Origin: Armatimonadota bacterium
GTDB lineage: Bacteria; Armatimonadota; Fimbriimonadia; Fimbriimonadales; GBS-DC
Direction of reading: 5' to 3'
Length of the DNA stretch: 64,000 bases
Assembly: GCA_037444405.1 (NCBI GenBank)
Contig: JBBIML010000008.1
Span: 142,676-206,675, forward strand
In this document: positions 1-64,000 of the stretch, one piece after another
How positions within the stretch are numbered: position 1 is the first letter of the stretch
How the letters are laid out: each line of letters opens with the position of its first letter
Position numbers and translations under genes: made by a program
The notes under the pieces: model-generated
Told to the model about the DNA's origin: nothing
The model's database searches: none
What the model saw: the letters and a program-made list of their open reading frames with translations, nothing else

Positions 1-1054
<1,054 letters not shown>

Positions 1055-1071
1055 CGGCAACCGCCTCCTCC

Positions 1072-1800
1072 TTATCGCCCGCCGCCCGATGGGGGTGTAG
1101 CGGGCGCAGGCTCGGTCGTCAGGCTGAAAGTCTGCTCGGTCACGGGCACATTCGGCGTCGGCTCGAATTCCATCACCATCACGAACTGCGCGGGCTGCTC
1201 CTCCAGCTTCACCTGCGTGACAATCTTGATGCGGCGCATCAACAGGGTGCTTTTGTCGATGACGAACTCCCACTCATTGATGCGCTCCTTTTCGCCGCGC
1301 ACGCGCCCGCCCAGCACGACCTGCTTCTCGTCTTCAGAGACCACGCGCAGGTTGGTAATCTCCTGCTTCATCTTCTCCCAGCTGCTTTTGCCGCCCAGCG
1401 CAAAGACGATATCGTAGGGTGTGAAGGCATCGAGGCTGGCTAACCCCTCCAGCAGGGCAAGTCCCGACCCCTGCACAGCGACGGTGCGCTCGCCGCTTTT
1501 GAGCGTCTTGCCGTCCGATATGAAGCGCGTGCCCTCCTCTCTGGAGAGCGCGTCTTTAATGAGGAGGTTGATTTGCGCAGGGGGTTGCAGAGTGTAGGCA
1601 TAGAGGAACTTCTGGATGGTCTCGCCCTGTGGGTTTCTGGGTGTGATGAGCTGGAGGGTGACGGTGGTTTTGCTCTGCAGGCTTTTGAGCGTGCCGTAGG
1701 TGTTGACGCTGCGCTCCAGCCACTCGTTCGCCTTGCTGTCTATCTGCGCCGACGCACCGATGCACAGCATCAGCAGTCCAATCGCCCCTATCACTCGCAT
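1072..1800 (-). CDS. Secreted protein, LolA-like/DUF2092-like fold
   Basis: Signal peptide [19 protein letters not shown], beta-rich body with ISDGKT and W.IDK.T.L motifs; TACACT box 10 nt upstream. Confidence 0.55.
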
Positions 1801-1850
1801 AGCGGTTAAGAGTGTACCCGTATGGGTACACTTTAATGGAGGGAACAGCG

Positions 1851-3059
1851 ATGAACGCGAACTTTCAGCAGTGGCTCCAGCAGAGCATCGAGGAGCTGAA
1901 GGCACAGAATCTCTATAAGCAGCCGCCCGTGCTGGAGAGTCCGCAGGGCGGGCGCGTGAAAATCGGCGGGCGCTGGCTGATCAACCTCGCCTCCAACAAT
2001 TATCTGGGGCTGGCGAACGACCCGCGCGTGGTGCAGGCAGCCGTCGACGCTGCGCTCAAATGGGGCGCGGGCGCAGGCGCCGTGCGCTGGCTCGGTGGCA
2101 CCAACGAACTGCACGACCTGCTCGAACAGAAACTCGCCGAGTTCAAAAAGACCGAAGCCGTGCTGGTGTTCCAATCAGGGCACAACGCTAACTCCGGCAC
2201 CATCCCCGCCTGCTTCGGCGAGGGCGATGTGATTATCTCCGATGAACTGAACCACGCCAGCATCATCGACGGCGTGCGACTCAGCAACGCTAAATACAAA
2301 AAGAGTGAAGGCTATGTCTATCAGCACAAAGATATGAACCATCTGGAGGACATCCTCAAGCGGTGTAAGGAGTTCCGGAAGCGACTGATTGTGACCGATG
2401 GCGTGTTCAGCATGGATGGCGATATAGCGCCGCTGCCGGAGATTGTGGCGTTGGCGGAGAAGTACGACGCGGTGGTAATGGTGGACGATGCGCACGCTTC
2501 GGGCGTGCTGGGCGAGCATGGCAGCGGCACCACAAGCCATTTTGGGCTGTACGGGCGCGTGGACATCCAGCTGGGCACGCTCTCCAAAGCGCTGGGCGTG
2601 GTCGGGGGCTATATCGCGGGCAGTCGCCTGCTGAAAGAGTGGCTGATCAACCGTGCGCGTCCCTATCTGTTCAGCACGGCGCTGCCGCCCGCCGCCGTGG
2701 GCGCCCTGCTCAAGGCGATCGAGATTCTGATGACTGACCCGGAGCCGATGCGCCGCCTGTGGGATAATGCCCGCTACTGGAAGGAGAACCTCCAGCGGCT
2801 GGGCTTCGACACGATGGGTTCCGAGACGCCCATCACGCCCGTGTTCTGCGGCGAGGAGGCGATTGCCCAGCAGATGGAGGTTCGCCTGCGCGAGGAGGGC
2901 GTGTTCACACTGGGGATTGTGTACCCCACCGTGCCGCGGGGCAAGGCGCGCGTGCGCACCATGCCCAACGCCACCCATACCCGCGAGGACCTGGACGACG
3001 CGCTGAACGCCTTCGAGAAAGTCGGCAAAGCGCTGGGACTGATCAATCGCTGGGTGTGA
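1851..3059 (+). CDS. kbl: Glycine C-acetyltransferase / 8-amino-7-oxononanoate synthase family PLP enzyme
   Basis: [38 protein letters not shown] and VPRGKARVR motifs; GGAGG RBS before ATG 1851. Confidence 0.85.
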
Positions 3060-3748
3060 GTGCCAGCCATCCGCACGAAGTCGAGACACTCCTGAATAAC
3101 CTGCGCACGTACCGCATTGTCCACATGGTGGAACAGATGATCCATGGCGGTCAGCACACCGCCATCGGGAGCAATCAGATGTTCCTCGCTGGTGCGTCCC
3201 TCCACACCACCGAACGGTTTCAGCCCCCAGCAAATCTGCTCGATGTCGTCTTCTCGAAACGACTTCGGCAGCCGAATCGAGTCGCCCGTACGATAGCGTA
3301 CCAGAGGCATCGCCAGGTTCCACAGGGAGGTGCCCACGATTTCGTAGAGAATCTCATCGCCTGACTCTTCCACCGGGACGAGCTCCACGAGGGCATAGCC
3401 CGGCAGGCAGTAGTATTCGCCAGGCTGAAGGGCATAGGCGAAGGCAACGCGCTCTGCCTGACCATAGTAATCGACTCAGTATGCACCTAAGGTGTCGTTC
3501 AGTAGGCGCGCCAGCATAGGGCTGGGTTTCTCGGAAAAAGTAATGCAGTAGGGTATCGAGAGATGTGCCCCCTCCAGAAGTACAAGACGGCACAGCGATT
3601 CGACACAGGAAGGATAAGCCAGGAGGCACTGTGGTTGAAACTGCTGCAGCGCCTGCTGAAAATAGGGGAGCGTTTTGCGATTAAGGTGATTGGAAGAGAG
3701 CACCCGTCGCCGACCACCCATATCGTCTTGCCAGAAAGGCGGCTTCAT
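3060..3748 (-). pseudogene. Degraded CapK/phenylacetate-CoA ligase-like gene
   Basis: KPPFW..LSSNHL..AYPS, then an in-frame TGA at 3476-3478 (LGAY*VDYYGQAERVAFA), then GTSLWNLAMPLVRYRTGD and EGR. The N-terminal part is missing and the 3' end runs without a stop into the antisense of kbl. Confidence 0.75.
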
Positions 3749-3768
3749 GAGCGGTATAATCTTCAGCG

Positions 3769-4878
3769 ATGCGCGTTTTGATTATCGGACCTGGCACGGA
3801 TGTGCGCGGCGGAGTGGCGAGTGTGATTCGCCTGATGCTTAAGTACCCTCCAAAGGGGGTTCAACTGCTCATGCAGCCGACTTTGCGCTCTGCCGGCGCC
3901 GCCTCCCACCTCCCCCGATGGCATCCCCTCTACTATCTTAAAGTGACTAACAACCTGACATTTTTCCTGCGCGCGCTGAGTGCGATTCAAAGCGTTGCAG
4001 CAACGGTCGACTTAGCGCATGTGCATGTATCGAGTTATGGGAGTACTTTTCGTAAATATTTTATATCTAAAAAGTTAGTTGAAAATAATATACCTTTTAT
4101 TTTGCATAATCATGGTGGCAGGTATGCTCGTTTTTACAGTCGCTTGCCGGAAATGCTGAAGAGGCGGATTATCCAGATGTTCCGCTGGGCGAAGGGAGCG
4201 ATAGTGCTGTCTCAACAATCGCATCAGTTCCACCGCCAGATAGTAGGTGATCCAGGCTATCCTATCTGGATTGTGCCGAATCCTATTGAAAGGCCGTCCG
4301 TACTTTCCCTGCCCCCACCGCCACCCCCGTTGCGTTTGCTCTTTCTGGGGCGCCTTGATTCGAACAAGGGCGCCGACAGAGCTCTTCAAGCGCTGGCTCT
4401 GCTACCAGCGGACGTGCGCTCGCAGGTGCGCCTCTACATGGCAGGCGATGGTGCCGTGGAAGCGATGCAGGATTTGGCGCGCCAGCTGGGAATCTCGGAA
4501 CAGGTCGAGATACGCTCCTGGATCGAGGGCGATGAGAAGGAGCGCTGGTTGCGCGAGAGTCATGTTTTTACTTTACCGTCACGGGCGGAAGGATTACCGA
4601 TGGCAATGTTAGAGGCAATGGCATATGGGAAGGCGGTGATTGCCAGTTCTGTGGGCGGGATCCCTGAATGGCTCACGGAAGGGCAGGAAGGATTTCTGGT
4701 GTCGCCAGATGATATACCGGCGCTCAGTGAGGCGATACAACGGTTGGTTGAAGCGCCCGAGCTCTGTCGCCAGATGGGGTTACGCGCGCACCAGCGTGTG
4801 GAACCGCTCTCGGTGGAGAACTATTGCCAGCAGCTTCGGGACATCTACGAACAGGTGTTGGTGGGCACGAGCAGGTAA
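3769..4878 (+). CDS. Glycosyltransferase family 4
   Basis: FLGRL..NKG and PSRAEGLPMAMLEAMAYG..VGGIPE motifs. Confidence 0.92.
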   Translation: MRVLIIGPGTDVRGGVASVIRLMLKYPPKGVQLLMQPTLRSAGAASHLPRWHPLYYLKVTNNLTFFLRALSAIQSVAATVDLAHVHVSSYGSTFRKYFISKKLVENNIPFILHNHGGRYARFYSRLPEMLKRRIIQMFRWAKGAIVLSQQSHQFHRQIVGDPGYPIWIVPNPIERPSVLSLPPPPPPLRLLFLGRLDSNKGADRALQALALLPADVRSQVRLYMAGDGAVEAMQDLARQLGISEQVEIRSWIEGDEKERWLRESHVFTLPSRAEGLPMAMLEAMAYGKAVIASSVGGIPEWLTEGQEGFLVSPDDIPALSEAIQRLVEAPELCRQMGLRAHQRVEPLSVENYCQQLRDIYEQVLVGTSR

Positions 4879-4935
4879 AATAAGTGGCATCGCGCCGGGC
4901 AATTGATGGAACGAACGAAACGGAGGTCAAACGGT

Positions 4936-6993
4936 ATGCTACGGCACTGGTTCGTTGGAGCTTTGGGAGTCGTTTTGTGGAGCGGACTGTGGGCGCAACA
5001 GAGCGCTCCAATCAACTTTATTGCCAGGGCGACTGCGTGCGAGCTGGATGCCAATAAAGATGGGCGCTGCGACTACTGGTACGCAAGTTTCTATGAGGGG
5101 GTCTCCAGTGACCATGTCCAGCTGAGTTTAGACAATGTTGTTCGATTCAGTGGGACTGCCAGTCAGAAAATCCGTCTGCAGCGAAATAGCGGGAATGCAG
5201 GATTTTTTGTAATCTTTACTTCGGTGAACTTTAATTCACCCTTCAAGCCTCAGGTCGGCGAGGCGCTTTTGACGAAAGTCGCAATTCGTGCCGAAGGGTT
5301 TCAGAACGCTACCTACCAGGTATACATCACCACAGGATCGCGCCGCATTCATCTGCTTCCAGAGACCAGCCAGGATACGGGCGGCTGGCAGCAGCTATCC
5401 GCAGCAGCGCCTGTTGAACTGGATCAAGATGGGGCTCCCTATTTCTCTCTGGTAGTGGAATTTCGTGTGCAGGATGGCGCGGCAAGCGGCACATTCTGGA
5501 TTGACGAGGCGTACATGCTTTCCGCTCGGACAGTTCAACGAGCTAATCAGCTGCCGAACGGGCTAAAACTCTGCTTCTCCTTCCTGTATCGAGAACAAGA
5601 TCCCTACGCATATTTGAACAATCTCCTGTTCAAGGTTGTTATGGGTGCCAACCAGATGGGCCAGGTGCTTCAGCGCCTCTACCCCGACACAGTGTGGATG
5701 CCGTACTGCTACTTTTCAGGCACCCTGGTGCCGCCAATTTATCGATACAACTCAGACCTTTACAATTATGATGATGTTCTCCAGAACCATCCTGACTGGT
5801 TTTTGCTGGACCAGGACGGACAGCGTATCCCTTACGGTGAGGCCTACTACATCGATGTTGGGCGCCAGGATGTACGCGAGCGTGCATGGCAGAGCCTGCG
5901 CGACTTTTTGAATCGATGCGGACGCCCGCGCTATGTCTATCTGGATAATGTAGATATGCGAGTGGGTCCAGATCGCTTCAATCCGCCGAATTACCCTACG
6001 AATGAGGCATGGGTGAACGCAGTTGTCGGGTGGTTCGAATATGTAGGCAGTCGCGTAAGACAGGAGTTCGGCACGACTTTCGTTCCGAATGCCGCCTGGT
6101 CGCCTGCATTCTGGTTGCGCGGCATTCCGGGCGTCTCACAGGACGCGCCTGGCGTCGCCACCCTGCCCTACATAGGCGGTTTTCTCATCGAACACGCCTT
6201 CACGCACGCGCGGTCGAATGGTCAAACCACGATCAGCAACTACGGTACCGCTACGGGTACCAATGGACCGCAGCGCTGGGATAACTGGGCGCTACGGAAC
6301 GCAATTCGCCTCGCCACAGAGTATCCAGAGAAGATTGTCATTTTGATGCCTACATTCTGGACGAACGCGCCCGACAGCCGTCAGAAAATTCGATTTGCAA
6401 TCGCGATGTGCCTGATTGTTCAACATGAGAACACCTATATCCAGTTAGACCCGCGCTATCAGCAAGAAGAGTATCGTACAGGTTATTTTCCGCCCGAGCT
6501 GTTTATTCCGCTCGGCAATCCCACTGGCAACTTCCGCATTCAGGACGGCGATATTATCGTTGGGGGGTTGTTCATTCGTGAATATCAGAACGGGATTGTG
6601 CTGGCAAATCCGCGCTCGGACCGCGACTTCACTTTCGTAGTACCACGCGACCTTTATGACTGGGATCGCAACCTCATTCGGGCAGGAAACCAGATAACCA
6701 TTCCTCGCCAGACGGGGCTGGTACTGTGGTCAGCGCCAGAGATTACGGTCTCGCTTTCTCCGGAAGCGACCGAAGTGCTACCCGGAGCAACTGTTCAGTT
6801 CACGGTGACCTATCGCAACACAGGCACAGCGCCGGGCACGAATGTGCGCATCGCTGTGCCGCTGCCTGATGGGATGACGCTGGTCAGCAGCGACCCGCCA
6901 GCCCAGCTGGAGAACCGCACGATAGTGTGGACTGTACCCAGCATTCCCGTTAATGGCACGGGTAGCCTGCGGTTCACTGTGCGCGTGCAGTGA
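4936..6993 (+). CDS. Secreted protein: CBM-like N-terminus, putative glycoside hydrolase (GHL15-like) domain, C-terminal DUF11 domain
   Basis: GGAGG RBS and signal peptide; HPDWFLLD..G.RI, YLDN, PLGNP and REYQNGIVLANP; ends with VQFTVTYRNTG..PLPDGMTLVS..WTV..L.FTVRV. Confidence 0.6.
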   Translation: MLRHWFVGALGVVLWSGLWAQQSAPINFIARATACELDANKDGRCDYWYASFYEGVSSDHVQLSLDNVVRFSGTASQKIRLQRNSGNAGFFVIFTSVNFNSPFKPQVGEALLTKVAIRAEGFQNATYQVYITTGSRRIHLLPETSQDTGGWQQLSAAAPVELDQDGAPYFSLVVEFRVQDGAASGTFWIDEAYMLSARTVQRANQLPNGLKLCFSFLYREQDPYAYLNNLLFKVVMGANQMGQVLQRLYPDTVWMPYCYFSGTLVPPIYRYNSDLYNYDDVLQNHPDWFLLDQDGQRIPYGEAYYIDVGRQDVRERAWQSLRDFLNRCGRPRYVYLDNVDMRVGPDRFNPPNYPTNEAWVNAVVGWFEYVGSRVRQEFGTTFVPNAAWSPAFWLRGIPGVSQDAPGVATLPYIGGFLIEHAFTHARSNGQTTISNYGTATGTNGPQRWDNWALRNAIRLATEYPEKIVILMPTFWTNAPDSRQKIRFAIAMCLIVQHENTYIQLDPRYQQEEYRTGYFPPELFIPLGNPTGNFRIQDGDIIVGGLFIREYQNGIVLANPRSDRDFTFVVPRDLYDWDRNLIRAGNQITIPRQTGLVLWSAPEITVSLSPEATEVLPGATVQFTVTYRNTGTAPGTNVRIAVPLPDGMTLVSSDPPAQLENRTIVWTVPSIPVNGTGSLRFTVRVQ

Positions 6994-8132
6994 TGGCTCA
7001 AATTGCACTCTTTGTGCCCAGTTTTGAGGCAGGTGGCGCCGAACGGGTGATGATTACGCTGGCGAACGCCTTTCACCAGCGTGGCATCGGAACCCGTGTT
7101 ATCACAACGAAGGTGATAGAGGGCGAATACGCGAACCTGCTTCATCGGGATATGACTGTCGTTCGTCTCCGTTCAGGCACGATGTGGCGCACTGTGATAC
7201 CGCTGGCACGCTATCTCCGGCACGATCCACCCCAGGCTCTTCTCTCGACGCTGGGTGAAGCTAATATTGTCGCGGCATTAGCCCGATGGTTATCGCGTCG
7301 CCCAATACGGCTGGTGGTGCGCGAAGCCAACACACCGACAACAGCCTTCTTGCGGAACCCCTCATGGAAAAAACGGCTGACGGGGCGGCTCATCCCCTTG
7401 TTCTATCCACTGGCGGACGCGATTGTTGCCGTCTCCACTGGAGTTCAACACGACCTTGCACGCCTGCTGCCGCGCGCTCCAACCAAAATCCATGTAATCT
7501 ACAATCCTGTGATTACCCCTGACTTACACCAGCTGTGCCAGATGCCCGTGGAACACCCCTGGTTTCTGGATAGAAGCATCCCTGTGATATTGAGTGTTGG
7601 GCGGCTCTCACCACAGAAAGATTTCCCCATTCTACTTCAGGCGTTCGCTCGCGTCCGCCGTCAGGTGCCCACCCGACTGGTTATTCTCGGCGAAGGGGAA
7701 CTGCGCCCCCAACTGGAACAGATGGCTGCCGAACTGGGCATCCAGAGCGATTTTGACCTGCCAGGTTTTGATCCCAATCCGTTCCGCTATATGAGTCGCG
7801 CCAGCGTCTTCGTGCTGTCGTCGCGCTATGAGGGATTGCCTAATGCGTTGATTCAGGCGATGGCATGTGGTTGCCCGGTGGTCAGCACCGATTGCGCCAG
7901 TGGACCTGCGGACATACTGGATGGTGGCAAATATGGGGAGCTGGTGCCCGTTGGTGATGCGGACGCGCTGGCGAACGCCATCCTGCGCGTGTTGCAGGGC
8001 AAGCGTAAAACCGTGCCCCCCGAATGGCTCCAGCAGTTCGATGTCGACCGCGTGGTCGACCAGTATCTTCAAATACTAATGCCTGCCCATGCCGGTTCAC
8101 AGAGTGAACCGTGGGCACGCAGAAGGGTATAA
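6993..8132 (+). CDS. Glycosyltransferase family 4
   Basis: GGAERV, IYNPV, VGRLSPQKD and SSRYEGLPNALIQAMACG..TDC.SGP motifs; TGATG overlap with the upstream gene. Confidence 0.92.
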   Translation: MAQIALFVPSFEAGGAERVMITLANAFHQRGIGTRVITTKVIEGEYANLLHRDMTVVRLRSGTMWRTVIPLARYLRHDPPQALLSTLGEANIVAALARWLSRRPIRLVVREANTPTTAFLRNPSWKKRLTGRLIPLFYPLADAIVAVSTGVQHDLARLLPRAPTKIHVIYNPVITPDLHQLCQMPVEHPWFLDRSIPVILSVGRLSPQKDFPILLQAFARVRRQVPTRLVILGEGELRPQLEQMAAELGIQSDFDLPGFDPNPFRYMSRASVFVLSSRYEGLPNALIQAMACGCPVVSTDCASGPADILDGGKYGELVPVGDADALANAILRVLQGKRKTVPPEWLQQFDVDRVVDQYLQILMPAHAGSQSEPWARRRV

Positions 8133-8294
8133 TGAAGGATGATGGATCACCTGTCGGAGCCACAGAATTCAGGTCGAGCGGATGCGGCGACGGTCGCGAT
8201 TTATCGAACACCTCATTCGCTGCGCTATCCCTCAATCGCGCTATCTCAAACTATCCTGCCTGGAACCGACGCCATCACACCCAGCAACAGCGCT

Positions 8295-8999
8295 CTAACT
8301 CGTAGAGTGCTGGACAGCGGTGCGAGGCTTGCATGCAATGATCGATTTTGGCAACCCATACCAGCGTTCAATCAAAATTTGAGCATCCGGGAAGAGGCAG
8401 CGCATCTGGCGCGGCGTTAGCAGATGCCAGTCGGGGTCCGTATGCTTGATCCAGAACCGATTGAAAAACTGAATGAGTTTGATTTGCAAGGGGCGTGGCA
8501 AAAAGATGGCAGGCATCGGGAGCCAGGTGTGCGACTCCAGCAAAAAATACTTGTGCGGCGTCTGAACAAAATAGTGTTTCGCCAGTCGCCGAATTTCCTG
8601 GGCAAATCGCTGCTGGCTTTCAAAAGCGCGCCGGGCAAACTCGTGCCCACTGCGACAGAGATAAATCTCCGCCTTTGGAATAGTTACATGCTCAATCACG
8701 GAGGAACAGAAAACGATGTCGAAGTACTGGTCAGGGAACAGGAGCTGACCGCTTTCCGAGATCAGCACGGTCTGGAAGCCGAACCGCTCCTCGGCTTGCT
8801 TCAGGGCTTTCGTATCGATGTCGGCAATGGTCACATTTTTGCGGAAGGGGAGAATGGAGGCGATATGGGAACCATCGCCACCGCCCAGGTCCAGAATCTT
8901 GTCGTTCTCGGTCGGCTGCAGCAGCTTGCGGAACAGCTCGCCGCGGCGCGCCCGCGCCCTTTGCGATTGACGCAGAACCGCCTGTTTGAGCCATTGCAT
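8295..8999 (-). CDS. Class I SAM-dependent methyltransferase
   Basis: ILDLGGGDG, FDIVFCSSVIEHV and FVQTP motifs. Confidence 0.85.
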   Translation of the reverse strand: MQWLKQAVLRQSQRARARRGELFRKLLQPTENDKILDLGGGDGSHIASILPFRKNVTIADIDTKALKQAEERFGFQTVLISESGQLLFPDQYFDIVFCSSVIEHVTIPKAEIYLCRSGHEFARRAFESQQRFAQEIRRLAKHYFVQTPHKYFLLESHTWLPMPAIFLPRPLQIKLIQFFNRFWIKHTDPDWHLLTPRQMRCLFPDAQILIERWYGLPKSIIACKPRTAVQHSTS

Positions 9000-9016
9000 G
9001 GCTTTGATTGTACCTC

Positions 9017-10030
9017 TTAGCCCCGTCGGTAAGCCACGATTCGAAAGCCGCGCGCCCAGCGAAGGGTGAGCGGCGTGAGTTTCATTCCTATCCAGTTCGC
9101 CATCCGCACCAGCGGGTTGCCACCCGCCCCACCAAAGTAGGCATAGGCGCGTGCCCGAAACCCGAACGACTCAATATCGCGTGCCAGCTGCAGGGGGTGA
9201 AAGAGGCGCTCCATCACCGCCCCGCTTTGCGGATTGACCGGGCAGGTGCCCGGCTGATAGAAGGAGCTGGGCAATTCGCCAGTGGCAAGGTAGCGTTCCA
9301 CCGCCTGCAGAATCTCTTCGCGGGTGAGATAACTGGTGCGTCGCGCCAGCTCCTGAACCTGCTCCGGCTCTAAATCGGGATACGCCTGCTGGATGATCTC
9401 TGTCCGCATCGCCACATAGGGCACTTTCATCTGATGACCCTCTACTTCACCTGGGGGACCGTTCTCAAAGCGCGCCCAGAGCTGATGGGTGTGGCGGGTG
9501 ATACGGGGGTTCGCGCCGTTGTTCCCGTCGGCAATCAGCAGCACACCGCCTGGCTTGAGAACACGCGCCGCCTCGCGCAGGAACGCTTCCACATCAGCAT
9601 AGTGCGAGATAGCCTCATTGGACAGCACCAGATCAAAGTAGCCATCAGGAAAGCCCGTGCAATTAACGGAGGCGAGCTTTGCCTGCACCGCGTTCAGCTG
9701 GAAATCCTCAATCATCTTCTGAAAGGTGGTCAGGCGGCTTTCCATGATGTCGATGCCGTGAATCTCACGCGCGCCCATCAGATGCAGGATGATGGCGAGC
9801 GCCCCGAAGCCGCAACCGGCGTCCAGAACCACTTTATCGGCGGGATCGAACCGCGCCAGGCGACACAGATCATACACAAAGCGGGTACGGGTCGCGCTAC
9901 CCGTGGGCGTCCGCAGATGACCATAATACCGCCACAGCTCCGCATCGTACCGCTCGCGATTGCGTTCGTTGAGAGCCTCCGCATAAATCGCCTGTAAGCG
10001 TGATTGCACTTCTTTGAAATCTACGCGCAT
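9017..10030 (-). CDS. Class I SAM-dependent methyltransferase
   Basis: VLDAGCGFG, FDLVLSNEAISH and RVLKPGG motifs. Confidence 0.85.
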   Translation of the reverse strand: MRVDFKEVQSRLQAIYAEALNERNRERYDAELWRYYGHLRTPTGSATRTRFVYDLCRLARFDPADKVVLDAGCGFGALAIILHLMGAREIHGIDIMESRLTTFQKMIEDFQLNAVQAKLASVNCTGFPDGYFDLVLSNEAISHYADVEAFLREAARVLKPGGVLLIADGNNGANPRITRHTHQLWARFENGPPGEVEGHQMKVPYVAMRTEIIQQAYPDLEPEQVQELARRTSYLTREEILQAVERYLATGELPSSFYQPGTCPVNPQSGAVMERLFHPLQLARDIESFGFRARAYAYFGGAGGNPLVRMANWIGMKLTPLTLRWARGFRIVAYRRG

Positions 10031-10132
10031 CGTCTTATCCTCCAGGGTTTGGGACTGCCTTTTTGTTTCGCTCTATTGGGTGAATCTCCTGCATCCCTTT
10101 CACCGAGTTGTCTCGGGTACAATCCCTTTCCG

Positions 10133-12064
10133 ATGAGCAACTGGCGGTGGAAGGTGAGGCGGCTGCGGGCGATGAGCCTCGATGAAATTGCAACGCGCGC
10201 CTACCGCACCCTGCAGGAGCGCTTCACGCCCCTGCCCAAAGAGCCACCCGAAGCGACCTGGCAGCGCTACGGCTTCGACACGCATCCGTGGCTGGAGATG
10301 CTGGCGAGTCGGCTGCCCCTGCACCCCAACGCCGTCTCTCATCACGAGTGTGAGCGACTGATTGCCGAAGCGGATGCCCTTCTGCAGGGCAGATGGACGC
10401 TCTTCGGCTACCCCGTGCAGTTAGACGACCCACCGCGCTGGAACCGCAACTATCTGCTGGGCAAGGACTGGATAGAAGCCCCCGCGAAGCATATCGATTA
10501 CCGCCGAATCGATATCGCCGGCGGTGTGAAGTATGTGTGGGAGCTGTCGCGCCATCAACCTCTGCTGCGGCTGGCGCAGGCGTATGCCCTCACAGGCGAC
10601 CCGCGCTACGCCGAGAAGTGCCTCGCGTGGTGGCTGGACTGGATTGAGCGCAACCCGCGCGGCTGGGGTATCCACTGGACGAGCGCGCTGGAGCATGCAA
10701 TTCGCGCGCTGGCCTGGCTCCACTGCCTGCGCCTGTTGAGGGATTACCCCCCGCTGAAATCAGCTCTCCCCCAACTGGGTGGTGCGCTGATTCAGCACGG
10801 CGAGTTTATAGAGCGCCATCTGTCGCCTGGTTCGTCGGCGAATAACCATCTGATTGGCGAGGTCGCAGCGCTGGCGGTGCTGGGGAGCCTGCTGCCAGAG
10901 AGTCGGCTTTCACAGTGCTGGCAATCGGTCGGCTATCGCACGCTGGAGCGCGAGGCGTTGCGCCAGTTCTATCCCGATGGGGTCAATGCCGAGCAGGCGT
11001 TCGGCTATCTGCCGTTTGTGTGGGAGTTCTATCTGCACGCCTATCGGCTGTGTCCGATGCCTGAGTCGGTGCGGCAGCGACTGCGGCACAGTATCGAGTT
11101 CGTGCGGAACGTGATGGACGCTTCAGGCTATGTGCCGCAGGTCGGCGACGAGGACGACGGCGCGGTTGTGCCTCTCTGGAGCGGTGGGGCGAATCGATAC
11201 TGTGTAGTGGGGCGGACGCTGGCGGTTTTGCTTGGTTGCGAGCCGCCCCCTGCTTATAGCGAAGCCGACGACTCGCTGGCGTGCTGGCTGTTTGGCTCGC
11301 CTGCGCCCGCAGGTTCGCGCCTGACCGAATCGCGTGTCTATCCTGATGGCGGCTATGTGGTGTTGCACAGCCCACGCTGGCAGGTGCTGTTCGACGCGGG
11401 TCCGCTGGGGCTGGGCAGTCTGGCGGCGCACGGGCACGCCGACGCGCTGTCGGTATGGGCATCACTGGATGGCAAGCCGCTGCTCATCGACACGGGCACC
11501 TGCGCCTATCACGAGGAACCAGCATGGCGCGACCATTTTCGGGGCACGGCGGCGCACAACACCGTGCAGATGGATACTCGCAACCAGTCAGAGATTCTGG
11601 GTCCGTTTCTGTGGGGGCGCAAGGCAGACGCTTACTTCGAACGCCTTGATCTGGAAGCGGGTGCTGTCGAGGGAACTCATGAAGGCTATGCCCCCAACTT
11701 TCACACACGCGCGGTAAGCGTGCAGGGGAAGGTAATGGAAGTGCATGATACTTTCATGCTGGACATGGGTGCCTGGATCACCTGGCACTGGCACTTCCAT
11801 CCGTGCTGGACGGTTCAGCCTGCAGAAAGTGGCTGGCTGATTTCGGATGGCGAGATGGAGTGCCGGCTCACAGTGGAGGGGCTACCTGCTAACGCTGAGG
11901 TTGCCGTTGTTCGCGGGGAGGGCGATTCGCCTGGTTTGGGCTGGTATTCACCGCGCTTCGGGCATCGCGTGCCCTGCACCACTGTGCGCGTCTGTTGCCT
12001 CATGGAAGCCGCCGCGCCTCATAAGCCACGAATTAGCTGGAGATTTGAAACACGCCAGCATTAG
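10133..12064 (+). CDS. Heparinase II/III family protein
   Basis: KYVWELSRHQ, SANNHLIGE, AAHGHADALS, DTGT..Y and FRGTAAHNT motifs; TACAAT box 9 nt before ATG 10133. Confidence 0.88.
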   Translation: MSNWRWKVRRLRAMSLDEIATRAYRTLQERFTPLPKEPPEATWQRYGFDTHPWLEMLASRLPLHPNAVSHHECERLIAEADALLQGRWTLFGYPVQLDDPPRWNRNYLLGKDWIEAPAKHIDYRRIDIAGGVKYVWELSRHQPLLRLAQAYALTGDPRYAEKCLAWWLDWIERNPRGWGIHWTSALEHAIRALAWLHCLRLLRDYPPLKSALPQLGGALIQHGEFIERHLSPGSSANNHLIGEVAALAVLGSLLPESRLSQCWQSVGYRTLEREALRQFYPDGVNAEQAFGYLPFVWEFYLHAYRLCPMPESVRQRLRHSIEFVRNVMDASGYVPQVGDEDDGAVVPLWSGGANRYCVVGRTLAVLLGCEPPPAYSEADDSLACWLFGSPAPAGSRLTESRVYPDGGYVVLHSPRWQVLFDAGPLGLGSLAAHGHADALSVWASLDGKPLLIDTGTCAYHEEPAWRDHFRGTAAHNTVQMDTRNQSEILGPFLWGRKADAYFERLDLEAGAVEGTHEGYAPNFHTRAVSVQGKVMEVHDTFMLDMGAWITWHWHFHPCWTVQPAESGWLISDGEMECRLTVEGLPANAEVAVVRGEGDSPGLGWYSPRFGHRVPCTTVRVCCLMEAAAPHKPRISWRFETRQH

Positions 12065-12135
12065 TCGCTCCGGGATCGCTTCTCGATCACGAGGATATAG
12101 TCAGTGCGCTCGCAATAGCGGAAGTGCTGGCGCGG

Positions 12136-12177
12136 CAGCGAGCATGGGAGCAGGTTGGTGCTTCCCCATGCTCGCTG
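12136..12177. terminator. Long hairpin between the convergent heparinase gene and rplL
   Basis: CAGCGAGCATGGG...CCCATGCTCGCTG, a 13-bp inverted repeat with no clear U-tract. Confidence 0.55.
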
Positions 12178-12192
12178 GAAGGTGGATGGAGT

Positions 12193-12591
12193 TTACTTGA
12201 TTTCGACCTTCGCGCCGACCTCTTCCAGTTTGCGCTTGATCTCTTCGGCTTCCTCTTTGCTGACACCCTGCTTGACAGGCTGGGGAGCGCCATCCACGAG
12301 GTCTTTGGCTTCCTTGAGACCGAGCTGGGTGACCTCGCGCACGACGCGCACCACCTGCAGCTTCTGGTCGCCCGCACTGGTGAGGATGACATCGAAGGCG
12401 GTTTTCTCTTCAGCGGGGGCGGCTTCGGCGGGTGCGCCGGGCGCCATCATGCCGGGCATCGCAGCGACCGCGATGGGCGCGGCAGCCGACACGCCGTACT
12501 TCTCCTGCAACGCTTTGACCAGCTCGTTCAGCTCCAGCACGGTCATCTCATCGATCGCCTGAATAATCTCTTCAGCGGTCAGTTTTGCCAT
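12193..12591 (-). CDS. rplL: 50S ribosomal protein L7/L12
   Basis: [34 protein letters not shown] and [14 protein letters not shown] motifs. Confidence 0.98.
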
Positions 12592-12615
12592 GGGTCTCGC
12601 CTCCTTCGTTTGGGT

Positions 12616-13137
12616 TCAGGCTTGCGCCTTCTTATCGGCAACGGCTTGCAGTGTGCGCACGAACTGCCCGATCAGCTCGGAGAGGGTGCCAACCAGCCCG
12701 CTGATAGGCGATTGCATTGCGCCGAGCAGCTGCGCCAGCATCACTTCGCGCGGGGGCAGTTTCGCCAGCTCCTCCACCGCGCTGGCAGGGTAGACCCGCT
12801 GACCCAGCACGAGCGCCTTCACCTCCGATTTGCGCACCTGCTTGATGAACTCGACCAGCACCTTCGCGGCGGCTGCTTCGTCGCCCTGAATGAAGGCGAC
12901 CGCCGTCGGTCCGAACAGGTACGGTTCCAGTTCGGGCGGCAGGTTGCCATCGGCAGCGCGCCGATAGAGCGTGTTTTTGACCACATGCAGGTCAGCGCCC
13001 ACCGCTCGCAGCTGACGGCGCAGGTCGGTAATCTCGCGCACGGTTAGCCCGCGATAGTCGGTCAGAATCTGCCCGCGCGCCCGATTGAGCCATTGCCGAA
13101 TCTGTTCCACCTGTGCCACCTTTTTGGGAGATGGCAT
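12616..13137 (-). CDS. rplJ: 50S ribosomal protein L10
   Basis: DYRGLTV..LRRQLR..VVKNTL, GPTAVAF and LAKLPPRE motifs; AGGAGG RBS 8 nt before ATG 13137. Confidence 0.97.
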   Translation of the reverse strand: MPSPKKVAQVEQIRQWLNRARGQILTDYRGLTVREITDLRRQLRAVGADLHVVKNTLYRRAADGNLPPELEPYLFGPTAVAFIQGDEAAAAKVLVEFIKQVRKSEVKALVLGQRVYPASAVEELAKLPPREVMLAQLLGAMQSPISGLVGTLSELIGQFVRTLQAVADKKAQA

Positions 13138-13154
13138 CCGCTTCACCTCCTGTT

Positions 13155-13337
13155 ATTAAATGCGAAAAGCGAGCCGTGCAGACCAGCAGGCTCGCACAAC
13201 GATCCGATGGTGCCAGTCGCGGCGGCGCGAACGCCTCTTGCGACCGACATCCAGACCCCTTGCGCATCCCTCGGCAGGCGAGCCGAATGCTCGGATTATG
13301 CCCGCGAAGCGGGACACCTGCTGTCTGCGGTTATCGC
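13155..13337 (-). promoter_or_regulatory. Ribosomal protein L10 leader (autoregulatory RNA)
   Basis: The minus strand reads CCGCAGACAGCAGGTG...TAAT...CCTGCCGAGGG (13268-13330), matching the L10-leader core. A TATAAT box lies at about 13345-13350. Confidence 0.8.
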
Positions 13338-13441
13338 AGAGACTATTATACCCGCTCTGACACCGAAATCAAGCCCTTTCATTCAGAGGGGACTTGCAAA
13401 ACGCGCAATATGGGGTATAATAGCTTGTGGAGGTACACGCA

Positions 13442-13954
13442 ATGAGAAACTGGGTTCTGCCAGGGCTGTTGTTCGGAGTGGCACTGCTGCTGCTGTTCGT
13501 GGCGCCCGCTGGAGCAGAGCTGCGCGTGCGCCAGAAGCTGCCCGAAATGACCCTCACCGACCTCAAGGGCAACACGGTGAAACTCGGCGGCAAGCAGGAT
13601 AAAGTGTACCTGATCGACTTCTGGGCGACCTGGTGCGGTCCCTGCCGCGCCGCCATCCCCTTCCTGCAGGAGCTGCACGATAAATACTCCAAGCGCGGGC
13701 TGGTGGTCGTCGGCATCGCGCTCGACTCTGGCTCCGAAGCGGAGGTGCGCGCCTTCGTGGAACATAACGAGATAACCTACACCATCTGCGTGCCCAAAAA
13801 CGAGGCAGAGGTTCAGCGCAAATATCGCATCAATGGCTACCCCACGATGTATATTGTGGACAAGAAGGGCGTTATCCGCTATGTGGGTGTGGGCTACTCC
13901 GAAGAGGAAGAGGAAGTCATCCTCAAGGTGATTGCTGACACGCTGGCAGAGTGA
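13442..13954 (+). CDS. TlpA-family thiol-disulfide oxidoreductase
   Basis: Signal/anchor, DFWATWCGPC and YPTMYIVDKKG motifs; TTGCAA-16-TATAAT promoter at 13394-13421. Confidence 0.92.
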   Translation: MRNWVLPGLLFGVALLLLFVAPAGAELRVRQKLPEMTLTDLKGNTVKLGGKQDKVYLIDFWATWCGPCRAAIPFLQELHDKYSKRGLVVVGIALDSGSEAEVRAFVEHNEITYTICVPKNEAEVQRKYRINGYPTMYIVDKKGVIRYVGVGYSEEEEEVILKVIADTLAE

Positions 13955-13961
13955 ACGAATC

Positions 13962-16283
13962 ATGGAGGACGGTGAACGGCGGCTGCCGCAACCTGTCGTT
14001 GCGGTCGTTCGACAGCGGCTGGGTGCATCGGCGGTCGTTGAGTTTGGATTTGCATCTGATCTGACGCCTGAAGGGCGCTTCGGGGAGACATGGCTGGTGC
14101 TGGCGTACCCGTCTGAGCAGCAGCTCGGCTCCCTGCAAGACGCCTTACTGCTGGTTATCGGCGTCCAGCATGCTCTGATTGCGAACAGCACCAGCGCACG
14201 CCTGCCCTGGTTGCGCCGCGACAAGCCCTCCGATGAAGAAGAGACCCGCACCCTTCTTTATCTTGACCTGCCGCTGGCTCAGGTCGAATCGGTGCGCATC
14301 ACGCAGCTGGTGGGCGCGTCCGCGCTGGAGGTGGTGCTGCCTGATCAGCGGGTCATCGAACTGATCCGATTCAGCCATGCGCTCACCAATCTGTTCGGGC
14401 AGGTCAAGACGCGGCTGGAGGCGATGCTCAATCATGAGGAGCCGCCCCCGTTCGAGAAAAAGCAGTCGGTGTGCGAGCGGTGCGGGCGCCCCATCCCCGA
14501 CGACTCGCTGTCGTGCCCTGCGTGCCGCTCGCAGAAACAGGTGCTGGTGCGCCTGATGCTGCTTGTGCGACCCTACTGGCGCTATATGGCGCTCGCCAGC
14601 CTCCTGGCGATGCTCAGCGCCGCCGTTGAGCTGACCCCGCCTTATCTGACCAAAGTGCTGATCGACGAGGTGCTGGTACCCCGCGCGAACGCGCAGCTGT
14701 TCGTGTGGCTGCTGCTGGGACTGGTGGGATTGCGCCTGCTGGGGACAGGCATCAACATTGCGCGCGGGCGGCTCAACGCCTGGCTGGGCAGTCGCATCGC
14801 GTTCGAACTGCGCTCGAAACTGTTTGAGCACCTGCAGTGGCTCTCGCTCAGCTATTTCGATCGGCGTCAGACGGGCGCGATCATGAGCCGCGTGACGCGC
14901 GACACCGATGCCCTCTACGACTTCCTGGTCAACAGCGCGCCCACCATCACGCTCAACCTGCTGATGGTGCTGGGCATCGGCACGGTGATGGTGCTGATGG
15001 ACTGGCAGCTGAGCCTGCTGGTGCTGGTGCCCGCGCCGCTGATTGTGATGCTCTCGCGCCATGCATGGCAGCGCGTGATCCGCATCTGGCGACGGCACTG
15101 GTATCGCTGGTCGCGCCTGACCGCGCACTTAGGTGGCACGCTCTCAGGCATTCGCGAGGTCAAAGCCTTCACGCAGGAAGAGCGCGAAATCAGCGCTTTC
15201 AATCGGCGCAACTTCGAAATCGCCGAATCGGGTGAGATGGCGGGCAAAATCAACGCCAGCGTCTTCCCGCTCATCTCCTTCCTGGTGATGTCCAGCTCCT
15301 TCGTCATCTGGTATGTGGGCGGGCGCGGCGTGCTGAACGGCACCTTCGAACTGGGCACGCTGGTCGCCTTCCTCGCCTACATCGGCATGCTGTTCGGACC
15401 GCTGAGCATCATCACCAACATCATGGACTGGGCGTCGCGCACCGTGACGGCAGCCGAGCGCGTGTTCGAACTGCTCGACACCGAGCCCGAAGTGCGCGAC
15501 CGACCCGACGCAAAGCCGCTGCCCGAAGTCAAAGGCGAGATTATCTTTGAGGATGTTACCTTCGGCTACGAGAAGTATCATCCCGTGTTGCACGACATCA
15601 ATCTACACATTCGCCCTGGCGAGATGATCGGGCTGGTGGGTCCGTCGGGCGCAGGCAAAAGCACGCTGATCAATCTGGTGTGCCGCTTCTACGACCCCAC
15701 GCGCGGGCGGATACTGATCGACGGGCACGACCTGCGCGAGGTGCGCATGCGCGATCTGCGGCGACATATCGGCGTGGTGCTGCAGGACACCTTCCTCTTT
15801 CCGGGCACGATTCGGGACAACATCGCCTACGCGCGTCCCGAAGCCACCCAGGAAGAGATTATCGCCGCCGCCAAAGCCGCTAATGCGCACGATTTCATCA
15901 TGCGCTTCCCCGATGGCTACGATACATGGGTGGGCGAGCGGGGGCACCGGCTGTCGGGCGGCGAGCGCCAGCGCATCGCGATTGCCCGCGCCATCCTGCG
16001 CAACCCCAAAATCCTCATTCTGGACGAGGCGACCGCCTCTGTGGACACCGAGACCGAACGCCTCATCCAGGAAGCGCTGGAGCGGCTCGTGCAGAACCGC
16101 ACTACCATCGCGATTGCGCACCGACTCAGCACCCTGCGCAACGCCGACCGACTGGTAGTGCTGGAGCGGGGACGCATCGTGGAGACGGGCACGCATGACG
16201 ACCTGATAGAAAAGGGTGGCGTGTACCATCGCCTTGTCACGATGCAGATGGAGCTGAGCAAATCGCGCCTGTTTGTGGGCTAA
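13962..16283 (+). CDS. ABC exporter (TMD+NBD) with an N-terminal extension and a CxxC..CxxC zinc ribbon
   Basis: GPSGAGKS, LSGGERQR and ILDEAT motifs; CERCG...CPAC precedes the TMD. Confidence 0.9.
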   Translation: MEDGERRLPQPVVAVVRQRLGASAVVEFGFASDLTPEGRFGETWLVLAYPSEQQLGSLQDALLLVIGVQHALIANSTSARLPWLRRDKPSDEEETRTLLYLDLPLAQVESVRITQLVGASALEVVLPDQRVIELIRFSHALTNLFGQVKTRLEAMLNHEEPPPFEKKQSVCERCGRPIPDDSLSCPACRSQKQVLVRLMLLVRPYWRYMALASLLAMLSAAVELTPPYLTKVLIDEVLVPRANAQLFVWLLLGLVGLRLLGTGINIARGRLNAWLGSRIAFELRSKLFEHLQWLSLSYFDRRQTGAIMSRVTRDTDALYDFLVNSAPTITLNLLMVLGIGTVMVLMDWQLSLLVLVPAPLIVMLSRHAWQRVIRIWRRHWYRWSRLTAHLGGTLSGIREVKAFTQEEREISAFNRRNFEIAESGEMAGKINASVFPLISFLVMSSSFVIWYVGGRGVLNGTFELGTLVAFLAYIGMLFGPLSIITNIMDWASRTVTAAERVFELLDTEPEVRDRPDAKPLPEVKGEIIFEDVTFGYEKYHPVLHDINLHIRPGEMIGLVGPSGAGKSTLINLVCRFYDPTRGRILIDGHDLREVRMRDLRRHIGVVLQDTFLFPGTIRDNIAYARPEATQEEIIAAAKAANAHDFIMRFPDGYDTWVGERGHRLSGGERQRIAIARAILRNPKILILDEATASVDTETERLIQEALERLVQNRTTIAIAHRLSTLRNADRLVVLERGRIVETGTHDDLIEKGGVYHRLVTMQMELSKSRLFVG

Positions 16284-16302
16284 GAGGAGGTATCCTCAAG
16301 GC

Positions 16303-17472
16303 GTGATTGAAGGCACGCTCTGGCTGAAGGCGGGGCGCGAGAAGAAAATCCGCCATCTCTACCCGTGGGTTCAGCGTGGGGAGGTTGCGCGTGTGGACGG
16401 CTCGCCCACCGACGGTGGTCTGGTTCACCTGCGGGCGCACGATGGCAGCTGGCTCGGCATCGCCACCTACAACAGCCGCAGCCGATTCCCCGCCCGCATC
16501 CTGACCCTTCAGGATGAAGCCATCGACACCACCTTCTTCGCCCGCCGATTACAACATGCCCTGCAACTGCGCCAGCGACTGATCAGCGACACCAACGCCT
16601 ATCGCCTGCTGTTCGGCGAGGCGGACGGCGTACCCGGACTGATTGTGGATCGATATGCAGACTATCTGATCGTGCAGGTACGCACGCTGGGCATGGAGCG
16701 TCTCAAACCACTCTGGCTCCCTGCGCTGATAGAGGTTCTCCAGCCTGCAGGCATACTGGAGCGCAGTGAGATGGAATCGCGCCAGGAGGAGGGACTAACG
16801 CCCTTCACGGGCATCCTGCACGGCGAAGTGCCAGAGCTGATCCCCATCACAGAAAGCGAGCTGCAGTTCCTTGTGCCCACGCGAAGCGGGCTGAAAACGG
16901 GCTTCTATCTGGATCAGCGCGAGAATCGGCGGCAACTTGCGCGCATGGTTCAGCCAGATGAGCGTGTGCTGGACCTGTTCTGCTACACGGGCGCGTTCGC
17001 GCTCTACGCCGCACGAGCAGGCGCACAAGCCATCGGCGTCGATATTCTGCCCGAAGCGATTGCGCTCGCCCGCCAGCACGCCGAAATGAACCATCTGCAG
17101 GCAGAGTGGGTGGTCGCAAACGCCTTCGAGTGGCTGCCGGCTGCTGCCGAGCGCAGCGAGCTGTTTGACTGGGTGATTCTGGACCCGCCTGCAATTGCCA
17201 AGCGGCGCGAGCAGCGCGAATCGCTGCGCTGGGCGCTCTGGAAACTGGTCTATCACGCGCTCCCCCTCCTGAAACCGAACGGGCGATTGCTGGTGTGCAG
17301 TTGTGCCTACGCGCTGGATTTGAGCCTGATGGTGGACACCGTCCGCCTCGCCGCGCACGACAGGCAGCGCCCGCTCTATCTGGAAGATGTCTCCTTCCAG
17401 TCGCCCGACCACCCCTTCCTGATGCAGTTCCCCGAAAGCCTTTACCTGAAATGCCTCTGGCTGCGAGTTTAA
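16303..17472 (+). CDS. RlmI-family SAM-dependent rRNA methyltransferase
   Basis: PUA-like N-terminus; EADGVPGLIVDRY, KTGFYLDQRENR, LDLFCYTG and ILDPP motifs. Confidence 0.9.
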   Translation: MIEGTLWLKAGREKKIRHLYPWVQRGEVARVDGSPTDGGLVHLRAHDGSWLGIATYNSRSRFPARILTLQDEAIDTTFFARRLQHALQLRQRLISDTNAYRLLFGEADGVPGLIVDRYADYLIVQVRTLGMERLKPLWLPALIEVLQPAGILERSEMESRQEEGLTPFTGILHGEVPELIPITESELQFLVPTRSGLKTGFYLDQRENRRQLARMVQPDERVLDLFCYTGAFALYAARAGAQAIGVDILPEAIALARQHAEMNHLQAEWVVANAFEWLPAAAERSELFDWVILDPPAIAKRREQRESLRWALWKLVYHALPLLKPNGRLLVCSCAYALDLSLMVDTVRLAAHDRQRPLYLEDVSFQSPDHPFLMQFPESLYLKCLWLRV

Positions 17473-18141
17473 TTAATCGCGTTTGACCAGTTGCCCATCG
17501 CGCAGCGAGTAGACCGTATCGCAATAGCTGAGCATGAGGGGGTCATGGGTGACCAGCACAACGGCGCCCTCACCGCGATGTTGCGTCAGCAGTTCCAGCA
17601 CCTGCAGACCCGTTTGCTGATCGAGCGCGGCGGTCGGCTCGTCGGCGAAGACGACCTCGGGTTCCATCAGCAGGGCGCGCGCCACACAAACGCGCTGTCG
17701 CTCGCCGCCAGAGAGCGCGGCGGGATAGCGGTGCGCCAGCTCGCTCAAGCCGAGCGCCTCCAGCAGTTGATGCGCCCGCGCCGCCCACGCCCGCGAATCG
17801 GGCGCACTCACCAGCAGATTCTCCAGCACCGTCAGATAGCCCAGCAGATAGGGCTGCTGGAACACGAACCCGAAGCGCGTGCGCCGAATCGCGCTGCGCT
17901 CCGCATCGCTCATCGCCGCATAACTGCGACCCTGATAGGCGACCGTGCCCGCCGTCGGCATCTTCAGACCGCTCAGCAAATATAGCAGCGAACTCTTGCC
18001 CGAACCCGACGGACCCTCAATCCCCACGAACTCGCCCCGATGCACGCGCAGCGACACCTCACGCACCGCATGCACCACACGCTTACCATCCCGATAGAGC
18101 AGGCTCGCCCCACGCGCTTCAATCAGAACCGGCTTATCCAC
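17473..18141 (-). CDS. ABC ATP-binding protein (LolD/MacB-like), stand-alone
   Basis: GPSGSGKS, GFVFQ, LSGGERQRV and ADEPTAALD motifs. Confidence 0.9.
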   Translation of the reverse strand: MDKPVLIEARGASLLYRDGKRVVHAVREVSLRVHRGEFVGIEGPSGSGKSSLLYLLSGLKMPTAGTVAYQGRSYAAMSDAERSAIRRTRFGFVFQQPYLLGYLTVLENLLVSAPDSRAWAARAHQLLEALGLSELAHRYPAALSGGERQRVCVARALLMEPEVVFADEPTAALDQQTGLQVLELLTQHRGEGAVVLVTHDPLMLSYCDTVYSLRDGQLVKRD

Positions 18142-18194
18142 CGAAAGGGTATAATACCCGCGCGTTGCAACGAACGCGGCAAGGAGGACGAACG

Positions 18195-18920
18195 ATGAGA
18201 AACGGTATTCGTGTGATGACGCTGACGATGCTCAGCGCGATGCTGGTGGCGCTAACTGCCGCCCAGGAGGAGTACACCCTCAAACTCCAAGTGAAAGAGG
18301 GCGATGTCTTCAAGTACCGCTTCACGATGGAAATCACCTTCGGGGACCAGTCCGCCGTATTCACGATGAACCTGACCAACAAGGTCATCAAGGTGGAGTC
18401 GAACGGCGATATCGTGTTCGAGGGCAGTTCCAGCGATGGAATGGTCAAGTTCGGCGAACAGGAGATGCCTGTTCCTGCCTCGCCCCCCACCAGAACCACT
18501 TTCAAGCCGAACGGCACACCCACCAAGGTTGAAGGCGGACGAAACCCGGAGAGCGAGATGCGGATGGCGCGTCTGAACAGCCTGCTGTTCCCCGATAAGG
18601 CGGTCAAGATTGGCGACAAGTGGAACGGCGAGCTGAAGGGCGAAGGCAACCTCCCCACGCTCAAAGCCGAGTACGAGCTGGTCGCCAAAGAGAAGGTGGG
18701 TGATATAGAGGCGCTCAAAATCAAGTTCAACATCCAGGAGGTGGCGGCGCAGTCGGGCGAGTCGTCCACCATGAACACACCCACCACGATGAGTGGCTTT
18801 ATCTGGATCGATCCGAAAACGGGCATGCTGGTTCGCATGAACGGTTCGGTCAAGGGCATGCCGGCGGAGGGTGCGCCCATGCCGCTGGACGGCACACTGA
18901 CGATGGAGCGCATCCCCTGA
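18195..18920 (+). CDS. Secreted hypothetical protein
   Basis: AAGGAGG RBS, signal peptide, PDKAVKIGDKW motif, strong codon bias. Confidence 0.75.
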   Translation: MRNGIRVMTLTMLSAMLVALTAAQEEYTLKLQVKEGDVFKYRFTMEITFGDQSAVFTMNLTNKVIKVESNGDIVFEGSSSDGMVKFGEQEMPVPASPPTRTTFKPNGTPTKVEGGRNPESEMRMARLNSLLFPDKAVKIGDKWNGELKGEGNLPTLKAEYELVAKEKVGDIEALKIKFNIQEVAAQSGESSTMNTPTTMSGFIWIDPKTGMLVRMNGSVKGMPAEGAPMPLDGTLTMERIP

Positions 18921-18923
18921 TTC

Positions 18924-18966
18924 GCCCTCACCCCCTCTCCCACAGCGTGGGAGAGGGGGGCAAAAA
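18924..18966. terminator. Hairpin CCCCTCTCCCAC-AGC-GTGGGAGAGGGG (terminator or palindromic repeat)
   Basis: 12-bp inverted repeat right after the stop codon. Confidence 0.6.
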
Positions 18967-20016
18967 ATGAGCTATCGAGTAGCGATTGTTGGTGCGACGG
19001 GCGCGGTGGGCATGGAACTGCTGCGGATTCTGGAGGAGCGGCGGTTCCCTGTTGATTCGTTGCGCCTGTTCGCGTCGGAGCGCTCAGCAGGACGGCAACT
19101 GCCCTTTCAGGGTGAGCCAATCCCTGTGGAGCCGCTATCCGCCGATGCGTTCAGAGGGGTCGATATCGCCTTCTTTTCGGCGGGCGCAGCGTGCAGTCGG
19201 TCCTTCGTACCGCTCGCGGTGCAGGCGGGCGCGCTGGTGATCGATAACTCCTCTGCCTTCCGCATGGAGCCGAACATCCCGCTCGTCATCCCCGAAATCA
19301 ATGGCGAGGCGGCGCATCGGCATCAGGGCATTATCGCGAACCCGAACTGCTCCACCATTATCCTGCTGATGGCGCTGGCGCCCCTGCGACAGCTGAGCCG
19401 CATCCAACGGATTATTGTGTCCACCTATCAGGCGGCGAGCGGGGCAGGCGCCCGCGCCATGCAGGAACTGCTTGACGCAACCCGCGCCTACTTGCAGGGC
19501 GAGCCGTTCGAGCCGCAGGCGCTGCCCCACCCCTGCGCGTTCAATCTCTTCTCCCATAACTCACCCATTGGCGCCGATGGCTATAACGAGGAGGAGCGCA
19601 AGATTATTTTTGAGTCGCGCAAGATTCTGAACGAGCCAGAGCTGGCAATCTCGGCGACCTGCGTCCGCGTGCCCGTGCTGCGAGCGCACAGCGAGAGCAT
19701 CCATGTGGAGCTGGAGCATCGTCCGCCTCTCGAAGCCGTCTATGAAGCCTATCGTGCCTTCAGGGGTGTGCGTCTGGTGGACGACCGCGAGCGCAACCAC
19801 TTCCCGATGCCCATCGAGGCAACAGGGCAGGACGAGGTGCTGGTCGGGCGACTGCGAGAGGATACCGCGCTTCCCAACGGGCTGGCGCTGTTCGCCTGCG
19901 GCGACCAGCTGCGCAAAGGGGCGGCATTAAATGCCATTCAGATTGCAGAAATCGTCATGGGGCTATGCCCGCAAGGGGCAGTCCCAGCGTCGGTTCCCAG
20001 CCCATCAGCAGATTGA
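18967..20016 (+). CDS. asd: Aspartate-semialdehyde dehydrogenase
   Basis: VGATGAVG, IDNSSAFR, ANPNCST, TYQAASGAG and DQLRKGAALNA motifs. Confidence 0.97.
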   Translation: MSYRVAIVGATGAVGMELLRILEERRFPVDSLRLFASERSAGRQLPFQGEPIPVEPLSADAFRGVDIAFFSAGAACSRSFVPLAVQAGALVIDNSSAFRMEPNIPLVIPEINGEAAHRHQGIIANPNCSTIILLMALAPLRQLSRIQRIIVSTYQAASGAGARAMQELLDATRAYLQGEPFEPQALPHPCAFNLFSHNSPIGADGYNEEERKIIFESRKILNEPELAISATCVRVPVLRAHSESIHVELEHRPPLEAVYEAYRAFRGVRLVDDRERNHFPMPIEATGQDEVLVGRLREDTALPNGLALFACGDQLRKGAALNAIQIAEIVMGLCPQGAVPASVPSPSAD

Positions 20017-21013
20017 GATTCTGAATCGCCTGACCTGCCGCACCCTTCACCAGATTGTCAATCACGCTGATAACCACCGCCATCTGCATACGGGCGTCGA
20101 TGGTCAAGCCAATATCGCATCGATTGGAGCCATACACATGGCGGGTGGCGGGGAAATCGCCCAGCGGGCGCACCACCACAAACGGCTGATCGCCATAGAA
20201 GGTGGTGTAGAGCGTGTGCAGGTCATTCAGAGCAACGGGATGCTTCAGTCGGGCGTACGCCGTGCAGAGAATGCCGCGCGTCATTGGCACCAGATGCGGC
20301 GTGAAGCGCACCCGCACCGGCTGATGAGCGACGCCGCTTAGCGTCTGCTCGATCTCGGGCGTGTGGCGATGGCGCTCCACACCGTACGCCTTGAAGTTCT
20401 CGTCCAGCTCCGTATAGAGATAGTCCACGCTAACGCGCGAGCGTCCCGCGCCCGATACGCCCGACTTCGCATCGATAACGATGCAGTCGGCGTCCGCCAG
20501 CCGCGCATGCAAAAGCGGCGCAAGTGCCAGTGCGCTCGCCGTCGGGTAGCAACCGGGGTTCGCAATCAGTGGGGTATAGCGATAGGCGTCCGGTGGGGTG
20601 AGTTCAGGCAGTCCGTAGAGCGCCTCCCGCAACAGCTCAGGTGCGCGATGCGGTATGCCGTACCACTCCTGAAACAGTGCGGGATCGCGCAGGCGGAAAT
20701 CGGCGGAGAGGTCGATCACGCGCACGCCTTTTTTGAGCAGTGCGGGCGCATGCTCCATCGCGAAGCCCGTCTCGCCCGCCAGGAACACCACCTCACAACT
20801 GCTCGCCAGCTGATCGGGGTCGAACGCGCTCAGCGGGGGCAGTTTGAGTCCGTTCAGGTGAGGCAGGACCTGTGCCAGCGGCTTGCCCGCCTCCGAGCGC
20901 GAGACGAGCGCGCTGATGCGCGCGCGCGAATGACCGCTCAACAGGCGCACCAACTCCGCGCCTGTGTAGCCCGTCGCGCCCACAATCCCAACGGCAACGC
21001 ACGATTCGCTCAT
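19955..21013 (-). CDS. argC: N-acetyl-gamma-glutamyl-phosphate reductase
   Basis: [31 protein letters not shown] and [11 protein letters not shown] motifs. Confidence 0.97.
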
Positions 21014-21435
21014 TCAATCAGCTCCTCCGGGCGGAACCAGAGGTTAATTTCGTACTCGGCGGCTTCGGGGTCCGAGGAGCCGTGGATGATGTTACGCTCG
21101 ATGTCCAGCCCGAAGTCGCCCCGAATGGTGCCCGGCGCCGCGTTCAGCGGGTTAGTCGCGCCCATCATCTGGCGCACCGTCTCGATGGCGTTCGGGCACT
21201 CCAGCACCATCGCGACCACCGGTCCCGAGGTGATGAAGTTCACCACGCTCTCAAAGAAGGGTTTCTCACGATGGACGGCATAGTGGCGTTCCGCCAGTTC
21301 GCGCGTGGGACGGAGCATTTTGAGTCCCACGATGCGGATGCCGCGCCGCTCGAAGCGGGCGATAATCTCGCCCACCAGCCCGCGCTGAACACCATCCGGC
21401 TTCACAAAGACCAGCGTTCGTGTCGGGGTTCCCAT
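21010..21435 (-). CDS. ndk: Nucleoside diphosphate kinase
   Basis: [22 protein letters not shown] and NIIHGS motifs. Confidence 0.97.
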
Positions 21436-21523
21436 CTTGCCTCAGGGAGAGTATACCCCCAATTGGATGCGCAGGGGCGCACCCTTGCCTGATGCTCCAT
21501 CAACGGTATAATTAAAGGGCAAA

Positions 21524-22849
21524 ATGGCAACACGGGGCTGGCTGAAGGCAGGGTTGCTGACGGGATTGAGCCTGATTGGACTGGCACTGGGAGTGTCGCT
21601 GTGGCGGCTAAGCCCTCATGCGCCGTTCTCTCCCCATTTCTATCTGATGAACCTCTCGCTCAGGGGCGTGCGACCCGCTCAGCTCACGGACTGGCTGAAC
21701 CAGCTCCAGAATCGGCTGAGCGAGATGCCTGTGCGGGCGGAGCCGATGCCCCAGGCGGTCAGCCCTCTGCGCGAGTGGGGCGTTCAGCTCGACATCCCGC
21801 GCACGCGCGAGGCGATCCTGCAGGCGTGGGCGAAGGTTCCCCTCTGGCAACGGCTGCTGGGCAGCGCCCGCGCTCGCATCACCCCCCACTGGCAGGTGGA
21901 TGAGCCGCTCTTCCAGCAGCGCTTGCAGGCATTTAAGGGGCTGGAGCGTCCGCCCCGCGACGCCCGCATCCGCTATCGACAGGGCACAATCGAAATCGTG
22001 CCCGAACAGATGGGGCTGAAACTCTCGATAGAGGGCAGTCGGCAGAATCTCTTGCAGGCGTGCCAGCAGGCGAACCTCGCCGACGAGTCGGCGGAGGGCA
22101 TCGTGTTCCCGCTCGCGCTGGAGCCTGTCCCGCCACGCCTCACCCGCGAGCAGCTGCAACCCATTCAGGGCGTGATCGGGGCGTACACCACGCGCTTTCC
22201 GGGCTATCAGGTGAATCGCAACCACAACATTCGACTGGCGGCGACGGCATTAGATGGGCGCGTGCTGCTGCCGGGCGAGCGGCTCTCCTTCAACGCGGCG
22301 GTCGGACGGCGCACGCTTCAGCAGGGCTTCCGCCTCGCGCCGATTCTGGTGCGCGGACAGAAGCGGCTGGGCGTCGGCGGCGGCATCTGTCAGGTCTCCT
22401 CCACCCTGTTCAACGCCGCGCTGTTAGCCGACCTGAAGATTGTCAAACGCACGAATCACGGCATCCCCGTGCCCTATGTGCCGCTGGGGCGCGATGCGAC
22501 CGTCACCGACACGGGGCTAGATCTGGTGATAGAGAACCCTCTGCCGACGCCCGTGGCGATTACCACCGAGCTGGGGCGTTCATCCATCACGGTGCGGGTG
22601 CTGGGTGTGCCGATGGAGGGTCGGCAGGTACGCCTGCAGACCCAGTGGTTGCGTTCGAAAGGGCGTCGCGTCGCCCTCTGGCGACTGGTGTACGAGAACG
22701 GGGCACTCATCCGCCGCGAGCGCGTGGCAATCAGCAGTTATCGTTCACCACAACCGCCCGACCAGACGCCTCAAAAGCCCTCTCGCGTCGAGCAGCCAGC
22801 GCCCGCAAGGGCTGACGAGTCCGCCACCGAATCGGTTAGCCAGCCGTGA
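21524..22849 (+). CDS. VanW family protein
   Basis: [30 protein letters not shown] and PLGRDATV motifs; N-terminal TM. Confidence 0.9.
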
Positions 22850-23915
22850 GCTGAGCTTTGCTCAGCTGCTCCATCCGTTCGCGGGCTTTGCGTTCGATGT
22901 TGCGCCAGATGCCGCGCAGTCCCATCGCCTGCTTCATCGCGTCCAGCGTCTCCTCACCGAGCTGGCGCACCTTGAGCGTGCCGGTGTAGATAATCTCTTC
23001 GACCAGCCCGCGCTCTTTCGCGAACTGGGCACGCCGCTCCCGAATCGGGTCCAAAAAGGCGTTGAGGGCGCGTGCCAGCTTCTCCTTGACCTCCACATCG
23101 CCCACGCGACCCGTGCGATACCGCTCCTTCAGGTCCTCCACTTCCTCTTTGTTCGGATTGAAGATGTCGTGATAGATGAACACGGGGTTGCCCTCCACCG
23201 TGCCCGGAATATGCGCATGGATGCGTTTGGGGTCAGTATACATCTGGCGCACCTTCTTCTCCACTGTTCTGGGGTCGTCCGAGAGGAAAATCGCGTTATT
23301 GAGGCTCTTGCTCATTTTGGCTTTGCCGTCGATGCCCACCAGCGTCGGCACCTCGCTGAGCATCACTTCCGGGATGGGGAACACCTCGCCGTAGAGCGCG
23401 TTGAATCGGCGGGCGATTTCGCGTGTGACTTCCACATGCGCCTCGTTGTCCTTGCCGACGGGCACCAGATGCGCGCGGGGCATCAGAATATCGGCAGCCT
23501 GCAACACGGGATAGCCGACCAGCCCGAACGGTAGCGCCTCCTCGTCGATGTGCGCCGCGCGTGCCATCTCCTTCAGGCTGGGCAGGCGCGTCAGACGCGG
23601 CAGGGTCACCAGCATCTCAAAAATCAGGTTCATCTCATACACCGCATGCACCGCCGACTGCAGGTAGATGGTGGACTTGCTCGGATCGATGCCGACCGCC
23701 AGATAGTCCAGCACCATCTCGCGGATGTTCTCGCGCATCTCCTCGATATCCTCGCGTGTGGGGCGCGTGGTCAGCATGTGCAGGTCGGCAATCAGGAAAT
23801 AGCAATCGTACTCGTCCTGCAGTTTGACCCGATTCTGCAGGGAGCCGACATAGTGCCCCAGATGCAGTTTGCCCGTCGGTCGATCGCCTGTGAGAACCCG
23901 TTTGCGCTCGCTCAT
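22836..23915 (-). CDS. trpS: Tryptophan--tRNA ligase
   Basis: [23 protein letters not shown] and KMSKS motifs. Confidence 0.97.
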
Positions 23916-23976
23916 CAAATGGGATTATACCAGATTCTCGGTTCCGCGCGGGGTATACTCCAGCAGGAGGCGGACG

Positions 23977-25155
23977 ATGAGTGAGGCGTTGATTGTGGCG
24001 GCGGTGCGCACGCCGATTGGCAAGGCGCCGCGCGGGAGCCTGCGCCATACCCGACCGGATGAGCTGGCGGCGATAGCGATTCGCGCGGTGCTGGAGCGTG
24101 TGCCCGCACTGGAACCGGCGGAAGTGGACGATGTGATTTTCGGCTGTGCCACGCCCGAAGGCGAATCGGGCATGAACATCGCGCGGGTCGCTGCGCTGCG
24201 AGCGGGATTGCCCACCACTGTTCCGGGCGCGACGGTGAACCGTTTCTGCGCGTCGGGGCTGGAAGCGGTCGCGCTGGCAGCCGCCCGCATCCGCACGGGC
24301 GACGCCGATGTGATGATTGCTGGCGGCGTGGAGAGCATGAGCCGCGTGCCGTTTCTGGACATCCGTACCCATCCGAACCCCGCGCTGATGGTTTCCGCGC
24401 CCGACACCTATCTCAATATGGGGCTGAGCGTGGAGCAGCTGGCGAAAAAGTTCGGTATCACGCGCGAGCAAGCCGACGAGTTCGCCCTACAAAGCCACCA
24501 GAAAGCCGTCGCCGCGCAGGATTCGGGCAAGTTCAAAGACGAGATCGCCCCCGTGCAAACGGCATTACAGGAGGTCGATAAAAACGGTCGCCCCGTTACC
24601 ATCCCCATCAGTCTGGAGCAGGACGAGGGACCCCGCCGCGACACGAGTCTGGACGCGCTGGCGAAGTTGAAGCCGGCGTTCCATCCGCAGGGCGTTATCA
24701 CGGCGGGCAACGCCTCGCAGCGCAGCGATGGCGCGGCAGCCGTGCTGTTGATGAGCGAGCGCAGGGCACAGCAGCTGGGCATCCAGCCGCTGGCACGCTT
24801 CGTGGGCTACGCTGTTACAGCCGTCGAGCCTGCCGACTTCGGTATCGCGCCCGCCTACGCCATCCCCAGACTGCTCCAGCGATATAACCTGCGCATCGAG
24901 GACATCGACCGAATCGAGTTCAACGAGGCGTTCGCGGCGCAGGTGCTATCGGCAAACGCGGTCTATCCGCTGCCGATGGAGCGCGTGAATGTGCTGGGCG
25001 GCGCGATTGCGCTGGGGCACCCGCTCGGCTGCACGGGCGCTCGCCAGGTCGCCACCATCCTGTACGAGCTGCAGCGCACAGGCGGACGCTACGGGCTGAT
25101 CACCATGTGCGCCGCGCTCGGCATGGGCGCCGCAGGGCTGATTGAACGGGTATAA
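23977..25155 (+). CDS. Acetyl-CoA C-acyltransferase (thiolase)
   Basis: NRFCASG, GNASQRSDGA, NEAFA and GAIALGHPLG motifs. Confidence 0.95.
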   Translation: MSEALIVAAVRTPIGKAPRGSLRHTRPDELAAIAIRAVLERVPALEPAEVDDVIFGCATPEGESGMNIARVAALRAGLPTTVPGATVNRFCASGLEAVALAAARIRTGDADVMIAGGVESMSRVPFLDIRTHPNPALMVSAPDTYLNMGLSVEQLAKKFGITREQADEFALQSHQKAVAAQDSGKFKDEIAPVQTALQEVDKNGRPVTIPISLEQDEGPRRDTSLDALAKLKPAFHPQGVITAGNASQRSDGAAAVLLMSERRAQQLGIQPLARFVGYAVTAVEPADFGIAPAYAIPRLLQRYNLRIEDIDRIEFNEAFAAQVLSANAVYPLPMERVNVLGGAIALGHPLGCTGARQVATILYELQRTGGRYGLITMCAALGMGAAGLIERV

Positions 25156-25174
25156 TCTGAACGGAGGTCTGGCA

Positions 25175-27154
25175 ATGAAGCCCGCAACAATCGAAACTGG
25201 CACATTACCGAAACTGGAGCTATTGCGCATCATGCTGCTCGCGCGGGAAGGCGACCGGCGCGAGGGCATTTTAATGCGGCAGGGCAAGGGCTGGTTCCAG
25301 GTGCCCGCTATGGGGCACGAGGCGCTGGCGGCGATTATGTACCACCTGCGCCCTGATGACATCATCTTCCCGACCTATCGCGACCGTGCGATGATGCTGG
25401 CGCGCGGAATAACGCCCTATCAGATGGCGCTCGATTTTCTGGCGCGCACGGGCTCCAGCTCCGAAGGGCGCAATATGCCCGCCCACTACACCTCGAAAGC
25501 GCTCAATGTGTTCGGTTTTGCCACCCCCACGGGTTCCCAGTGCCTGCCCGCTGCAGGCGCCGCATGGGGCGTCAAGATGGCAGGCGGTGACCGCGTGGTG
25601 CTGTGCAACATCGGCGACGCCGCCTGCCGCCAGGGCGAGTTCTATGAAGCCGTCTGCTTTGCCATTCAGGAGAAGTTGCCGATTGTGTTCGTGGTGGAGG
25701 ACAACCAGTACGGCATCAGCACACCCACGCGCCGTATGCTGCCGATGCGCCTGCAGGTGTTCGACGAGCGCTGGGTGATGTTTGTCAATGGACGCGATCC
25801 GATAGAGGTATACGAGAAGAGCGGTGAAGCCATTCGCCGCGCCCGACGGGGCGAGGGACCGACCATCCTCTGGTGCGAGCTGGATCGGCTTAGCCCGCAC
25901 ACCAGCGCGGACGACCACCGCGTCTATCGACCCGCCGAAGAGATTGAGGCGATGTTCCAGCGCGACCCGATCAAGCTCTTCGCGGAACGGTTGATCGCTG
26001 AAGGCATTCTGACCGAAGCCCAGTACCAGCAGCTGCAGGACGAAATCGCTCGCGAGATCGATCGGGTTTACCAGCAGGCGGAGCGAGTGCCCCTGCCCGA
26101 TCCCGCGCGCGTGATGGAGCATCTGTACGGCGAACCCGTGCAGAGCTATCGCCCGATGCCGCTGGAACCCGAATCGGAGCCGACCACGATGGTCGCCGCC
26201 ATCAATCGCACCCTGCACGCCGCGCTGGAGACCTTTCCTGAAGTTATTCTGTTCGGCGAAGATATCGAAGACCCGAAAGGCGGCGTGTTCGGCTTCACCA
26301 AAGGGCTGAGTTCGCGTTTCCCCGGGCGCGTGGTCAACTCCCCGCTGGCAGAGGCGACGATTGTGGGCACCGCTGTCGGACTGGCAGCGTTCGGCTACCG
26401 ACCCGTGTTCGAAATCCAGTTCATCGACTTCATCACGCCGGGCTTCCATCAACTCGTGACGCAGGTTGCAACGCTGCGCTGGCGCACGAACGGCGAATGG
26501 AGCTGCCCGCTGGTGATTTATGCGCCGTATGGCGCCTATCTGCCCGCAGGCGGTCCGTGGCACAGCCAGAGCAACGACGGCTGGTGGGCGCACATTCCGG
26601 GACTGCGCGTCGCCATTCCCAGCACGCCTGAAGATGTCGCCGGGCTGTTCTGGGCTGCCATCCAGGACCCCGACCCCTCGCTGATACTGATCCCCAAGCA
26701 CATCTTCCGCGTGCGCCATCCCGTGCGCGAATACAAACCGCTGCCCTTCGGCAAAGCTGCCATTCGGCGCACGGGCAAAGATGTAACGGTGGTGGCGTGG
26801 GGCAACACACTGGAGCTGGCGGAACAGGCTGCCGAACAGCTCGCGCCCGAAGGCATCGAGCTGGAGATTATCGACCTGCGCACGCTCGTGCCCTGCGACT
26901 GGGAGACCATCGAAGCGTCGCTGCGCAAAACGGGGCGACTGGTGGTCATCCATGAGGACAGTCGCACCTGCGGCTTCGGACAGGCAATCATCAGCGAGAT
27001 GACCAGCGTTCCGGAGCGGTTCAACCTGCTGCTCTCGCCGCCCCAGCTGGTCGCCCGCTACGATGTGCATATCCCCTACTGTCCGGAGCTGGAGTATGCC
27101 GTGCTACCCGATCTCAAGCGGGTGCTGCAGGCAATCTACACAGTGATGGAGTGA
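25175..27154 (+). CDS. 2-oxoacid (probably branched-chain) dehydrogenase E1, fused alpha/beta
   Basis: GHEA, YRDR, GDA..QGEF..EDNQY, GEDI..GGVF, NSPLAEA and EIQF.DF motifs. Confidence 0.93.
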   Translation: MKPATIETGTLPKLELLRIMLLAREGDRREGILMRQGKGWFQVPAMGHEALAAIMYHLRPDDIIFPTYRDRAMMLARGITPYQMALDFLARTGSSSEGRNMPAHYTSKALNVFGFATPTGSQCLPAAGAAWGVKMAGGDRVVLCNIGDAACRQGEFYEAVCFAIQEKLPIVFVVEDNQYGISTPTRRMLPMRLQVFDERWVMFVNGRDPIEVYEKSGEAIRRARRGEGPTILWCELDRLSPHTSADDHRVYRPAEEIEAMFQRDPIKLFAERLIAEGILTEAQYQQLQDEIAREIDRVYQQAERVPLPDPARVMEHLYGEPVQSYRPMPLEPESEPTTMVAAINRTLHAALETFPEVILFGEDIEDPKGGVFGFTKGLSSRFPGRVVNSPLAEATIVGTAVGLAAFGYRPVFEIQFIDFITPGFHQLVTQVATLRWRTNGEWSCPLVIYAPYGAYLPAGGPWHSQSNDGWWAHIPGLRVAIPSTPEDVAGLFWAAIQDPDPSLILIPKHIFRVRHPVREYKPLPFGKAAIRRTGKDVTVVAWGNTLELAEQAAEQLAPEGIELEIIDLRTLVPCDWETIEASLRKTGRLVVIHEDSRTCGFGQAIISEMTSVPERFNLLLSPPQLVARYDVHIPYCPELEYAVLPDLKRVLQAIYTVME

Positions 27155-27160
27155 GGTTGC

Positions 27161-28222
27161 GTGAGCGCGGTTAAACGGCGTGTGCGTCCGACGCTGGAGG
27201 CGGTTGCCCGCGCGGCGGGCGTCTCGATCGGCACGGCATCCAACATTCTGGGCGCGAAGGCGACCCTGCACAGCCCCCAGACGGTGGAGCGCGTGCTGAC
27301 CGTCGCCCGTCAGCTCGGCTACCGCCCGAACCGCATCGCGCGCAGCCTCGCCGCCCGCCGCAGCCAGACCATCGGCATCATCATGGAGCCGATGCACGCC
27401 GTCTTCACCCGCAACGAGTACGCCACCGCCGTGCTGGATGGCGTCGTCGACTGCTTCACGCCCGAAGGCTACCACATCAAAATCATCACGCTGCGCGACC
27501 TGCACCCGCGCACGCTGTGGGCGCAGATCGACGACGGCACCATCGACGGCGCGATTTTAATCGCGCCCCTCATCGACAGCCCCCTGCTCAAGTGGCACGA
27601 GCATACGCAGCTGCCCTGCGTGGTGGTCGGCAGCGCACTGCCCGAATCGCTCGGCTTCTACTGCATCGATTCGGATAGCGAGGGCATGATCACGCGCGTG
27701 GTGGACTGGCTGGTGCAGCTGGGGCATCGGCGCATCGGCTTCCTGCAGGGACCGGCGGAGCAGTGGAGCGCGCGCCAGCGCGAGGCGGCGTACCGTCAGG
27801 CGATGGCGGCGCACGGTATTGCTATCCGCGAGGAATGGCTGGCGCGCGGCTTCTACACGCAGGAGGGCGGACAGCTTGCCACCGAGCAGCTGCTAACGGT
27901 GCGCCCGCGCCTCACTGCTATCATCGCCAGCAACGACCCGATGGCGCTCGGCGCACTGGAAGCCTGCCGACAGCATGGTATTCGCGTGCCCGAAGAGATG
28001 TCTATCGTCGGCTTCGACGATATGCCGCTCGCCGCGCTCACCAACCCGCCTCTGACCACTGTCCGCAACCCCATCCACGAGATTGGCTACCATGCCGCGC
28101 AGGCGCTGCTGGAACAGATACAAACAGGCGAAGCCCGACGCGGCAACTGCCTGCTGAAAGGCGAACTCGTCGTCCGCCAGAGCGCCGCCCCACCCATTGG
28201 CACGAGCAGGGATTGCATGTAG
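27161..28222 (+). CDS. LacI family transcriptional regulator
   Basis: TLEAVARAAGVSIGTAS, LGYRPN and VPEEMSIVGFDD..PPLTTV motifs. Confidence 0.95.
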   Translation: MSAVKRRVRPTLEAVARAAGVSIGTASNILGAKATLHSPQTVERVLTVARQLGYRPNRIARSLAARRSQTIGIIMEPMHAVFTRNEYATAVLDGVVDCFTPEGYHIKIITLRDLHPRTLWAQIDDGTIDGAILIAPLIDSPLLKWHEHTQLPCVVVGSALPESLGFYCIDSDSEGMITRVVDWLVQLGHRRIGFLQGPAEQWSARQREAAYRQAMAAHGIAIREEWLARGFYTQEGGQLATEQLLTVRPRLTAIIASNDPMALGALEACRQHGIRVPEEMSIVGFDDMPLAALTNPPLTTVRNPIHEIGYHAAQALLEQIQTGEARRGNCLLKGELVVRQSAAPPIGTSRDCM

Positions 28223-28254
28223 TCCATCGAAAAACCTGAGCAGGGTGATAGAAC

Positions 28255-29067
28255 ATGCCAGTGGCATTGCGATGGCTGATTATCAGCGCATGGGCGAGCG
28301 CTCTGCTGATGGGTGGCTCCGCCGCCGATGACCCTCTCCAGCAAACCGTCACCTTCGACCAGCCCGCCCAGAGCGTTCGGCGACTGCTTCAGGCGCTCTC
28401 CCGCCAGACGGGCATCAAGCTGTTCGCGTTTCAATTCGTGCGCGCGCTGACGCCGGAACAGCTCACGCAGCTGCAGGCGGGTAAGACGCTCACCGTCGCC
28501 GATTTAAAACCGCCCCAGCGTGCCCTGCTGAACCACGAAATCTACGAGGTGGGTATTCTCATCGACCTCGAACATGAGGGCGCAACTCGCGCGGGACCAT
28601 CGGAGCGACTCTGCCAGCTGCCGCACGCTTTTTACCCCGATGGCTTGCCACCAGACACCACGCTGAAACTTGCATCGGGCGACTCGTCGCTGGGGCTGTT
28701 TACCGAGCGCAAGCTGGGCGTGTGGGGGGTGTGCCGCTCCCTCGACAATATCGCCTCCGAGATGCAAATCGTTGAGAGCTTCCAGAGCGAGGAGTCGGAT
28801 GCGGCGTTGCCTGAATATGCTCAGGAAATCAAAGCGCGCTATGCGCAGGCACTGATGCCCGCCCGATTCCAGCTGTTCACGCTGGAGGTGCGCCCTGCAG
28901 CACGGCGCCGAATCGATCTGCCGATGGAGCGATGGCGCGGCTTCGGCGACCATGAGCCGCTGACAAACACCAGCGCCGCCCCGCTGGATAAACTGCCCGC
29001 CGACTTCAAACAAAAACTTGAAGAAGCAAAACGCAGGCTGAAGGAAGGCGGCGAAACGGACGATTGA
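28255..29067 (+). CDS. Secreted hypothetical protein with an STN-like N-terminal stub, possibly internally deleted
   Basis: Signal peptide, then DPLQQTVTF...LLQALSRQTGIKL, then an abrupt switch in sequence character. Confidence 0.5.
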   Translation: MPVALRWLIISAWASALLMGGSAADDPLQQTVTFDQPAQSVRRLLQALSRQTGIKLFAFQFVRALTPEQLTQLQAGKTLTVADLKPPQRALLNHEIYEVGILIDLEHEGATRAGPSERLCQLPHAFYPDGLPPDTTLKLASGDSSLGLFTERKLGVWGVCRSLDNIASEMQIVESFQSEESDAALPEYAQEIKARYAQALMPARFQLFTLEVRPAARRRIDLPMERWRGFGDHEPLTNTSAAPLDKLPADFKQKLEEAKRRLKEGGETDD

Positions 29068-29074
29068 AGGGCAT

Positions 29075-29098
29075 GGAGGGGCGCACGGCGGTGCGCCC
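29075..29098 (+). repeat. REP-like hairpin
   Basis: GGAG-GGGCGCAC-GGCG-GTGCGCCC. Confidence 0.6.
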
Positions 29099-29107
29099 TG
29101 CAATCTG

Positions 29108-30517
29108 TTATGGCGGCTCGATTTCGCTGTAGAGGGGACTGTCGGCGCGGCGGTAGAGACGCTGCAGGCATGTCCAGGGCAGGTCGGCTGGCAGCGCTCG
29201 CAGAAACTCGCTGAGCTGCTGCTCGCCCAAAGCGCCATCTGCCAGATAGCGCGCCCGATACCAGTTCAGCAGATAGCGCTCCTGCATCGACGGATGGACA
29301 GAACCGTCAGGCACATACACGGGCACGCCGCGATTGGAAACGATTGTTAGCCGCAACGCGCCGACACGCTCGGGCAGTCGGGGCAGCCCCACGCTGTGGA
29401 TAAAAAGGTCAACTCCCACCGTCTGCCAGCCCTCTGCCTCAGCGGAGGCGACAGACGGCGGCACGATAATGGCTGGCTCCGCAGGCTCCGAATCGGGGCG
29501 GGATCTGTCCGTGCGGCGGGGCAGATGGCTGATGACCGCCAGTGTGAACTCGCGCGTGGTGGCGTTGCCGCCCAGATCGCGCGTCTTGATGCCCGACACC
29601 AGCGTGTAGCGCAACGCGCTCTCCACACGCTCAGCGTCCTCGTGTAATCCCAGATGGTGCAGCATCTGAACCGCCGAGAGCAGAATCGCCGTCGGGTTCG
29701 CGATACCCCGCCCCGCTATATCGGGCGCGGAGCCATGCACTGCCTCGAACACCGCATAACCGTTGCCGATGTTGCCCCCCGGCGCCACGCCCAGCCCGCC
29801 CACCAGACCCGCGCACAAATCGCTCACAATGTCGCCAAACAGGTTCGGCAAAATCAGCACATCGAACCGCTCCGGGTGCGTTACCAGCTGCAGGCAGGCG
29901 TTGTCAATCAGAATATCGTCCGTTTCCAGGTCAGGATAGTCCTGTGCCACCTCGCGAAAGGTCTGCAGGAACAGCCCGTCGGTAATCTTGTGGATGTTGG
30001 CTTTGTGAACGCAGGTGATTTTACGCCGTTTGAGCCGTCGCGCCAGCTCAAAAGCGTATCGAATAACCATCTGCGAGCCGGGGCGCGTAATGATGCGCAG
30101 CGACTCAGTTACATCGGGCGTCTGCCAGTATTCGACGCCCGCATAGGTGTCCTCGATGTTCTCCCGCACCAGAATGATGTCCACATTCCCGTATCGGCTG
30201 GGGATGCCCGGCAGGGAGCGAGTGGGGCGCACATTGGCAAAGAGGTCGAACGCCTGACGGATGGCAACATTGATGCTGCGATGCCCCGTGCCGATGGGCG
30301 TGGTGGTGGGTCCCTTGAGGGCGACCCGATTGCGCCGGATCGATTCGAGCGTCGCTTCGGGCAGGGGGTCGCCAAACTTCTGCAGGCAGGCTAAACCCGC
30401 TTCCGCCTCTTCCCACTCGATGGGCACGCCCGCCGCCTCCAGCACCTGCACCACCGACTCGGTGATCTCGGGACCTATCCCGTCGCCACGAATCAGCGTA
30501 ACGCGCCGCTTGCTCAT
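29108..30517 (-). CDS. icd: Isocitrate dehydrogenase (Thermus-type, with C-terminal extension)
   Basis: GDGIGPEI, KGPTTTPIG.GHRSINV, HKANI.K.TDGLF, PNLFGDI.SD and EAVHGSAPDIAG motifs. Confidence 0.88.
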   Translation of the reverse strand: MSKRRVTLIRGDGIGPEITESVVQVLEAAGVPIEWEEAEAGLACLQKFGDPLPEATLESIRRNRVALKGPTTTPIGTGHRSINVAIRQAFDLFANVRPTRSLPGIPSRYGNVDIILVRENIEDTYAGVEYWQTPDVTESLRIITRPGSQMVIRYAFELARRLKRRKITCVHKANIHKITDGLFLQTFREVAQDYPDLETDDILIDNACLQLVTHPERFDVLILPNLFGDIVSDLCAGLVGGLGVAPGGNIGNGYAVFEAVHGSAPDIAGRGIANPTAILLSAVQMLHHLGLHEDAERVESALRYTLVSGIKTRDLGGNATTREFTLAVISHLPRRTDRSRPDSEPAEPAIIVPPSVASAEAEGWQTVGVDLFIHSVGLPRLPERVGALRLTIVSNRGVPVYVPDGSVHPSMQERYLLNWYRARYLADGALGEQQLSEFLRALPADLPWTCLQRLYRRADSPLYSEIEPP

Positions 30518-30551
30518 CGTCGAAATTGTACCTGCTCATGGCGAGCTGGCA

Positions 30552-30576
30552 GGATCGCGCCGCTGTGCGCCCCTAC
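30552..30576 (-). repeat. REP-like hairpin (degenerate)
   Basis: GTAG-GGGCGCAC-AGCG-GCGCGATCC; it overlaps the pilC stop codon. Confidence 0.5.
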
Positions 30577-31853
30577 TCGTTCACAAGCTCGTTCACAAAC
30601 TCGAAAAGATTGCCGTAATAGCCCTGAAAGTAGCCGATGCAGTTGATGCCGACCGTCAAAATGATAATCAGCAGGGCGAAGCGCGTGATGGAGAATCGGT
30701 ACATGCGGGCGGCGCCCTCACAGCGTGCTTCGTAGAGCTGTGCCAGCCGACCCAGCATGCCGACCACATCGCCTGTTTGCACGCCTGTGCTGATGAGTGT
30801 GATCTCGTCGGGCTGAAAGAGGCGCGTGTCGGCAAGCGCGATGTCGATGGGCATGGAACGCTCCCCCTCAAACAGGCGCAGATTAAGCAGCGATTCGGCA
30901 ATGGCGCGGTTGGGCACCGCGCTCGCTGCCAGATTCCATGCGGTGCCGGGAGCGACGCCCGCGTTCAGCAGGCGCATCAGATGTTCCACGAAAAACTGGA
31001 GCGCACGGGCGCGAATCCAGTCGCTGTAGCCCCACAGATAGGGCACGGCGAGCGATGCCATCGAGCGCCACCGCTCTGTCCGCGCCGAACGCGCGAACAG
31101 CCACCAGCCAAGCCACAACAACAGCACGACGATCCAGAAGGGCACCCCGTAATACAGCACCAGCTTCAGCCACGCCTGCAAATAGGCGGCGACGGGACTC
31201 ATCTGCGGCGATTGTGTGTAGAGTTTCAGCCCCTGCAGGAAGGCGGCGGATGCGGGCGCCACCATCGGCACCACGATAATGGCGTTGATGAGCAGCAGGC
31301 GCGGCATCCAGAACCAGCGGCGGCGTTTCACCCGTTCCTCAAAGAAGGCCGCCAGCTGGTTACAGACATCGGGCAGGTAGCCGCCCATCTCCGCGGCGCG
31401 AATCGCGCCCTGCACGAATGCGGGGAACAGCTGGGGAAACTGCTCCATCCCGCTGGAGAGCGGTTCGCCGCGCTGCGCCATGCGCGCTATCTGCATGCAT
31501 GCTTCCTGCAGGCGCTCGTCGGGCACGCGGCGACTCAGATACAGGCAGGCGTCGCCCACCGTGTAGCCCGCTTTCAGGAAGCTGGCGAGCTGCGCGAAGA
31601 GCAATCCGAGCGAGTGGTCGCTCACCGCCGCGCTCTCCCACTGACTCGGCGCGGTGGGTGCGGCAGGTTGCGCGGGCGCGGGGCCTGCCAGCGTCGCCAC
31701 GCTGGGCGGCGAGCGCACCTCCACCAGTTGCTGAACCAGCAAACCCTGCGCCTGTAGCAGTCGCTGGGCGTTGAGCGGGTTGTCTGCCTGCACCGTGCCC
31801 GTCTGCGGGCGCCCCGCCCGATCAATCGCCTGATAGCGATAGGTGCGCTTCAT
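30573..31853 (-). CDS. Type II secretion F / PilC family protein
   Basis: YRYQAIDRAG...GTVQA, QLASFLKAG, GEPLS...FP and AAEMGG motifs; two T2SSF repeats. Confidence 0.9.
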   Translation of the reverse strand: MKRTYRYQAIDRAGRPQTGTVQADNPLNAQRLLQAQGLLVQQLVEVRSPPSVATLAGPAPAQPAAPTAPSQWESAAVSDHSLGLLFAQLASFLKAGYTVGDACLYLSRRVPDERLQEACMQIARMAQRGEPLSSGMEQFPQLFPAFVQGAIRAAEMGGYLPDVCNQLAAFFEERVKRRRWFWMPRLLLINAIIVVPMVAPASAAFLQGLKLYTQSPQMSPVAAYLQAWLKLVLYYGVPFWIVVLLLWLGWWLFARSARTERWRSMASLAVPYLWGYSDWIRARALQFFVEHLMRLLNAGVAPGTAWNLAASAVPNRAIAESLLNLRLFEGERSMPIDIALADTRLFQPDEITLISTGVQTGDVVGMLGRLAQLYEARCEGAARMYRFSITRFALLIIILTVGINCIGYFQGYYGNLFEFVNELVNE

Positions 31854-32334
31854 AGGGGCGGATCTCCTGCGCCTGCACAGCGGGGTTGGCTAACAGCGCG
31901 CGCACGGGCGTGCCGTCGGGCAGCACATAGTCAGGCGTCATCTCGAAGAGGGGCACCAGCACGAACGCCCGCTCGCGCATCATGGGATGCGGGATGGTTA
32001 ACCGCTCGCTTTGCAGGGTAAGATGGTCATAAAGGATGATGTCGATGTCTAACGGTCGGGGCATCCAGCGCTGGGCTGTGTTGGTGCGTCCGAGTTCGTG
32101 TTCCAGCGCTTTGAGCGCGTCCAGCAAATCGTACGGGCTTAGCTCGGTCTCCGCCCACATGCCGAGATTGAGGTAGGGGCGTGGGTCAGGCGTCTCGCCG
32201 ATGGGCGCGGTCTCGTACACACGCGAAATCTGACGCGGGTAAACCCCATACGCGGGCAGCCGCTCGATGCCTGCCTGCAGGTTCTTCAGCCGATTGCCCA
32301 GATTGGAGCCGAGACTGAGATAGACCCGCACCAT
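31822..32334 (-). CDS. folK: 2-amino-4-hydroxy-6-hydroxymethyldihydropteridine diphosphokinase
   Basis: YLSLGSNLG, SRVYETAP, PRPLDIDI and LTIPHP..ERAFVL motifs. Confidence 0.96.
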   Translation of the reverse strand: MVRVYLSLGSNLGNRLKNLQAGIERLPAYGVYPRQISRVYETAPIGETPDPRPYLNLGMWAETELSPYDLLDALKALEHELGRTNTAQRWMPRPLDIDIILYDHLTLQSERLTIPHPMMRERAFVLVPLFEMTPDYVLPDGTPVRALLANPAVQAQEIRPYEAHLSLSGD

Positions 32335-32346
32335 CGTGGTTGTAGA

Positions 32347-32421
32347 TGGTGGGCGGTGCTGGACTTGAACCAGCGACCTCCTCGGTGTGAACGAGGCGCT
32401 CTGCCACTGAGCTAACCGCCC
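32347..32421 (-). tRNA. tRNA-Val(CAC)
   Basis: GGGCGGTTAGCTCAG...CCTCG-TTCACAC-CGAGG...GGTTCAAGTCC...ACCA. Confidence 0.96.
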
Positions 32422-32424
32422 TGC

Positions 32425-32510
32425 TGGTGCGCGGGGTGGGACTCGAACCCACACGGGCTGCGCCCACATGGCCCTCAACCATGCGTGTCTACCAGTTCCA
32501 CCACCCGCGC
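32425..32510 (-). tRNA. tRNA-Leu(GAG)
   Basis: GCGCGGGTGGTGGAACTGGTAGAC...CATGG-TTGAGGG-CCATG, long variable arm, GGTTCGAGTCC...ACCA. Confidence 0.96.
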
Positions 32511-32521
32511 TATGCGATTCG

Positions 32522-32552
32522 ATTATACCCCATCGCCATGCACGACTGTCAA
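32522..32552 (-). promoter_or_regulatory. Sigma70-type promoter of the tRNA pair
   Basis: TTGACA-19 nt-TATAAT. Confidence 0.7.
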
Positions 32553-32817
32553 GGGGTTGTGAGGCTGTTCGAAAAATTCGGGGCATAATATCGACCTGAG
32601 TGAAGCCCCCTCACCCGTACCTTCGCCCCATCCGGGGAGGGGTTTCTCTTCTGAAGAAGAGAGGGCGTCGATAGGCAGACGCGAAACAGCTCCTTTCATC
32701 CAGCTGAGCCGCAAAGCGGGCGGACCCGCCTCGCGCTGCAGCACGACGCCCCAATGAAGCCCAAAGGGTATTGACCCTTTGAATAAGCAGCAGCAACTTC
32801 TGTGCCAAACACCCCTC

Positions 32818-34071
32818 TTATGAAGATTCCTCAACTGATAGTGCAGGTTTGCCCGCCACATAGACCGTTTGCACGATGGGTGCGCCCAGCGTGTAGGGCA
32901 AGTCGCGCCAGTCGGGGCTGGTCAGCACGAGGAAATCGGCGCGTGCGCCGGGCACCAATGCGCCCCGATCGGTCAGCCCCAGCGCGGACGCCGCGTTGAC
33001 CGTGCCCGCCACCAGCGACTCGGCAGGCGTCAAGCGGTTCAGGCGCACGGCGAGCGCCAGCGCCAGCTGCATCGAGAAGAGCGGGCTGGAGCCAGGGTTC
33101 AAATCGGTGCCGGCGGCGACCGCGGCGCCCGCCTCTATCAGCGCGCGTGCAGGCGCTGGCGGCAAGCCCAGATGCAGGCTCACACCGGGCAGAATCGTGG
33201 CGATGGTCGAACTGTTCGCCAGCGCGCGAATCTGCGTCTCGCCCGACGCCTCCAGATGATCCACCGAGCGCGCACCGAGCCGCACCGCCAGCTCCACACC
33301 GCCCAGCGCATGGAACTGGTCGGCGTGCGCTTTGATGTCCAGCCCGTGCGCCTGCGCGGCTTGCAATATCCGCTCTGCTTCTGCCACGCTGAACGCCTCC
33401 CGCTCGATGAAGATGTCCACCGCTCGCGCCAGTCCGCGACGCGCCACTTCGAGAATGAGCTGGTCGCACACCGTGTGCAGATAGGCGTCGCGCCCCTCGC
33501 GCGGCGGCACATGGATCAGCAAAGTGGGCACAATTGTGGGCGGTGTGATGCCCCGTTGCGCTATCGCTTCGGGCAGGCGGGCAATCGCCTCCAGCATCCG
33601 AATCTCGGCGTCAGGGGTCAGCCCGTAGCCCGACTTGATTTCGAGCGTGGTTGCGCCCGAACGCATCAGTTGAACAACGCGCGGCACGGTCAGCTCAATC
33701 AGCGTTTTGACACTGGCTTGCGCCGTGTGGCGAACGGTGTGATAGATGCCGCCCCCGCGCGCCAAGATGGTTTCATAGGGCACGCCCTGCGCCCGCGCCT
33801 CAAAATCGTCCAGCCGGTCGCCTGCCCACATCGCGTGCGTGTGGGGGTCGATCAATCCGGGCACGACGGCGCGCCCATCCAGATCGATAATCTGGCGGGC
33901 GCGTCCATGCCACTCCCTGCGTGCATCCGCCCACACGATGCGCCCTGCCCGTGATGCGAGGGCGGCGTCGGGGATGACCTGCACCTGCGCCATCTCCGCG
34001 CCCCGATGCACGCCCAATCGCAGCGGCGTCGCCAACTGCGCAATGTTCACAAACAGCTGATCGGCTTCCAT
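32818..34071 (-). CDS. hutI: Imidazolonepropionase
   Basis: PGLIDPHTH, GGGIY.TV, EIKSGYGL, HADQ, SVDHLE and TDLNPGSSP motifs. Confidence 0.96.
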   Translation of the reverse strand: MEADQLFVNIAQLATPLRLGVHRGAEMAQVQVIPDAALASRAGRIVWADARREWHGRARQIIDLDGRAVVPGLIDPHTHAMWAGDRLDDFEARAQGVPYETILARGGGIYHTVRHTAQASVKTLIELTVPRVVQLMRSGATTLEIKSGYGLTPDAEIRMLEAIARLPEAIAQRGITPPTIVPTLLIHVPPREGRDAYLHTVCDQLILEVARRGLARAVDIFIEREAFSVAEAERILQAAQAHGLDIKAHADQFHALGGVELAVRLGARSVDHLEASGETQIRALANSSTIATILPGVSLHLGLPPAPARALIEAGAAVAAGTDLNPGSSPLFSMQLALALAVRLNRLTPAESLVAGTVNAASALGLTDRGALVPGARADFLVLTSPDWRDLPYTLGAPIVQTVYVAGKPALSVEESS

Positions 34072-34186
34072 CTGCGCCTATAACCGTTTGTGGCACTTCC
34101 GGTGGTGTTGCGCCCCTGCCCACCAGTATTACCACGCCCTGCCGCACAACAGAGAGAATACCCTCAAGGGGTATACTTCTGCTGCT

Positions 34187-36034
34187 ATGGGCACTGTTCG
34201 CACGGACACGGATGTTCAGATGGAGGTCTACTATCGCCCCCATCGCTCCAGTCGGGCGATTCTGGAGCCTGAGCCGCCGCTGAGCGAGCTGGGGGGCACT
34301 TTCTGGGTGATTTTGCACAATCGGCGACGCCAGCCTTGCAATGTGAGCGCGATTTTGATTAATGGTGTGCCCGCCGAATCGCTGACCAACGGCAACGGGC
34401 TGAACTGGTTCCGCCTCACGCCGGAGCCGCTGCCGCCTGATGGCGCCGCGTTGCTGATTCTGAACATGCAGGCGTCGCTGCTGCGTCGGTCGCCGCTGCG
34501 TCTGAGCCTGTGGCTGGCGGACGGCGCACGCCACGAATGGGTACTGCCCACCGATTCGTCGCCGCTGACGCTCGCCAGCGCGTGGCTGGACGGGCGCGCG
34601 TTGACGGTGGTGGTGCGCAACGACGACCCGCAACGCGCATGGCGCATCGAGCGACTGCGCGTGGACGGCAGATCCGTGCGCTTCCGAACGCCCGATGCCA
34701 CCCTCGCGCCCCGCACGCTCACTTTCGTCCATGCCCGACTGCCCCACACACCTGAACCCCCTACAAGCCTCATCCTGCAGGTCGATGCGCGCGCGGGCGC
34801 GGCGACCACCATGACGGCAGGCACGGTGCGACCCTTGCCCCGCTTCTTCCCGATAGGCACATGGCGGGATTCCGCATGGGGCGACGAAACGCTGATGCGC
34901 GAGCTGGTTGAGCGCGGCTTCGACACCTTCGTGTTCAGCGCGTCGGATAAACCGAACGACACAGAGCGGCGTGCTTTCGAGCAGATATGTCCGCAATCGG
35001 GTGTCAGGGCGCTGGTGTTTGCGGGCTTCCCGCGCCCCACCGCGCGCTTTATCGAACGCCACGCCCGCAACCCCCACATCGCGGCTTATATGATCAAGGA
35101 TGAACCCGACTGGACTTCGCCGCGCGAGGTGGACGGCTGGCATCTGCCCACGCTGTGCGAACGGATTGCTCAGTTCATTCGGGATCGGCAGGTGGCGCCG
35201 CCGCTCTATCTCAATCTGGCGCGTTCGCGTCGGTTCGGCGAGTTCGCCACCATCCCCGACATCGCCTGCTACGACGCCTATCGCGTCGGCGCGCCGATGC
35301 CCGATTTGTCGCCCGAGCCGTGGGGCAATCGGCTGGAGCTGACGGCGACCTACACAGAGGATTTGCGAGCGAACTGCGAGCCGCTGCCCTTCTGGGTGTG
35401 GGCGCAGGGAGCGCACGCATGGGACGAGCGCATCTGGATCGATGGACAGATCGGGCGGGCATGCCCCACCCCTGAAGAGATTCGGGTTCAGCTCTGGCTC
35501 CAGCTGAGCCGCGGCGCGAAGGGCGTCCTGTGGTTCACCACCTTCCGCGAAGAGGAGTTCCGCCGCCACTACAGCGCGAACCCCACCCTGCAGCGCCTGC
35601 CCGAAGCGGAGCGCCAGCGCGCGATGGAGCAACTGGTCGCGCATGGACGCGAGGCATACGCGGAGCAGACGCGCCTGAACCGCTTTTTGCAGACTGTACG
35701 CGACCGCCTGCTGCGCATGGAGTGGGCAGGCAACGCGACGATTGAGCAGGCGAGCAACCCGACACGACTGGACGCCTCACTTCTGCTGGGCGAGCGTGAA
35801 GCCGTGCTGTGGCTGACCAATCTGGACTACGAGATGCACCCGCAGGGGTATCGGTTCCGCGAACAGCGCGCTATACGGGTGCTGGTGCCGTTGCCACGCT
35901 GGTTCAAGCCGCGCCGTGCGCAGTTTCGTGACCCTGCCAGCGAGCGCGAAATCGAGTTTCAGCCCGTGCCTGAAGGCGTGCGCATCGCGCTGGACGCCCT
36001 GCCCGAACAGGTGGGCAGTCTCTGGCTGGAGTGA
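34187..36034 (+). CDS. Hypothetical protein with a C-terminal glycoside-hydrolase-like TIM barrel
   Basis: Long ORF; FFPIG, AYMIKDEPD, D..CYDAY, PFWVWAQ, PTPEEIR and GAKGVLWF motifs. Confidence 0.6.
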   Translation: MGTVRTDTDVQMEVYYRPHRSSRAILEPEPPLSELGGTFWVILHNRRRQPCNVSAILINGVPAESLTNGNGLNWFRLTPEPLPPDGAALLILNMQASLLRRSPLRLSLWLADGARHEWVLPTDSSPLTLASAWLDGRALTVVVRNDDPQRAWRIERLRVDGRSVRFRTPDATLAPRTLTFVHARLPHTPEPPTSLILQVDARAGAATTMTAGTVRPLPRFFPIGTWRDSAWGDETLMRELVERGFDTFVFSASDKPNDTERRAFEQICPQSGVRALVFAGFPRPTARFIERHARNPHIAAYMIKDEPDWTSPREVDGWHLPTLCERIAQFIRDRQVAPPLYLNLARSRRFGEFATIPDIACYDAYRVGAPMPDLSPEPWGNRLELTATYTEDLRANCEPLPFWVWAQGAHAWDERIWIDGQIGRACPTPEEIRVQLWLQLSRGAKGVLWFTTFREEEFRRHYSANPTLQRLPEAERQRAMEQLVAHGREAYAEQTRLNRFLQTVRDRLLRMEWAGNATIEQASNPTRLDASLLLGEREAVLWLTNLDYEMHPQGYRFREQRAIRVLVPLPRWFKPRRAQFRDPASEREIEFQPVPEGVRIALDALPEQVGSLWLE

Positions 36035-36043
36035 ACCCGACGC

Positions 36044-36388
36044 TTAGCCTGGCGGCCAGGTCATCTGGCGACCGCCCAGCAGATGAAAATGCAGGTGGAA
36101 CACCGACTGCCCCGCGGCGCGGTTCGTGTTCAACACCACGCGATAGCCCTCCGTCTCGATGCCCTCCTGGCGGGCAAGCTGAGCGCACACTTCCAGCAGA
36201 TGCCCCAGCAGCGGCGCATGATCGGGCTGGGACTGCGCCAGGCTCGGAATGTGCGCGCGGGGCACCACCAGCACATGCACGGGCGCCTGCGGGTTAATGT
36301 CCCGAAAGGCGACCGCATGCTCGTCTTCATAGATGATATTGGCAGGTATCTCCCGCGCCACGATTTTGCAAAACAGGCATTCACTCAT
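36044..36388 (-). CDS. HIT family nucleotide-binding protein
   Basis: CLFCKI, AFRDINPQAP.H and GQSVFHLHFHLLGG motifs. Confidence 0.96.
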   Translation of the reverse strand: MSECLFCKIVAREIPANIIYEDEHAVAFRDINPQAPVHVLVVPRAHIPSLAQSQPDHAPLLGHLLEVCAQLARQEGIETEGYRVVLNTNRAAGQSVFHLHFHLLGGRQMTWPPG

Positions 36389-37127
36389 GGTGGCTCTCCT
36401 CCTTCAGGTGGGTCAGGCGCACGCCCGTCAGCAGCTCCCGCAGCTTCTGCAGCACCTCCTGCTCCATCTGGCGCACCTCGTCGACCTTGAGCGAGAACAT
36501 CTCGGCGACCTCTTCGTGCGTATGCACGCGCTCGCCATGCAGCCCATACAGGAGCTTGATGAGCGCGCGTTCAGCAGGCAGCAGGGTCGCCAGCGCGCTC
36601 TCTAACTGCTTGCCGTCAACGCTCAGCGGGTCCAGCGCCTCGGCTTGCGCGGCGAGCGTGGCTTTCTGACGCTTCTCCCGCTCGTGCCACATGCGCACCA
36701 CGCCCTCCACCTGCCGATAGTTAACTGTCTCCACATAGTAGCCCTCCGCCCAGAAACTGCGCTTGCCGATACGCCGTTCCAGACGCGGCAACGCTTCAAA
36801 CAGGCGGTGCGCTGTACCGCGCTTGATATTGCCCACCAAATCGGTCAGCGCCACCGTCGGCTTATAACTAACCAGCAGATGCACCTGGTTCGGCTTTAGA
36901 TAGTAGGCGACGAGCTGATACTCATATTGCTGGCAGACCTCCCGCAGCGCATGGATGAAGGCGGGGATAACCTCCTCATCTAACAGCGGCTGACGGGCGC
37001 GAGTGTAGAAAGTCGCGAGGCAATACAAACGGTAGGCGCTCGATCCACTGGTGTGGACCTGCTCATAAGGCGACCCCGTAGTCTGTCGTGCTGGTGAACC
37101 AGCCGTCTGTTCGCGTTGTGCCGGCAT
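36381..37127 (-). CDS. Catalytically altered IS200/IS605 TnpA (Y1) domain fused to sigma70 region 4
   Basis: N-terminal PNQVHLLVS..P...LVGNIK...FWAEGYYVETV (TnpA fold). C-terminal LATLLPAERALIKLLYGL...THEEVAEMF...VRQMEQEVLQKLR (sigma region 4). Confidence 0.8.
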   Translation of the reverse strand: MPAQREQTAGSPARQTTGSPYEQVHTSGSSAYRLYCLATFYTRARQPLLDEEVIPAFIHALREVCQQYEYQLVAYYLKPNQVHLLVSYKPTVALTDLVGNIKRGTAHRLFEALPRLERRIGKRSFWAEGYYVETVNYRQVEGVVRMWHEREKRQKATLAAQAEALDPLSVDGKQLESALATLLPAERALIKLLYGLHGERVHTHEEVAEMFSLKVDEVRQMEQEVLQKLRELLTGVRLTHLKEESHHE

Positions 37128-37229
37128 TCCTTCCACGCCTCCACACAAAAAGCCCTGTACAGCCTATCTTCCATAGTATACCCCACTTCTTGCGCTCCTT
37201 CCTGCCTGCACAGGTAAAATTCCTGTGAA

Positions 37230-38603
37230 ATGGGCGCACCGAAACGACCAGTGCTGGCGATTGTGGGACGACCGAATGTGGGCAAATCGACGCTTTTTAA
37301 TCGCCTGCTGGGTCGGCGGGTGGCAATTGTGGAGGCGATACCGGGCGTGACGCGCGACCGCCTGTATGGTGAAGCCGAGTGGCAGGCTCGCCCCTTTACC
37401 GTAATCGACACGGGCGGAATCCTGTTCGGTGCGGACGACCCGCTGCTGGAGCAGGTGCGCGTGCAGGCGCAAATCGCCATCCACGAAGCCGACTGCGTGC
37501 TGTTTCTGGTGGACGCCCGCGAGGGGCTGAACCCCGTCGATGAAGAGATTGCCAATCTCCTGCGCCGCAGCGGCAAGCCTGTGCTGCTGCTGGTAAACAA
37601 AGCTGATAACCCTGCACGCTGGGAAGCCCAGCGCGCCGAGTTCTTCCGACTGGGGCTGGGCGAGCCTATCCCCATCTCCGCCATTCACGGACATAACTTG
37701 GCCGAAGTGCTGGAAGAAGCCTTCCAGCGCATCGAGGCGGACGCCGCACCCGAAGCGGAGGAAGAGGCTCTTGAGCCGCTCCGACTGGCGATTGTGGGTC
37801 GACCGAATGTGGGCAAATCGTCGCTGCTGAACGCGATCCTGAACGAGCCGCGCGCGATTGTGAGTGAGAAGGCGGGCACCACACGCGACGCGCTGGACAC
37901 ACCCTTCACCTGGAACGGTCAGCCGATGGTGCTGATCGACACGGCGGGCATCCGTCGCCCCGGTCAGGTGCAGGGTTCGCTGGACTATTATGCGCAGTTG
38001 CGAGCGGAGCGCGCCCTGCAGCGCGCCGATGTCGCGCTGGTGGTCATCGACGCGAAAGAGGGGCTGACCCATCGCGACCGCCGAATCGCCCAGCTCGCCA
38101 TCGACGCTGGACGCGCCTGCGTCTGGGTCGCCAACAAGTGGGACCTGGTGGAGCCGCCCGACGGTCAACTCGCCCAAAATACGCCCGCCAAACGCGACTT
38201 CATCCGACTGGTTCGGCAGAGCGCGCCCGCGCTCGATTTTGTGCCCCTCCAGTTCGTGTCGGCGCTCCATCAGGTGGGCATCGAACCACTGCTGAAAACC
38301 GCCCTGCAGGTCGCCGAGTTCCACAGCATGCGTGTCTCAACGGGCGAACTCAATCGGCTCATTCACGACGCGCTCTATGAGCGACCCTACTCGCGCAAGG
38401 GCAAGCCGCTTAAGATTTACTACGCCACGATGGCAGAGGTGCGCCCGCCCACGATTGTGCTGTTCGTGAACGACCCCGAAATTGTCCACTTCTCGTACCT
38501 GCGCTATCTGGAGAATCGGCTCCGCGAGCGATATGCCTACACGGGCACGCCCATCCGCTGGGTGGTGCGCCCCGCCCACAAGGAGCCAGAATCAACCACC
38601 TGA
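37230..38603 (+). CDS. der: Ribosome biogenesis GTPase Der (EngA)
   Basis: Two GRPNVGKS domains, DTGG/DTAG, NKAD/NKWD and a KH-like C-terminus. Confidence 0.98.
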   Translation: MGAPKRPVLAIVGRPNVGKSTLFNRLLGRRVAIVEAIPGVTRDRLYGEAEWQARPFTVIDTGGILFGADDPLLEQVRVQAQIAIHEADCVLFLVDAREGLNPVDEEIANLLRRSGKPVLLLVNKADNPARWEAQRAEFFRLGLGEPIPISAIHGHNLAEVLEEAFQRIEADAAPEAEEEALEPLRLAIVGRPNVGKSSLLNAILNEPRAIVSEKAGTTRDALDTPFTWNGQPMVLIDTAGIRRPGQVQGSLDYYAQLRAERALQRADVALVVIDAKEGLTHRDRRIAQLAIDAGRACVWVANKWDLVEPPDGQLAQNTPAKRDFIRLVRQSAPALDFVPLQFVSALHQVGIEPLLKTALQVAEFHSMRVSTGELNRLIHDALYERPYSRKGKPLKIYYATMAEVRPPTIVLFVNDPEIVHFSYLRYLENRLRERYAYTGTPIRWVVRPAHKEPESTT

Positions 38604-38629
38604 AACCAATAAGAGCCACGCGCCGAATC

Positions 38630-38657
38630 GTAGGGGTGCGGTCACCGCGCCCCCTAC
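38630..38657. repeat. REP-like palindrome
   Basis: GTAGGGGTGCGG-TCA-CCGCGCCCCCTAC. Confidence 0.65.
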
Positions 38658-38695
38658 AGGGACCCCCCTGAAACCCTTTGAGTATAATAAGGGCT

Positions 38696-39481
38696 ATGCG
38701 ACTGCTTGGGTGGTTGCTTGCAGGGGCGCTGATTCTCGGCGGGTGCCAGCGGGCAGATGAGCGGCAGGCGGCGGAACGCTGGCTCAAAGAAGGCGAGAAG
38801 AAGCTGCAGGCGCGCGATTACGCCGGCGCCGCCGAAGCCTTTACCCGCTATGTGAATGAACGCAATAATCTAACCGCCGCGCTCCCGGAGGTCTATCGCG
38901 CCTATGTGCGCCAGCGTGCCTTCGAACCTGCCTATGAGTTTCTGGTGCAGTACGAGCCGCGCGCCAACGAGATTAAGGTCACGGTCGACCGCTCCGACTA
39001 CTATCGTGTGCTGGGCAATCTGGCGTATCAGACAGGTAAAGTGGACGAGGCGTTCCGCTGGTACGAAAAAGCCATCCAGCTCAACAATCAGAACCACGAG
39101 GCATTCAACAACTACGCTTATGCGCTGGCGGAGCAGGGTAAAGAGCTGGAGCGCGCCCTTGAGTTAGTGAACCATGCGCTGGCGCTGCGCCCCAGCGCGG
39201 GCACCTATTACGACACGCGCGGCTGGATTTATTACAAGCTGGGGCGGTACGAGGAGGCGTTGAAAGATTTGCGTCTGGCGGTGGACACCGCACCTCAAAC
39301 CGCTGAACTGCGCTATCACCTGGCAGCCATCTATGCGAAGCTGGGTCGGAAGCAGGACGCGCTGGTCGAACTCGAAAAGGCGCTCGCGCTGGACCCCAGC
39401 TACCAGCCAGCACGCGAGCTCCAGCAGTCGCTTCAGGGCGCAAAGTCCGAACCGTCCAGCAGCCACTCCGCTGCCCGATAA
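38696..39481 (+). CDS. TPR-repeat lipoprotein
   Basis: Lipobox LGGC; NNYAYALA and DTRGWIYYKLG TPR motifs. Confidence 0.9.
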   Translation: MRLLGWLLAGALILGGCQRADERQAAERWLKEGEKKLQARDYAGAAEAFTRYVNERNNLTAALPEVYRAYVRQRAFEPAYEFLVQYEPRANEIKVTVDRSDYYRVLGNLAYQTGKVDEAFRWYEKAIQLNNQNHEAFNNYAYALAEQGKELERALELVNHALALRPSAGTYYDTRGWIYYKLGRYEEALKDLRLAVDTAPQTAELRYHLAAIYAKLGRKQDALVELEKALALDPSYQPARELQQSLQGAKSEPSSSHSAAR

Positions 39482-39649
39482 AACCGTTCGCAATTATCCG
39501 TCCACGAAGGATAATATACCCTTTTTTGTCCTTCGCGGAAGGATAAATCCAGCGAAGCAGGTGGGGAACCCCCCACATGACGGCTGATCGAAACAGGACT
39601 GGGCCGCTGCCCTCAGCCCGGCGAGGGTTCCCCCTCAGGCGCACCTCCC

Positions 39650-39841
39650 CTATTTGCCGCCGTACTTCTTATAGGTCGCCTCGTCCACGAACTTGGTCAG
39701 CTTGCGCCCGTTGTACTCGGCTTTCAGGGCGTAGCGCACCTGCTTCTTGCCGGACTTGGTGGTCCGCTCATACTTGACCGCCTTCACCTGATTGTCCGGC
39801 ACATCAATCATCTTGCGGTCCTTCACGCTGAAGAACTGCAT
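39650..39841 (-). CDS. Small basic protein (63 aa), possibly DNA-binding
   Basis: AAGGAGGGAGG RBS, highly biased codons, 13 Lys and 4 Arg. Confidence 0.8.
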   Translation of the reverse strand: MQFFSVKDRKMIDVPDNQVKAVKYERTTKSGKKQVRYALKAEYNGRKLTKFVDEATYKKYGGK

Positions 39842-39975
39842 AGAGCCTCCCTCCTTACTGGTTGGATTACAGACAGGTTCACCTGCCTGCGTCGACTCTA
39901 TTCTACACCATCCTGCACGATTCCTGCTTTTTTCAGGGGGGAATTCGGGTCAAAATCGCCTGAAAAAGGGGCATT

Positions 39976-42966
39976 TCACCATCGAATCAGTACGGGTTCG
40001 AGCGGCTGGAGGGTGAGTTGCCCATCGATGCGCTCGCCCGTGAGGAGGTTGGTGGCGCGGATAGGCTGCTCCTTATCGTTGACAAGGCGGACGGTGATGG
40101 GTTTGCGGGTGTAGTTGCAGAGGCTGGCGATGAAGCCGCCCTGATAGGGCGCGCTGCGATAGGCAACGCCCCACGCCGGCTGACCCTCACGATCCAGCAG
40201 GCGCAACGGACGATTGATGCCCCACTCGTTCAGCAGGCGATTCAGGCGCATGTGCAGCAGGCGGGCGTCCAGCAGCGGGTCGCGATCGATGGTCTGGATG
40301 GGCAGGCGCGAAGTGCGCGGGCGACCGTAGCGGTCAAAGCGCAGAATCGGCTCGCCCAGCCCGGCGAACGCGCCACCCCGCTGACGATAGCTGTCCAGCG
40401 CCGCCAGCGCCGAATCGGAAATATACTGTACTGCTGGCAGCACGATGCGCTTGCCCTCGGATGGCAGTTCGCGTGCCGCCGCCTGACGCTCGGTGATAAA
40501 CCCGACGCGCACGCCCAGCATCGTCAGCGCGATATAGAGATTGTTGCGAGCCACCACCGCATCGGCGCCCTGCAACACCAGATCCAGCGGCGAGTGATAC
40601 AGATAGAGATCAGGCGGCTGGTTCTGCAGCGCGGCAATATAGGGCGCGAAGCGGTTCAGATCGAGCGCGGTGTGCGCCAGCGATTCGATCAGTGCAGGGC
40701 GATGGAGCAGGCTGCCCGCGAAATCGCTGGTGGGGTCATCGGTGCGCTCCCACACCCAGAAGGTGGTCGCTGATAGCCCGTGCAGCGCCGCCTCCCACAG
40801 CGCGGCGCGCCCATGCGTGGGTGGCACCACCCGCTGCTCCCGATCCGGGATAATGTGGTTCTCCGAGTTGAAAATGGGCGCGTCGCGCAGGGAGCGCTGC
40901 AGGTCGTGCGCCATCAGCGTGCCCACCCAGTCGAACGCCCACTGCGCATCGGGCGCATGCAGATAGTAGAGGCTGGCGTCGTTGCCGTTCAGCTCGCAGA
41001 ACGGCGCAAATAGCTCGGGATCGATACCTGCCCGCTGCTCCCGATCGCTCAGAAACAGCCAGCTCATCAGCTTGGCATGCACGGGCATATTCGGCAGGTC
41101 GCGTTTGACCGCCTGCGCCAGCGCACGATGCCAGCTTGCCATCCACTCCTGATTGAACTCGCAGAACTCGGCATAGGGCGCACCTTCGGTCGGGATGGGA
41201 ATCTCCTCCCAGCTCTGATAGTTCGTCTGCCAGCGGGTGTTGAGCGTGATGAGCGTCTTATGGCGGTTGCGCAGCCATTCGCGCCACTCCTTCAGCTGGA
41301 AGGGCGACTGCGGGTCTTCAATATTCACCGGTTCGTTGGAGAGGCAGATGCTGTTGAGCGCAGGCTGATTGCGCAGGTAGGGGGCGAAGCGGGCAATATA
41401 GTCGCGCAGCAGGCGCAGGCTCTGCGGGGCGAAGGTGCTGTATTGAATGAAGCCCTCACGCGGCTGGCGCAGCTCCGGATACTCCTGCAACACCCAGTCG
41501 GGCATATAGTGGGGGCTGATGAGCAAATCAACGCGCACATTCGCCTGCGCCGCGCGACGCAGCACGGGCAGGATATCGTTCTCCAGCTTCTGCAGGCTGA
41601 CCTCGCCCTTGTGCGGAAAGATGTCCCGCACGCCCATCTCGATCTGGATGAGATTGAAGCCCATGCGGGGGAGCTTTTCCAGGTCTTCACGCACTTTGCC
41701 GAAGTGTCCGAATCCGACGAAGAACACGGGGCGTCGCTCGCGCCGTCCTGTAAGCGGGTCGATCGTGTCGGCAATCAGCGAGGCGCCGTTGATGTCCACG
41801 CGCGAGGTTATATAGCGGGGCACGGTGGGCAGGCGCCGCCTGCCGTTCAGCACCTCCTGAAGCGTGGTATCCAGCCGTTGCGCCATCGGCTCCATCTCGT
41901 CCAGCTGCTGGAAGGCGCGCGGTAGCAGCCCTTTCTGCAAATCGTCAGCCACATAGCGCACGAACTCCTGCAGGATGGTGAAGCTGGCGAGCGGGTAGGC
42001 GATATCCTGCCCGCGCTGGCGAACGGCGTTGAGCTGAGTCTGCCAGCGGGGTAGCGACTGGCGAATGGCGTCCAGTCGCTGTTGCGCTTCGCGGCGAGTG
42101 AAGAAGCGCAGCGGTCGGCTCGCTTCGACGGTGGGCTTGTCGGGCGCACTGATGCGAACCTGCAGGCGCTGGTCGCGGGTGGGCGGCTCACCGAACTGAA
42201 ACACGGCGCGCACCATGCCGGCTGGCAAATCGGCTTGCTGTTCCACGCGCTGCTCGCCCAGTTGCACCTCCACGCGCACGCCCTGTGCCGCCGACGGCAG
42301 GTAGAACTCCACCGCCCCACGCCATACAGGGTCTGCCAGATAAACGGAATCGGGCAAATCGGCGAGCGTCAGCAGGGGGCGGTCGGGTGTTTCCGCGGGC
42401 ACGAACGCGCTCATCTCGCGCCCCGCTTCAAGTTTCAGATCGTCAATATACAGTCCTTCGGTGGGCGCCTCGATGGTGATGACCAGCTCGAAGTTGGTCT
42501 CGTCGCTGGCGGTGGCGAAGGTGATCGATGCCCGCTTCCATTGCCCGCCTGTGTCTTCGAAGGGCAATCGCACGCGCCAGTTCCTACCGCCGCCCACGAA
42601 GCCGAGATAGCTTCCCTGCGCCCTGTAGCGCACGCTCAGCGTGTAGATGCTATCGGGCTGCACGGGCACGCCACCCTCATAGCGCAATAAGCCGTACACA
42701 TTGGAGCCGAACGGGGTCGTGCTGGTCAGCTTCAGGCAGCGCGCGCCCGTCGCCGCGTCGCCCTCCACGACGGTCAGGGTCGCATCGGTGTTGCGTTTGT
42801 CCCATTGCCAGCCGACGGGCAAGCCGTTCTGAACCTGTTCAAAGCTGCCGTTGCGTATCAGGTTGGGGCGAACGGGTGTGGAAATGGGGATCAGTTGCAG
42901 GCTATTCTGGGCATGAGCGGCGCCCATCAGCAGAAACAGAATCAGCCCTCCTGTCAGCCTCCGCAT
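39976..42966 (-). CDS. Secreted CBM4/9-like plus GH42-like (beta-galactosidase) protein
   Basis: Signal peptide; NLIRNGSFE..P.GW, YIDDLKL, HYMPDW, LSNEP, LNTRWQTNY.SW and FNSENH motifs. Confidence 0.75.
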   Translation of the reverse strand: MRRLTGGLILFLLMGAAHAQNSLQLIPISTPVRPNLIRNGSFEQVQNGLPVGWQWDKRNTDATLTVVEGDAATGARCLKLTSTTPFGSNVYGLLRYEGGVPVQPDSIYTLSVRYRAQGSYLGFVGGGRNWRVRLPFEDTGGQWKRASITFATASDETNFELVITIEAPTEGLYIDDLKLEAGREMSAFVPAETPDRPLLTLADLPDSVYLADPVWRGAVEFYLPSAAQGVRVEVQLGEQRVEQQADLPAGMVRAVFQFGEPPTRDQRLQVRISAPDKPTVEASRPLRFFTRREAQQRLDAIRQSLPRWQTQLNAVRQRGQDIAYPLASFTILQEFVRYVADDLQKGLLPRAFQQLDEMEPMAQRLDTTLQEVLNGRRRLPTVPRYITSRVDINGASLIADTIDPLTGRRERRPVFFVGFGHFGKVREDLEKLPRMGFNLIQIEMGVRDIFPHKGEVSLQKLENDILPVLRRAAQANVRVDLLISPHYMPDWVLQEYPELRQPREGFIQYSTFAPQSLRLLRDYIARFAPYLRNQPALNSICLSNEPVNIEDPQSPFQLKEWREWLRNRHKTLITLNTRWQTNYQSWEEIPIPTEGAPYAEFCEFNQEWMASWHRALAQAVKRDLPNMPVHAKLMSWLFLSDREQRAGIDPELFAPFCELNGNDASLYYLHAPDAQWAFDWVGTLMAHDLQRSLRDAPIFNSENHIIPDREQRVVPPTHGRAALWEAALHGLSATTFWVWERTDDPTSDFAGSLLHRPALIESLAHTALDLNRFAPYIAALQNQPPDLYLYHSPLDLVLQGADAVVARNNLYIALTMLGVRVGFITERQAAARELPSEGKRIVLPAVQYISDSALAALDSYRQRGGAFAGLGEPILRFDRYGRPRTSRLPIQTIDRDPLLDARLLHMRLNRLLNEWGINRPLRLLDREGQPAWGVAYRSAPYQGGFIASLCNYTRKPITVRLVNDKEQPIRATNLLTGERIDGQLTLQPLEPVLIRW

Positions 42967-42990
42967 GCGCGTCTCCCTCCATGTGATGGA

Positions 42991-43065
42991 TGGCGCCCCC
43001 GGCAGGAATCGAACCTGCGCACCAGGCTCCGGAGGCCTGCGCTCTATCCACTGAGCTACGGGGGC
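42991..43065 (-). tRNA. tRNA-Arg(CCG)
   Basis: GCCCCCGTAGCTCAGTGGATAGAGC-CAGGC-CTCCGGA-GCCTG...GGTTCGATTCC...GCCA. Confidence 0.96.
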
Positions 43066-43107
43066 GCGCCCTTAATTAATACCCGAATCGGTCGGGTATA
43101 ATCCACC

Positions 43108-44265
43108 GTGTCTGTGAAACATTTCACGGAGGCGGGCATGCGCGTCCCGGAGCTGATTCTGGGCAAGGAGCTGATGCCCCTGTATGGGAAGGTGCGGAAC
43201 GGCGAGCGCCTCTCCTTCGAAGATGGGCTGCTGCTCTATCGCACGCCGAACCTTTCAGGCGTCGGCTACCTGGCGAATATGGTGCGCGAGCGTCTGCACG
43301 GCAACCGCGCCTATTATATCCGCAATCTGCACATCAACTACACCAACATCTGCAACAAGGGTTGCAAGTTCTGCTCGTTTTATGCGAAGAAGGGCGGACC
43401 GAAGCCCTACACACTCACGATGGACGAGGTGCGCGAGCGATTGCGTGCCTATCGCGACATTCCCATCACGGAGGTGCATGTGGTCGGCGGGGTGAACCCG
43501 CGCCTGCCCTATCAATATTATCTCGACCTCATTCACACCATCCGGCAGGAGCGCCCTGAAGTGCATATCAAAGCGTTCACGGCGGTGGAGTGGGAAGAGA
43601 TAGCCCGTGTCGCCCGCAAGCCGCTTGGAGAGGTGCTGCTGGAGATGAAAGCAGCGGGGCTGGGCAGTGTGCCCGGCGGTGGTATTGAGGTGTTGAGCGA
43701 CCGCGTCCACGCCGAGCTGTTCCCCAAAAAGATCGACGGCAGGCGCTGGATGGAGATTGCCCGCGAGATTGCCCGCGCGGGTTTGCCCCAGTATGCCACC
43801 CTGCTTTACGGCATGGGCGAGACGATTGAAGAGCGCATTCAACACTTTATCGCCCTGCGCGAGCTACAGGACGAAACAGGGCACTTCCTGGCGCTGACCC
43901 CGCTCGCGTTCCATCCCGAAGGCACCGAACTCGCACACCTGCCCCACACCACAGGCTACGACGACCTGCGCAATATCGCCGTCGCCCGCCTGATGCTCGA
44001 TAACTTCCCGCATATTAAGTCATTCTGGATTATGAACACGCCTGCCGTCACGCAGGTTGCGCTCTGGTACGGCGCGGACGATGTGGATGGCACGGTGCAT
44101 GAGTACGAGATTGTGTATCAGGACGACGCGCCGGGCGTGCGCCAGCAGGTGCTGACCCGTGCGCAGCTGATTCGGCTGATTCGCGAGGCGGGGCGCGAAC
44201 CTGTGGAGCGTGATAGCCTCTATAATATCGTGCCCAGCGACAGGGAAGGCGCGCTGACCGTCTAA
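43108..44265 (+). CDS. mqnE: Aminofutalosine synthase (CofH-family radical SAM)
   Basis: HINYTNICNKGCKFCSF, PGGG.E and AVARLMLDNFPHIKSFWIM motifs. Confidence 0.88.
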   Translation: MSVKHFTEAGMRVPELILGKELMPLYGKVRNGERLSFEDGLLLYRTPNLSGVGYLANMVRERLHGNRAYYIRNLHINYTNICNKGCKFCSFYAKKGGPKPYTLTMDEVRERLRAYRDIPITEVHVVGGVNPRLPYQYYLDLIHTIRQERPEVHIKAFTAVEWEEIARVARKPLGEVLLEMKAAGLGSVPGGGIEVLSDRVHAELFPKKIDGRRWMEIAREIARAGLPQYATLLYGMGETIEERIQHFIALRELQDETGHFLALTPLAFHPEGTELAHLPHTTGYDDLRNIAVARLMLDNFPHIKSFWIMNTPAVTQVALWYGADDVDGTVHEYEIVYQDDAPGVRQQVLTRAQLIRLIREAGREPVERDSLYNIVPSDREGALTV

Positions 44266-44289
44266 ACCTCCGCATGGAGGGACTGAACG

Positions 44290-44631
44290 ATGCGATGGAT
44301 ACGGCTGACGGTGCTGATAGCGACGGTGGGGCTGTTCGGTTTTTTGAGCGGGGTCGTGTGGATGAAGCCTGTTCGCGAGGCGCAGCGCAAACCGCGCGTG
44401 CAGGATTCGGTCGTCGCCCGCGAGTTCAAACTGGTTGATAGCGAGGGCAGGGTGCGTGCCGAGTTGGGCATCCCGTTCGGCGAGCCAGTGCTGTTCCTGT
44501 ACGACCGTGCGGGCAAGCCGCGCGCCTGGCTGACGCTGGATAGTCAGGGCAACCCGCGCCTGATGTTTGTGGACAAAAATGATGCTCCGCTCTGGCAGGC
44601 GCCCCCGGCGGAGGCGAAAGCGTCGCCATGA
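44290..44631 (+). CDS. Hypothetical membrane-anchored protein
   Basis: GGAGG RBS, N-terminal TM, short L.D..G..RA repeats. Confidence 0.7.
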   Translation: MRWIRLTVLIATVGLFGFLSGVVWMKPVREAQRKPRVQDSVVAREFKLVDSEGRVRAELGIPFGEPVLFLYDRAGKPRAWLTLDSQGNPRLMFVDKNDAPLWQAPPAEAKASP

Positions 44632-44990
44632 TTGGTGGTATCGGCATCGATTCTATCGAGCTGTGTCGCATCGAGCGGGTGTGGCATCGCCAGCCGCGCT
44701 TCGTGGAGCGGATTCTGACCCCTGCGGAACGCGACTACTGCCTGCGCGCGCCGCGCCTCGCGCTCCAGCGCATCGCGGGACGCTGGGCTGCCAAAGAAGC
44801 CATCGCCAAAGCCGTCGGGCGCCCCCTGCGCTGGCAGGAGGTCGAAATCCTGCCCGATGAGCAGGGCGCACCCCGCGTGCAGCTGTACGGACACTCCGCC
44901 CAGCTCGCAGGCGCGGGCAAATTGCTGGTGAGCATCACGCACACCCGCACCGACGCGCTGGCAATCGCTCTCTGGATCCACGAGCCATGA
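44628..44990 (+). CDS. acpS: Holo-ACP synthase
   Basis: GIGID, AGRWAAKEA..KA and VSITH motifs. Confidence 0.95.
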   Translation: MIGGIGIDSIELCRIERVWHRQPRFVERILTPAERDYCLRAPRLALQRIAGRWAAKEAIAKAVGRPLRWQEVEILPDEQGAPRVQLYGHSAQLAGAGKLLVSITHTRTDALAIALWIHEP

Positions 44991-45616
44991 AACGAATCGT
45001 GATTTTAGTGTCAGGCAAGGCGCGTGGCACGAACATGGCAGCAATCATCGACGCCTGCCAGCGCGGGGAGATACCCGACAGCCAGGTGGTGCTGGTGATT
45101 GGCACACGCGCCGACGCGCCCGCGCTCGAAAAAGCCCGCGAGCGCGGCGTGCCCACCTGCATCATCGATCCCGGAGCCTTTCCCGACGACGAGGCGTACG
45201 GCGACGCGCTCCTGCGCACACTGAGCGAGGTGCAACCCGACCTTATCTGCCTGGCAGGCTATGTGCGCCTGCTGCCCGCGAAGGTGGTGCGCGCCTATCC
45301 CTATCGCATTCTGAACATCCATCCCGCCCTTTTGCCACTGTTCGGCGGCAGGGGCATGTACGGTCTGCGCGTGCATGAAGCCGTGCTTCAAAGCGGCATG
45401 AAAGTCGCGGGCTGTACCGTGCATTTTGTGGACGAGCAGTACGACACGGGTCCCATCGTGCTGCAGAGCGTGATTGAGGTTCACGACGACGACACGCCCG
45501 AAACGCTGGCGGCGCGGCTGCTGCCCGTGGAGCATGCGACCTACATTCGCGCGATTCGGCTCTTTGTGGAGGGGCGGTTGCGCGTGGAGGGGCGGCGCGT
45601 GCGCATCGACGCCTAA
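44987..45616 (+). CDS. purN: Phosphoribosylglycinamide formyltransferase
   Basis: SG..GTN, LAGY, NIHPALLP and GCTVHFV...DTGPI motifs. Confidence 0.97.
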   Translation: MKRIVILVSGKARGTNMAAIIDACQRGEIPDSQVVLVIGTRADAPALEKARERGVPTCIIDPGAFPDDEAYGDALLRTLSEVQPDLICLAGYVRLLPAKVVRAYPYRILNIHPALLPLFGGRGMYGLRVHEAVLQSGMKVAGCTVHFVDEQYDTGPIVLQSVIEVHDDDTPETLAARLLPVEHATYIRAIRLFVEGRLRVEGRRVRIDA

Positions 45617-46053
45617 CGCCAGAACGCGAAACGCAGGATTCCGTGAACCAGCCACGCCAGGATCAGAATAATCAGCCCCCAGTTAAGCAGCAGGGGATGG
45701 ATACGGACGCCACGCCGGAAAATCAGCACCATCAGGCTGTTGATGCCGAGCGCGAGCGCGCCCACCAGCACCACAATCCCGAACGGGTTCGCCCGCCAGC
45801 CCAGTTGCCAGTCGCCGTGCAGCCATGCGCTGACGCTGGTGGTCAGCCCGCATGAGGGGCACGGGCGACCCGTGAGAAAGTAGACACTGCATGGGGGCAG
45901 GTGCAGCTGCTGGTGCGTGCCGTGTCCCGACGGGTTCGGCTCCAGATACAGCCCCAGCCCGATCAGGGTCAGCACGCTCAGCACAATTAGCGCGTGCCCG
46001 AGCCGCGCCGCCCGATCAACCGGCGTGCAGGTAACAATCTCCACCGCCTTCAT
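45613..46053 (-). CDS. DUF2752-like membrane protein
   Basis: PPC...TGRPCPSCGLTTS...ANPFG motif. Confidence 0.8.
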   Translation of the reverse strand: MKAVEIVTCTPVDRAARLGHALIVLSVLTLIGLGLYLEPNPSGHGTHQQLHLPPCSVYFLTGRPCPSCGLTTSVSAWLHGDWQLGWRANPFGIVVLVGALALGINSLMVLIFRRGVRIHPLLLNWGLIILILAWLVHGILRFAFWR

Positions 46054-46721
46054 AGCAACAGATACTCGCCCAGAGCTGGCTCGCGCCGCGCCCCGTGCGG
46101 CTGCGGGATCGGCACGCCCAGCCGTCGCGTGAAATCGAACAGCACATGCGCGTCGTTGAGCGGGTAGTCGTCATCCTCGTGGGCGTACAGCTCGGCGTCC
46201 GACTCCCACTCCTCCTCGGTGAGCGGGATCAGGTACGGTTCGATCTCCTCTGGCTCCACTTTGAACAGTTCGCCGAGCAGGCGCGCCTCACCACAGAACT
46301 CGCTGATGTCGCCTGCCATCAGCTCCGCCAGCTCCGACGGCAGCGCCGCCAGCACCGTCTCAGGGTCGTTCACATAGGCGTCCTGCAGCGCGCCGTCCTG
46401 AAACACCATGTAGCTCCACAGCTCGCTCTCCTGCAGCGCGAAGCTCACCACCGCCGTCTCCAGGTCCTGTGACAGATGCTGGAGCACCCCATAGAAATCT
46501 TCGGCGTCCAGAGCGAAGGTGTCGGGCATAATGAAGCGTTGCCAGCCGTTGAGGGGCGCAAAACGATAGAACCGATCTTCGGGGTCCAGCTCCCACTCCT
46601 GAAGCGCCGTCTCGTTGGGTTCCAGCTCGATTTCGTAATCTTGCAGGAACCGCTGGAGCGAGCGGATAACCTCCGTGTGATCCTGTGTGCGCACGATCAG
46701 ATAGTGTATGTTGAGTGCCAT
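46050..46721 (-). CDS. Acidic hypothetical protein
   Basis: Intact ORF with operon-style overlaps on both sides. Confidence 0.7.
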   Translation of the reverse strand: MALNIHYLIVRTQDHTEVIRSLQRFLQDYEIELEPNETALQEWELDPEDRFYRFAPLNGWQRFIMPDTFALDAEDFYGVLQHLSQDLETAVVSFALQESELWSYMVFQDGALQDAYVNDPETVLAALPSELAELMAGDISEFCGEARLLGELFKVEPEEIEPYLIPLTEEEWESDAELYAHEDDDYPLNDAHVLFDFTRRLGVPIPQPHGARREPALGEYLLL

Positions 46722-46722
46722 A

Positions 46723-47331
46723 TCAGTCCTCCCCCAGCTGGAAGAGCAGGCTCCAGCTGGTTCGTTGCTGGATGATGCTGGCGCGCAGTTGCAGTTGCGG
46801 GATGGGTTGCCAGACGAAGGCGGCGTTCATGTTCCGCCCTGTATGCTCGGCAAGGATGAACAGCTGGTTGGTGAGCGGGATTTCGAAGCCGACGAACAGC
46901 GGGGGCATCCCTTCGAAGCCGACGCCCAGATGGAAGCGCAGGTCGTGATCCAGTGGGGTCTCGCCCAGCGTCGGCACACTGTAAGAGAGCGCCAGATAGT
47001 AGCCGCGCCCGCTCGCTGTGCGATCGAACAGGTCGACGACGCCAACCGACAACCCAGGCGTGTAGCCCGCGATTTCGGGGTAGAGGTTCACCTGCACGCC
47101 CACAAGGTCGGCTCTGCTGCCCTGTCCCGTCTGTACCGCCGACAGCTCCAGATAGTCGCCCAGCCGCCAGTTGAGCAGCCAGCGCTCGCGCGTCCGATCT
47201 GTGCGCAGCACGCCCAGCTCCACCTTGAAAAACTGCGGATAGAGCAGCCGACCCGTCGGCATCTCAATTACCCGGTCGGCGCGTGCCCATCCGCAAAGAA
47301 GCAGGGCAAGCATCACCCAGCCCATTCGCAT
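46723..47331 (-). CDS. Outer-membrane beta-barrel-like protein (YjbH-like)
   Basis: Signal peptide, MPTG motif, alternating beta strands, LSVGVVD. Confidence 0.6.
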   Translation of the reverse strand: MRMGWVMLALLLCGWARADRVIEMPTGRLLYPQFFKVELGVLRTDRTRERWLLNWRLGDYLELSAVQTGQGSRADLVGVQVNLYPEIAGYTPGLSVGVVDLFDRTASGRGYYLALSYSVPTLGETPLDHDLRFHLGVGFEGMPPLFVGFEIPLTNQLFILAEHTGRNMNAAFVWQPIPQLQLRASIIQQRTSWSLLFQLGED

Positions 47332-47488
47332 GGTAGAAGTGTACCTGTTTTCGCATCCCGTTGCCCGCAGTCAATCCCTCACCTGCGTGCCTTTTCGTGC
47401 GTCGAGCGCGGTGGAACACGGCAGAAAGGTAAACTTTTTATGGACGCGATTCAGCGGCGGAGCCGTCTAAAATAGCGGGAGGTGGACG

Positions 47489-49531
47489 ATGCGCTGGCTG
47501 TATATTGTCGCGCTGGTGCTGCTGGTGAGCATCGGCATTCTGGCGCTGCATCCGGGCACGGCGTTCCTCGTGCGCTGGCAAGCTGAGAAGCTCACCCACT
47601 ACACCGAGCGTAAAAAGCTCTATGAAAGATTTCACGATCCGTATCACTATATTATTGCCGCAGTATCGCAGCATTTGTACTCCTATAAGCATTTCACTCT
47701 GCGCTATCAGGCGGAGACCCGTCGTTATCTGCAGGCGTGTGAACCACTGCTCAGGGCGCACCCTGGCGACGCGCAGATTGCGACGCTTCACATCCTGCTC
47801 AAACATGCAACGGACAATCAACAGAGGTATTTCATTCCAGATGTGTATTTTGAACCAGAATTCTTACCGAACCTGGTCATGATAATCGATAACCCACATT
47901 TTTATGATCCCCCGTCGTCGCCTTTGTCGCCGAAGGTGGTCGCTGACCTTCGGGCGTTATATCGGCGGTTCCCATCGGAGAAAGGTTTGCTGGCGTTCCT
48001 GCTGCTGGCTGAGGCGAATCGGCTGGGGCTGAAACGCAAAGAGGTTCAGAACCTCTTCTTTTATCGGTTAGGGCAGACGGGACCAGCCGGGGCTAAGTTC
48101 TGGCATTTGGGCGACAGGCGGAATGAGGAGGCGGGCAGGCGCGTGCTGGCGCTGGCGCGTGAGGGCGAGCGACTGGAGCCAGAGAATGGCTTCTTCACCT
48201 GGATGCGGGCAATCGCACTGCTGGAGCTGGGGCGGGATACGGAGGCGTTTCAGGCGTTGCAGGAGGCGGCTCGCAAACCGCGCTGGAACGACCATCGCGC
48301 ATGGTTCATCGAGGCTCAATACAGACTGATGACCCATCCCCAGATAGGGTATCCTTTGCGCTCCGCTGAAAAGGGGTTCTCGGAGCAGTTCGCAGACACT
48401 GCTACCAATTTGCCCTTCTGCTATACGCTGGCGACCCGCCTGTTTGTGGGGCTGGCGGCAGCGCATGAAGAGCGCGGCGAGTGGCGCAAAGGGTTGACCA
48501 TCCGCATGGCGCTGGCGCGCACCATCGCCCAGATGCGCCATCAGCAAAGTTCTGTCGACTGGATCAGCCAGAGCGCGGACCTGCTTCGGCTGGTGGGGCT
48601 GTTCCCTGCCAGAAAGATGGCACCGCCCGAACACAAAGCCGACCGAGCCACGCGCCAGTACGCTTATCGACTGATGTCGGAAGCGAGGTGTAATGTGTCC
48701 AGCGCGTTGCGCTGGGGCTTCTTCCTGAACACGCTGCGCGAGCGCGGCTTCACGCGCGAGGCGGAATGGCTCGAAAATGAGCTGCGTACCAATCAGCGGA
48801 CGGAGGCGCTGCTTCAGCAGTTCGGCGAGCGACTGAGTGGCTATCCAGGATGGTGGTGGATGTTTCGCGAACGGTGGCAGGCGATGAGCCATCGCTGGGC
48901 GCTGGTGGGCGCGTTCTGCCTGTGGCTGGCGCTGTTGACCCTGCTGGGCGCCGTGCTGACCAGCGTCAGCCGCTGGCTGCGCATGCCCGACGCGGTGCTG
49001 CTGACGCTGCTGTTCACGCTGGGAGCGGTGGGCGCGTTCAGCCTCGTGCTGTCCGATGCAGGCGCCCGAATCGTGCATGAGACGCTCGTTCGCCTGCGGG
49101 AACTGGTGGGAAGCTCTGGCTGGTCATTTTATTCACCGTATCCGCATGCGCCTGTCGTGCTATCAACCCCTGCTTCGCCGGCTTCACGCAAGCAGCAGTT
49201 CATCCACTGGCTGCTGGACAACCCGCATGCGCTGCAAATGGCGCTGGGCGTGCTGACCTTTGTGTTGCTGCTGATGGTGGTGCTGCTGATTGCGCTGGTT
49301 CAGCATCGGCGGTCAGGTGAGGGCTTCTCGTCGCTGAAGTCGGCTGTATGGGCGAGCTGTATCCTCTTTCTGCTGGCGTATCTGGGCGCAGTGGGCAACT
49401 ACTTCGCTCTTCAGCGGCACTATCTCGATGTCCAACGCGGTTGCCAGATGGGGGGTAGCGCGTATGTGTCGCGCGTGACGGGTCAGCCTGTGCCCGCGCC
49501 CCAGCCGCTGCCGCAATCGGCGTCGAACTAA
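47489..49531 (+). CDS. Hypothetical membrane protein (helical soluble domain plus C-terminal TMs)
   Basis: GGAGG RBS, EPENGF TPR-like motif, about 4 C-terminal TMs. Confidence 0.65.
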   Translation: MRWLYIVALVLLVSIGILALHPGTAFLVRWQAEKLTHYTERKKLYERFHDPYHYIIAAVSQHLYSYKHFTLRYQAETRRYLQACEPLLRAHPGDAQIATLHILLKHATDNQQRYFIPDVYFEPEFLPNLVMIIDNPHFYDPPSSPLSPKVVADLRALYRRFPSEKGLLAFLLLAEANRLGLKRKEVQNLFFYRLGQTGPAGAKFWHLGDRRNEEAGRRVLALAREGERLEPENGFFTWMRAIALLELGRDTEAFQALQEAARKPRWNDHRAWFIEAQYRLMTHPQIGYPLRSAEKGFSEQFADTATNLPFCYTLATRLFVGLAAAHEERGEWRKGLTIRMALARTIAQMRHQQSSVDWISQSADLLRLVGLFPARKMAPPEHKADRATRQYAYRLMSEARCNVSSALRWGFFLNTLRERGFTREAEWLENELRTNQRTEALLQQFGERLSGYPGWWWMFRERWQAMSHRWALVGAFCLWLALLTLLGAVLTSVSRWLRMPDAVLLTLLFTLGAVGAFSLVLSDAGARIVHETLVRLRELVGSSGWSFYSPYPHAPVVLSTPASPASRKQQFIHWLLDNPHALQMALGVLTFVLLLMVVLLIALVQHRRSGEGFSSLKSAVWASCILFLLAYLGAVGNYFALQRHYLDVQRGCQMGGSAYVSRVTGQPVPAPQPLPQSASN

Positions 49532-51222
49532 CGGGCGTACACGCGCACGGCAGGACAGATATAGAGCAGGTCGTGAGGCAGGTCGTCCGCGCGGGCAAGC
49601 GGGCGCGGGTCGTTCCGAAACTCGCGAATAAGCCGATAGTGCGCCTTTAGCGTCGCCATAAACGCCCGATAGTCTGCCCGCCCGATACGGCGCACATCGC
49701 GCTCCTCAAAATCGCTGATGACCACATAGTCGGGCAGGGCGCGCTGGAGGGCGTCGGCGTCCCACTCTGGCGGCGCAAGCGCCATCAGCCGATACCGCCC
49801 CTCAAAGGCGTGCATGCGCGCCAGCCGCTCCTGCCACATCAGCTCGCCCGTGTCGGGATAGAACGGCGGCGTGTAGAACCACGGCACCGTCGGGAAGCCG
49901 ATACTGCTGTTCGCGGGCGCATGGCTGTCGAACCATCTCACGGTCTGCTCTCGCGCGTCGGGGCGCAGCATGCAGGCGGTGAGCGCGGTTGTCCACGCCA
50001 GCTGCCACGCCAGCGCCAGCCCCGCAAGGGCGAAAACGAGCCATTTTTGCCTCGCGCCGACCGTCAGCCAGCCCAGCCCCATCGCCAGCACGGGATAGAG
50101 CGGAAAGGTGTAGCGCAGAAAACGCACCTCTGCGCTCCCGATCAGCAAAAAGTAGGCGAGCGCGGCGATCAGCCCACCTGCCATCGCCCGACAGCGCACG
50201 CCCGCCATCGCCCAGCCCAGTATGCTCAACAGCAACGGCAACGCCCCGAAGCCGACCGTCAGGTTCGGACGGATGTGGAACAGCCAGCCCAGCCCTGTCT
50301 GCGTGAAAATCTCGCCATGCCCGCGCTGAACATGCAGCAGTTCATAGCGGAAGTCGCGCCAGAACGCCTGCGGCTCCGCCCACGCGCCGGGGCAGACCAG
50401 CAGGAAGGCGCCGAGCGCGACGCCCGCCGCACCCAATGCGCCACTCAGCACGCGCGCGAGCGCCCACCGCTCCGCGCGCGTCTTCAGCCCCAGATTGACC
50501 AGCGGCGCGAGCAGCACCAGCCCCGCGTTGTATTTGCAGCCTGCGGCGCAGCCCGACCAGAATGCGCCCCACAGCAGCGCCCGCATCACCTGCGGGGGTT
50601 GATCCGCCTCCATCAGGCGTACCGACGCCTGCAGCGCCAGCGCCATGAAGAAAGTCGTCGGCACATCGACGGTCTGGAAACGCGCATGGACGACAAAGGC
50701 AGGCGCGAGCGCGAGCGCCAGCCCCGCAACCCAGCCCGCACGCTCGCCTGCAACCTGCGCAAGTGTGCGGGCGACCACCAGCGCAGTGCCCGCGCCCATC
50801 GCTGCGACCAGCAGCCGCGCCCAGAAGTGCGCCTCCGCCCGCCAGCGCATCAGCTCAACCGCCGACGGCTCCGCCGATAGCGACGGCAGCACGCCCAGCG
50901 CGGTCAGCCAGTGCAGCCAGATGCTCCACAGATAGAGCGGCAGCGAGCCGTAGTTGTAAAAATGGGGCAGCCAGTCGCCCGTGTAAGGGTTCAGATTGCC
51001 GTAGCTGACCGCCAGCACCAGCCACTCATCAGGGTGATATGAAAAGTGATGTTGCTCGTTTGGCAACCCCCAGCGGATGGCGATCAGTCGCACACCGAGC
51101 GCCGCCAGAAACAGCAGCCCGCCAGTGAGCCACACCTGCCACCGTCGCTGTTGTCCATCCCGCCGTTGCGCCCGCTCGCTCGCCTTCCGCGCCATCCGAT
51201 AATTCAGAAGCATACCCCGCAT
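49528..51222 (-). CDS. ArnT/PMT (GT39/GT83-like) membrane glycosyltransferase; start may be 51195
   Basis: WGLP...HPDE, FYNYGSL, TVDVP and CKYN motifs; many TMs. Confidence 0.8.
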   Translation of the reverse strand: MRGMLLNYRMARKASERAQRRDGQQRRWQVWLTGGLLFLAALGVRLIAIRWGLPNEQHHFSYHPDEWLVLAVSYGNLNPYTGDWLPHFYNYGSLPLYLWSIWLHWLTALGVLPSLSAEPSAVELMRWRAEAHFWARLLVAAMGAGTALVVARTLAQVAGERAGWVAGLALALAPAFVVHARFQTVDVPTTFFMALALQASVRLMEADQPPQVMRALLWGAFWSGCAAGCKYNAGLVLLAPLVNLGLKTRAERWALARVLSGALGAAGVALGAFLLVCPGAWAEPQAFWRDFRYELLHVQRGHGEIFTQTGLGWLFHIRPNLTVGFGALPLLLSILGWAMAGVRCRAMAGGLIAALAYFLLIGSAEVRFLRYTFPLYPVLAMGLGWLTVGARQKWLVFALAGLALAWQLAWTTALTACMLRPDAREQTVRWFDSHAPANSSIGFPTVPWFYTPPFYPDTGELMWQERLARMHAFEGRYRLMALAPPEWDADALQRALPDYVVISDFEERDVRRIGRADYRAFMATLKAHYRLIREFRNDPRPLARADDLPHDLLYICPAVRVYAR

Positions 51223-51249
51223 GGCGGTATAATCTCACTGGTGAGGACG

Positions 51250-51852
51250 ATGAGCGTTTCGGTGAAGGCACGCCGAATACCGATGAGCCGCGAGCAGTTC
51301 CTGCAACTGCCCGAAGGTCCGCCCTTCTACGACTATGTGAACGGGGAGGCTATCGAGGTGAATCGCCCCAGCATAAGGCATCAGGAGATTTTGCTGGCGC
51401 TCGGCGCCCAGCTGCACCAGCATGTGCAGACACACAATCTCGGCAAAGTGGTGATTGAGGTCAATCTGGAGCTTCCTAACGGCAATATTTACACGCCCGA
51501 TATTCTGTTCTACGCCCCACAGACAGCGAGCCAGATCGACCTGCGTCGGGGCTATGTGCGGGGTGTGCCCGATTTGATTGTGGAGATACTATCGCCTTCC
51601 ACCGCCGATTATGACCGCACGCAGAAGATGGGCGATTATGCGGCGTGCGGGGTGCCGTGGGTATGGCTGGTGGATCAGGAGACGCTGCTGCTGGAAGAGT
51701 ATCAGTGGACGCCCGAAGGCTACCTGCGACGGCAGGCGGTGGACGCTCAAACCCCCTTCACGCCCCACCTCTTCCCTGAACTCACCCTGCTGATGGCGCA
51801 ACTGGCTCCACCATCGGACGCGGGGAGTTCTGAAGCCACAGAGCAGGTATAA
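51250..51852 (+). CDS. Uma2 family endonuclease
   Basis: P...HQ, PDI and PDLIVEILSPST..D...K..Y...GVP..WLVD motifs. Confidence 0.93.
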   Translation: MSVSVKARRIPMSREQFLQLPEGPPFYDYVNGEAIEVNRPSIRHQEILLALGAQLHQHVQTHNLGKVVIEVNLELPNGNIYTPDILFYAPQTASQIDLRRGYVRGVPDLIVEILSPSTADYDRTQKMGDYAACGVPWVWLVDQETLLLEEYQWTPEGYLRRQAVDAQTPFTPHLFPELTLLMAQLAPPSDAGSSEATEQV

Positions 51853-51860
51853 TGCGCTCG

Positions 51861-52724
51861 ATGCAGCCTTACTTTGCCTTGAGTGAGCCAGAATGTCGGC
51901 TCTATAACGCCGATGTGCTGACGGTCGAGATCGAGCCCGAATCGGTCGATCTCATCGTCACATCACCGCCGTACAATGTGGAGGTGGTGTACGGCGCCCA
52001 TCGGGACGATTTGAGCTATGAAGAGTATCTGGAGTTCTCTGAAGCGTGGCTGAAGCGCTGCTATGAGTGGCTCAAGCCCGATGGTCGCTTCTGCCTCAAT
52101 ATCCCGCTTGATAAAAACAAAGGGGGTCAGCAGAGCGTCGGCGCCGATTTGACAACGCTGGCAAAACGATTGGGCTTTCACTACCATGCGACCATCGTCT
52201 GGAACGAGGGCAACATCTCGCGCCGAACAGCGTGGGGCTCATGGCTGAGCGCATCAGCGCCCTATGTGATCGCCCCTGTGGAGCTGATCGTGGTGCTTTA
52301 CAAGCACGAGTGGAAAAAAAGCTCCGGCTCGCGCATCTCCGACATCACGCAGGACGAATTTATCGAGTGGACGAATGGGCTGTGGACTTTCAACGGCGAG
52401 AGCCGGAAACGGGTGGGTCATCCAGCACCGTTCCCGCTGGAGCTGCCCCGACGCTGTATCAAACTGTTCAGCTATGTGGGCGACACGGTGCTGGATCCCT
52501 TCGCAGGGAGCGGTACAACCCTGCTGGCGGCGATTCAGAACCATCGCAAAGCAATTGGCGTGGAGATTGAGCCTGCCTATTGCGCCATCGCCCGCCAGCG
52601 CATCAAGGAGTATCTCCATTCCCGACAGCACGTTTTACAGATTGGCGAGGAGAGGGCACTCTATGAGCAGGTCACCCATGTCACCCAGGAAAACGATACG
52701 CGATCTGGTGATGGAGTACTTTAA
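51861..52724 (+). CDS. Beta-class N4/N6 DNA methyltransferase
   Basis: DLIVTSPPY precedes HPAPFP and VLDPFAGSGTT; TATAAT 7 nt before ATG 51861. Confidence 0.93.
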   Translation: MQPYFALSEPECRLYNADVLTVEIEPESVDLIVTSPPYNVEVVYGAHRDDLSYEEYLEFSEAWLKRCYEWLKPDGRFCLNIPLDKNKGGQQSVGADLTTLAKRLGFHYHATIVWNEGNISRRTAWGSWLSASAPYVIAPVELIVVLYKHEWKKSSGSRISDITQDEFIEWTNGLWTFNGESRKRVGHPAPFPLELPRRCIKLFSYVGDTVLDPFAGSGTTLLAAIQNHRKAIGVEIEPAYCAIARQRIKEYLHSRQHVLQIGEERALYEQVTHVTQENDTRSGDGVL

Positions 52725-53265
52725 GCAGCATCCTAACAAGGACCTTGCGCATGGTCCAGTTGTCGATTGGGTAACGGAGCAGTGGCGTCAGCAAGGCAAT
52801 AAGACGCCCCCGCGCGATCCCTGGCGTATCATTCGCAGACTCCATCAGGAAGGCTGGCTCATCAAAGTAAGGAAGGGGGTTTATCGCTATGATCCCGAAG
52901 CTGCAGGTCAGATTGAGCTGGATGATTTCACTCCTGAACAAAGACAAATAATTTTGGAGAGAGATAACTACCGTTGCGTAATCTGTGGACGAGGTAAAGC
53001 AGATGGCGTTGAGCTACATGTTGACCATATTAAACCTCGCCATCTCGGAGGTAAAAGCACAATAGAGAACGGACAGACCCTCTGTGCCGCTTGCAACTTC
53101 CGAAAAAAGATTTATAAGCAGACGGAGACAGGAAAGCGCATGTTTATTCGTTTATTAGAAATTGCTAAAAAAGAAGGAGACTTAAAAACTGCAAATTTTT
53201 GTCGTGATGTTTTGAAAGTGTATGAAAAATATAAAATCAATGACCACATCCAATGGGAAGAGTGA
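52663..53265 (+). CDS. HNH endonuclease, probable restriction partner; start may be 52678
   Basis: ILERDNYRCVICG...LHVDHIKP..GG....NGQTLCAACN motif; AT-rich. Confidence 0.88.
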   Translation: MSRSPMSPRKTIRDLVMEYFKQHPNKDLAHGPVVDWVTEQWRQQGNKTPPRDPWRIIRRLHQEGWLIKVRKGVYRYDPEAAGQIELDDFTPEQRQIILERDNYRCVICGRGKADGVELHVDHIKPRHLGGKSTIENGQTLCAACNFRKKIYKQTETGKRMFIRLLEIAKKEGDLKTANFCRDVLKVYEKYKINDHIQWEE

Positions 53266-53315
53266 TCGGGCTGCCCCTCACACTATTGGGCGGCTCCATA
53301 GAGTAAAATGGAGCT

Positions 53316-54485
53316 ATGCAGGCACAACGAGCAATTCTCATTGTAATGGATGGGTGTGGGGTGGGGGCGGCGCCTGATGCGGCGGAGTATGGCGACACGG
53401 GGGAGAATAGCCCCAACACGCTGGGGCATCTAATGGAAGCGGTCGGCGGGCTGAACCTGCCCTGCCTGCAGTCGCTGGGACTGGGCAACATCATCCCCCT
53501 GAAAGGGGTGCCGCCCGCCGAAACGCCCTGCGCCTGCTTCGGCAGGGTGCAGCCCTGCTCTAAAGGCAAAGATTCGGTTACAGGGCACTGGGAGATGATG
53601 GGCATTCTCACCGAGCAGCCGTTCCCCACCTATCCGAACGGCTTCCCGCCAGAGCTGATTGCCGAGTTTGAGCGGCGCATCGGGCGCAGCGTGCTGGGCA
53701 ACTATCCCGCGTCAGGCACCGAAATCATTAAGCAGCTGGGCGAGGAGCATCTGCGCACGGGCTATCCCATCGTCTACACCAGCGCCGACAGTGTGTTCCA
53801 GATTGCGGCGCACGAGGCGGTTATCCCCGTCGAGGAGCTGTATCGCATGTGCGAGATTGCCCGCGAACTGCTTCAGCCGCCGCATCATGTGCAGCGGGTG
53901 ATTGCTCGCCCTTTTGAAGGCACCGACGCCAGCAACTTCCGTCGCACGGAGCGACGGCGCGATTTCCCGCTGCCGCCACCGCCCAACCTGATCGATCGCC
54001 TTGCCGAGCGGGGTATCGGCATATATGGGATTGGCGTCGTGCCCGAAATCTTCACTTATCGCGGTTTTAGGCACGCCGAGCGCACGCAGAGCAATCCCCA
54101 GCATTTTGAGGCGCTGCTGAGGGCGATGGCGAGCGACTGTGCCTTCATCTTCGCCAACTTCGAGGATTTCGACATGCTCTATGGACATCGCAACGACCCT
54201 GCGGGCTTCGCGCGGGCGTTAGCCGAGTTCGATATGATGCTCTCGACGATTCTGGAGCGGCTCCGACCCACCGACCTGCTGATATTGACGGCGGATCACG
54301 GCAACGATCCCACCACGCCCAGCACGGATCATTCGCGCGAGTATCTGCCCCTGTTGCTCTACTCGCCTTCGATTCAGCGGGGCTATGCGGTGGGCACGCG
54401 CCGCTCGCTGGCGGATATTGGCGCGACGATTGGCGCGTTATGGGATGTGGCGGTGGAGGCGGGCGTGCCGATTCAGCTTGCCTGA
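53316..54485 (+). CDS. deoB: Phosphopentomutase
   Basis: DGCGVG..PDA, GKDSVTGHWE, YTSADSVFQ, YGHRND and TADHGNDP motifs. Confidence 0.97.
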   Translation: MQAQRAILIVMDGCGVGAAPDAAEYGDTGENSPNTLGHLMEAVGGLNLPCLQSLGLGNIIPLKGVPPAETPCACFGRVQPCSKGKDSVTGHWEMMGILTEQPFPTYPNGFPPELIAEFERRIGRSVLGNYPASGTEIIKQLGEEHLRTGYPIVYTSADSVFQIAAHEAVIPVEELYRMCEIARELLQPPHHVQRVIARPFEGTDASNFRRTERRRDFPLPPPPNLIDRLAERGIGIYGIGVVPEIFTYRGFRHAERTQSNPQHFEALLRAMASDCAFIFANFEDFDMLYGHRNDPAGFARALAEFDMMLSTILERLRPTDLLILTADHGNDPTTPSTDHSREYLPLLLYSPSIQRGYAVGTRRSLADIGATIGALWDVAVEAGVPIQLA

Positions 54486-55102
54486 TCGGGCAATGTCGCC
54501 CGCTCCTGCTCGCTCAGGTGGAGCTGCACTTCGGCGTCCGCCAGCTGAATCACCGTGTGTTCATTGCTGTTGCGCAGCTCTTCGATAATCGCGTCGATCT
54601 TTTCGGGGGTGAGCCGTCGGCAGTAGATGTCGCCCACCTGCATCACGGGCGCGTCGCCACAGTTGTTGAGGCATTCCACTTCGGTCAGCGTGAACAGCCC
54701 ATCGGGTGTGGTCTCGCCCAGCTGGATGCCGAGCTTCTGCTGCAGATATTCCAGGATTCGGTACGCGCCGCACAGCATGCAGCTCAGGTTGGTGCAGACC
54801 TCCAGCATATATTTGCCGACGGGCTGCTTGTTATACATCGTGTAGAAGGTGGCGACGCCTTCCACTTCGGCGCAGGAGCGCCCGAGCCGATAGGCGACTT
54901 CGGCAATCGCTTCGGGTGGCAGGTAGCCGCCGTACTCGCGCTGGGCAATCCAGAGGGCGGGCAACATCGCCGACTTGCGGTCGGGATAGTGCTGGAGGAT
55001 CAGCTCCAGTTCACGAATGGCGCGTTCAGAGAATCGCAGGGTCAGCTCCTGCGGGCGTGGTGGGCGCAGTTGCGCCGAGAGCCGAATCGGTTGCTGTTCC
55101 AT
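54473..55102 (-). CDS. nuoE: NADH-quinone oxidoreductase subunit E (orphan)
   Basis: YP..SA.LP.L..AQ, VATFYTMY, CTNLSC and ECL..C..AP motifs. Confidence 0.9.
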   Translation of the reverse strand: MEQQPIRLSAQLRPPRPQELTLRFSERAIRELELILQHYPDRKSAMLPALWIAQREYGGYLPPEAIAEVAYRLGRSCAEVEGVATFYTMYNKQPVGKYMLEVCTNLSCMLCGAYRILEYLQQKLGIQLGETTPDGLFTLTEVECLNNCGDAPVMQVGDIYCRRLTPEKIDAIIEELRNSNEHTVIQLADAEVQLHLSEQERATLPDQAS

Positions 55103-55134
55103 CGCTGGGATTGTACCTGATAGGGCGGGCGTCG

Positions 55135-55461
55135 AATAAAAAGAGCCCGAGCGAATCGGTCTGCCCTTTTCGGTTCCGCTTGGCTTGCTGCCGTCCTGCG
55201 GACTCGGTGCCCCGACCGACATTGCTGCCGATCCTGAGGCGCCGCCACTCCACGAGTGAGCAGCAGGCTTCGGGCGGTTCCTATCCGCCGTTCACGCGCG
55301 CCCAACACTGGGGCGCGGGCTGCGCGTGTTGCTCCCTGCGCGGTCTCTCCATCGCCTGCCCGTCGCCGGCGCAACAGGCATCGATGGCTCCGAGCAAGGC
55401 TCCCGACGGCAGGGACACCTGCCTTCGCTCGGGCGACGGTCATCGAGTTTCCCCGATAACC
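55135..55461 (-). ncRNA. Candidate large structured ncRNA of unknown class
   Basis: Sigma70 promoter upstream, a chain of GC hairpins with GAAA and GCAA tetraloops, and a terminal hairpin followed by TTTTTATT; no credible ORF. Confidence 0.65.
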
Positions 55462-55467
55462 GCTCCT

Positions 55468-55497
55468 ATTATACCACACCGATGACGGCTTTGTCAA
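55468..55497 (-). promoter_or_regulatory. Sigma70 promoter of the candidate ncRNA
   Basis: TTGACA-18 nt-TATAAT with extended -10 TGTGG. Confidence 0.8.
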
Positions 55498-55615
55498 GGG
55501 GTCGAGGGGGAATCTGGGGTTTTTCGAGGGCGAATCGGGGGAAATTTCGGGCAAAATCGGGGGGTTCTGGCGCTCGAAGCCGTCGCGCGAGCGCGCATGG
55601 GGTACACTCTGGGGG

Positions 55616-56137
55616 ATGGCGGAGGCGAGTCAACCAGTACGGCGGGCAATCTACCCTGGTAGCTTCGACCCGCCAACGATGGGGCATCTGGATGTCATCA
55701 CGCGGGCGGCGCGACTGTTCGACGAACTCATCGTCGCGGTCGCCATCAACAGCGACAAAAAGCCCCTCTTCAGCCTGCAGGAGCGGGTCGCCATGCTGGA
55801 GGAGTGCTGCAGGCATCTGCCGAATGTGCGCGTGATGCCGCTGGAGGGTCTGCTGGCACGCTTCGCCCAGCAGGCGGGCGCATGCGCCATCGTGCGCGGG
55901 CTGCGAGCCGTGTCCGACTTCGAATACGAGTTCCAGATGGCGACCATGAACCGCCAGCTGGCGCCCGAAGTGGACACCTGCTTTCTCATGACGCATCAAC
56001 AGTACGCCTTTCTGTCGTCGTCCATCGTGAAGGAGGTGGCGCGGCTCGGCGGCGATGTGAGCCAGCTGGTGCCCCCCAATGTGCTGACCCGCCTGCAACA
56101 AAAATTCGCCTCACCATCGGCAGGAGACGGTCTCTGA
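55616..56137 (+). CDS. coaD: Phosphopantetheine adenylyltransferase
   Basis: YPGSFDP.T.GH, RGLRAVSDFEYE and SSSIVKEVA motifs. Confidence 0.98.
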   Translation: MAEASQPVRRAIYPGSFDPPTMGHLDVITRAARLFDELIVAVAINSDKKPLFSLQERVAMLEECCRHLPNVRVMPLEGLLARFAQQAGACAIVRGLRAVSDFEYEFQMATMNRQLAPEVDTCFLMTHQQYAFLSSSIVKEVARLGGDVSQLVPPNVLTRLQQKFASPSAGDGL

Positions 56138-56186
56138 ACCGCGAATCAGCAATCCAACCCTGGTGCAAGCGACGGAGGATCGGGCG

Positions 56187-56738
56187 ATGATTAACACGGA
56201 TGTCATAACTATCAGGCGATGGCTGCGTGAGCTGGATCAGATGCTGGAGAACAGCCGCAGTTTCGGACCCATCGTGTTCGGCTTGAACAAAGGCGAATGC
56301 CTGAACCTGGTTCAGCAGATTCTGGCGAATCTGCCGTCGGATCTGGACAAGGCGGAGCGGGTGCTGCGCGAGTCGGATCGGCTGGTGGGCGGTGCGCAGG
56401 TGGAGGCGCGCATGACCCTCGAACAGGCGCGGGAGGAAGCCCAGCGGATTATCGAGCAGGCGCGGCAGCAGGCGGAGGCGATTCTGGAACGCGCCCGCGC
56501 CGAGCAGGAGCGCATGCTGGCGCAGACCGAAGTCTACCAGCTGGCAGAGGCGCAGGCACGCGAAATCGTGGAGACCGCCCGCCAGAAGGCACAGCAGATT
56601 CGGCAGGGCGCCGACGAATACGCCTATGAGGTGCTGACCGAGCTGGAGGGCGCGCTCGCCAAAGTGATGAGCACCGTGCAGAACGGCAAGGCGCTCCTGG
56701 AAGACCATCTCAAGCAACGCGTGGGCGCACGCCGCTGA
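56187..56738 (+). CDS. Coiled-coil protein typically downstream of coaD (DivIVA/SepIVA-like)
   Basis: A..EA..I heptads and a GADEYA motif. Confidence 0.75.
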   Translation: MINTDVITIRRWLRELDQMLENSRSFGPIVFGLNKGECLNLVQQILANLPSDLDKAERVLRESDRLVGGAQVEARMTLEQAREEAQRIIEQARQQAEAILERARAEQERMLAQTEVYQLAEAQAREIVETARQKAQQIRQGADEYAYEVLTELEGALAKVMSTVQNGKALLEDHLKQRVGARR

Positions 56739-56742
56739 CGGC

Positions 56743-56767
56743 ACAGGGCAGGTATCGCCTGCCCTGC
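56743..56767. terminator. Hairpin between convergent genes
   Basis: CAGGGCAGG-TATCG-CCTGCCCTG. Confidence 0.5.
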
Positions 56768-56769
56768 CG

Positions 56770-57462
56770 CTAAATCAGCCGCAGCCAGTCGCGCAGCAGG
56801 AACTCCACGCGCTCCAGAAACACTGCCAGGCGCGTCATCACCGTGTTGCCGAAAAACGCGCCGAAGCTCAACATCAGCAGCCATCGCCCGGCGCGCGCCG
56901 CGCCCCGCACCGGCTTCGAACGATGCTCAAACGAAAAGAGGAAATAGACCATCACGCACACCAGCGTCGCCACGAAGATGAGGTTATTCAGCGATATCGC
57001 CAGCGAGAAAGGCGCGGGCGAGTCGCTCACCAGCGGGGAGCCGTCCGCACGCGCCAGCAACGGACGCAACGAATCGGCAAACTGCGGCATATTGAGCAAC
57101 AGCTGCTGCTTGAACACCACGCCCGCGCTCGCGCCCAGCGTCAGCCCGATCACAATCCGCGCCAGCCAGAAGTAGCGACGGCTCAGCTGAAAGTACCAGA
57201 GCAGACCCAGCAGTCCCACCAGCAGCCATAACGCCTGCGCACTGCCCGGCGCGAACCCCTGCCCAATCGCCGCAAAGCCCGCCACCATCGGCTGCCACCA
57301 CAACGGCGCCAGCACCTGCTTCCAGGTAATCACGAAATTGTAGCCCACGCCCAGCCCGATCATGAGATGCAGCAGCAGGCGATAGAATCGATTCTCGCGC
57401 CACAGGTACGAATAGATGCCCAGCGTTACAATCGCCGCCAGCCAGACCCCGACCCGTTCCAT
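56770..57462 (-). CDS. Uncharacterised polytopic membrane protein
   Basis: TLGIYSYLWRENRFYR and YFLFS...GRW.LM.SFGAFFGNTVMTR; about 6 TMs. Confidence 0.8.
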   Translation of the reverse strand: MERVGVWLAAIVTLGIYSYLWRENRFYRLLLHLMIGLGVGYNFVITWKQVLAPLWWQPMVAGFAAIGQGFAPGSAQALWLLVGLLGLLWYFQLSRRYFWLARIVIGLTLGASAGVVFKQQLLLNMPQFADSLRPLLARADGSPLVSDSPAPFSLAISLNNLIFVATLVCVMVYFLFSFEHRSKPVRGAARAGRWLLMLSFGAFFGNTVMTRLAVFLERVEFLLRDWLRLI

Positions 57463-57482
57463 CTCCACAGGCAGCACCTCCT

Positions 57483-58349
57483 CTAACGCGCGCGCCCGCG
57501 CGCACCCCAATAGCCCAGATTGCCAATCAGGATCGCCAGAATCACCATCAGATGCCCGAACGATTGGGGCACAATCAGGCGCGTGGCGCGACTGGTGCGC
57601 TCGCGCGGGTTCGGATGCAACAGCGCGTCGTATTCCGCTGCGCCCCGCACGCCCACCAGCATCCCCGTTAGCTGACCCGATAGCAGATAGCGGTAATAAG
57701 TGGTGGACTGAATGCCCGCGCAGCCGAAGGCAATCGGTGTGCCGTAGACCTCATGCACGAACGAAATCCAGTCCTCCATCGGCGAGTAGGTCACCGAGTA
57801 GATGAGGTAGATGTCGTTGATGTTGCGCACGCGCTGCATCAAGGGCAGGTGCCGCGCGTCGTCCAGCGAGTAGCCGCGTGTGTCCTGCCGGTATTGCAGG
57901 CGAATATCTTTTGCGATTTGCTGCATCGCGCGCCAGCCGCCCCGCGTGTAGCCCAGATTGACCCAATCGACGCCGTAGCGTCGGTCAGGGAACTTCTCGC
58001 GCACGAGGCGCTCAATCACCCGATCGGCGAACTGGGGTCCAAGCGGCGTGATCTCCACCGAGATGACCACGAACTTGATGCGCCGGCGCAACAGATGCTC
58101 GAACACGACCTCCGCCTGCCCTTCGTTCTCGCCCATACTGCCCGCATCCCACGCGCTATCCACCAGCACCACCTTATCAGGTGGGCAACGCTCGATAAAC
58201 TCATACAGGCGACGGGTTTCAGGCGTAACATAGATGGGCAGGCGCATTGGGATGAGCAACGGCAGGCAGGCAGCGAGCCATAGACCCAGATAGAGCCAGC
58301 GCCGATCGATGTCCTGTAGACCTGCCAGACTTCTCATGAGGCGCTGCAT
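57483..58349 (-). CDS. Uncharacterised membrane protein (TM-soluble domain-TM)
   Basis: DRRWLY, YGVDWVNLGY and SGQLTG...GVRGAAEY motifs. Confidence 0.8.
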   Translation of the reverse strand: MQRLMRSLAGLQDIDRRWLYLGLWLAACLPLLIPMRLPIYVTPETRRLYEFIERCPPDKVVLVDSAWDAGSMGENEGQAEVVFEHLLRRRIKFVVISVEITPLGPQFADRVIERLVREKFPDRRYGVDWVNLGYTRGGWRAMQQIAKDIRLQYRQDTRGYSLDDARHLPLMQRVRNINDIYLIYSVTYSPMEDWISFVHEVYGTPIAFGCAGIQSTTYYRYLLSGQLTGMLVGVRGAAEYDALLHPNPRERTSRATRLIVPQSFGHLMVILAILIGNLGYWGARGRAR

Positions 58350-58353
58350 CGAT

Positions 58354-59217
58354 CTACCTCCCTTCCGAATCGCCGAAGAAGGCGCCGCGCTCCAGCGAGA
58401 GCCAGTAGCGCAAGCCCGTCGCGATCGCGCCCAGCATGATGCCGAACCACATCGCGCGCACCGCCGCCGTGTTGACCACATAGAGCAGCCACTGGCTCAT
58501 GGCGGGCAACCACAACGGTTCAGGCAGCGCATGCGTGAGCCATAAGCCAATCGGAATCTGACCCAGCATCACAATCAGCGCCGCCCCAATCATCACCAGC
58601 GCTTCGGCGGAGCGCACCCGAAACGCGCGATAGGCGGCGGTGGTGATATGAAAGGCGAGCAGCGAAAAAACCGTTGACCCCATCGGGCGCAACATCGAGT
58701 TGAACACCAGCTCGTTCACCGATTTGAGCCAGCCGCCGGGCAGACCATAGCCCATCCCCGCAATCATGCCCACCGCCACCGCGATAAAGAACGCGACGCT
58801 GTTGTACCATTCGGGACGCCGCCGACGGATGGTGTTGCCGTGAACCATGGCGAGGCTGATCAGCCCCATGCCCCACGCCATCGCCATCAGCACCACGAAG
58901 AAGTTGTTCACGGCGGGCAGCCAGTCGCTGAGGTAGGTGGTGGGACCCGCTCGCAGGCGGTCGCCGGGCGCCAGCTGGGCTGGCTCCACACGCTCATAAC
59001 TGCCATTCGGGCGCTGGCGATAGAACGCCATACCGGGCTGAAGGGGCACACGCACGGTCGCCCCATCGGTTCGCAGCAGCACCGAATCGGCGCGTATTTC
59101 CACCACCGTGCCCTGCACGGTTCGCCACGGCACGGTGGGCGGCACCACGAACTCCAGGAAATAGTACAGCCCCGCGATGAAGGTCAGCCCCACAATCAGC
59201 AGGCGTTTCGTGTCCAT
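58354..59217 (-). CDS. Uncharacterised polytopic membrane protein with a small beta-domain insert
   Basis: FSLLAFHITTAAYRAFRVRS and LGQIPIG motifs; insert VQGTVVEI...LAPGDRL. Confidence 0.8.
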   Translation of the reverse strand: MDTKRLLIVGLTFIAGLYYFLEFVVPPTVPWRTVQGTVVEIRADSVLLRTDGATVRVPLQPGMAFYRQRPNGSYERVEPAQLAPGDRLRAGPTTYLSDWLPAVNNFFVVLMAMAWGMGLISLAMVHGNTIRRRRPEWYNSVAFFIAVAVGMIAGMGYGLPGGWLKSVNELVFNSMLRPMGSTVFSLLAFHITTAAYRAFRVRSAEALVMIGAALIVMLGQIPIGLWLTHALPEPLWLPAMSQWLLYVVNTAAVRAMWFGIMLGAIATGLRYWLSLERGAFFGDSEGR

Positions 59218-59226
59218 CCGCCACCT

Positions 59227-60000
59227 CTATCGCCCCGTGAGGGCATGCACAATTGGGTTCTCCGCGCCGAAAAGGGTGGTTGCCAGCACGCCCAGCAACA
59301 ACAGGCACAACAGCCCGATTTTGGCGTAGTCCTGACCCACCAGACTGCCCAGCATGGTTGGCTCGCGCGTGAGGTAGGCGCTCGCGGCGTACAGCTCCTC
59401 GCCGATAATCGTGTAGTCGCAGCTGGCGATGAAGAAGGGCACCTGAAAATAGTCGTCAGTGCCCGCAATCTGCATCGCGCCCGTGCGCTGACCCGGCTCG
59501 GCGAGCAGCAGCGAGGTGTAGTCGTACATGCCGAAGAAAAAGTGCGAGGCGGTCTGCTCCTGCAGCATCAGGTCAGCGGTGGCGAGGGCGAGCTGGTCGC
59601 TCTGGGCAGCGATGAAGCGGATGTCGGACGGCTCAAACCGTTCGGGATGCCCCCCGCTCTCGCATGCCTGGCGAATGACCGCTTCGAGAATGGGCACCAT
59701 CACGGGGAAAGCAGTGACGGTCAGCAGGCGCAGGTTGAGCCGCGCGGCTTGCCGCGCGACATGGCTTAGCACGCCGAGCGCGGCGAGCGTGCTGATTGCC
59801 TGCACATCGCCCACGCCCGGGTGAAACAGCAGCGGTCTGCCCGTTTCAGCGGCGCGCCCAATCGCTTCGTCGATGGCGTTCAGCCCCGCGATGCGCCGGA
59901 TAAAGATGGGACGCCCGCGCCGCGCCGCCCCGATGCCCCACAGAATCAGCCCGCCAATCGCGCCGATCGCTATCAGCATCTGCAGGTTCGCATGCTCCAT
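59227..60000 (-). CDS. DUF6754-like protein
   Basis: FIRRIAGLNAIDEAIGRAAETGRP, QIAGT, Q.PFF..CDYT.IGEELYAASAYL and GQD..K motifs. Confidence 0.75.
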   Translation of the reverse strand: MEHANLQMLIAIGAIGGLILWGIGAARRGRPIFIRRIAGLNAIDEAIGRAAETGRPLLFHPGVGDVQAISTLAALGVLSHVARQAARLNLRLLTVTAFPVMVPILEAVIRQACESGGHPERFEPSDIRFIAAQSDQLALATADLMLQEQTASHFFFGMYDYTSLLLAEPGQRTGAMQIAGTDDYFQVPFFIASCDYTIIGEELYAASAYLTREPTMLGSLVGQDYAKIGLLCLLLLGVLATTLFGAENPIVHALTGR

Positions 60001-60094
60001 GCCACCTCCTGCTTACGACCGGGCGCGCGGTTTTCCTGTCAGGCTCCCGGAGTGGCAGGAGATTGCTATCGGGGGGCGAACAAGCGGAACTTGT

Positions 60095-62083
60095 ATGGCA
60101 GTGCCGGACGAGTTGCAACGGGCGCGGCGCACGGCGGAGGAGGTCGCCGCCGAAGAGCGCCGATTCGAAGACGGGTTCACCCTCCGCACCTTTCTGGGTC
60201 TGCTGTTCGTGGCGTTCGTGATGTTGCCCGGCAGCATCTATATGGGGCTGGTGGCGGGCGTGGGGCTGGGTTCCGCCGCCGAATGGGTCACCATCGTGCT
60301 GTTCGCGGAGGTGATGCGCCGCTCGCTCCAGCCGCTCAAGCGGCAGGAGATTTACATGCTGTTTTATATCGCGTCCGCGCTCACCGCGATGGGGCTGTAC
60401 GGGCTGTCGGGCGGACCCCTGCAGTGGAAAATCTGGGATCAGTTCTTCATTCAGTCGGCGCCTGCCACACCCTTCGCAAAGGAGATCCCGCACTGGGCGG
60501 TGCCCGCGCCCGATTCGGTCGCCCTGCGCGAGCGCACCTTCTTCCATCCTGACTGGTTCCTCCCGCTGGGGCTGCTGATTTTGACCGAGATTCTGGGGCG
60601 TGCCAGCTGGATGAGCATGGGCTACATGGTTTTTCGGATGACCTCCGATGTGGAGCGGTTGCCGTTCCCGCTGGCGCCCGTGGCGGCGTCGGGCGCACTC
60701 GCGCTGGCGGAGGCGGGACGACGCGAAGAATCGTGGCGCTGGGGCGTCTTCTCCACCGGCGCCGTCGTCGGCATGGCGTTCGGATTCTTCTATCTGGCAA
60801 TCCCCGTGTTCACAGGCACGCTGTTCGGCGACGCCGTGCAGATTATCCCCATCCCCTTTCTGGATTTGACCCAGAATGTGGAGAATCTCCTGCCGACCGC
60901 CATCATTGGCGTCTCACTCAATCTGGGCGAGGTGCTGCTTGGCTTCGTGCTGCCCTATCAGATTGTGCTGGGTTCAGCCATCAGCTCCGTTCTGACCTAT
61001 GTGCTGGCGAACCCGCTGCTGTATCAGTTGGGGCTGATCCGGAGCTGGCAGCCGAACTCGCCCGTGATGCAGACCAAAATCTCCGTCGATATCGACTTCT
61101 GGCTGGCGATTATTGTGGGGTTGCAGCTGGCGGTGGCGGCGATTGGCGTCGGGATGGTGATTCGCACCCTGCGCGAGCATGGTCGCCAGCGGGCGTTGCA
61201 GGCGCGCGGGCTGATACCGCCCCCCGCAGGACGCGGCGACCCGCCCCTGTGGATACCCGCCCTCATCTGGCTGGTTTCGGTGGTGTCTTACATTCTGCTG
61301 TGCCGCTGGCTGGTGCCGGAGTTCCCCCTCTGGATTGTAGTGCTGTTCGGGCTGTTCTGGAGTCCGCTGAACAGCTATGTGTCGGCGCGAATGATCGGGC
61401 TGACGGGTCAGGGCGTGTCGGTGCCGTTTTTGAAGGAGGTGGCGGTCATCAGCAGTGGCTATCCGAAGGTGGACATCTGGTACGCGCCGCTGCCCCTGCA
61501 GGACTACGGCTGGGCAGCCCAGCGGTTCCGCGAGGTGGAACTCACCGGCACAAGGTTCACCAGCATCCTGAAAGCCGAGCTGGTGATGCTGCCGACGATT
61601 TTCATCGCCAGCTTCCTGTTCTGGTCGTTCTTCTGGAAAGCCAGCCCGATCCCGTCGTCGCTGTTTCCCTATGCGATGCGGATGTGGCCCTACTTCGCGC
61701 AGATGGACGCCGTGTGGAAGCAGATCAATCGCCCGGAGAGCGAGATGCGCGAGCTGGTGCTGGGCGCGTTGAACCTGCCGCGCATCGGGATCGGCTTTCT
61801 AATGGGTCTGGGTCTGTACGGGCTGTTCAGCGCGTTCAAGATGCCGCTGCTGCTCTTCTACGGGCTTGTGGGCGGTGTGGGTCAGTTCCCGCATTATACG
61901 CTACCGCGCCTGTTCGGCGCATGGCTGGGCATGCGCTACTTCCGCCGACGGTTCGGCGAGGAAAACTGGATTCGCTATGCGCCCGTGCTGCTGGCAGGCT
62001 TCTTCTGCGGCATGGGGCTGATCGGCATGTTCGCGATTGCGCTCGCGCTGATCGCCAAATCGGTCTCCGTGCTGCCGTTTTAG
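60095..62083 (+). CDS. OPT-like peptide transporter
   Basis: EDGFT.RT..G, AAEWVT and DVERLPFPLAP motifs; many TMs. Confidence 0.65.
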   Translation: MAVPDELQRARRTAEEVAAEERRFEDGFTLRTFLGLLFVAFVMLPGSIYMGLVAGVGLGSAAEWVTIVLFAEVMRRSLQPLKRQEIYMLFYIASALTAMGLYGLSGGPLQWKIWDQFFIQSAPATPFAKEIPHWAVPAPDSVALRERTFFHPDWFLPLGLLILTEILGRASWMSMGYMVFRMTSDVERLPFPLAPVAASGALALAEAGRREESWRWGVFSTGAVVGMAFGFFYLAIPVFTGTLFGDAVQIIPIPFLDLTQNVENLLPTAIIGVSLNLGEVLLGFVLPYQIVLGSAISSVLTYVLANPLLYQLGLIRSWQPNSPVMQTKISVDIDFWLAIIVGLQLAVAAIGVGMVIRTLREHGRQRALQARGLIPPPAGRGDPPLWIPALIWLVSVVSYILLCRWLVPEFPLWIVVLFGLFWSPLNSYVSARMIGLTGQGVSVPFLKEVAVISSGYPKVDIWYAPLPLQDYGWAAQRFREVELTGTRFTSILKAELVMLPTIFIASFLFWSFFWKASPIPSSLFPYAMRMWPYFAQMDAVWKQINRPESEMRELVLGALNLPRIGIGFLMGLGLYGLFSAFKMPLLLFYGLVGGVGQFPHYTLPRLFGAWLGMRYFRRRFGEENWIRYAPVLLAGFFCGMGLIGMFAIALALIAKSVSVLPF

Positions 62084-62910
62084 CCCTTCAGCCCCGTGAG
62101 CGTGATGCCGCGAATGAACGCCCGCTGGGTAAGCAGAAACACGACCACCAGCGGCGCCGTGACCACAACCGCCGCCGCCATCAGCAGGTTCCACTGCTCG
62201 CCGTGCCGACCCAGAAAATATTGTAAGCCGACCGCCAGTGTGAACTTGCTGGCGTCGTTGAGATAGATTAGCGGCGCCATGAAGTCCGTCCACGCCCACA
62301 CGAACGCAAAAAGCGCGACGGTCGCAATCGCGGGTCGTGCCAGCGGCGCCACCACCCGCCACAGGATCGTCCAGTCGGTCGCGCCGTCCAGATAAGCCGC
62401 GTCGATCAGCTCCTGCGGCAGGGTCAGAAAGAACTGGCGCAACATAAAAATCAGGAAGGCGTTCCCGAAGAAGGCGGGCACAATCAGCGGCAGGAAGGTG
62501 TCCACCCAGCCCAGCCAGCGAAAGAGCAGAAACACGGGCAGCAGCGTGACCTGCGGGGGCAGCATCAGCGTGGCGAGCATCACCCAGAACCAGAAGTTGC
62601 GCCCGCGCCAGCGCATCCGCGCGAACGCATAGGCGGGCGGCAAACAGCTCAAAACCGTGCCCACCACCACGAAGCCCGCTATCAGCAGGGTGTTGCGCAG
62701 ATAGAGCCAGAAGGGGAAGGCGCTCAGCGCCTGCCGATAGTTCTCCCACGCGACGCGCGACGGGATCCACACGATGCGCTCCGTGAACAGCTCGTTATCG
62801 GGTTTCAGCGAGGTGGACACCATCCACGCTATCGGCAGCAAAAACAGCGCCGCCAGCCCCATTAACATCAGATGCGCCGCCACACGCGCCCAACCACGCC
62901 CGAACCGCAT
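62080..62910 (-). CDS. Carbohydrate ABC transporter permease (stand-alone)
   Basis: STSLK, AYAFAR and EAA loop LPQELIDAAYLDGA motifs. Confidence 0.93.
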   Translation of the reverse strand: MRFGRGWARVAAHLMLMGLAALFLLPIAWMVSTSLKPDNELFTERIVWIPSRVAWENYRQALSAFPFWLYLRNTLLIAGFVVVGTVLSCLPPAYAFARMRWRGRNFWFWVMLATLMLPPQVTLLPVFLLFRWLGWVDTFLPLIVPAFFGNAFLIFMLRQFFLTLPQELIDAAYLDGATDWTILWRVVAPLARPAIATVALFAFVWAWTDFMAPLIYLNDASKFTLAVGLQYFLGRHGEQWNLLMAAAVVVTAPLVVVFLLTQRAFIRGITLTGLKG

Positions 62911-62924
62911 GCCAGATTGCAACC

Positions 62925-63089
62925 CTAACACCCGCTGCCGAAATGGAACAACACGATTAGCACGATGTCGGGGCGGTTCTGCGCCAGTGTAGCAGTCAGT
63001 GCCATCAGCCCGATGGTCAGGCTCGTCACCAGCCGCAGCCACATCCTCTGCGCTCCACCATTCCGAACCGACTGTCGCGCTTGCATCAT
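62925..63089 (-). pseudogene. 54-codon ORF, probably the truncated N-terminus of a secreted protein
   Basis: TATAAT box and AAGGAGG RBS; MMQARQSVRNGGAQRMWLRLVTSLTIGLMALTATLAQNRPDIVLIVLFHFGSGC*. Confidence 0.5.
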
Positions 63090-63207
63090 CGTCTGCCTCC
63101 TTCTCTGGCTGCCTCTTTCCTACTAATTATACACCACTTTGCAGGTCCTTCCTGCCGCTCTCAAAGCCACAACCGGATTGGATTTTTCGAACACCCCTCT
63201 TTACCTC

Positions 63208-63237
63208 TTGACACAGGCTTCCATTGTGGGGTATAGT
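63208..63237 (+). promoter_or_regulatory. Sigma70 promoter
   Basis: TTGACA-18 nt-TATAGT. Confidence 0.7.
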
Positions 63238-63306
63238 TAACTTGCAGTCAAGGGCGCGTGCATCGCCCGGTTGCCCCTGACGCGCCCGCGATGCGGAGGA
63301 GGTGTG

Positions 63307-64000
63307 ATGATGAGGGCGTCGCGCCCAATACGGTCAGAATGGCAGACTCTCGTTAGGGGGTTTGCAAGCGTGCTTGCGCTGTGTGCGACCTGTATTTCCG
63401 CGCTCTACGCTCAGTTTGAACCACGTTAGTCCACCCCGGTTCCGTTCTCCGCGAATGGAGCTTTCTATCAGGGCGACTTCTACACGCTTGGGGTAGCAGG
63501 ACGTACCGTCACACTCTATCGCCTTTCGCCCGATGGCACGCTCACCTCGCTCTGGAGCCACACCGAATCGCCCCGGTCGGGATATCAACCATGGGGTTCT
63601 CCGTGGACGGCGATTGATCCCGCTGCCAATCGCTTTTTGCTGGGCATCTCTTTCACCAGCGGGTATCTGGGGCGATATGACCTGTGGGCGCTCGATCTGA
63701 ACGGGCGTTTCGTGTGGCTCTACCAGGAGACTTCCTCTTCGGATGTCTTCTGGCTTAGTGGAGATGGTCAGGGTGGGGCTATTCAAGTGGTGGGACGGTG
63801 GTATCCCCCTAACTATCTCCGTGCTATTCGGTGGTACAGCGCGCATGGTGAGCCAGTCAGAGTCCAGCAGGTGGAAGGAACTCCCGTGGGCATAGACACG
63901 CGCAACCGACTCGTAACGGTTTCAACCATCTCCGGGGACTACGCTATCATCGGCTATCGCTATTACTGGTACGATATCTTCACGGGGCGGATGGTTCAAT
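63307..64000 (+). pseudogene. Secreted beta-propeller-like protein with an in-frame TAG; continues past the window
   Basis: GGAGGAGG RBS and signal peptide ..LYAQFEPR*STPVP.. (TAG at 63427-63429); the frame stays open to the window end. Confidence 0.65.

Follow-up and report, generated by a model that had tools for sequence, protein, structure and literature searches.

What becomes of a transposase that has lost the residues with which it cut DNA, and what might it do once it is joined to a piece of a sigma factor and kept by its host? This question is raised by one gene in a 64,000-nucleotide stretch of DNA (the window) from an uncultured Armatimonadota bacterium belonging to a single Fimbriimonadales family, GBS-DC. 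A preliminary description, made from the letters of the window, had read the gene as a domesticated, catalytically dead TnpA of the IS200/IS605 type fused to region 4 of a sigma70 factor. Protein databases label its product a transposase.

A Y1 transposase domain joined to sigma region 4

The gene and its surroundings comprise the following features, given in window coordinates.

36381..37127, minus strand: the fusion gene (P0001), encoding a dead TnpA/sigma-4-like protein of 248 residues; an intact open reading frame with orthologues
36705..37034, minus strand: Y1 domain of IS200/IS605 TnpA type, residues 32-141 (Pfam Y1_Tnp, E 3.7e-21)
36879..36887, minus strand: dead HUH motif, Q81-V82-H83 (Gln in 45/45 homologues)
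36804..36824, minus strand: basic helix alphaC (K102, R103, H107, R108), the counterpart of the hairpin-binding helix of Y1 enzymes (conservation; role from PMC3479197)
36690..36692, minus strand: M146, at the position of the catalytic tyrosine (Tyr in 0/45, alignment A3)
36435..36596, minus strand: sigma70 region-4-like domain, residues 178-231 (Pfam Sigma70_r4, E 2.6e-8)
36468..36488, minus strand: K214-Q220 (KVDEVRQ), once the -35 recognition helix and today neutral to acidic (net charge; E217 in 45/45)
37138..37142, minus strand: ribosome-binding site GGAGG (sequence; GGAGG or GAGG precedes the chosen start in 20/21 upstream regions)
37175..37184, minus strand: GGGG-TATACT, a putative SigA-type -10 box that also offers GTAT as a SigH-type -10 (GGTATACT in 18/21 upstream regions)
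37199..37205, minus strand: GCAGGAA, a putative SigH-type -35 element 18 nt before TATACT (GC(A/G)GGAA within 35 nt in 12/21 upstream regions)
36044..36388, minus strand: hit, a HIT-family hydrolase (Pfam HIT, E 9.6e-30)
37230..38603, plus strand: der (EngA GTPase), a divergent neighbour in this genus only (Pfam; relative loci)

The pairing of domains stands as first described, since the Y1_Tnp and Sigma70_r4 matches both exceed the Pfam curated cut-offs. Against NCBIfam models, the protein scores 79.1 bits as an IS200/IS605 TnpA (cut-off 55) and 40.1 bits as a REP tyrosine transposase (NF047646, cut-off 80), and the nearest relative of its second domain is region 4 of RpoD/SigA. Region 4 alone is matched in Pfam and NCBIfam: sigma region 2, the part responsible for core binding and -10 recognition, is absent, and the Pfam models Bac_DnaA_C, HTH_23 and HTH_28 find nothing at E up to 0.1, the tail being Sigma70_r4. 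Structure comparison gives matches of the same kind for an AlphaFold model of mean pLDDT 73 and pTM 0.59, in which residues 1-30 and 236-248 are unresolved. Foldseek matches this model to ISDra2 TnpA (E 1.2e-9); the Y1 part aligns with Sulfolobus TnpA 2ec2 (Z 15.2, rmsd 2.9 over 112 residues), and the sigma-4 part with solved region-4 domains (Z about 10, rmsd 1.0-1.8).

The codons of the gene are host-like, as had been claimed, its GC3 being 0.76 where 865 long open reading frames have a median of 0.77. Its 8-nt overlap with hit and the TATACT box at 37175-37180 are also as originally reported. The fusion gene and hit probably form one operon; on the other side, the start of the fusion gene lies 102 nt from der.

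The upstream region contains a second promoter-like signal. GC(A/G)GGAA precedes the fusion gene in 12 of 21 genomes, with a spacing of 16-19 nt in 10. Across the source genome, GAAT or GTAT comes after 69 of 328 GCAGGAA(A/T) sites at an offset of 16-17 nt, while no other offset between 10 and 23 accounts for more than 4, and 18 of 1098 G+TANA[AC]T sites have GCAGGAA at exactly 17 nt. Promoter motifs of the GCAGGAA type number a median of 9 per genome in the family and 0 in other families; TTGACA-type promoters are also commoner in the family (median 18 versus 2), so part of this enrichment is general. The consensus of Bacillus SigH fits the GCAGGAA ... GAAT/GTAT arrangement, and a SigH that scores above the cut-off of NCBIfam is encoded by 25/25 family genomes and by 12/16 others. 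Given this spacing and the presence of SigH, overlapping promoters of SigA and SigH type probably drive the fusion gene. The idea that the fusion's own region 4 reads GCAGGAA as a "-35" was rejected, as the simpler SigH reading suffices.

Descent as a single host gene

Is the fusion a local accident or an established gene? Full-length copies occur in the source genome and in 22 of 24 genomes of the same family, one in each. Counting all 29 genomes of the family, the gene is present in 27. The remaining two are G010, in which the final 20 residues of the fusion stand at a contig end before hit, and G015 (87% complete), which is without the fusion and also without hit. Once contig ends are checked, the fusion is thus present in 28/29 genomes, and it is single-copy wherever whole. 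Outside the family, no full-length fusion was found in 16 genomes of four other Fimbriimonadales families (0/16), nor among 300 other genomes of the phylum, 17 of which carry Y1-only matches.

Database searches delimit the same group. A word-index search covering proteins of 136-469 residues returned 45 homologues, those with a stated taxon all being from Armatimonadota or Fimbriimonadales, and a 140-member cluster in the ESM Atlas shares the Y1 plus sigma-4 architecture. A profile search without length limits, covering 1.84 billion representatives, yielded six matches below 1e-30, namely five family members or their fragments and one 1722-residue protein made of region-4 repeats. Among the best 150 matches of that search, the only further ones of fused or fragmentary form were two pieces of family members and P0075, an unrelated singleton on a 1.8-kb contig in which an intact TnpA is joined to an intact RpoD region 4. 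P0075 may be an accident or a chimera, and it shows a route by which fusions of TnpA to sigma-4 can arise. Among phage-borne proteins there were 10 Y1-only matches, none covering 80%.

The element from which the transposase came is gone from the locus. In keeping with the preliminary description, the source genome contains no TnpB (PF07282, PF01385), and none of the 25 longest of 42 inverted repeats forms a hairpin with both arms in the flanks of the gene, as element ends would; a second Y1 protein is likewise lacking in this genome. The claimed synteny with hit and der held in its first part: hit lies immediately downstream of the fusion in 18/20 relative loci; the two deepest members are not beside hit, and in G004 and G008 hit lies elsewhere. 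A conserved linkage to der was rejected as genus-only, its divergent arrangement being confined to the 3 same-genus loci among the 20 examined. The genes upstream vary by genus (a dinG-like helicase, a hydrolase, a PEP-CTERM protein, nrdR, a pyrB-like gene), and in the loci examined hit alone among the neighbours is conserved across the family.

The gene evolves under purifying selection. By the Nei-Gojobori method, the median dN/dS is 0.124 (range 0.03-0.45; 50 of 210 pairs, those with dS of 0.1-1.2), and taken separately the Y1 domain gives 0.108 (43 pairs) and the sigma-4 domain 0.153 (71 pairs, maximum 0.86). Distances between fusion proteins track those between RpoB proteins (Mantel r 0.94, 0/2000 permutations; 21 genomes, a 920-1060-residue stretch of RpoB), and the two trees share 10 of 11 strong splits and 11 of 18 of all splits. 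In a quick tree of 91 rows and 145 columns, drawn from the best 150 proteins of the profile search and containing no RAYTs, the Y1 domains of the fusion form a single clade (SH-aLRT 100). This clade falls, with weak support (SH-aLRT 84), beside 11 intact single-domain TnpAs (P0062, P0076 and P0082 among them); the intact TnpAs beside the clade include proteins from Poribacteria and Dehalococcoidia. Identity to the nearest intact TnpAs is 23-30%. Common Q-for-H motifs had hinted that the fusion came from tandem Y1-Y1 proteins, by way of their HUH-dead first domain. This went unsupported in the tree, where the tandem domains group apart and the fusion clade joins intact single-domain TnpAs.

An IS200/IS605-type TnpA was thus fused once, in the ancestor of the family, to a group-1-like sigma region 4; it lost all its cutting residues and its element, and has since passed down by vertical descent, under selection, as one gene of the host. 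Domestication, the central claim of the preliminary description, we regard as close to certain: the gene is family-wide, has a dN/dS of 0.12 and an RpoB-like tree, and lacks catalytic residues. Three findings had been named there as fatal to that claim, namely a neutral fusion confined to one genome, a domain that fails to score, and a transposase retained with its element ends; all were looked for, and none was found.

Residues lost and kept in each half

The residues of both halves were compared in alignment A3, whose 45 rows comprise 43 of the 45 word-index homologues (two partial proteins being left out) and two deep members. In the Y1 domain, the first His of the HUH motif is replaced by Gln (Q81) in 45/45 rows and the preceding Asp is gone in 45/45; the third position reads H in 32, N in 9, Y in 2, Q in 1 and T in 1. 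The source protein accordingly reads NQVH for DHVH, as had been noticed, and the observation that it lacks a catalytic tyrosine extends to the alignment (0/45, with M146 at that register in the source protein). The Gln four residues further on, in the Y---Q motif of alphaD, persists in 1/45. One detail needed correction: the N-terminal "YH", thought to read YC, aligns with C36-L37, and its His became Leu, not Cys. In IS608 TnpA, the HUH His and the Gln are metal ligands and the Tyr is the nucleophile (PMC5934647, PMC3597680); as the first His and the Tyr are replaced throughout, catalysis has been lost. One lineage outside A3 (P0011, P0213) has a Tyr at the catalytic register, yet its HUH motif reads Q-V-N.

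A different surface of the same domain has been preserved. R43 is found in 45/45 rows and Arg or Lys at position 45 in 44/45, while the basic helix keeps K102 (45/45), R103 (45/45; Gly in most TnpAs), H107 (44/45) and R108 (42/45); W126, G129 and Y130 are invariant (45/45). K102, R103 and H107 have as their counterparts K81, K82 and H86 of Escherichia coli TnpA-REP, albeit in a weak alignment (probability 9%, E 0.004). In TnpA-REP, the helix bearing these three residues inserts into the hairpin's minor groove, with K82 reading the bulge of the REP (PMC3479197). P90 (44/45) and Thr or Ser at 134 (45/45) occupy the positions of the IS608 dimer residues P73 and T115, in a register taken from motif position and with dimer roles as given in PMC3479197; the equivalent of I113, on the dimer surface of IS608, is Ala in 31/45. 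The net charge of the Y1 core is only 0 to +6. Conservation thus suggests that the hairpin-binding helix and most dimer residues are retained, and both dimerisation and hairpin binding are predicted.

For the second domain, E. coli sigma70 numbering was placed via the TRERIRQ motif of the host's SigA, which we take to be the motif of the R584-R588 region. This motif reads KVDEVRQ in the fusion, with the hydrophobic core kept, as the preliminary description had it and as comparison with SigA in A3 bears out. In sigma70, R554, R562 and R586 contact the DNA backbone. Their equivalents have all changed: R586 is Glu (E217) in 45/45, R562 is Leu in 45/45, and R554 is replaced in 45/45. The determinants of -35 specificity, R584, E585 and R588 (PMC2613000), vary as well, the R584 equivalent (215) being replaced in 45/45 by P, V, I, A or H, and the R588 position (219) carrying 11 different residues with Arg kept in 13/45; E585 is kept in 26/45. 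Over nine residues, the recognition helix has a net charge of 0 to -3 in 21/21 orthologues, compared with +1 in host SigA.

The sigma-4 hydrophobic core, G195-L196 and E199 are, for their part, invariant (45/45). The fold is retained and the arginines that read the -35 element are replaced; selection therefore preserves the fold and not the DNA-reading face. Recruitment of polymerase through the -35 element, as first suggested, is unlikely because the R584, R586 and R562 equivalents are replaced in 45/45. On the side of the domain that concerns the polymerase, the equivalent of F563 is Tyr in 20/45 and His in 25/45. The C-terminal helix of E. coli sigma70, which contacts the beta-flap, is not conserved in the fusion, and host SigA is also without it. 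Between the two domains, linker length differs from one deep branch to another by some 35-40 residues, which is what a tether would lead one to expect. Judged by residue conservation, both halves show one selective pattern, in which the fold and one surface are kept and the original activity is removed.

Possible functions and place among known systems

What might such a protein do? In the mechanism that we propose, the Y1 part would dimerise and use its basic helix to bind, but not cut, a stem-loop of single-stranded DNA or RNA. The sigma-4 part, blind to the -35 element, would act as a protein-docking module, its likeliest partner being the usual one of region 4, the tip helix of the beta-flap of RNA polymerase (PMC3985653, PMC6755090). 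A hairpin sensor held at the flap could compete with region 4 of SigA during initiation; alternatively, hairpin formation could alter pausing or termination, somewhat as NusA does, because the flap tip, which NusA also binds, walls the RNA exit channel (PMC7171158). It is plausible, from the residues conserved in each half, that the fusion couples hairpin recognition to RNA polymerase. The mechanism as a whole, a hairpin-binding dimer tethered to the beta-flap tip and affecting initiation or pausing, is offered as the leading, though tentative, possibility. Its most ambitious form, in which a transposase-derived general factor sits on the flap and lets hairpins control pausing, termination or sigma-4 exchange genome-wide, strikes us as doubtful.

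Several observations weigh against the proposed mechanism: the F563 position is Tyr or His, the C-terminal flap-contacting helix is not conserved, the I113 position is mostly Ala, the Y1 core carries little charge (0 to +6), and isolated region 4 binds the flap weakly, 4-5-fold more weakly than phage P7 (PMC3985653). With no conserved hairpin beside the gene (inverted repeats, 21 upstream regions) and no family-wide neighbour but hit, no target is in view. Rfam gave no match in 33000-41000, and only 102 nt of intergenic DNA separate the gene from der. REP palindromes were considered as a ligand and found no support: palindromes with a GTAG foot number 0-32 copies among carriers, with none in the complete G004. 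Moreover, the family-wide traits all derive from one branch, so their co-occurrence gives no independent support.

Docking might take place away from RNA polymerase altogether. The Y1 part would then bind structured RNA or single-stranded DNA, with the sigma-4 part engaging a ribonucleoprotein, an anti-sigma factor or, as a decoy, activators or phage proteins, and the protein would act post-transcriptionally or by titration. The Y1 fold does resemble RNA-binding palm and ferredoxin folds (Thg1, Z 8.4; ribosomal S6-like, 7.6), and a stand-alone region-4-like protein exists in UPF0122 (1xsv, Z 8.5), presumably linked to the signal recognition particle, although Z values of this size fall in the range that the structure tool calls common. 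The housekeeping character of the neighbours (hit, der, the dinG-like helicase, hisS, nrdR) would suit such a role, but the neighbours vary between genera. Much the same applies to a structured RNA region at 55135-55497 of the window: it is family-only (17/24 versus 0/16), yet a DNA-level search of limited sensitivity did not detect it in the fusion carriers G004, G006, G007, G008, G010, G016 and G021. A decoy, for its part, should mimic the surface of host SigA, which the recognition helix does not. We consider docking off the polymerase unlikely, if still a serious contender.

The fusion might otherwise be an ordinary dimeric DNA-binding factor, the dead Y1 part providing the dimer and two helix-turn-helix domains reading a new operator. 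K214 (43/45) and Q220 (40/45) are conserved on the recognition helix, and Y1 proteins of subclass 2.1 carry a C-terminal helix-turn-helix thought to bind DNA (PMC6006769). The base-reading positions 215 and 219, however, vary as set out above, on a helix that is neutral to acidic and has lost its backbone-binding arginines; the linker is highly variable in length, and inspection of 21 upstream regions revealed no conserved palindrome. An operator-reading factor is, on this showing, distinctly unlikely.

Could the protein guard its host against IS200/IS605 elements, masking their end hairpins or poisoning incoming TnpA through mixed dimers, with the sigma-4 part damping transcription of the element? 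Mixed IS608 TnpA dimers are unable to cleave when the active site they have is of the cis type only (PMC3597680). Intact high-scoring TnpA occurs in only 2/29 family genomes and TnpB is lacking in the source genome, but such scarcity proves little because IS elements drop out of metagenome assemblies. G007 and G008 carry the fusion together with an intact-looking TnpA, and in G007 an IS605-like end occupies the site of the fusion gene's usual promoter. Identity to the nearest intact TnpAs is only 23-30%, and guard genes usually turn over, whereas the fusion tracks RpoB. Such a guard seems improbable. A residual nuclease or transposase, or a neutral relic, is a very remote prospect: H83 is kept in 32/45, the P0011/P0213 lineage has its Tyr and databases name the protein a transposase, but the HUH motif of that lineage is Q-V-N, Q81 never varies, and the gene is single-copy, without element ends and at a dN/dS of 0.12.

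How does the fusion compare with what is already known? It shares with TnpAs of subclass 1.1 (ISDra2, IS608) the fold, the W-x-x-Y strand, the alphaC helix and the dimer Pro and Thr; it differs in having no HUH, Tyr or Gln ligand, in being single-copy and vertically inherited with no tnpB and no ends, and in its added sigma-4 domain, the passages cited describing subclass 1.1 (IS200-type) TnpA as having no additional domains (PMC6006769). Active IS200/IS605 TnpAs have mobile copies with hairpin ends, whereas the fusion is fixed before hit in 18/20 loci. RAYTs, or TnpA-REP proteins, are closer in habit, with a Y1 core, a single copy and housekeeping-like inheritance, and R103 of the fusion sits at the K82 position of TnpA-REP. 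These are domesticated Y1 transposases that keep catalysis and are flanked by REPs (PMC5581495, PMC3479197); the fusion, by contrast, is dead, scores below the REP-model cut-off and has no REPs flanking it. TIRYTs (subclass 2.1) likewise combine a Y1 core with a C-terminal helix-turn-helix, but their core is of class 2 and their helix-turn-helix resembles Bac_DnaA_C, HTH_23 or HTH_28 (PMC6006769), whereas the fusion has an IS200-type core, an RpoD-like region 4 with its DNA-reading residues replaced, and no terminal inverted repeats among those examined. The word "sigma" is absent from the main text of PMC6006769, supplements aside.

Proteins derived from TnpB offer a further parallel. TldRs are nuclease-dead TnpB repressors that use a guide RNA (PMC10705468), and a dCas12f works with a separate, whole sigmaE (PMC12259090); like the fusion, these are dead IS200/IS605 proteins kept without element ends and with a presumed part in transcription control. 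They come from TnpB with its guide RNA, the fusion from TnpA with a DNA-blind region 4 fused to it, and, unlike TldR, neither the fusion protein nor the source genome contains a TnpB domain. The analogy to TnpB-derived regulators drawn in the preliminary description holds only for origin, a dead transposon protein kept by its host; Rfam showed no guide RNA in 33000-41000. As for flap-binding factors, the NusA N-terminal domain, T4 AsiA, Xp10 P7 and Q antiterminators sit on the flap tip and modify initiation or such pausing as depends on a hairpin (PMC7171158, PMC6755090, PMC3985653); they show no homology to the fusion, and any likeness would lie in the proposed working only. Measured against the defining features of each class, the fusion falls outside active TnpAs, RAYTs, TIRYTs, sigma factors and TldRs. 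No description of a protein combining Y1_Tnp and Sigma70_r4 was found in the literature covered, which took in few subscription papers and no supplements, so that an entry in a table is possible; the fusion is real, conserved and, it appears, undescribed.

Domestication of IS200/IS605 proteins has been documented for TnpB, in Cas12 and TldR, and for the catalytically intact RAYTs, whose benefit to the host is still an open question. The present fusion, limited to one family, is a true IS200-type TnpA that has lost catalysis and is now fixed as a gene of the family, and the domain joined to it suggests a concrete partner that can be tested. Most likely it has turned into a transcription regulator of a new kind. 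If the most ambitious form of the proposal is true, a hairpin sensor parked on the flap would amount to a general transcription factor derived from a transposase, and no domesticated TnpA or TnpB so far described resembles it.

Promoters at the fusion locus

A SigH-type promoter class, GCAGGAA(A/T)-N15/16-G(A/T)AT, is represented at 69 sites across the source genome (G000), and pilin-like 'GFTLIELL' genes lie 3' of several of them. About one-fifth of the 69 sites read GTATAAT or GTATACT and therefore overlap with a SigA -10 element. The GAAT form of the motif occurs 9–55 times per genome in 25 genomes of the fusion-carrying family, compared with 0–8 times per genome outside it (16 genomes); SigH is also present in 12 of these 16. 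One member of the class precedes the fusion gene, close to a -10-like box of der; in two further genomes of the family, G007 and G008, the locus has a different arrangement:

Window 37175-37205, minus strand: example of the SigH-type class, upstream of the fusion gene
Window 37212-37232, plus strand: -10-like box of der, GGTAAAAT
L031:24-123 (fusion locus of G007): GC-rich hairpin in the place occupied in other genomes by the fusion gene's conserved promoter
L032:5924-10371 (fusion locus of G008): fusion gene transcribed divergently from nrdR and from a class II ribonucleotide reductase that contains an intein

Because the -10-like box ends 10 nt 5' of the der ATG, the sequence suggests that der mRNA may be nearly leaderless. 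The G007 hairpin resembles an IS605-type end, and the same genome also carries an intact-looking TnpA.

Flap-tip helix and related architectures

Across the RpoB loci compared (L092-L121), most of the family has the flap-tip helix sequence TEQ(K/R)LVRIIFG. The two deepest family members instead have AEQRLI(V/I)AIFG, and sister families have AEERL(I/V)IAIFG. The helix is followed by a Cys-rich insertion.

Y1 and region-4 domains also occur in other combinations. P0075, a singleton, joins an intact TnpA to an intact RpoD region 4, and may be an accident, a chimera or an independent fusion. Elsewhere the Y1 domain lies C-terminal to a squalene-cyclase-like domain (P0116, HUH dead), a PilZ domain (P0153, HUH apparently intact) or a membrane GGDEF protein (P0168, HUH dead). 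Long proteins built of many Sigma70_r4 repeats are found in the representative library (P0050, P0051, P0055 and similar), with a maximum of 13 matched stretches in 1457 aa. A further family, of ~280 aa, carries two Y1 domains in tandem:

P0053, P0068, P0074, P0078, P0079, P0086, P0115, P0129, P0136, P0183: tandem Y1-Y1 proteins

The first domain is HUH dead with its Tyr retained, while the second mostly retains HUH and is missing Tyr. By these residues, the protein resembles a TnpA 'dimer' in a single chain, with a single hybrid active site.

Repeats and a structured RNA

Despite 16 REP-like palindromes with a GTAG foot and 79 CCCTCACCC..CCCTCTCCC stem-loop repeats genome-wide in G000, no RAYT was found there with the Y1_Tnp model. 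A structured RNA region lies within the window:

Window 55135-55497: structured RNA region

This region had no match in Rfam at threshold; in a DNA-level search it was matched in 17 of 24 family genomes, against none of 16 others. The RNA is a possible candidate ligand of the fusion protein.

What the first reader, a model, noticed from the sequence alone, without database searches (positions are those of the whole stretch)
55135..55497. ~330-nt highly structured ncRNA with its own promoter and terminator between nuoE and coaD
Seen on the minus strand: TTGACA-18-TATAAT, then at the expected start a 10-bp hairpin GGUUAUCGGG-GAAA-CUCGAUGACC. It is followed by CCGAGC(G)AAGGC/GCCUUGCUCGG with an alternative inner GGCAGG/CCUGCC hairpin, and CCAUCG/CGAUGG enclosing UGCCUGUUGC/GCGACGGGCA. 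A GCAGG/CCUGC junction holds CACGCGC/GCGCGUG and GGCGG/CCGCC. Then come CACUC/GAGUG, GAUCGGCA-GCAA-UGUCGGUC and GUCC/GGAC, and finally GGGC..CCGA/UCGG GCUC followed by UUUUUAUU. CCGUCGCC/GGCGACGG could form a pseudoknot. G-U pairs favour this strand. nuoE has its own TACAAT box (55110-55115), so the RNA looks independent. It lacks RNase P, tmRNA, T-box and intact SRP signatures. Inference: an undescribed large ncRNA, or an attenuating leader for nuoE.
Basis: partly seen in the sequence, partly recalled or inferred. Interest (0 to 1): 0.82.

Follow-up and report, generated by a model that had tools for sequence, protein, structure and literature searches.

The report
New large structured RNA in Fimbriimonadales
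This is a real, separately transcribed RNA gene of about 325 bases with an elaborate, evolutionarily conserved fold that matches no known RNA family and is found only in one family of mostly hot-spring bacteria, so it looks like a new class of large non-coding RNA whose job is still unknown.

Summary
The finding holds. On the minus strand, about 55461-55136, lies a roughly 325-nt RNA gene. It starts 7 nt after a perfect TTGACA-18-TGnTATAAT promoter. It ends in a U tract that directly follows a 9-10 bp helix closing the whole molecule.

I collected 52 distinct full-length homologues. A 15-helix structure is 91.8% paired across them, against 35-41% when partners are slid. 56 of 92 pairs change on both sides, against 17-24 in slid controls.

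Rfam 15 gives no hit for the window or for 8 homologous loci. RNase P, SRP and tmRNA are encoded elsewhere in the genome, and a sub-threshold 6S candidate lies elsewhere too.

A covariance model finds the RNA in 25 of 28 other genomes of the window's own family. It finds none in 122 genomes of four sister families or in 149 further Armatimonadota. Named records that hold it are all Fimbriimonadales or Armatimonadota MAGs.

Flanking genes differ between lineages, so it is not a nuoE leader.

Function is unknown. My best inference is a stable, abundant, trans-acting RNA that works through its tertiary fold, most likely as a protein-binding scaffold.

The parts
55468..55497 (-). Promoter: -35 TTGACA (55497-55492), 18-nt spacer with TG at 55476-55475, -10 TATAAT (55473-55468).
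   Evidence: scores it 12 of 12 with TG. One search examined 50 homologues that have enough upstream DNA: 41 have TTGACA-18-TATAAT, 8 have TTGACA-18-TAnnnT, and 47 have TG at -15/-14. One search finds only 23 CTTGACA-N16-18-TATAAT sites in the 2.68-Mb genome.
55136..55461 (-). The RNA itself, about 325 nt. The start is inferred 7 nt after the -10 box and the end is inferred within the U tract.
   Evidence: The ends are inferred from the promoter and the U tract, not measured.
55437..55462 (-). P1, a 5'-terminal hairpin of 11 bp with GNRA tetraloop GAAA (55451-55448).
   Evidence: helix 1: 99.2% paired, and 6 of 10 pairs change on both sides. Reading the rows of the alignment, the loop is GAAA, GAGA, GCAA or GGAA.
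55426..55434 (-). P2 5' strand (GCCCGAGCG). It pairs with 55153-55145 and closes the whole molecule.
   Evidence: helix 2: 100% paired. CCCGAG/CUCGGG becomes CCCAAG/CUUGGG in L064 and L100 and CCCGAAACGA/UCGUUUCGGG in G004.
55145..55153 (-). P2 3' strand (CGCUCGGGC), directly followed by the U tract.
55135..55144 (-). U tract (UCUUUUUAUU). Together with P2 it is the presumed intrinsic terminator.
   Evidence: 51 of 51 homologues with a tail have at least 5 U in the first 9 nt after P2. The simple terminator scan finds nothing because the stem is long-range.
55413..55419 (-). P3 5' strand (GGU, GUCC). It pairs with 55166-55158.
   Evidence: helix 3: 73% paired in the MAFFT register, and 7 of 10 pairs change on both sides. 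It is a continuous 10 bp in L077. Compensatory changes in L018, L005 and L064 were seen by reading the alignments.
55404..55409 (-). P4 5' strand (CCGUCG). It pairs with 55290-55285 (CGGCGG) and encloses domain I (P5-P7).
   Evidence: helix 4: 97.1% paired. Column pair 58/184 is CG 26, UA 22, GC 4. Column pair 61/181 is UA 23, CG 22.
55334..55399 (-). P5 (CCUUGC 55399-55394 with GCAGGG 55339-55334) and its variable hairpin extension.
   Evidence: helices 5 and 6 (95.5% and 85.4% paired). folds the extension in G000.
55293..55328 (-). P6 (55328-55322 with 55299-55293), P7 (55320-55317 with 55303-55300), and a loop at 55316-55304 that holds the invariant GCCCCAG.
   Evidence: helices 7 and 8 (100% and 93.8% paired). 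One search lists the invariant columns G150-G156.
55278..55284 (-). Junction AUAGGAA between P4 and P8. UAGGA is invariant in 52 of 52 sequences.
   Evidence: invariant columns T181-A185.
55176..55277 (-). Domain II. It comprises P8 (55277-55274 with 55179-55176), P9 (55268-55260 with 55191-55183), P10 (55258-55254 with 55250-55246), P11 (55244-55226 with 55221-55205, GCAA loop) and P12 (55203-55200 with 55196-55193).
   Evidence: helices 9-13. One search shows P8 in lineage-specific registers: CCGC/GCGG, CUGCG/CGCAG, CACU/AGUG, CGCUC/GAGCG. One search gives the window coordinates.
55167..55175 (-). Junction AACCGAAAA between P8 and P3. The core CCGAAAAGG is nearly invariant.
   Evidence: invariant and nearly invariant columns C291-G299.
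55616..56137 (+). coaD-like gene, transcribed divergently. It is a neighbour, not part of the RNA.
   Evidence: CTP_transf_like, 1.7e-30; it lies upstream of the RNA in 5 of the 58 loci searched (48 have at least 650 nt upstream). Those 5 include all four g1-genus genome loci.
54473..55102 (-). NuoE-like gene downstream. It is a neighbour, not part of the RNA.
   Evidence: 2Fe-2S_thioredx, 2.9e-53; it lies downstream of the RNA in 2 of 58 loci.

Best explanation
Window 55461-55136 (minus strand) is the gene of a previously undescribed, single-copy RNA of about 325 nt.

Shown:
- It has its own consensus sigma-70 promoter and a U tract at its end.
- It folds into a conserved architecture. There is a 5'-terminal GNRA hairpin (P1). 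Two long-range helices (P2, P3) clamp the molecule. They enclose two multi-helix domains (P4-P7 and P8-P12).
- The junctions and loops carry invariant sequences: GGGA, GCCCCAG, UAGGA, CCGAAAAGG, and the GGAUCGG...GGU hairpin with two fixed G.U pairs.

Inferred:
- Transcription starts at the first base pair of P1. It stops when the 3' strand of P2 pairs with its partner about 280 nt upstream, just before the U tract. The finished RNA therefore has both ends buried in helices and should be stable and abundant.
- It acts in trans through its tertiary fold, not by regulating the gene next to it.
- The most likely mode is as the RNA partner or scaffold of one or more proteins encoded elsewhere. I give this about 0.4-0.5 within this explanation. 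The invariant, twofold-symmetric UCGG/UCGG helix and the invariant single-stranded junctions are the candidate recognition sites.
For: Promoter: 12 of 12 with TG. It is conserved with an 18-nt spacer in 49 of 50 homologues as TTGACA-18-TAnnnT, 41 of them perfect. The genome has only 23 such sites.

Terminator: a U tract follows P2 in 51 of 51 homologues.

Fold: z -6.9 on this strand against -2.8 on the other. The comparative structure, when enforced, costs only about 5 kcal/mol against the free MFE (-178.8 against -184).

Covariation on 52 distinct sequences: 91.8% of cells are paired, against 35-41% when slid. 56 of 92 pairs change on both sides, against 17-24. No shuffle out of 500 reaches the observed value on any of the five measures.

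Not a known RNA: no Rfam hit.

Copy number: one full match per genome.

Not coding: stop-free frames differ in strand and phase between homologues, and 16 of 52 have none.

Not tied to a neighbour: the downstream gene is NuoE-like, MBL/Ada_Zn, ABC ATPase, baeRF10, PilB-like or GT2. The upstream gene is coaD, class IV aminotransferase, HisG, GGDEF or unknown. In genus g1 the RNA stays beside coaD while the downstream gene changes.
Against: - There is no expression data: no RNA run was listed. Transcript ends, abundance and stability are therefore all inferred.
- No partner protein is identified, and no conserved neighbouring gene points to one.
- In the loci where I could name it, the downstream gene is on the same strand and starts about 7-130 nt after the U tract by the ORF listing. 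That layout also fits a leader with a leaky terminator.
- A long-range stem is an unusual intrinsic terminator.
- The sequences are related. They come from six genera of one family plus metagenome contigs, so the shuffle control overstates significance. The slid control is the fairer one.
- P3 and P8 score low in the MAFFT register (73% and 64%) and needed lineage-specific registers read by hand or script.
Confidence: 0.6

Rival explanations
1. It is a cis-acting leader, either a riboswitch-like or a protein- or RNA-sensing attenuator. Its P2 plus U tract would end transcription unless a signal prevents closure, so that the co-oriented downstream gene is expressed by read-through from the very strong promoter.
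For: A downstream gene on the same strand begins about 7-130 nt after the U tract in the loci where genes could be named. L064 and L018 first looked convergent, but Pfam showed co-oriented genes there too. Two downstream genes recur across lineages. MBL/Ada_Zn occurs in L003 and L064, and apparently in G006, judged only from the N-terminal sequence. The PilB-like gene occurs in most of genus g3. A local hairpin that would block P2, P3 and P4 can be drawn in all 29 distinct versions of that segment.
Against: At least six unrelated gene families sit downstream. Within one genus the RNA stays with the divergent upstream coaD while the downstream gene is swapped. The alternative hairpin has no covariation support in a fixed register: 72% paired against 69% at slide -3, and a covariation score of 0.135 against 0.10-0.20 in slid controls. 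Several downstream genes have a -10-like box a few bases before their start codon, for example TACAAT-7-ATG at 55115-55100 (read by eye). At 325 nt it would be larger than the riboswitch aptamers I recall, which is recollection and was not checked here.
Confidence: 0.12
2. It is an RNA that works without a dedicated protein. It would be either a new ribozyme or an RNA that self-assembles into a higher-order particle, as was reported for GOLLD and two other large bacterial RNAs.
For: Its size and the number of helices. At least two conserved GNRA tetraloops, in P1 and P11, which are typical docking elements (read from the rows). Invariant nucleotides are concentrated in junctions and loops, not in stems. 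P12 is self-complementary in two genera (GCUUCGAAGC, GCUGUACAGC). The abstract of bioRxiv 10.1101/2024.12.08.627333, seen in the listing, reports ornate RNA-only complexes.
Against: No substrate, cleavage site or processing signal is visible. The palindromic P12 is not conserved in genus g1. Nothing here tests catalysis or assembly.
Confidence: 0.18
3. It is a highly diverged member of a known housekeeping or orphan RNA family (RNase P, tmRNA, SRP, 6S, OLE, raiA, HEARO and the like) that the models fail to recognise.
For: Lineage-specific divergence can defeat covariance models. The 6S hit in this genome is itself below threshold (30 bits against 46.4).
Against: RNase P (273 bits), small SRP (71 bits) and tmRNA (180.5 bits) are found elsewhere in the same genome. 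A 6S-like candidate with a rod-like fold lies on another contig. The permissive Rfam scan of the locus gives at best 16 bits for PrrB_RsmZ at E 0.33. 8 homologous loci give only a tRNA. The multi-domain architecture is unlike the 6S rod.
Confidence: 0.04
4. It is not a functional RNA. It would be a conserved intergenic DNA element, a mobile-element remnant or a mis-called protein gene.
For: A 170-codon ORF (55042-55554, minus strand) spans the region.
Against: Compensatory changes keep the helices. The G.U pairs are strand-specific. Open frames are not conserved. There is one copy per genome. There was no hit in viral contigs. The promoter and U tract are conserved.
Confidence: 0.02

Closest known systems
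OLE RNA (ornate, large, extremophilic RNA of anaerobic Firmicutes)
   Same: It is a large, intricately folded, lineage-restricted bacterial RNA of extremophiles. The abstract of PMC3413148 (listing) describes it as exceptionally highly expressed and working with a protein partner. It is the model for the 'RNA scaffold of a protein complex' reading.
   Different: There is no sequence or structure match: no Rfam hit, and OLE is in Rfam by my recollection. This RNA is about 325 nt, while OLE is about 600 nt as I recall. It is in a different phylum. No adjacent partner gene of the kind I recall beside OLE was seen here.
raiA motif, the smtA motif and other orphan large ncRNAs from comparative genomics of intergenic regions
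   Same: These are free-standing, strongly covarying RNAs of unknown function that are not tied to one downstream gene. [quoted passage not shown]
   Different: No model match. This RNA has a different taxon and architecture. None of the terms Armatimonad, Fimbriimonas or Chthonomonas occurs in that paper's main text.
GOLLD and related large bacterial RNAs
   Same: Size class and ornate fold. They have been shown to form RNA-only complexes (abstract of bioRxiv 10.1101/2024.12.08.627333, listing).
   Different: No model match. This RNA is smaller. It has a chromosomal single-copy gene with a housekeeping-type promoter. It was not found in viral contigs.
Stable housekeeping RNAs (RNase P RNA, 6S RNA, SRP RNA, tmRNA)
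   Same: Own strong promoter, one copy per genome, and ends held in a terminal helix.
   Different: All four have separate loci or candidates in this genome. This RNA is confined to one bacterial family.
Transcription-terminating riboswitch or leader
   Same: The order promoter, structured RNA, U tract, then a co-oriented gene.
   Different: Downstream genes are unrelated in function. There is no supported alternative fold. The terminator stem is the closing helix of the whole RNA, not a separate expression platform.

Membership tests
Any Rfam 15 family (4227 models) | Score at or above the family's gathering threshold | tested here: not met
   (whole window) found only three tRNAs elsewhere. 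In one search (locus, E up to 10) the best hit was PrrB_RsmZ at 16 bits against a threshold of 44. One search (8 homologous loci) found one tRNA only.
Bacterial RNase P RNA (RF00010) | Match to the type A model; one per genome | tested here: not met
   The genome's RNase P RNA is at G000:C11:66178-66520, 273 bits. There is no hit at the locus.
tmRNA (RF00023) | tRNA-like ends and a tag reading frame; match to the model | tested here: not met
   tmRNA is at G000:C13:111856-112206, 180.5 bits. There is no hit at the locus.
Small SRP RNA (RF00169) | Domain IV motif; match to the model | tested here: not met
   SRP RNA is at G000:C9:190672-190770, 71.1 bits. There is no hit at the locus.
6S RNA (RF00013) | Rod of about 180 nt with a central bubble; match to the model | tested here: not met
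   The only 6S-like hit is G000:C11:105640-105821, at 30 bits and below the 46.4 cut-off. It folds as a rod at -98.5 kcal/mol, z -4.1. The RNA studied here is a two-domain, multi-branched fold.
Riboswitch or attenuating leader | Constant association with downstream genes of one pathway or function | tested here: not met
   Six unrelated downstream gene families. In genus g1 the downstream gene changes while the upstream coaD stays.
Riboswitch or attenuating leader | Two mutually exclusive conserved folds (terminator and anti-terminator) | tested here: inconclusive
   A competing local hairpin can be folded in all 29 distinct versions of the segment. In a fixed register it shows no more pairing or covariation than slid controls. 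No shuffle control was run on the single-sequence folds.
Independent ncRNA gene | Own conserved promoter and terminator; conserved, covarying structure; not coding | tested here: met
   promoter and U tract; covariation; no conserved frame. Transcription itself was not testable.
Intrinsic terminator | G+C-rich hairpin with a short loop, directly followed by a U run | tested here: inconclusive
   The U run is present in 51 of 51 homologues. The conserved stem before it is long-range (P2, closing about 280 nt), and the consensus scan finds no local hairpin. The function was not testable here.

The most novel reading that the evidence does not exclude
This is a new class of large catalytic or self-assembling RNA, either a ribozyme or an RNA-only particle. 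It would have evolved within one family of Fimbriimonadales known mostly from hot springs, and its invariant junctions (GCCCCAG loop, UAGGA, CCGAAAAGG) would form an active site or assembly interface.
Probability: 0.15. Interest if true: 0.92.

Novelty: categorically new. Interest (0 to 1): 0.68.

Why it matters
Bacterial RNAs longer than about 300 nt that have many conserved helices and invariant junction nucleotides are few. As I recall, those that have been understood turned out to be ribozymes or cores of ribonucleoprotein machines, such as RNase P, tmRNA, SRP, group I and II introns and OLE.

A new one comes with 52 natural variants and a well-supported 15-helix map. It also has a consensus promoter of a kind that occurs only 23 times in the genome. 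That makes it a ready-made object for structure determination and partner hunting.

It also marks a little-studied phylum (Armatimonadota) that Rfam does not seem to cover with lineage-specific families, as far as I recall.

If it proves to be only a stable RNA of narrow distribution with a modest regulatory role, the interest is limited to that family.

Tried and rejected
I built a 137-position core model instead. Helices P1-P5 and P12 are therefore aligned by MAFFT only.
- Expression: the look-up of sequencing runs listed no RNA holder.
- Literature: searches and term look-ups in two papers found no description of an Armatimonadota or Fimbriimonadales ncRNA.
- Chance matches set aside:
  - 4 of 40 metagenome pattern hits (L066, L078, L082, L099) have no homology outside the pattern.
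  - The single phylum-level CM hit, G160, has E 1.2e-3 and lacks every hallmark motif.
  - 9 hairpin-pattern hits lie outside the family. 8 were tested with the model, and at best 15.4 bits covered the hairpin alone. The ninth, G393, had no locus and was not tested.
  - The short blastn hits in families f5 and elsewhere are 30-45 nt pieces, mostly of the promoter.
- CsrA/RsmZ-type sponge: I considered it because of the weak PrrB_RsmZ hit and the GGA motifs. I dropped it because the fold is not a row of GGA-loop hairpins. This was not tested further.
- Conserved synteny as a clue to function: none was found across genera.
- Pseudoknots between invariant loops (GCCCCAG with GGG of the GGGA junction; GGAG with CUCC): either both sides are invariant or the pairing is not kept in genus g1, so nothing can be said.
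- Viral contigs: 0 hits.

Full report
**What is at the locus**

On the minus strand of the window, TTGACA (55497-55492) and TATAAT (55473-55468) are separated by 18 nt whose last bases are TGG. This is the only promoter-like site that the consensus scan finds in 54500-56200, and it scores 12 of 12 with the extended -10 TG.

Seven bases after the -10 box begins an 11-bp hairpin with a GAAA loop. From there to the U run at 55144-55135, the strand folds at -184 kcal/mol against -148 +/- 5 for dinucleotide shuffles (z -6.9). The complementary strand gives z -2.8.

The neighbours are a coaD-like gene on the plus strand (55616-56137), transcribed divergently, and a NuoE-like gene on the minus strand (55102-54473).

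**It is not a known RNA**

- Rfam 15 at gathering thresholds finds only three tRNAs elsewhere in the window.
- A permissive scan of the locus gives at best PrrB_RsmZ at 16 bits, E 0.33, against a threshold of 44.
- Eight homologous loci from other genomes give only one tRNA.
- The same genome encodes RNase P RNA (273 bits), small SRP RNA (71 bits) and tmRNA (180.5 bits) on other contigs.
- It also has a 6S-like candidate below threshold (30 bits) that folds as a rod.
- Literature searches found no description of an ncRNA from this phylum. Look-ups in two recent discovery papers found none of the taxon names.

**Homologues and distribution**

- blastn found the region in 22 of 28 other genomes of the window's family.
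- A three-motif pattern taken from the first alignment hit 22 records among the species genomes. All are titled Fimbriimonadales or Armatimonadota MAGs.
- The same kind of pattern hit 40 metagenome contigs. 36 are true homologues by nhmmer and 4 are chance.
- After de-duplication there are 56 distinct sequences, 52 of them full length.
A 137-position model of the core (R1) finds one full copy in 25 of 28 other family members.
- It finds none in 122 genomes of the four sister families of the order: f2 0 of 3, f3 0 of 98, f4 0 of 1, f5 0 of 20.
- The three family members without a match are 94%, 87% and 85% complete.
- In a 150-genome sample of the phylum outside the window's own genome, the only hit (E 1.2e-3) lacks all hallmark motifs and is rejected.
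- The invariant hairpin used as a bare pattern occurs in 9 of 397 genomes outside the family. The model finds nothing around the 8 that were tested.
- No viral contig holds the pattern.
- The most diverged members are still recognisable. The L064/L100 lineage and G006 have CCCAAG/CUUGGG in the closing helix. G004 has CCCGAAACGA/UCGUUUCGGG. All keep the same order of elements.

These are samples of their groups, and the filters used above 40 genomes lose weak matches. The correct statement is 'not found in those searched'.

**Structure**

I derived helices from averaged base-pair probabilities of 25 representative sequences projected on the alignment and from reading the alignments. I then counted them on the 52-sequence MAFFT alignment A2.

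| Measure (92 pairs in 13 helix blocks) | Proposed structure | 3' partners slid by 1-3 columns |
|---|---|---|
| Cells paired | 91.8% | 35-41% |
| Pairs with a change on both sides | 56 | 17-24 |
| Covariation score | 0.307 | 0.07-0.09 |

None of 500 column shuffles reaches any observed measure. The sequences are related, so the shuffle figure is not a probability, and the slid control is the fairer comparison.

The architecture in window coordinates is:

- P1: 5'-terminal hairpin with a GNRA loop.
- P2: 55434-55426 with 55153-55145. It closes the whole RNA.
- P3: 55419-55413 with 55166-55158.
- Domain I: P4 encloses P5, with a variable hairpin extension, and P6-P7. The P7 loop carries the invariant GCCCCAG.
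- The invariant junction AUAGGAA.
- Domain II: P8 and P9 enclose P10, the long P11 with a GNRA loop, and P12.
- The junction AACCGAAAA, then back into P3 and P2.

Enforcing this structure on the window's sequence gives -178.8 kcal/mol, close to the unconstrained optimum.

P3 (73% paired) and P8 (64%) score lower only because MAFFT places genera in registers one or two columns apart. Read lineage by lineage, they are kept with compensatory changes:

- P3 is 10 continuous pairs in L077.
- P8 is CCGC/GCGG, CUGCG/CGCAG, CACU/AGUG or CGCUC/GAGCG.

P11c is invariant in 52 of 52 sequences in its core U-C-G-G/U-C-G-G. Its U.G and G.U pairs would be C.A mismatches on the other strand, and this settles the strand.

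Kept:
- P1.
- The P5 extension, in the window's genus.
- P6, P10, P11c and P12.
- The U tract.

Not kept:
- CCGAGC..AAGGC/GCCUU..GCUCGG, GCAGG/CCUGC and GGCGG/CCGCC. Their strands belong to the covarying long-range helices P2, P5, P4, P8 and P9.
- The local terminator hairpin.
- The proposed pseudoknot, one arm of which lies in the variable extension.
- The 'alternative inner hairpin'. It can be folded in every version of that segment. In a fixed register it is 72% paired against 69% for one slid control, and its covariation score lies within the slid range. I therefore see no evidence of a conserved switch.

**Independent gene or leader?**

Promoter and terminator travel with the RNA:
- Of 50 homologues with enough upstream DNA, 41 have TTGACA-18-TATAAT, 8 have TTGACA-18-TAnnnT, and 47 have the TG.
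- 51 of 51 have a U-rich tail right after P2.
- The genome has only 23 CTTGACA-N16-18-TATAAT sites. Some of them, by eye, precede tRNA-like sequence. This is consistent with a highly expressed stable RNA.

The neighbours do not travel with it:
- Downstream are NuoE-like (window and closest relative only), MBL-fold/Ada_Zn, ABC ATPase, baeRF family 10, PilB-like ATPase, glycosyltransferase, and in one lineage an inserted Uma2 gene before the PilB-like gene.
- Upstream are coaD (5 of 58 loci searched, including all four g1-genus genome loci), class IV aminotransferase, HisG, GGDEF or unknown ORFs.
- Within genus g1 the RNA stays beside coaD while the downstream gene is exchanged. That is the opposite of what a cis-regulator of the downstream gene would do.

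Against my reading, the downstream gene is on the same strand and close wherever I could name it. Read-through from so strong a promoter could therefore matter. I keep the leader hypothesis at about 0.12.

The region is not coding. Stop-free frames differ in strand and phase between homologues, and 16 of 52 have none.

**How it most likely works**

Shown: a conserved promoter, a conserved U tract, a conserved and covarying two-domain fold, a single copy, and no fixed neighbour.

Inferred:
- Transcription begins at the first pair of P1.
- The 3' strand of P2 closes the molecule just before the U tract and so ends transcription.
- With both ends in helices and a consensus promoter, the RNA should be stable and abundant.
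- The invariant single-stranded junctions, at least two GNRA loops and a twofold-symmetric invariant helix point to a defined tertiary fold that is recognised by something else. By analogy with most large bacterial RNAs, that is most likely one or more proteins encoded elsewhere. I give this about 0.4-0.5.
- A ribozyme or an RNA-only assembly is the bolder alternative, at about 0.15-0.18.

None of this could be tested. No RNA run was listed, and no partner gene is suggested by synteny.

**Verdict**

This is a genuine ncRNA family with no detectable relative in Rfam 15 or in the literature I could search. Among the genomes searched it is restricted to one family of Fimbriimonadales. It has a secure secondary-structure model and an unknown function.

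G054, flagged as unpublished, contributes at most one 'no match' genome to a tally and supports no positive claim.

Noticed in passing
window 55100-55115 (minus strand); also L010, L126 and L128 just downstream of the RNA: The NuoE-like gene has TACAAT (55115-55110) only 7 nt before its ATG (55102-55100), and no clear Shine-Dalgarno sequence is visible. It may be a leaderless mRNA from its own promoter. A similar layout, a -10-like box followed 6-8 nt later by ATG, appears after the RNA in L010 (TATAAT), G006 (TATAAT) and G004 (TAAGAT).
   Followed up: partly
G000 genome, e.g. C38:6890-7149, C6:113288-113316, C9:13693-13723, C10:45501-45531: Only 23 perfect CTTGACA-N16-18-TATAAT promoters exist in the 2.68-Mb genome, most of them preceded by CC(C). 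Three are clustered within 260 nt on contig C38. Some precede tRNA-like sequence. Several precede short G+C-rich hairpins that could be further small RNAs or leaders.
   Followed up: no
G000:C11:105640-105821 (locus L041 1501-1682): A probable 6S RNA lies below Rfam's cut-off (30 bits against 46.4). It folds as a long rod (-98.5 kcal/mol, z -4.1) and is followed by a U run.
   Followed up: partly
L003 1881-2945 (+), L064 830-2167 (-), L126 downstream of the RNA: A protein with a metallo-beta-lactamase fold and a C-terminal Ada_Zn_binding domain sits directly downstream of the RNA in two distant lineages, and apparently in a third. For G006 I judged this only from an FLDVGQGD-type N-terminal region. 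Most loci of genus g3 have a PilB-like (MshEN + T2SSE) ATPase there instead. It is unclear whether this reflects old synteny or something functional.
   Followed up: partly
window 55233-55214 (P11c); A2 columns 245-264: The core of this helix, 5'-UCGG-3' paired with 5'-UCGG-3', is invariant in 52 of 52 sequences. It has a wobble pair at each end and is twofold symmetric. This pattern would suit a dimeric protein or metal-ion sites.
   Followed up: no
L018 843-1493 (-): In one g3 sub-lineage a Uma2-family (putative restriction endonuclease) gene is inserted between the RNA and the PilB-like gene.
   Followed up: no
window 32350-32510 and 42994-43065 (minus strand): There are three tRNA genes. 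Two of them are only 6 nt apart (32350-32421 and 32428-32510).
   Followed up: no
L013 1358-1431 (+): In one g3 genome a tRNA gene lies about 100 nt upstream of the RNA's promoter on the same strand.
   Followed up: no
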